Shown in pieces: positions 1 to 16,495 of a stretch of 16,495 bases of DNA. The DNA lies in NCBI GenBank assembly GCA_038891095.1, contig JAWAEV010000011.1:1-16495 (forward strand), written 5' to 3'. A model generated the notes under the pieces. The model worked only from the letters and a program-made list of their open reading frames with translations, was not told where the DNA came from and searched no databases. This DNA comes from Candidatus Altiarchaeota archaeon (GTDB lineage Archaea > Altiarchaeota > Altiarchaeia > IMC4 > QMZM01). How positions within the stretch are numbered: position 1 is the first letter of the stretch; each line of letters opens with the position of its first letter. The translations under genes were made by a program, and so were the position numbers.

Positions 1-676
1 TTGTTGGTTGTGATATTGAGAGTTTTTGTGTTGGGGTTGAGGTGCTTGCTATACTGCCTATTGTTGGAGTGTTTATTTGGAGTTTTGTTGGTTGTGATGC
101 TATTGAGAGTTTTTGTGTTGAGCTTGAGCTTGCTAAGGTTGCTATACTGCCTATTGTTGGAGTGTTTATTTGGAGTTTTGTTGGTTGTGATATTGAGAGT
201 TTTTGTGTTGGGGTTGAGCTTGCTAAGGTTGCTATACTGCCTGTAGATGCTGTGCTTATTTGGAGTTTTGTTGGTTGTGATGCTATTGAGAGTTTTTGTG
301 TTGGGGTTGAGCTTGCTATACTACCTATTGTTGGAGTGCTTATTTGGAGTTTTTCTTCTAAAGAGGATTTTTTAGTATCAGAAATGCTTGTTATGTTTTT
401 CTTTTCACATTTCCCTACTTTGCATATTCCTTTCGTTCCTGAAGGTATTTCATAGCCGCTTTCATCACAACAATAATTGCCAAAGCTGCATCTTTGTACA
501 TCTTTTATGCAGTTGTATTTCTGCTCCTGTTGAATTGCATCTAAAACCAGATCTCTACTCAATGGTGCAGCAAAAATCATTTGTGAAAAAATCGAAAGAG
601 TAAACACTAAGGCAACACAAACAGAAAACAATCTAAAAAGCCAAGCCATTTGCATAATATCCAATTTTTTATTCAT
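1..676 (-). CDS. Secreted/surface protein with N-terminal hydrophobic signal, 6-Cys domain and Ser/Thr/Pro-rich tandem repeats (3' end outside window)
   Basis: Hand translation from ATG 676 stays open for 225 codons to the window edge: MNKKLDIMQMAWLFRLFSVCVALVFTLSIFSQMIFAAPLSRD...NCIKDVQRCSFGNYCCDESGYEIPSGTKGICKVGKCEKKNITS...KLQISTPTIGSIASSTPTQKLSIASQPT... It is absent from the ORF track, probably because no stop lies in the window. The start could also be M8 or M10. Confidence 0.85.
   Translation of the reverse strand, partial: MNKKLDIMQMAWLFRLFSVCVALVFTLSIFSQMIFAAPLSRDLVLDAIQQEQKYNCIKDVQRCSFGNYCCDESGYEIPSGTKGICKVGKCEKKNITSISDTKKSSLEEKLQISTPTIGSIASSTPTQKLSIASQPTKLQISTASTGSIATLASSTPTQKLSISQPTKLQINTPTIGSIATLASSSSTQKLSIASQPTKLQINTPTIGSIASTSTPTQKLSISQPT
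2..352 (-). repeat. Intragenic imperfect tandem repeat, at least 4 units of 84-93 bp
   Basis: Units at 269-352 (84 bp), 179-268 (90), 86-178 (93) and 2-85 (84). All lengths are multiples of 3. Consensus peptide KLQI(N/S)TPTIGSIA(TLA)SSTPTQKLSI(A)SQPT. The array reaches the window edge. Confidence 0.95.
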
Positions 677-784
677 TTTTTATTTTATATTTTTAAATAT
701 TGTTTAATATTTATATAGATTTTACCTTTAAAAATTAGAATATTGTTCAATATTTAGAAATAAGAACAAAAGTCAGTCTATCTC

Positions 785-2071
785 TTATAGCTCCTCTAAA
801 ATTTTTTCAATCTCTACAGTTTTTTGCTCTCCAGTTTTCATATTTCTCAGAGTGACTTTTCCTTCCCTTAGCTCTTTTTGACCAACAATTAAAACTATAG
901 GAATTCCTATAGAACTTGCAAATTCTAATTGTTTGCTTAAATTTCTATTTCTTAGATCTATTGTTGTTGGAATATCTTTCTCTCTCAACTCATTTGCAAT
1001 TTTTAATGTTTCTTCAAATAGAGTTTCATTTGTACTAGCAACAAAAACCTTAGTGTTTGTTTTTTCAAATGAGAAAATTTTTCTCTCTTTTATTATCTCA
1101 ATAATTCTTTCAATTCCTAAACTTATTCCTGTTGCTGGGATTTCCCTTCCAAGAAAAATGCCAATCATTTTGTCATATCTTCCACCACCAGCAATACTGC
1201 CAATGTTTTCAGTAGCTGAAATTTCAAATATTGGGCCAGTATAGTAATCCAAACCACGAGCAAGACTTAAATCAATTTTTACTTCTGAATAATTTCCAAA
1301 TTTGTTTAGATAAGAAAGCAATTTTTTTAGTTCAGATATGCCCTCTTTACCTTCAGGAGATTCCCCAACAAGTTCTTCAGCGCATTGTAAAATTTTTTCA
1401 GGTTCGCCACATATATCTAAAATGTCAAATATTCTCTCAATTTTTTCTGATGAAATTATCTTAGAAAGCTCATCTCTTACACATTCTTTGCCAATTTTAT
1501 CTAACTTATCAATTACTCTGAGAACTTCTATTTCCTTATCCTCATTAACTCCTGAAAATTTTATAATTGCAGAAAGTATTTTCCTATTGTTAAGCCTTAC
1601 TGAAAATTCTCTGAATTTTAATTTTTTTAAAATGAAAATTGCACATGAAATAACTTCTGCATCAGCAAGCATGCTATCGCTACCAATAGTATCAATATCT
1701 GCCTGTAAAAATTCTCTTAATCTGCCTTTTGCTACATCTGAGTAGCGCCAAACTCTATCAATTTGATATCTTTTGAAAGGTAAAGGTAAATTTGGATTCA
1801 TAGCAATAAATCTTGCTAATGGCACTGTAAGATCATATCTCAGGGCAACATCTCTATTGCCTTTATCTTTGAAAACATAAGTTTCATTTAAAATTTCAGA
1901 GCCACCTGCACCTTTAGCTGAGAGTGTGCTCCAATACTCTAATGCAGGCGTTTCTAAAGGTTCAAAACCAAAAATTTCAAAGCCTTTTCTGATTGTGTTT
2001 AGAACAAAATTTCTCAAAATCATATCTTCTGATGAGAAATCTCGCATGCCTTTTACTCTTTCAAGTTTCAT
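785..2071 (-). CDS. hisS: Histidine--tRNA ligase
   Basis: 428 aa with KGMRDF, LRYDLTVPLAR, motif 2 (WRY...GRLREFLQADID), LARGLDYYTG, IAGGGRYD, motif 3 (GISLGIERI) and a C-terminal anticodon-binding domain. Confidence 0.97.
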   Translation of the reverse strand: MKLERVKGMRDFSSEDMILRNFVLNTIRKGFEIFGFEPLETPALEYWSTLSAKGAGGSEILNETYVFKDKGNRDVALRYDLTVPLARFIAMNPNLPLPFKRYQIDRVWRYSDVAKGRLREFLQADIDTIGSDSMLADAEVISCAIFILKKLKFREFSVRLNNRKILSAIIKFSGVNEDKEIEVLRVIDKLDKIGKECVRDELSKIISSEKIERIFDILDICGEPEKILQCAEELVGESPEGKEGISELKKLLSYLNKFGNYSEVKIDLSLARGLDYYTGPIFEISATENIGSIAGGGRYDKMIGIFLGREIPATGISLGIERIIEIIKERKIFSFEKTNTKVFVASTNETLFEETLKIANELREKDIPTTIDLRNRNLSKQLEFASSIGIPIVLIVGQKELREGKVTLRNMKTGEQKTVEIEKILEEL

Positions 2072-2106
2072 ATTTGTTATTTAGACACCAATCAATATAT
2101 TTTATT
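2072..2106. promoter_or_regulatory. Probable overlapping divergent archaeal promoters (hisS / flavin reductase)
   Basis: Only 35 bp lie between the divergent ATGs. AT-rich TATA-like tracts sit about 25-30 nt upstream of each start (TTATTTA near 2077-2083 on +; AATATAT near 2096-2102 on -). AT richness limits specificity. Confidence 0.4.
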
Positions 2107-2631
2107 ATGGAAGTAAAACCTGAAAATTTCTATAAAATTTTGGCTCCAAGAATAACTGCGCTTATAACAACAATTGATTCTAAAGATAGGATTAATGCAG
2201 CACCTTTCAGCTTTATTATGCCAATTTCATTTCAGCCACCCTTTCTTACATTTTCCTGTGGTCATGGAAAAGACACTTTACTGAATGTAAGAGAAACTAA
2301 GGAATTTGTTGTTAATTTACCATCGGAAGAAATTTTAGAGAAAGTTTTAAGATGTAGTGAGAGATTTCCAAGAGGAGTCAGCGAATTGGAGAGAGTAGGG
2401 CTAACAGCTGAGAAAGCAAAAAAAATAAAACCACCAAGAGTTAAGGAATGCTTTGCATGGCTTGAATGCAAATTTGAATTTGAGAAAGAATTTGGCGACC
2501 ATGTATTAATTGTTGGAAAAGTTTTGTGTGCTGAGGTGAAAGATAATTTTTTGGATGTAAAAAAAGCAAAATTGCCTTTGCATATCACAGGTAGAGAATT
2601 TGCGATTGCTAATAGAGCTGTGAAGGTTTAA
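2107..2631 (+). CDS. Flavin reductase-like (FMN-binding split barrel) family protein
   Basis: 174 aa from MEVKPENF, with PRITALITT...NAAPFSF, DTLLNVRETKEFVVN, PPRVKEC and GDHVLIVGKV. The ORF-track start (1993) overlaps hisS, so ATG 2107 is preferred. Confidence 0.9.
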   Translation: MEVKPENFYKILAPRITALITTIDSKDRINAAPFSFIMPISFQPPFLTFSCGHGKDTLLNVRETKEFVVNLPSEEILEKVLRCSERFPRGVSELERVGLTAEKAKKIKPPRVKECFAWLECKFEFEKEFGDHVLIVGKVLCAEVKDNFLDVKKAKLPLHITGREFAIANRAVKV

Positions 2632-2744
2632 TAGGATCACTCTTAACTTCTTTCGCAATTATCTTAGAGTCTTCCATGTTTTTTACTACATCTTAACATT
2701 TTCTTTTTTGAATTTATTACTTTTGCAAAGGAAGTATAAAAAGA

Positions 2745-3791
2745 TTAGATTTTGTGATACCTGCTAAAAATTTCCTTCAATTTTTTTAAAGTTTCCTTAG
2801 TTGAAGATAAAATTCCATTAGATGGAATTTTTTCAGAAAATTCTCCGAGAAGTGCAAGAACAATTTCATAATTTGACTTTGCTAAGGCTTCTAAGTTATA
2901 ACCACCTTCTAACTCAACAAAAATTTTTCCATTGCAAAATTGCTCTGCTTTTTTTCTTAGCAAAGAAGTCATTTCACCATATGCTTGCTCAGTCAACTTT
3001 ATGCTACCAAGGGGATCATCCTTGTGAGAATCTTGACCTGCTGAAATGACAATTAGTTCCGGCTTAAAGGAATCAATTAGAGGTAAGATAAACTCATGAA
3101 AAATGTACAAATAGTCAGAATTTCCAGAATTTGGTTGCATTGGAATATTAACAGTGTAACCTTCACCTCTGCCAACACCAATTTGCTCAATAAATCCTGT
3201 CCCAGGATAAAAATTTTTTGGATCTTGATGAAGAGAGATATTTAAAACTGTTGGGTCATCATAAAAAATTTCCATTGTGCCATTTGCAGCATGGACATCC
3301 CAATCAACAAGGAAAATTTTTTTAATTGAAAATTTTTCCTGTAGGTAGCGGATTGCGATTGCTACATTGTTAAAATAACAGAACCCCATCGCTCTATCAG
3401 AGCAGGCATGATGCCCAGGTGGCCTAACAAGAGCAAATGAATTATTAAATTTTTCATTAGCAACAGCATTAGAAGCAAGCATTACGCCACCAGCTGCCAG
3501 TTTTGCAATCTCGTAAGTTTTCTCATTTGCAAAAGTATCTGCATCTATGAAACCACCACCTGAAAAGCAAAAATTTTTGATAAATTCAACATGTCTCATT
3601 GTATGAACTCTCAGCAAGTCTTTTTCAGTTGCCATATCTGGAGTTAAAATTGAAATTCTCTCAAAAATTCCTTTCTCTTTGAAATATTCCAAAGTTCTAA
3701 TTAACCTTTCTTTTCTCTCTGGATGATGTAATGTAGCATTATGTAAAAGATAATCCTTATGATAAATCAAAGCTGTTTTCTTCTTTATCAT
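2745..3791 (-). CDS. Zn-dependent histone deacetylase / acetylpolyamine amidohydrolase family protein
   Basis: 348 aa from MIKKKTALIYH, with HPERKERL, RPPGHHA, MGFCYFNNVA, DWDVHAANGT, SAGQDSHKDDPLG and LEGGY. The start lies 1 nt after the upstream stop (TAA-A-ATG). Confidence 0.93.
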   Translation of the reverse strand: MIKKKTALIYHKDYLLHNATLHHPERKERLIRTLEYFKEKGIFERISILTPDMATEKDLLRVHTMRHVEFIKNFCFSGGGFIDADTFANEKTYEIAKLAAGGVMLASNAVANEKFNNSFALVRPPGHHACSDRAMGFCYFNNVAIAIRYLQEKFSIKKIFLVDWDVHAANGTMEIFYDDPTVLNISLHQDPKNFYPGTGFIEQIGVGRGEGYTVNIPMQPNSGNSDYLYIFHEFILPLIDSFKPELIVISAGQDSHKDDPLGSIKLTEQAYGEMTSLLRKKAEQFCNGKIFVELEGGYNLEALAKSNYEIVLALLGEFSEKIPSNGILSSTKETLKKLKEIFSRYHKI

Positions 3792-3792
3792 T

Positions 3793-4269
3793 TTATAAAA
3801 ATAAATGCAGCAACTGCTCTGACAAGCCAACAAAAATTGCATATCTCACAATTTTGCTGATAAAAACAATAAAGAAAAATTCTTCAAATTTCATTTTTGT
3901 TAGTCCTGGTAAAATTGTTATTACATCCACAGGAATTCCAGGAATTGGTAGTGTTAGGACAATGAAAAGACCACTCCAACCATACTTATTCATAAATTTT
4001 CCTGCACTTAAAATTTTTTCTTTACTTACATATCTCTCAATTGTTCTTTTACTGAGTGCAAATCCTATAGCATAATTTACGCAAGTTCCAAGTGTAGAAC
4101 CAAAAGATAAAACAAAAATCACGGCATATATGTCCTTCAAATGAAGAAGAAAAACTGGAATCAAGAGTTCAGTAGCAAAGGGAAAGAAAACAGTTGAACT
4201 TAAAAATGATGCTAAAAAAAGCCCAAAAAAACCATACTGAATTAAAATTTTTGATATAGATTCAAACAT
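3793..4269 (-). CDS. VTT domain / YqaA-DedA-like membrane protein
   Basis: 158 aa hydrophobic protein from MFESISK, with GLFLASFLSSTVFFPFATE, GSTLGTCVNYAIG, KYGWSGLF, PIPGIPVDVITILPG and KIVRY. The start lies 1 nt after the polC stop. Confidence 0.85.
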   Translation of the reverse strand: MFESISKILIQYGFFGLFLASFLSSTVFFPFATELLIPVFLLHLKDIYAVIFVLSFGSTLGTCVNYAIGFALSKRTIERYVSKEKILSAGKFMNKYGWSGLFIVLTLPIPGIPVDVITILPGLTKMKFEEFFFIVFISKIVRYAIFVGLSEQLLHLFL

Positions 4270-4270
4270 T

Positions 4271-7200
4271 TTACATGAAATCCCCCAAGCAAACTTGTTT
4301 TGATAAGTCATTCACAAATAATGAATCAATTTCTTTTTGGAGCAATATAATTCTTTGTCTTAAATACTGAGAAACTTTATATCTCTCGATCAATTTAAGA
4401 GATATTTCAATGTATTTCCTTATTGTGCCTTCTGTTACCGTAAGCAGCAATTTGCCACCGCACTTTGTACATTTTCCTATAAGTGGTATTCTTCTATAAG
4501 ATTTATTACATTTAATGCATCTAAATTTTTGTTTTGAGAATGCTCTTAGATTTCCATAGCAATCTCTAAGAAAGTGAGAATTTATTACTAATTCTGCAAC
4601 TTCGTTCTCATCAACAGCCCTTATCTTTTCTGCAACTCTAAGTTGAGAATTAACTTTGTCCATCATTGCTTTCAATTTTACATAATTTGATTCAAGAACC
4701 TCACCAGAAATATCACTTGTTGAATGAGTGAATTTTATGCCGCTGTATGGATCTGTTTTAAGGATGCTCTGAACTGTTGCTATTTTAATATCTGCAGGAT
4801 TTTTTCTTTCTTGTGTTGCTCTGTAAAATTCTATACCATACTCACTAACAATTTCCATCTTATGAACTTCGTCATCCACTTCTTTAGCATCAAGAATTGT
4901 TGAAATTACAAGTGGTGCGTCCATTTGTCCGCCTCTTTTTTCTGGAAGGTATTTTCTCGAGAAATTTAATAACACATCTAAAAGTAGCATAATTGAATCT
5001 TCATCACCATCGCAGTTCCTTCGCTTAGCAGCATGCCAATATGGATGTGCAAAACATACATTTGCCCTTGTTGTTCCAATGATTCTGCCAATAATTCCAG
5101 CTGATGTGTGAGGTGCCAAACCAACTACTAAAGCTCCAATTAAATCCTCCTTATTCTCTGCATTATAAAATTTCTTCATGTGATAGATCTTTTCTAACTC
5201 CTCATCGACAAATTTTGAAACTCTGAAAAGATATTCAAGTCCATTTTCATTTAGAATTATATCCTGAACCTTTAACTCTAAAATTTGTTCATCACTCTTT
5301 AATTCATTTCCTTCTATGTCTTTCTCATAACCTAATTTCTTTAGCTTTTCTATGCTAACATTTGCTTCTTTTGGCTTAAAGTGAGTTAATGGCACATTTG
5401 TTGCATCATATCTTATAGTTCCATCTTTGAAAACATATAAGCTATTTTTTGCTCTCAATATGCCCTTCTCCAATAACTCTGGAATCTTGTAAGTGGATAT
5501 TAAGCCAATGACTCCTTTTACTTCGCTATGGCCAACATTATCAATAGCATTTTTCCATAAAGTTGCGAGATCTATATCCTGCTTGTCATAGTAAACAGTC
5601 CTTGCTTTGCATTTTATGCATATATCCTCATCAGAAAAATTCTTACATAGAGGACAAATTCTTTTCAGAGTTGTTTTTTCACCACATTTCTGGCATATTG
5701 GAAAGATAGCTCTTGAGTTGCATTTTTCACACTTAAAATTTGCCAATTCTACTGAAATTATGTTTTTCTCTGCTGCAACATTTATACTTCTTTCCTTTCC
5801 ACCAAAAAGTCCAACAGGAAAGAGTGAATGCACTGGTGGGGCTAACTTTCTTTCTTTTGCTTTCTCAGGGCGCCCCATCCTTGCAGCGATATATGTGCCA
5901 ATTTTCCTTCTTATCTTTACATTAGAAATCTTCTCAATGAAGTCAAATGCATTATCATCAGGGGAAAACTCTTTAATTTTCTCAACAAAATTTTCCTTTG
6001 AAATTTTTCCCTCATTATAGATTCCCATCTGCATCAGCAAAGGTAGGAATGTATTTTCCTCAATGAAAATTTTATCATCTCTAACTTGATGTTCTGCATA
6101 GAGGCACTCCAAAACTCTTTTTGCTTCACAATCATTGTTCTGCAAAACAAAAAATTTATCTTCTATTTTTCCAGAAAAAAACCAATTTGCCAATTTCTCT
6201 AGCTCTTTAATGCTTATGTCCTCCCATGGATATGTATAGCGAGGATGCAATGGCACAGAAAATTTTTTAGAAATTTCTATTGCTTCTATAGCTGAGATTT
6301 TTTTTATCTCTCTTGGTAAATCTGCTGCTACCTCTTTCAATTCTTGAATCCAAAATTCTTCACAATAGCCAGAAGGCATTAAAGGAGTGTTACTTTGCAA
6401 GAAATCTCCATAACTTATGAGTATATCACCTAAAAATAAAATTTCTTGAACATAGTCTTTTAATTTCTTTGCCATCTCAGTTGTTTCAACCCTTAGAACA
6501 GAACCATCTTTTAGTTTTACAACAGGACACTCAATTTCATCGCAAGGAGTTATAACACATCCCTTTCCAGGAGATTCTATCTTAAGCTGAGTTCCGGTTG
6601 CAATAAAGTTATCAAGTAAAATTTGAGTTGCAGGATGTATACATTTTGCAGCAATTCCTGAAGCTCTGCTTCTACCATATCTAAGTCTAAATCCACCTTT
6701 TTTAGATTGTGATGAAAATATTGGTCTGCCTCCGACAATTTCTAACATAAATTTTGGTTGTGGCTTTAGTTCATTATTTGCTGTTGTATTTACTTTTTTA
6801 ATCGATGCCAACCAACTCCAATCCAAGCCAATTGAAGCTGCATATTTCATAACCTTTGCAGATTTTTGTGCTATACCCTCAGCAATCACTAAGCACATGC
6901 CACTTCTTATTCTGTTTGTTTCAACTCTTTTTAGATCGCGATGAATTGCAACCTCCATCTCTTCAGTTGGATCGCCATCAACACAGACAGGTAAATTTTT
7001 TAAAATTTCTCTAATCTCGTCATCACTTGGCAAATATTGTAGCCTTGAAATGCGATCATTGTAAAGTTTTATTTCTTCAACATAACGCTCAATTTCCTCA
7101 TTTGTTGGCCTATATCCCTGAAGTTTTAATTTTTTTTGTATATAGTCAGCAAATACAACAGATATACCTTGAGCAGTTCCACCAGCTGATCTTATAGGTC

Positions 7201-7603
7201 CAGAAAAATAAATTGAAATGTAACGAGAGCTATCAGGGTTATCTAAAATTTTAACTTTTGCTATTCCTTCAATTGGTGCTGCAACTACGCCTTCGGTTAA
7301 GATTGCAAGTGCTGTTCTTATTGCCTTCTCTATACGATTCTCAATCTCTTCTTTCTTTAGGAAGATTACATCTTCACCTAAGATGTCATCTATAATATCA
7401 GTTATATTACTCCTACCAAATTTTCTTATCTTTGATGCAATTCCAGCTAAACCAACAAGACCCTCAACTCTTGTTGCCAAATCTCCAGCAGGTATTGCTT
7501 CAACTTCAATGTCTGGATCTATTGCCTCAGCTCTTGCTTTACTTGCAATATCATATGCATCTGAAATTTTCTTTTTTAATTCAGAGAAATATTCATCATT
7601 CAT
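4271..7603 (-). CDS. polC: DNA polymerase D large subunit DP2, intein-free
   Basis: 1110 aa from MNDEYF, with LTEGVVAAPIEGI, GPIRSAGGTAQ, GGFRLRYGRSR, ARMGRPEKAKER, catalytic HAAKRRNCDGDED, RGGQMDAPL, several CxxC Zn modules and a C-terminal PIP-box-like QVCLGDFM. Confidence 0.97.
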   Translation of the reverse strand: MNDEYFSELKKKISDAYDIASKARAEAIDPDIEVEAIPAGDLATRVEGLVGLAGIASKIRKFGRSNITDIIDDILGEDVIFLKKEEIENRIEKAIRTALAILTEGVVAAPIEGIAKVKILDNPDSSRYISIYFSGPIRSAGGTAQGISVVFADYIQKKLKLQGYRPTNEEIERYVEEIKLYNDRISRLQYLPSDDEIREILKNLPVCVDGDPTEEMEVAIHRDLKRVETNRIRSGMCLVIAEGIAQKSAKVMKYAASIGLDWSWLASIKKVNTTANNELKPQPKFMLEIVGGRPIFSSQSKKGGFRLRYGRSRASGIAAKCIHPATQILLDNFIATGTQLKIESPGKGCVITPCDEIECPVVKLKDGSVLRVETTEMAKKLKDYVQEILFLGDILISYGDFLQSNTPLMPSGYCEEFWIQELKEVAADLPREIKKISAIEAIEISKKFSVPLHPRYTYPWEDISIKELEKLANWFFSGKIEDKFFVLQNNDCEAKRVLECLYAEHQVRDDKIFIEENTFLPLLMQMGIYNEGKISKENFVEKIKEFSPDDNAFDFIEKISNVKIRRKIGTYIAARMGRPEKAKERKLAPPVHSLFPVGLFGGKERSINVAAEKNIISVELANFKCEKCNSRAIFPICQKCGEKTTLKRICPLCKNFSDEDICIKCKARTVYYDKQDIDLATLWKNAIDNVGHSEVKGVIGLISTYKIPELLEKGILRAKNSLYVFKDGTIRYDATNVPLTHFKPKEANVSIEKLKKLGYEKDIEGNELKSDEQILELKVQDIILNENGLEYLFRVSKFVDEELEKIYHMKKFYNAENKEDLIGALVVGLAPHTSAGIIGRIIGTTRANVCFAHPYWHAAKRRNCDGDEDSIMLLLDVLLNFSRKYLPEKRGGQMDAPLVISTILDAKEVDDEVHKMEIVSEYGIEFYRATQERKNPADIKIATVQSILKTDPYSGIKFTHSTSDISGEVLESNYVKLKAMMDKVNSQLRVAEKIRAVDENEVAELVINSHFLRDCYGNLRAFSKQKFRCIKCNKSYRRIPLIGKCTKCGGKLLLTVTEGTIRKYIEISLKLIERYKVSQYLRQRIILLQKEIDSLFVNDLSKQVCLGDFM

Positions 7604-9089
7604 TTTTGAAATGTATTGCATGAAGTTCAAAATTTTGTAAATTTATTACAGGAACAACTGCAGGTGTAGGCACATGTCCCAATTGCTCTTGATATTTTGT
7701 TCTACCTTGAAAAGTTCCTGAGTTGATAACTCTAACTCCTCTATAGGTAGCATATCCATTTGTATGCACATGTCCGCAATGAAGTATGTCAGGAATGTCA
7801 TCAATAAAAAGAACATCTTTTTTTTCTGGAGAAATTAGATCATTTCCATAGCTAGGAACAAGGTATCTTTTTTTTAGGTATTCTATCATTGCAGTTTCTG
7901 GATGTGAATAACTACAATAAGATAAGGAGCTTATTATATTATCCAAAGAAGTTCCATGGTAGATGAGTGTTTTAACATTGTGAGTTTCAACTTGTGCAGG
8001 ATTGCCAACAAGATGTACATTTTCCAGATCATATAACTTCGGAGCGATATCTTTACTTATTTTTGGTTGTGGCTCTGAGCTGCGAACAGCATCGTGATTT
8101 CCAACAGAAATTACAATTTCTATATAACTAGGAATTTCCATAAGTAATTCTGCGAAATAGTCATATTGCTTATAAATATCAGGAATTGAAAGTTCATATT
8201 CTTGCGTAGGATAAATTCCAATACCATCAACTAAATCGCCTGCTATAAAAATATATTTCACTTTCTCAGCAATTTCTTTATTGTTGTTATCTTTCAAATT
8301 TAACCAATCAATAAATTTACTAAATTCTTTTTTTAGGAAGAGATAGCTACCAACATGTATATCAGAGAGAAATGCTAAATGAACTGGCTCTTCAGCATTT
8401 TTTGGTTGATGCACCATTGGTAATTCAGGCTCAACAAAATCATTTGCTATGAATAAATTATTTCTAAATACTCCTGTTACGCCTATAACAGTGTCGAGCA
8501 AAATCCCTTCATATGCCTCTTGCAATCTCTCATTTTCCTTCGGTATTAAAATTGTTAGTTCACCTGTTGGATCCTCAACATCTAAAAATTTATAGCCCTT
8601 TTTACTTTCCCTCTTTTCTCTAACCATAACTATCAATGACAAATTTTCATTTGGATACTTCTTTAAATTTTTTATTTGTATTGTTCCAGCCATATTTGGC
8701 CTTTCCCTTATAACACTTGCTAAGTTGTTATACTTCTGATTAAAATATTCAAGAAAGTCTTCAATCTTGCCAGAACATGTTGAATTTCCACTGATCTCTT
8801 TTTTATTAGAAATTTTTAGTTCAGATGAAATTTCCTCTGAAAAAATTTTTTTTGATGGACGAATAACTTCAACTTTTTGTTTTTCTATTTCCCCTTTGAC
8901 TTTCTCTTCCTTGATAACAAATTCCTCAATAAATTCTTGGGTTATAAGCCATTGTCTCTCGCTAATCGCTCTTTCTATTATTAAATCAATGTCGATGCCA
9001 TTTTTAATGATAGCATTAAATGCATGAGTTGTTAAAATTAGATTATTCTTAGCAAACTTCTCTATTATTATATCCGAACAAACAACCAT
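7596..9089 (-). CDS. polB: DNA polymerase D small (3'-5' proofreading) subunit DP1
   Basis: 497 aa from MVVCSD, with an OB fold (EDPTG) and calcineurin-like phosphoesterase motifs SDIHVGS, AGDLVDGIGIYP, GNHD, YHG, HCGHVH and INSGTFQ. Overlaps polC by 8 nt. Confidence 0.96.
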   Translation of the reverse strand: MVVCSDIIIEKFAKNNLILTTHAFNAIIKNGIDIDLIIERAISERQWLITQEFIEEFVIKEEKVKGEIEKQKVEVIRPSKKIFSEEISSELKISNKKEISGNSTCSGKIEDFLEYFNQKYNNLASVIRERPNMAGTIQIKNLKKYPNENLSLIVMVREKRESKKGYKFLDVEDPTGELTILIPKENERLQEAYEGILLDTVIGVTGVFRNNLFIANDFVEPELPMVHQPKNAEEPVHLAFLSDIHVGSYLFLKKEFSKFIDWLNLKDNNNKEIAEKVKYIFIAGDLVDGIGIYPTQEYELSIPDIYKQYDYFAELLMEIPSYIEIVISVGNHDAVRSSEPQPKISKDIAPKLYDLENVHLVGNPAQVETHNVKTLIYHGTSLDNIISSLSYCSYSHPETAMIEYLKKRYLVPSYGNDLISPEKKDVLFIDDIPDILHCGHVHTNGYATYRGVRVINSGTFQGRTKYQEQLGHVPTPAVVPVINLQNFELHAIHFKNE

Positions 9090-9090
9090 T

Positions 9091-10005
9091 TTATTTACCT
9101 GTAAAAAATTGCCTAATCTTTTCAATTATTGTCAAGGAAGCCTCTTCTTGTGCTTCATAAGTTGACGCTCCTAAGTGAGGAGTTAAAACGACATTTTCAA
9201 GTTTTAATAAAGGGGAATCTTTTGGTGGTTCTTCCTTGAATACATCTAATGCAGCGCCTCTTATTTTTCCACTACTCAAAGCCTCGAAGAGAGCGTATTC
9301 ATCAACAACTTCACCACGAGAAAAATTTAAAAGAACTGCTGAATTTTTCATCTTTCCAATTTTTTCCTTGTTTAATAGATTTCTTGTTTCTTCAGTGAGG
9401 GGAACATGTAATGTCACTATATCTGAATTTTCAATCAATTCATCAAGAGAAACTTTCTTCACACCTTCATTCTCAGCATCCTTTTTATTTAGTTTAGGGT
9501 CATAAGCTAAGATTTTCATCCCAAATGCCTTAGCTTTTTTTGCAACATCTTTGCCAATATTTCCAAACCCAATAACGCCAATTGTTTTCCCCTTAAGTGA
9601 ATAACCCATAAATTTTGTCCTTTCCCATTTTCCTTCCCTTACTGATTTATCTGCCTTTAAAATTCCTCTCAAAAGACAAATTAAAGAACCAAATACAAGC
9701 TCTGCAACTGAGGAAGTTGCTGCTTCTGGTGAATTTAGAATCACTATACCTTTCTCATCTGCTGCCTTTAAATCAATATTATCTAAACCGACACCAGCTC
9801 TACCAATAACCTTTAATTTGCTTTTTTCTATAACATCTCTTGTAACTTTTGTTCCGCTGCGAACAACTATAGCATCAAAATTTTCTATCTTCTTTAGCAA
9901 CTCATCATGTGAAATTCCATAAGCTAATTCAACATCTGCAAATTTTTTTGCCTCATTTACTGCTTTCTCATCAAGTTTATCAGTAATCAAAATTTTTGGT
10001 TTCAT
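9091..10005 (-). CDS. serA: D-2-hydroxyacid dehydrogenase, probably short (no ASB/ACT domain) D-3-phosphoglycerate dehydrogenase
   Basis: 304 aa with VVRSGTKV, GRAGVGLDNID, GVIGFGNIG, LHVPLT, SRGEVVDE, AALDVF and TPHLGAST. The family is secure; the substrate is inferred. Confidence 0.8.
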   Translation of the reverse strand: MKPKILITDKLDEKAVNEAKKFADVELAYGISHDELLKKIENFDAIVVRSGTKVTRDVIEKSKLKVIGRAGVGLDNIDLKAADEKGIVILNSPEAATSSVAELVFGSLICLLRGILKADKSVREGKWERTKFMGYSLKGKTIGVIGFGNIGKDVAKKAKAFGMKILAYDPKLNKKDAENEGVKKVSLDELIENSDIVTLHVPLTEETRNLLNKEKIGKMKNSAVLLNFSRGEVVDEYALFEALSSGKIRGAALDVFKEEPPKDSPLLKLENVVLTPHLGASTYEAQEEASLTIIEKIRQFFTGK

Positions 10006-10190
10006 GGTAAATAATTAAAAGAAAGAGAATAAATTTTGGTAGAAAATTAACAAATGAACCTTCTATAGCAATAAACAGTCATTATTCCTAAATCGAAATT
10101 CAACTTCAAATGTGGAAAATCTTGCGAAAGGATCAGAATAATATTTCAATTTGGCTTTTTCTTCAGTAATATCCTCGTTAGATTTTATCT
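9983..10190. repeat. Direct repeat copy 1 (208 bp): serA 5' end plus upstream region
   Basis: Matches 11302-11509 at offset 1319 with one mismatch (G10006 vs A11325), by direct reading. Confidence 0.97.
10024..10040 (-). promoter_or_regulatory. Putative BRE/TATA element of the serA-polB-polC operon (duplicated at 11343-11359)
   Basis: Minus strand reads ACCAAAA-TTTATT, with the TATA-like hexamer 23-28 nt upstream of the serA ATG and no SD sequence. This fits a leaderless archaeal transcript. Confidence 0.4.
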
Positions 10191-10241
10191 TGTTAGGATT
10201 GAACTTGCCCATTTCCGATAATTTAATTTAAGTCTACATTG

Positions 10242-10542
10242 CTAATCTTCAATGTTAATTCCCAATTGTTTTAAGGCTTCCTTTATTCTATCATATTCTT
10301 CCTTTTCTATAGCCCCCTTCCGTGCAACTATCTTAATCTCTACATCATCAAACTTAGATTGAATATAATTTAAGAGTCCTAAAATCTGAGAAACTTTGCC
10401 TTTTGGAATTTTTATCAAAGGTAATTCTAATCTTGAGATGGCTTCTTTTTTAGTTCCCATAAATCAGTGGCAAAGATGTCCATTGTTAGTCTACCTTTTA
10501 GTATATGCTATGTTGAACCGCTATTATATGAAAAGGTTTCAT
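10242..10542 (-). pseudogene. Internally deleted, frameshifted DUF499-family ATPase remnant (N-terminus joined to C-terminus)
   Basis: GAGGAG (10555-10550) precedes ATG 10542: MKPFHIIAVQH, then a frameshift to HILKGRLTMDIFATDLWE. This resembles the DUF499 start as I recall it (MKPFHTIAIPHxDILEGRLTMDVFAADLWEV). It runs directly into the 72-aa ORF 10242-10460 (IPKGKVSQILGLLNYIQSKF...IKEALKQLGI), which resembles DUF499 C-termini. No P-loop remains. Confidence 0.75.
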
Positions 10543-10882
10543 TTTTCATCTCCTCGGCTATTTTTTCAAAAAATGGCCTTATAGTTGGTAATCGCTCAAC
10601 AACGACCTTCCATATAATTTCAAGGTCAACACCATGATATTCATGTATTAATTTATCTCTCATTCCTGCCATTTCTTTCCATGGAATCTCGCCATACTTT
10701 TTCTTAATATCTTTTGGCACATTTTTAGCAGCCTCTCCAATTATCTCAAGGTTTCTAATAATAGCATCTACAGTTTTTCTGTCTTTTGCAAAATCTTCGA
10801 AAGCGTAACCTTCCACAAAACTTTCAATCGCCTTAATCGAATCCAAAATATCAAGAATATAATGCCTATAATCTCTTTTCAT
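10508..10882 (-). CDS. hepT: HepT-like HEPN ribonuclease toxin (DUF86 family)
   Basis: 124 aa with DAIIRNLEIIGEA, IPWKEMAGMRDKLIHEY (intact RX4HXY) and VDLEIIW. ATGA overlap with the upstream MNT gene. Confidence 0.93.
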   Translation of the reverse strand: MKRDYRHYILDILDSIKAIESFVEGYAFEDFAKDRKTVDAIIRNLEIIGEAAKNVPKDIKKKYGEIPWKEMAGMRDKLIHEYHGVDLEIIWKVVVERLPTIRPFFEKIAEEMKNETFSYNSGST

Positions 10883-11172
10883 ACTGCAATAACCTCCTTT
10901 AGAATACGTTCTCCTATGTAGGGCTTGAGAGCTTTTTTTGAAACAAGGTCCACTTTTACACCTAGAAGTTTGCTTAGCTCCTCTTCAAATTTAATGAATT
11001 CAAATAAATCTATGGGCTCGCTAAACTCAACTAAAATATCGATATCGCTTGTTTTTTTCTGCTCTCCTCTCACAAAAGAACCAAATATGCCAATATATTT
11101 AACATTATATTTTTTTCTTAGTTCATCTTTTTGCTGAAGTAATTTTTCTTTAAGCTCACTTATAGTGTTCAT
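10879..11172 (-). CDS. mntA: MntA-like minimal nucleotidyltransferase antitoxin
   Basis: 97 aa with IGIFGSFVRGEQKKTSDIDILVEF (GSX10DXD) and LGVKVDLV. Lies directly upstream of the HEPN gene. Confidence 0.94.
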   Translation of the reverse strand: MNTISELKEKLLQQKDELRKKYNVKYIGIFGSFVRGEQKKTSDIDILVEFSEPIDLFEFIKFEEELSKLLGVKVDLVSKKALKPYIGERILKEVIAV

Positions 11173-11324
11173 TTTACCCAGCTTCCTAATTTACTTTGGG
11201 ATTTTAAGTTTTTAAATTCTTCCATTAGTCTTTCCTTCTTTCCTGAAGGGAAGCATCCTTCTAATAATTTTTCTCCTTGCTCTAATTTGGTAAGTCTGTC
11301 TGTAATCAAAATTTTTGGTTTCAT
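11169..11324 (-). pseudogene. 51-aa chimeric ORF: duplicated serA N-terminus fused to a degenerate DUF1156-like methylase C-terminal tail
   Basis: Hand translation: MKPKILITDRLTKLEQGEKLLEGCFPSGKKERLMEEFKNLKSQSKLGSWVK*. The first 9 residues equal SerA's MKPKILITD. An adjacent frame at 11293-11270 reads LPN*SKEK, which with KLLEG..SGK.ERL resembles the DUF1156 tail as I recall it (TLPNESKEKKLLDGFLxGKER). The stop overlaps the mntA ATG (ATGA). Confidence 0.6.
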
Positions 11325-11509
11325 AGTAAATAATTAAAAGAAAGAGAATAAATTTTGGTAGAAAATTAACAAATGAACCTTCTATAGCAATAAACAGTCA
11401 TTATTCCTAAATCGAAATTCAACTTCAAATGTGGAAAATCTTGCGAAAGGATCAGAATAATATTTCAATTTGGCTTTTTCTTCAGTAATATCCTCGTTAG
11501 ATTTTATCT
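11302..11509. repeat. Direct repeat copy 2 (208 bp), including the last 13 nt of res
   Basis: 207/208 identical to 9983-10190. Contains the res stop codon (11497-11499) and a copy of the serA start codon at 11324. Confidence 0.97.
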
Positions 11510-14040
11510 CTTTCGTCTTTAACCACTTGTTTGTGTGCCCCAACTAACTCATCAAAAGTCTTAAAATCATGGCTTTCGAATAAACTCTGGTCAATTCGTA
11601 TAAAATTCCATTTTTTACCTGTTAATTTTGTTAAATCTTCACACCACTTTTTAGCTCTTTCATCTTTTCTTGGAACATCTATATCTACCAATCCTTTAGT
11701 TTCAACAAAATAGAATTCGCCTTTTTCAGTTTCTACAATATAATCTGGATAATATTGTTTTATTACACCAGAAGACGATAAATATTCAGCATAAATTCCT
11801 ATTTTTCTTTCAGGAATCTTAAAAAACTTTTTTACATCTTCTACCTTATCCAGAAACTTACAAAAATCCACCTCCAGATTATTACTGCATGGCTGATAGT
11901 TTAAAACTGATTTTTCTGCGGGATAAACTTGTCTGGACCAAACAAATGGCTTTGTATCCTTCAATTCTAGATTATCTAATACTTTTGGTTCCTGCTGTTT
12001 AATTGATATTTTCTTTAATTCCTTTGAAAACAAATTTATCAGAAACTCTTCTGAATTTGGCTCACTTAAAACAAAAAGGACCCTTGGATCTCCCAAATCT
12101 ACCTCTTGTTTAAACATTTTTTTGCTGACATACTTTTTTATGAATGGGTATAAAATTGGGAAATTCGTTGTATCCGGTAGTCTTATTTCTTTTAGAATTT
12201 TATGGGTATAATATGATAAAACGGAATTTGAATCTTGTGGGACTGATAAAGTCCATTGTCTTTCAACAACTATTGCTTTTGTGAGCATGTCTTCTGCAAT
12301 ATATTTTGTTTTTAAGACTTTATTCTGTAATTCAAAATTACCTTTTGGTAGCTTATCAAAATCAACTTTGCTTAAATCAAGCTCTTTTCTTTCAATTCTC
12401 GGCGTTAAAATTGGAATTGTTATGTTAAATTTATCAGCTTTTTTCTCATCAACAAAGATTGTTGTCATATCAAGCTCTCTATCTACATCAAAAGTCGCTA
12501 ATTCAATGCCTTCCTGCTGCTCCAATTCTTCAAGAATCTGGATTAATCCCTTTGGCCCAATTACTTCGAGCATATTAACATAGTTTCCGGCAGGTTGATC
12601 TGGAAACATCTTTCTTAACCCTCTACCTATAACTTGCTCTGGTAGAACCTTTCTTTTTGAGGTGTAAGAGCGCAAACCAACCACAATTGTAACATTTCTT
12701 ACATCCCAGCCCTCATTAAGCATCATAACGCTAACAATTGCTTCATATTGCTCGCCTTCATCTATATTTTTGGCAGCTTCTCTTGCTTTGTCTAAATCTG
12801 CTTCCACAATATCTCCATTAAGTTTTGTATGTATCAAAAGAACCTTATTTTTTAAGTCAGAAAGAGAATTTAAGTAATTAAAAACATCATCAGCAGCTTC
12901 TGTGTTTTCGCACATTATAAATAAGACGGGTTTTTTTCCTATTTTTTCAAGATTCTTTTTATATTCCCTCCATCTTCTTACTCCGGCATTTATCCAAGCC
13001 CTGTATCGTTCATGTGCTGCATTTGATGTAATTTCTCTTGCATTTTTTAAAATTCCTTTCATTGGTCTTTTTACTATATTCATCTCAATAGCTTCTGCTA
13101 ATGCGAAATCTACAATAATCCATGGGAATAATGAACCTGTTTCGGTTTTTGGAGTCGCAGAAAAATCAAGTTCAGCCCAAATACCCATATGAAATCGTTT
13201 GATCAGATTTTCGTTAAGTTTCAATAAAACCTTTTTCCAAGCTTTTTCAACATGATAAATATGGTGGGCTTCATCTTTTAGAATCATAATATCAGGACAA
13301 GAGGTTAAAACCTCTCTTATTCTGTTTGTTTCGCTGATTCTTTCTCTTTGGACATCTCTTAAGTCAAGAATTTCATTAACTTCCTCTTTCTTTTTTCGTT
13401 CTTCTAATTGTTGAATGTTTGTTAAAAATAAAACTTTTCCAGGAATTGTTGTTATTGGGTCTTCTCTTAAAATTATATTTAATTCCCAGTTCTCTTTCCA
13501 TTCTGTTGGAATAAATGGATATTTTCTAAATATCTTGTTTTCCTCAAAATCTCTTTTAAGTCTTTCATAAACTATAATGTTAGGAGCAATAAGCAGGAAT
13601 TTTGATGGATATTCTTCTTTATTTTCAAATAAGTTATTAAAATAAGCCCATACAATAGCCATCGCCATGACAAAAGTTTTTCCAGAACCAGTCGCCATCT
13701 TGAAAGCATAATTTGGATAAATGTCTATGCTTGGGTCATAACCATACATTGGGCCAGAGCCAAACTCTCTTGCCAAATCAACAAAATTCTTATTTTTCAG
13801 GACTTCTTTGACATAAATTAAAGTTTCAATTGCTTCTCTTTGCGCAAACCAAAACTCAAAAAGCTCACCATTTATAATATGGTCTTCTTCAAACCAGAAC
13901 TGCAATAATCTTTTTGTTGTTGGTGTTGTTCTTGGATAACCCTGTTCTCTCCAACTATAAACAACCTCTCTTAATTTGTTCACTAAATAAGTCTTGCTTG
14001 GTTTTCTTTTAGCTGGATTAAGAATGTCTGTAGGTTTCAT
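11497..14040 (-). CDS. res: Type III restriction endonuclease subunit (SF2 helicase/ATPase plus PD-(D/E)xK nuclease)
   Basis: 847 aa with AQREAIE, FKMATGSGKT (Walker A), DEAHH, SATP, MLNEGWDV, EQVIGRGLR and C-terminal YYPDYIV...VETKG. Confidence 0.93.
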   Translation of the reverse strand: MKPTDILNPAKRKPSKTYLVNKLREVVYSWREQGYPRTTPTTKRLLQFWFEEDHIINGELFEFWFAQREAIETLIYVKEVLKNKNFVDLAREFGSGPMYGYDPSIDIYPNYAFKMATGSGKTFVMAMAIVWAYFNNLFENKEEYPSKFLLIAPNIIVYERLKRDFEENKIFRKYPFIPTEWKENWELNIILREDPITTIPGKVLFLTNIQQLEERKKKEEVNEILDLRDVQRERISETNRIREVLTSCPDIMILKDEAHHIYHVEKAWKKVLLKLNENLIKRFHMGIWAELDFSATPKTETGSLFPWIIVDFALAEAIEMNIVKRPMKGILKNAREITSNAAHERYRAWINAGVRRWREYKKNLEKIGKKPVLFIMCENTEAADDVFNYLNSLSDLKNKVLLIHTKLNGDIVEADLDKAREAAKNIDEGEQYEAIVSVMMLNEGWDVRNVTIVVGLRSYTSKRKVLPEQVIGRGLRKMFPDQPAGNYVNMLEVIGPKGLIQILEELEQQEGIELATFDVDRELDMTTIFVDEKKADKFNITIPILTPRIERKELDLSKVDFDKLPKGNFELQNKVLKTKYIAEDMLTKAIVVERQWTLSVPQDSNSVLSYYTHKILKEIRLPDTTNFPILYPFIKKYVSKKMFKQEVDLGDPRVLFVLSEPNSEEFLINLFSKELKKISIKQQEPKVLDNLELKDTKPFVWSRQVYPAEKSVLNYQPCSNNLEVDFCKFLDKVEDVKKFFKIPERKIGIYAEYLSSSGVIKQYYPDYIVETEKGEFYFVETKGLVDIDVPRKDERAKKWCEDLTKLTGKKWNFIRIDQSLFESHDFKTFDELVGAHKQVVKDERDKI

Positions 14041-14498
14041 CCTATTACCTCTATTCTCTCCAAAAATTCTATATATTTTAAAGGAAAATTATGTTGTTTA
14101 GCTCCATCAATTAAATATTTCATATATCCACTAGAGGGTTTTAAACTATCATCAGTCATATTCTTTTGTGCGATATAAACTTGTGCCTTTACTTCTTTTT
14201 TATTTTTAAGAATAAGGACAGGAATTAATTGTCTATTGTAATGGTTCGGATAACCTTCATAATTATCCAATTTTAAAATATCTGCTTCTTCAATTTCATA
14301 AATTACACCATAAACTTCAGAATTTTTATCCGGTATTATATTAGCGTATCCTACGCCTTTATCTGAAGTTGCTCTTTTATTAAAAACTAATTTCCATCCT
14401 TTTACTACTGCAATATCCTCAGAAAAAATTTTTACACCTCTATTCACCATTCTGTTTTTGTCCATATTTGAGCCATAAGCAAAATAGAAAACTCTCAT
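14037..14498 (-). CDS. Gamma-glutamylcyclotransferase (GGCT/AIG2-like) family protein
   Basis: 153 aa with YFAYGSNM, GWKLVF, ANIIP, VYGVIYEI, LDNYEGYP (candidate catalytic Glu), PSSGYMKYLIDGA and FPLKYIEFL. ATGA overlaps with both mod and res. Confidence 0.92.
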   Translation of the reverse strand: MRVFYFAYGSNMDKNRMVNRGVKIFSEDIAVVKGWKLVFNKRATSDKGVGYANIIPDKNSEVYGVIYEIEEADILKLDNYEGYPNHYNRQLIPVLILKNKKEVKAQVYIAQKNMTDDSLKPSSGYMKYLIDGAKQHNFPLKYIEFLERIEVIG

Positions 14499-16372
14499 TT
14501 TATTCTTACCTCAATAATCTTATTGGTATCGTTTCCAAAAATATCAATAACTTTAACCATTATTTGATATTCTCCTACACTTTCATAAGTTTTTGTTGCT
14601 TCTACCTCTATTTTTGGTTCTTTTTTTGTTCTGTATGTCTGCCACTGATTATGGAAAGTATCACCTTTATAATCCCAGTCAATTGCCCAATAATCAATCA
14701 AGTCAGAATATTTCTTTATGCTGTCTTTTATCTCATCAAGCCAGTCAGAAGGTGGAACTTGAAAGTCAGTTATCTTAATCGTGACTTTTCTTCCTTCTAT
14801 TTTTGGCTCAATTTCAAGATAAGAAACCTCACTAAACCTTATATTTTTCAAAATCTTTTCATCAATAACCTGCTCTGGAATTTTTAACAGCCTTAAATCA
14901 AAACCAACAAGAGCAGATTTTATCTCATTAACAGATGGAATTTGAATTAGTCTTAAGTCAATCTTGTGCTCTTTGGCTAATTGTTTAGCCAAATCATTAA
15001 CTTCATAACTCCACTCCCAACCAAGAATATCAAGCTTTGTTATCTTGTTGTCAACGCATTCTTTTATTGTGTTCCTGATTTCTTCCATGCTTACAGGAGC
15101 ATTTAAAGAGCCAACATGAACAAGCCTTATTCCTTTCTTTCCATGAATCCATTTAAACCCTGTTATAGGCTCTGCACCATAAAGCTTAAGCATAAAAATA
15201 AGATAATCAAAAGGCTTATCATTCAAATATTCAAGCTCGTAATTACCAATGTTTAAAATCTCAAATGGGCGGGCTGGTTTGCCATAAACCTTATTTTCAT
15301 CTTTATCAGCCAACAAGTCTTTAGAATTATGAATATCCATTAATCTCTTTCTTGTTATGTGAATAGCAAATTTTGATAAATCACACATAATCCATCTTCT
15401 TCCTAATTTCTCTGCTACTGCCCCTGTTGTTCCAGAACCACAGAAGAAATCTGCGACGATGTCGCCTGGATTAGAAGAGGCAAGGATAATACGCTTTAAG
15501 AGGGCTTCGGGTTTTTGAGTTTCTATTCCAGTATGCTCTCTTTTCTCAATGCCCCATTTTTGGGCAGGAGGTATTTCTTTCCATACATCTGTAATAGCTA
15601 ATCCTTTGCGCTTCATTTTTTCTGGATATTTTGTTAAATCCTCCTCAGGATAAGGCATATACATTTTATTAAAAACAAAACTATCCGTTTTGGAATAAAA
15701 TAATATTGTATCGTGACCTCTAATCCAATTTGGTGCTAATGATTTAAATCCAGACGGATTTCCCAAATCCCATATTATTTCTCTTTGAAAATTTTCGTAC
15801 CCAAAAATTTCATCCATCATTACTTTTACATAATGTCCTACGTGCCAGTCAAGATGAACATAAATACTTCCATTATCAGCTAATAGTTCTTTCATTAAAA
15901 CTAATCTCTCATACATGTATTTTAGATAAGAAGCTATGCCGCCTGACCAAGTATCTCTATAAGCTTTTTCTTCTATTATTGATGGTTCTTTCATTACTTC
16001 TTCATCTCCGATTTTGGTTTTAACAGTAAAATCTGCTCCTGTAAAGAATGGCGGGTCTATATAAATTAGGTTTATTTTTCCACCCCACCCCTGATTAAGC
16101 AAAGAACTCATCACTAACTTGTTATCCCCCCAAATTAAGAGGTTTTTCCAGTCTTTTGGATAGTTTTCAGGCCACTCGTTCTCAGGAAATAAAGATTTTT
16201 GCGCTCCACCTTTAACTCTCGGCTGGTTTATTGTTTCTACCTTTTGAAAAGCAAGATTTGGCTTTTCAATGTTTATTGTTGCTTTTTTTCTCAACTCAAA
16301 AAATTCCTTAAACCAGTTTTCAGGGTATTTTCCGTTCCAGAGCAATTCAGTATATTTTTTGTTGTTTTCCAT
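14495..16372 (-). CDS. mod: Type III R-M modification subunit (beta-class amino-methyltransferase)
   Basis: 625 aa with LIWGDNK, motif IV YIDPPF, GSIYVHLDWH, TQKPEALLKRII and motif I DFFCGSGTT following motif IV (beta order). C-terminal IDYWAIDWDY...VKVIDIFGND is typical of type III Mod-like proteins. Confidence 0.93.
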   Translation of the reverse strand: MENNKKYTELLWNGKYPENWFKEFFELRKKATINIEKPNLAFQKVETINQPRVKGGAQKSLFPENEWPENYPKDWKNLLIWGDNKLVMSSLLNQGWGGKINLIYIDPPFFTGADFTVKTKIGDEEVMKEPSIIEEKAYRDTWSGGIASYLKYMYERLVLMKELLADNGSIYVHLDWHVGHYVKVMMDEIFGYENFQREIIWDLGNPSGFKSLAPNWIRGHDTILFYSKTDSFVFNKMYMPYPEEDLTKYPEKMKRKGLAITDVWKEIPPAQKWGIEKREHTGIETQKPEALLKRIILASSNPGDIVADFFCGSGTTGAVAEKLGRRWIMCDLSKFAIHITRKRLMDIHNSKDLLADKDENKVYGKPARPFEILNIGNYELEYLNDKPFDYLIFMLKLYGAEPITGFKWIHGKKGIRLVHVGSLNAPVSMEEIRNTIKECVDNKITKLDILGWEWSYEVNDLAKQLAKEHKIDLRLIQIPSVNEIKSALVGFDLRLLKIPEQVIDEKILKNIRFSEVSYLEIEPKIEGRKVTIKITDFQVPPSDWLDEIKDSIKKYSDLIDYWAIDWDYKGDTFHNQWQTYRTKKEPKIEVEATKTYESVGEYQIMVKVIDIFGNDTNKIIEVRIK

Positions 16373-16411
16373 TTTTACACCGTCTCTTTATCCTTTTTAT
16401 CAAGTTGCATT

Positions 16412-16495
16412 TTATCTCACTTTATCCCTCTCAGCATTTACAATAATGGCTTTGCATTTAGGAAATCCTTTGCTTTTTGTTTGTTGTTTCTCGAG
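16412..16495 (-). CDS. Possible 3' end of an upstream gene (unidentified)
   Basis: The frame is open from the window edge (LEKQQTKSKGFPKCKAIIVNAERDKVR*) and ends in the TAA-A-ATG junction seen elsewhere in the window. Another frame is also open to about 16438, so the frame is uncertain. Confidence 0.3.
   Translation of the reverse strand, partial: LEKQQTKSKGFPKCKAIIVNAERDKVR

Follow-up and report, generated by a model that had tools for sequence, protein, structure and literature searches.

A GGCT-fold gene embedded in the variable mod-res slot of an archaeal Type III-like restriction-modification operon, a plausible candidate for a new defence accessory

Analysis of a 16,495-nt stretch of archaeal DNA (the window) identified a 153-aa gene with the gamma-glutamyl cyclotransferase (GGCT) fold which is embedded between the mod and res genes of a Type III-like restriction-modification (R-M) operon. 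We give a probability of roughly one half to the reading that this gene is portable cargo in a variable mod-res slot of a horizontally mobile R-M unit, in which it would serve as a self-contained, defence-linked accessory, and it is a plausible candidate for a new defence accessory. The GGCT would then act as an accessory enzyme tied to virus defence and not as a structural third subunit, by analogy with sister systems whose mod-res slot is filled by Septu or Dsr1-like modules.

All three open reading frames lie on the minus strand at exactly the coordinates given in the initial annotation: mod, encoding a Type III-like DNA methyltransferase of 625 aa (P0001; 14495-16372), the single-domain GGCT gene (P0002; 14037-14498), and res, encoding a Type III-like restriction subunit of 847 aa (P0003; 11497-14040). 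Four-base ATGA overlaps join the mod stop to the GGCT start (14495-14498) and the GGCT stop to the res start (14037-14040), and at each of the two junctions an SD-like GAGGT is found 11-16 nt 5' of the ATG, which for res places it within the last GGCT codons. An identical GAGGT..ATGA layout precedes res in a relative with Dsr1-like cargo (L251) and in a cargo-free one (L247). The layout of the window operon points to co-transcription and coupled translation of the three genes; since res has an SD-like motif of its own, the dependence of its translation on ribosomes traversing the GGCT gene, proposed in the initial annotation, does not follow. Overlaps of four bases occur frequently in this compact genome, with a further example at the HepT/MNT pair (10879-10882), and taken alone are not unusual; it is the recurrence of the gene order elsewhere that takes the arrangement beyond chance. 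In run X1, a Logan contig of 3219 nt spans positions 11480-14698 with 0 differences from the window, and a second sample from that study, X2, yielded one contig across the GGCT/res junction (13898-14244) and a separate one across the mod/GGCT junction (14358-14846). The mod-GGCT-res order with ATGA overlaps on both sides, as first proposed, is thus borne out by ORF calls, by reading of the junctions and by bridging contigs from two samples. A peak in the summed X1 depth over 14128-14495 was traced to a contig of high depth whose matches were 21 nt long, and was judged spurious. The source sample may be X1, and the host is a tiny hot-spring archaeon. Words of the locus were almost absent from X3, the one metatranscriptome of the same study, and no RNA dataset was listed for the locus. 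Upstream of mod only 123 nt remain before the contig end. The GC and GC3 of the GGCT gene (0.281 and 0.175) are below those of mod and res; since both fall inside the range of the genome (hisS GC3 = 0.184), composition gives no evidence for a recent insertion.

The partner genes are recognizably Type III-like. Mod is a methylase subunit of N6_N4 type by its matches to PF01555 (7.6e-49) and the PADLOC model MTase_III (4.3e-109), and its translation contains DPPF and FCGSGTTG motifs. For Res, matches were obtained to ResIII (1.2e-15) and RE_endonuc (3.1e-5) and to the PADLOC model REase_III (7.4e-18); domain matches and the GSGKT, DEAH and D..ETK motifs in its translation describe an SF2 helicase with a C-terminal PD-(D/E)xK nuclease. 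Against the NCBIfam equivalog BPTD_3080 it scored 292.5 bits (6.2e-87) where the cut-off is 800 bits, so by sequence Res is a relative of this equivalog that lies outside it.

The embedded product is, as predicted from its sequence and structural model, an intact single-domain enzyme of the human GGCT type. It matches PF06094 (GGACT) at 4.8e-19 and 69.5 bits (gathering cut-off 22.8) and PF13772 (AIG2_2) at 2.4e-16 and 60.4 bits (cut-off 27), and its AlphaFold model (mean pLDDT 97.3) shows the GGCT fold over the entire length. The closest PDB structure found by Foldseek was human GGCT (3cry/2i5t; TM 0.86, E 1.1e-13), and a profile search against PDB returned 2pn7 at 4.7e-20 with the YGSN loop and catalytic glutamate aligned. 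The two motifs which the initial annotation had described as kept were both located, YFAYGSN at residues 5-11 and the LDxxEG glutamate in LDNYEG at residues 77-82; E81 is invariant in 43/43 aligned homologues and aligns to the DEQEG glutamate of human GGCT, the catalytic residue of GGCT enzymes. The cargo is probably an active gamma-glutamyl cyclotransferase. Enzymes of this type act on L-gamma-glutamyl amides whose alpha-amino group is free, yielding 5-oxoproline and the released amine or amino acid. A co-fold of GGCT with Res, from a run made without controls, scored 0.00 and counts neither for nor against an interaction.

The three-gene order recurs outside the window. A Micrarchaeia MAG encodes Res, GGCT and Mod under three successive accessions (MEM3399904.1, MEM3399905.1 and MEM3399906.1) on one 36276-nt contig, with 70% (Res) and 66% (GGCT) identity to the window proteins, and the Mod falls in a cluster whose representative shares 66% identity with the window Mod. 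Two further contigs probably carry the same arrangement: GGCT P0339 and Mod P0240 apparently share one Logan contig of 4341 nt, and GGCT P0006 and Mod P0282 one JGI contig of 5380 nt, each pair being matched by size and source. All three recurrences were deduced from accession order or contig size and source matches and not from reading of the DNA. The eight R-M-type GGCTs form one clade (SH-like support 89 in a tree of 250 rows) which lies in the mod-res slot in every determinable case, the P0005 cluster, its largest subgroup with six members, not being among these; the nearest homologues beyond it have at most 49% identity. A metagenome scan with a clade-specific alignment gave, among the matches listed, no relative above 38% identity. 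Between the window and the Micrarchaeia MAG the GGCTs diverge by 34% and their Res partners by 30%, and this similarity suggests long retention of the GGCT inside the R-M unit. In the Res tree the window and Micrarchaeia sequences share a 13-row clade (support 98) which also includes two cargo-free systems and the one with Dsr1-like cargo.

Comparison of relatives argued against an obligate form of the three-component system first suggested as a candidate. Of ten related mod-res pairs whose slot could be read, six were without cargo; the other four held the GGCT, a protein resembling Dsr1, the two Septu genes and a STAND-like AAA_16 ATPase, and three of these four cargo types are defence-type genes. 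In the nearest two R-M relatives whose slot could be read (Res identity 88% and 87%), the Mod and Res accessions are consecutive, which leaves no intact cargo and makes restriction evidently independent of the GGCT. The slot of L251 (Res 83% identity) holds a 1088-aa protein matching PADLOC Dsr1 at 9.3e-58, that of L259/L261 holds PtuA/PtuB (1.7e-100 and 3.3e-61), and that of L260 an AAA_16/nSTAND1 ATPase. In all three of the cargo-free Aenigmatarchaeota loci read, mod abuts res via the same ATGA overlap. Slots that are empty or differently filled in relatives mark the mod-res gap as a swap slot, and the GGCT gene, on the same strand between core genes in a variable slot that also houses known defence genes, has the features of embedded cargo. 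Phylum-wide Res searches returned loci at 0/215 in the phylum of G064, 0/38 (G063), 1/401 (G687) and 5/371 (G061), and at 2/61 in the window's own phylum with G000 included; a Res scan of viral contigs found only two near-identical loci, and a search of plasmids six distant matches.

Embedded genes can be non-defence passengers, and more than half of those considered in Payne et al. 2024 (bioRxiv 10.1101/2024.01.29.577857) had no clear mobility, defence or non-defence assignment. The GGCT may accordingly be a metabolic enzyme for recycling gamma-glutamyl peptides or amines which was captured, kept and expressed by a mobile, addictive R-M unit while having no role in defence, a serious possibility to which we nonetheless give less than even odds. 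It agrees with the GGCT consisting of the catalytic domain and nothing else, without any sensory or regulatory portion, and with the surroundings of the wider family. Homologues with 33-49% identity occur widely as genes on their own amid housekeeping neighbours, and the nearest outgroups (L076, L027 and L008) adjoin a base-excision glycosylase, AspRS, PIN, ProQ and ThiC. The expectation that GGCT homologues would keep company with defence genes failed for the more distant members: the 141 immediate neighbours of homologues at 80 fetched genome loci were mostly housekeeping genes (EpmC 12, TusA 9), with PADLOC matches as singletons only, and at 240 more distant loci no Mod or Res homologue adjoined the GGCT, weak MTase-motif matches being confined to four viral loci. 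The broad GGCT subfamily is not linked to defence. Against a mere passenger stand the confinement of the R-M-type clade to the slot wherever its context is known, with retention over about 30-35% divergence, and the predominance of defence-type genes among the cargo types. In addition, the host genome (93.65% complete) had no match to G_glu_transpept, GCS2, LamB_YcsF or Amidoligase_2 (PF12224), so that gamma-glutamyl-cycle partners, including 5-oxoprolinase subunit A, were undetected in it.

If the GGCT is instead the defence-linked accessory that we prefer, its most likely chemistry might be to cleave a gamma-glutamyl group off some conjugate made or needed by the virus, conceivably one formed by the amidoligases whose genes lie beside a viral GGCT gene in many viruses. 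An amidoligase was found in the fetched flanks of GGCT homologues, mostly directly upstream, at 26/80 viral and 12/80 metagenome loci, and phage and prophage modules of amidoligase and gamma-glutamyl cyclotransferase appear among the PHROG annotations in PMC11318856 (which cites Iyer et al. 2009 Mol Biosyst). In its fullest form, in which the R-M-embedded clade would be the first GGCT-fold antiviral accessory, carried by archaeal and bacterial restriction systems to cut off gamma-glutamyl groups that viral amidoligase-type enzymes had added to DNA, to its precursors, or to proteins of the host or the virus, so undoing a counter-defence and keeping restriction effective, the proposal is speculative and we hold it to be unlikely.

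The mechanism put forward in the initial annotation is narrower, namely that the GGCT would remove gamma-glutamyl-type groups from viral DNA that is hypermodified, or from precursors of that DNA, and thereby expose otherwise protected DNA to cutting by Res. We consider it improbable. Given the general properties of the GGCT family, the chemistry requires a modification with a terminal L-gamma-glutamyl group whose alpha-amine is free, and we know of no described DNA base modification of this kind. The R-M-type clade proteins are basic (pI 8.6-9.3 vs a median of 7.0 in 242 other homologues), which would suit a DNA substrate but may merely mirror AT-rich, lysine-rich proteomes, and the GGCT has no DNA-binding domain. 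Also in its favour, the amidoligase-GGCT pair of annotated phages lies three to four genes downstream of a DNA methyltransferase, and an N6_N4-type methyltransferase was present in the fetched flanks of 12/40 amidoligase-GGCT loci, a figure without a baseline for comparison. That the GGCT is an integral subunit which gates restriction in a PrrC-like manner through binding to Mod, Res or both, or that its frame mainly couples res translation to mod, is very improbable, for while stop/start overlaps flank it on both sides and the Micrarchaeia MAG has the identical gene order, sister systems join mod directly to res by the same overlap, the slot accepts unrelated cargo, res has its own SD-like motif and the enzyme fold is the only domain of the protein.

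If the GGCT does contribute to immunity, cleavage of gamma-glutamyl amides would be a new catalytic activity in the defence repertoire, and would hint at a gamma-glutamyl-based step in virus biology that gives the common viral amidoligase-GGCT modules a function. Whatever the GGCT does, the contents of the slot turn over between closely related R-M systems. The initial view that no system with this architecture had been described does not hold for the general architecture, since embedding in defence operons is known (Payne et al. 2024). No PADLOC model matches the GGCT, and a GGCT-fold defence gene was absent both from PADLOC and from the literature searched.

Among known systems, human GGCT (C7orf24; PDB 2pn7, 2i5t, 3cry and 2rbh) and B. 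subtilis YkqA (2qik) have the same fold as the window GGCT at 28-29% identity, whereas the latter sits in an archaeal restriction operon of a host without a detectable gamma-glutamyl cycle. Canonical EcoP15I-type Type III R-M, for which a Mod2Res1 structure has reportedly been published (PMC4490356), likewise combines an N6_N4-family Mod and a helicase/nuclease Res in one operon; here an extra gene splits mod from res, Res falls under the BPTD_3080 cut-off and the host is a small archaeon. The GGCTs of the phage amidoligase-GGCT modules belong to the same broad subfamily (28-36% identity) and are carried on mobile elements in virus-host conflict, but neither the window nor the host genome contains an amidoligase, and the flanking partners here are mod and res. 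The PrrC anticodon nuclease, located inside the EcoprrI Type Ic R-M locus, is similarly a non-R-M enzyme whose clade is essentially confined to R-M operons; it differs in that its trigger and target are known and in possessing an ATPase/regulatory domain, whereas the window GGCT is one catalytic domain whose fold spans all 153 aa, with no sensor or regulatory part besides. PrrC is almost exclusively embedded in Type I R-M according to Payne et al. 2024 (bioRxiv 10.1101/2024.01.29.577857), whose 'guilt-by-embedding' approach to genes inside Hma, BREX, DISARM and Type I R-M operons offers the closest framework for our locus: in both cases a gene of the same orientation lies between core genes, in a variable slot that often holds known defence systems (here Septu and Dsr1-like). 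The main text of that work treats those four system types and not Type III, it contains the terms 'Cyclotransferase' and 'AIG2' 0 times, and our locus carries a GGCT-fold enzyme with no further domain; irrespective of what that enzyme does, our findings extend embedding to Type III-like R-M, at the point where mod meets res, in a widespread family shared by DPANN-type archaea and bacteria.

The mod-res junction of this Type III-like R-M family is a swap slot, and the GGCT gene is a rare occupant of it. All three genes of the operon lie on the minus strand: mod (14495..16372; 625 aa) encodes an N6_N4 DNA methylase (PF01555, 7.6e-49; PADLOC MTase_III, 4.3e-109), the cargo (14037..14498; 153 aa) a GGACT/AIG2-like protein (PF06094, 4.8e-19; PF13772, 2.4e-16) without any PADLOC match, and res (11497..14040; 847 aa) a ResIII helicase carrying a restriction-endonuclease domain at its C terminus (PADLOC REase_III, 7.4e-18; NCBIfam BPTD_3080, 6.2e-87, under the family cut-off). 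The genes, their strand-wise order and the two ATGA stop/start overlaps, 14495-14498 for mod/GGCT and 14037-14040 for GGCT/res, are exactly where the initial annotation had placed them. These overlaps are unremarkable by themselves, since 4-nt overlaps are frequent throughout this compact genome. At both junctions, as at the equivalent junctions of the relative with a Dsr1-like cargo (L251) and a cargo-free relative (L247), a GAGGT motif stands 11-16 nt upstream of the ATG, so that res probably initiates translation by itself. The operon is soundly assembled: one Logan contig of 3219 nt, from sequencing run X1, which may derive from the source sample itself, spans 11480-14698 with 0 differences, and each of the two junctions is also bridged by contigs of X2, another sample from this hot-springs study. 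The summed X1 contig depth is 72-75 across 14128-14495, within the GGCT gene, against about 12 in the flanks; this excess comes from a single deeply covered contig that matches over 21 nt. Loose ends occur at 14248, 14369 and 14486. The peak is probably spurious, though related GGCT genes in different settings within the same community could account for it.

The protein is a bare predicted catalytic domain. A profile built from 43 homologues hits human gamma-glutamyl cyclotransferase (2pn7) at 4.7e-20, and in this alignment the YGSN loop and the glutamate line up; the AlphaFold model (mean pLDDT 97.3) finds human GGCT chains as its best PDB matches (TM 0.86), followed by B. subtilis YkqA. The two motifs read earlier from the sequence are present as YFAYGSN (residues 5-11) and LDNYEG (77-82), and E81 is invariant in 43/43 aligned sequences. 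Among the 98 homologues found, only three clusters are close (P0004, 66%; P0005, 63%; P0006, 63%), the remainder being at most 49% identical. Recurrence of mod-GGCT-res, which the initial annotation had proposed to check, was borne out in a Micrarchaeia MAG, where the consecutive accessions of Res (P0115, MEM3399904.1), GGCT (P0004, MEM3399905.1) and Mod (P0346, MEM3399906.1) on one 36276-nt contig imply adjacency. Matching size and source, rather than DNA, suggest that GGCT P0339 and Mod P0240 share a 4341-nt Logan contig and that GGCT P0006 and Mod P0282 share a 5380-nt JGI contig. The eight R-M-type GGCT sequences form a single clade (support 89; FastTree, 250 GGCT rows), its largest subgroup being the six-member P0005 cluster; members with a readable or inferred context (the window protein, P0004, P0006 and P0339) appear to lie in the mod-res slot. 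The nearest outgroups of the clade (L076, P0059, L027 and L008) have unrelated neighbourhoods. The observation of a GGCT gene in an R-M operon is real and recurrent.

Relatives of Res number in the thousands, the nearest (76-89% identical) coming from Aenigmatarchaeota, Caldisericum and metagenomes. By accession order no intact cargo is present in an Aenigmatarchaeota MAG (Res 88%) or in Caldisericum (Res 87%), and mod directly abuts res in the genomes G196, G429 and G174, with an ATGA overlap in all three, and in the viral contigs L257 and L258. Other slots are filled differently. In G087 (Res 83%, Mod 74%) the DNA encodes a 1088-aa protein (L251:2601-5867; G087:C15) with 4-nt overlaps on both sides, the C-terminal 900 residues of which match PADLOC Dsr1 at 9.3e-58 (profile positions 292-1215 of 1227); no SIR2 domain was found in its first ~150 residues, only a weak sub-threshold match to the nuclease pP_pnuc_1, and the protein may be related to Dsr1 but have exchanged its effector. 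The G899 slot (Res 57-59%) holds a 405-aa AAA_16/nSTAND1 ATPase, also read from DNA, and that of G691 (Res 38-40%; L261/L259, G691:C122:358-6808) a complete Septu pair in the order mod-PtuA-PtuB-res, in which PtuA overlaps PtuB, and PtuB overlaps res, by 4 nt each. The G691 res match contains one in-frame TAG, and this gene may therefore be broken. Counting the Micrarchaeia MAG, and setting aside G186 (res before mod), a fragment in G007 and two contigs matched by fingerprint only, 10 related pairs had a readable slot, which was empty in six and occupied in four (GGCT, Dsr1-like, ATPase, Septu). With two of the closest relatives cargo-free and others carrying different cargo, restriction does not need GGCT, and an obligate three-component machine is therefore not supported; the initial interpretation, a candidate three-component defence system, is partly right.

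In the Res tree the window and Micrarchaeia proteins fall into one 13-row clade (support 98) together with the Dsr1-like system and the two that lack cargo, and the sister of the window Res is the cargo-free P0102 (support 96). GGCT divergence (34%) is similar to that of Res (30%), which fits an old resident of the slot that was later lost or replaced elsewhere; alternatively, GGCT may have moved between systems. Mod and Res tell different histories (proteins P0240/P0346, P0230, P0102 and P0115). The Micrarchaeia Mod shares 79% identity with the Mod whose partner is P0102, but its Res reaches just 68-70% identity to the window Res and to P0102. This disagreement points to a recombination event between the two genes, in or close to the slot.

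Within the host phylum both parts are sparse. Res matches occur in 2/61 genomes including the host, and any GGCT homologue in 5/61, again including the host, the four others being 28-29% identical; the R-M system and GGCT therefore both look horizontally acquired. The second Res match, in G007, a genome from the host's own family (L256; G007:C22:155-784), comprises only the first ~176 res codons, 82% identical, after which the frame diverges; the 51 codons upstream resemble neither Mod nor GGCT, and the locus appears to be a degenerate remnant of the system. Directly downstream of res, on the same strand, lies a toxin-antitoxin pair, MNT (NTP_transf_2) and HepT, whose genes overlap by 4 nt (10508-11172) and which with the R-M system makes up a small defence cluster; an unlisted 51-aa ORF upstream of MNT (11169-11324, minus strand) overlaps the MNT ATG with its TGA. 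The remaining window genes encode HisRS, a deacetylase, a VTT-domain membrane protein, the large and small PolD subunits and a 2-hydroxyacid dehydrogenase; the PolD genes mark the host as archaeal.

The main rival reading, that GGCT is a metabolic hitch-hiker, is possible but tentative. Searches of the host genome (0.96 Mb, 15 contigs, 93.65% complete) for G_glu_transpept, GCS2, LamB_YcsF and Amidoligase_2 came back empty, yet the families were matched in named control genomes, so that an ordinary gamma-glutamyl cycle is not evident. Across 240 loci with more distant GGCT homologues (80 genome, 80 metagenome and 80 viral) there was no Res match, and weak methylase-motif matches occurred at only four, all viral. 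In the genome loci, most of the 141 genes next to a homologue have housekeeping roles, PADLOC families appearing as singletons only; a link to R-M or defence genes, raised at the outset as a mark of a defence role, is absent from this wider family. In gammaproteobacterial loci (L016-L070) stand-alone homologues repeatedly adjoin EpmC, the EF-P hydroxylase (12/141), and TusA (9/141), a conserved synteny for which we know of no explanation.

The family is frequent in viruses, with 458/594 pattern matches confirmed in a viral scan and 39 phage records matching. An amidoligase, mostly directly upstream, lies in the retrieved flanks of GGCT in 26/80 viral, 12/80 metagenome and 0/80 genome loci, and the pairing recurs in annotated Heliusvirales phages; the closer viral homologues (40-44% identical) lie among miscellaneous genes. 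An N6_N4-type DNA methyltransferase occurs in the retrieved flanks of 12/40 amidoligase-GGCT loci (within L095-L245), a raw count with no baseline, and stands 3-4 genes upstream of the pair in two Heliusvirales phages (L263, L264).

Because the R-M-type clade appears slot-confined and long retained, and three of the four slot cargo types are defence-type, a defence-linked accessory is the best single reading of GGCT, at a probability of roughly one half. Such an accessory might conceivably act on viral amidoligase products or modified DNA. No proposal of a GGCT-fold defence gene was found in literature on gamma-glutamylcyclotransferase/AIG2 with restriction-modification, phage defence or amidoligases; the word "cyclotransferase" is absent from the main texts of Payne et al. 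(2024) and of a 2026 NAR archaeal-immunity survey, on which the supplements listing embedded families may bear. The initial annotation knew of no described system of this architecture, and this holds for the cargo, a new family, but not for the kind of arrangement, which is already known: as far as the main text of Payne et al. (2024; bioRxiv 10.1101/2024.01.29.577857) goes, embedding is described for Hma, BREX, DISARM and Type I R-M, and the mod-res swap slot is the same phenomenon.
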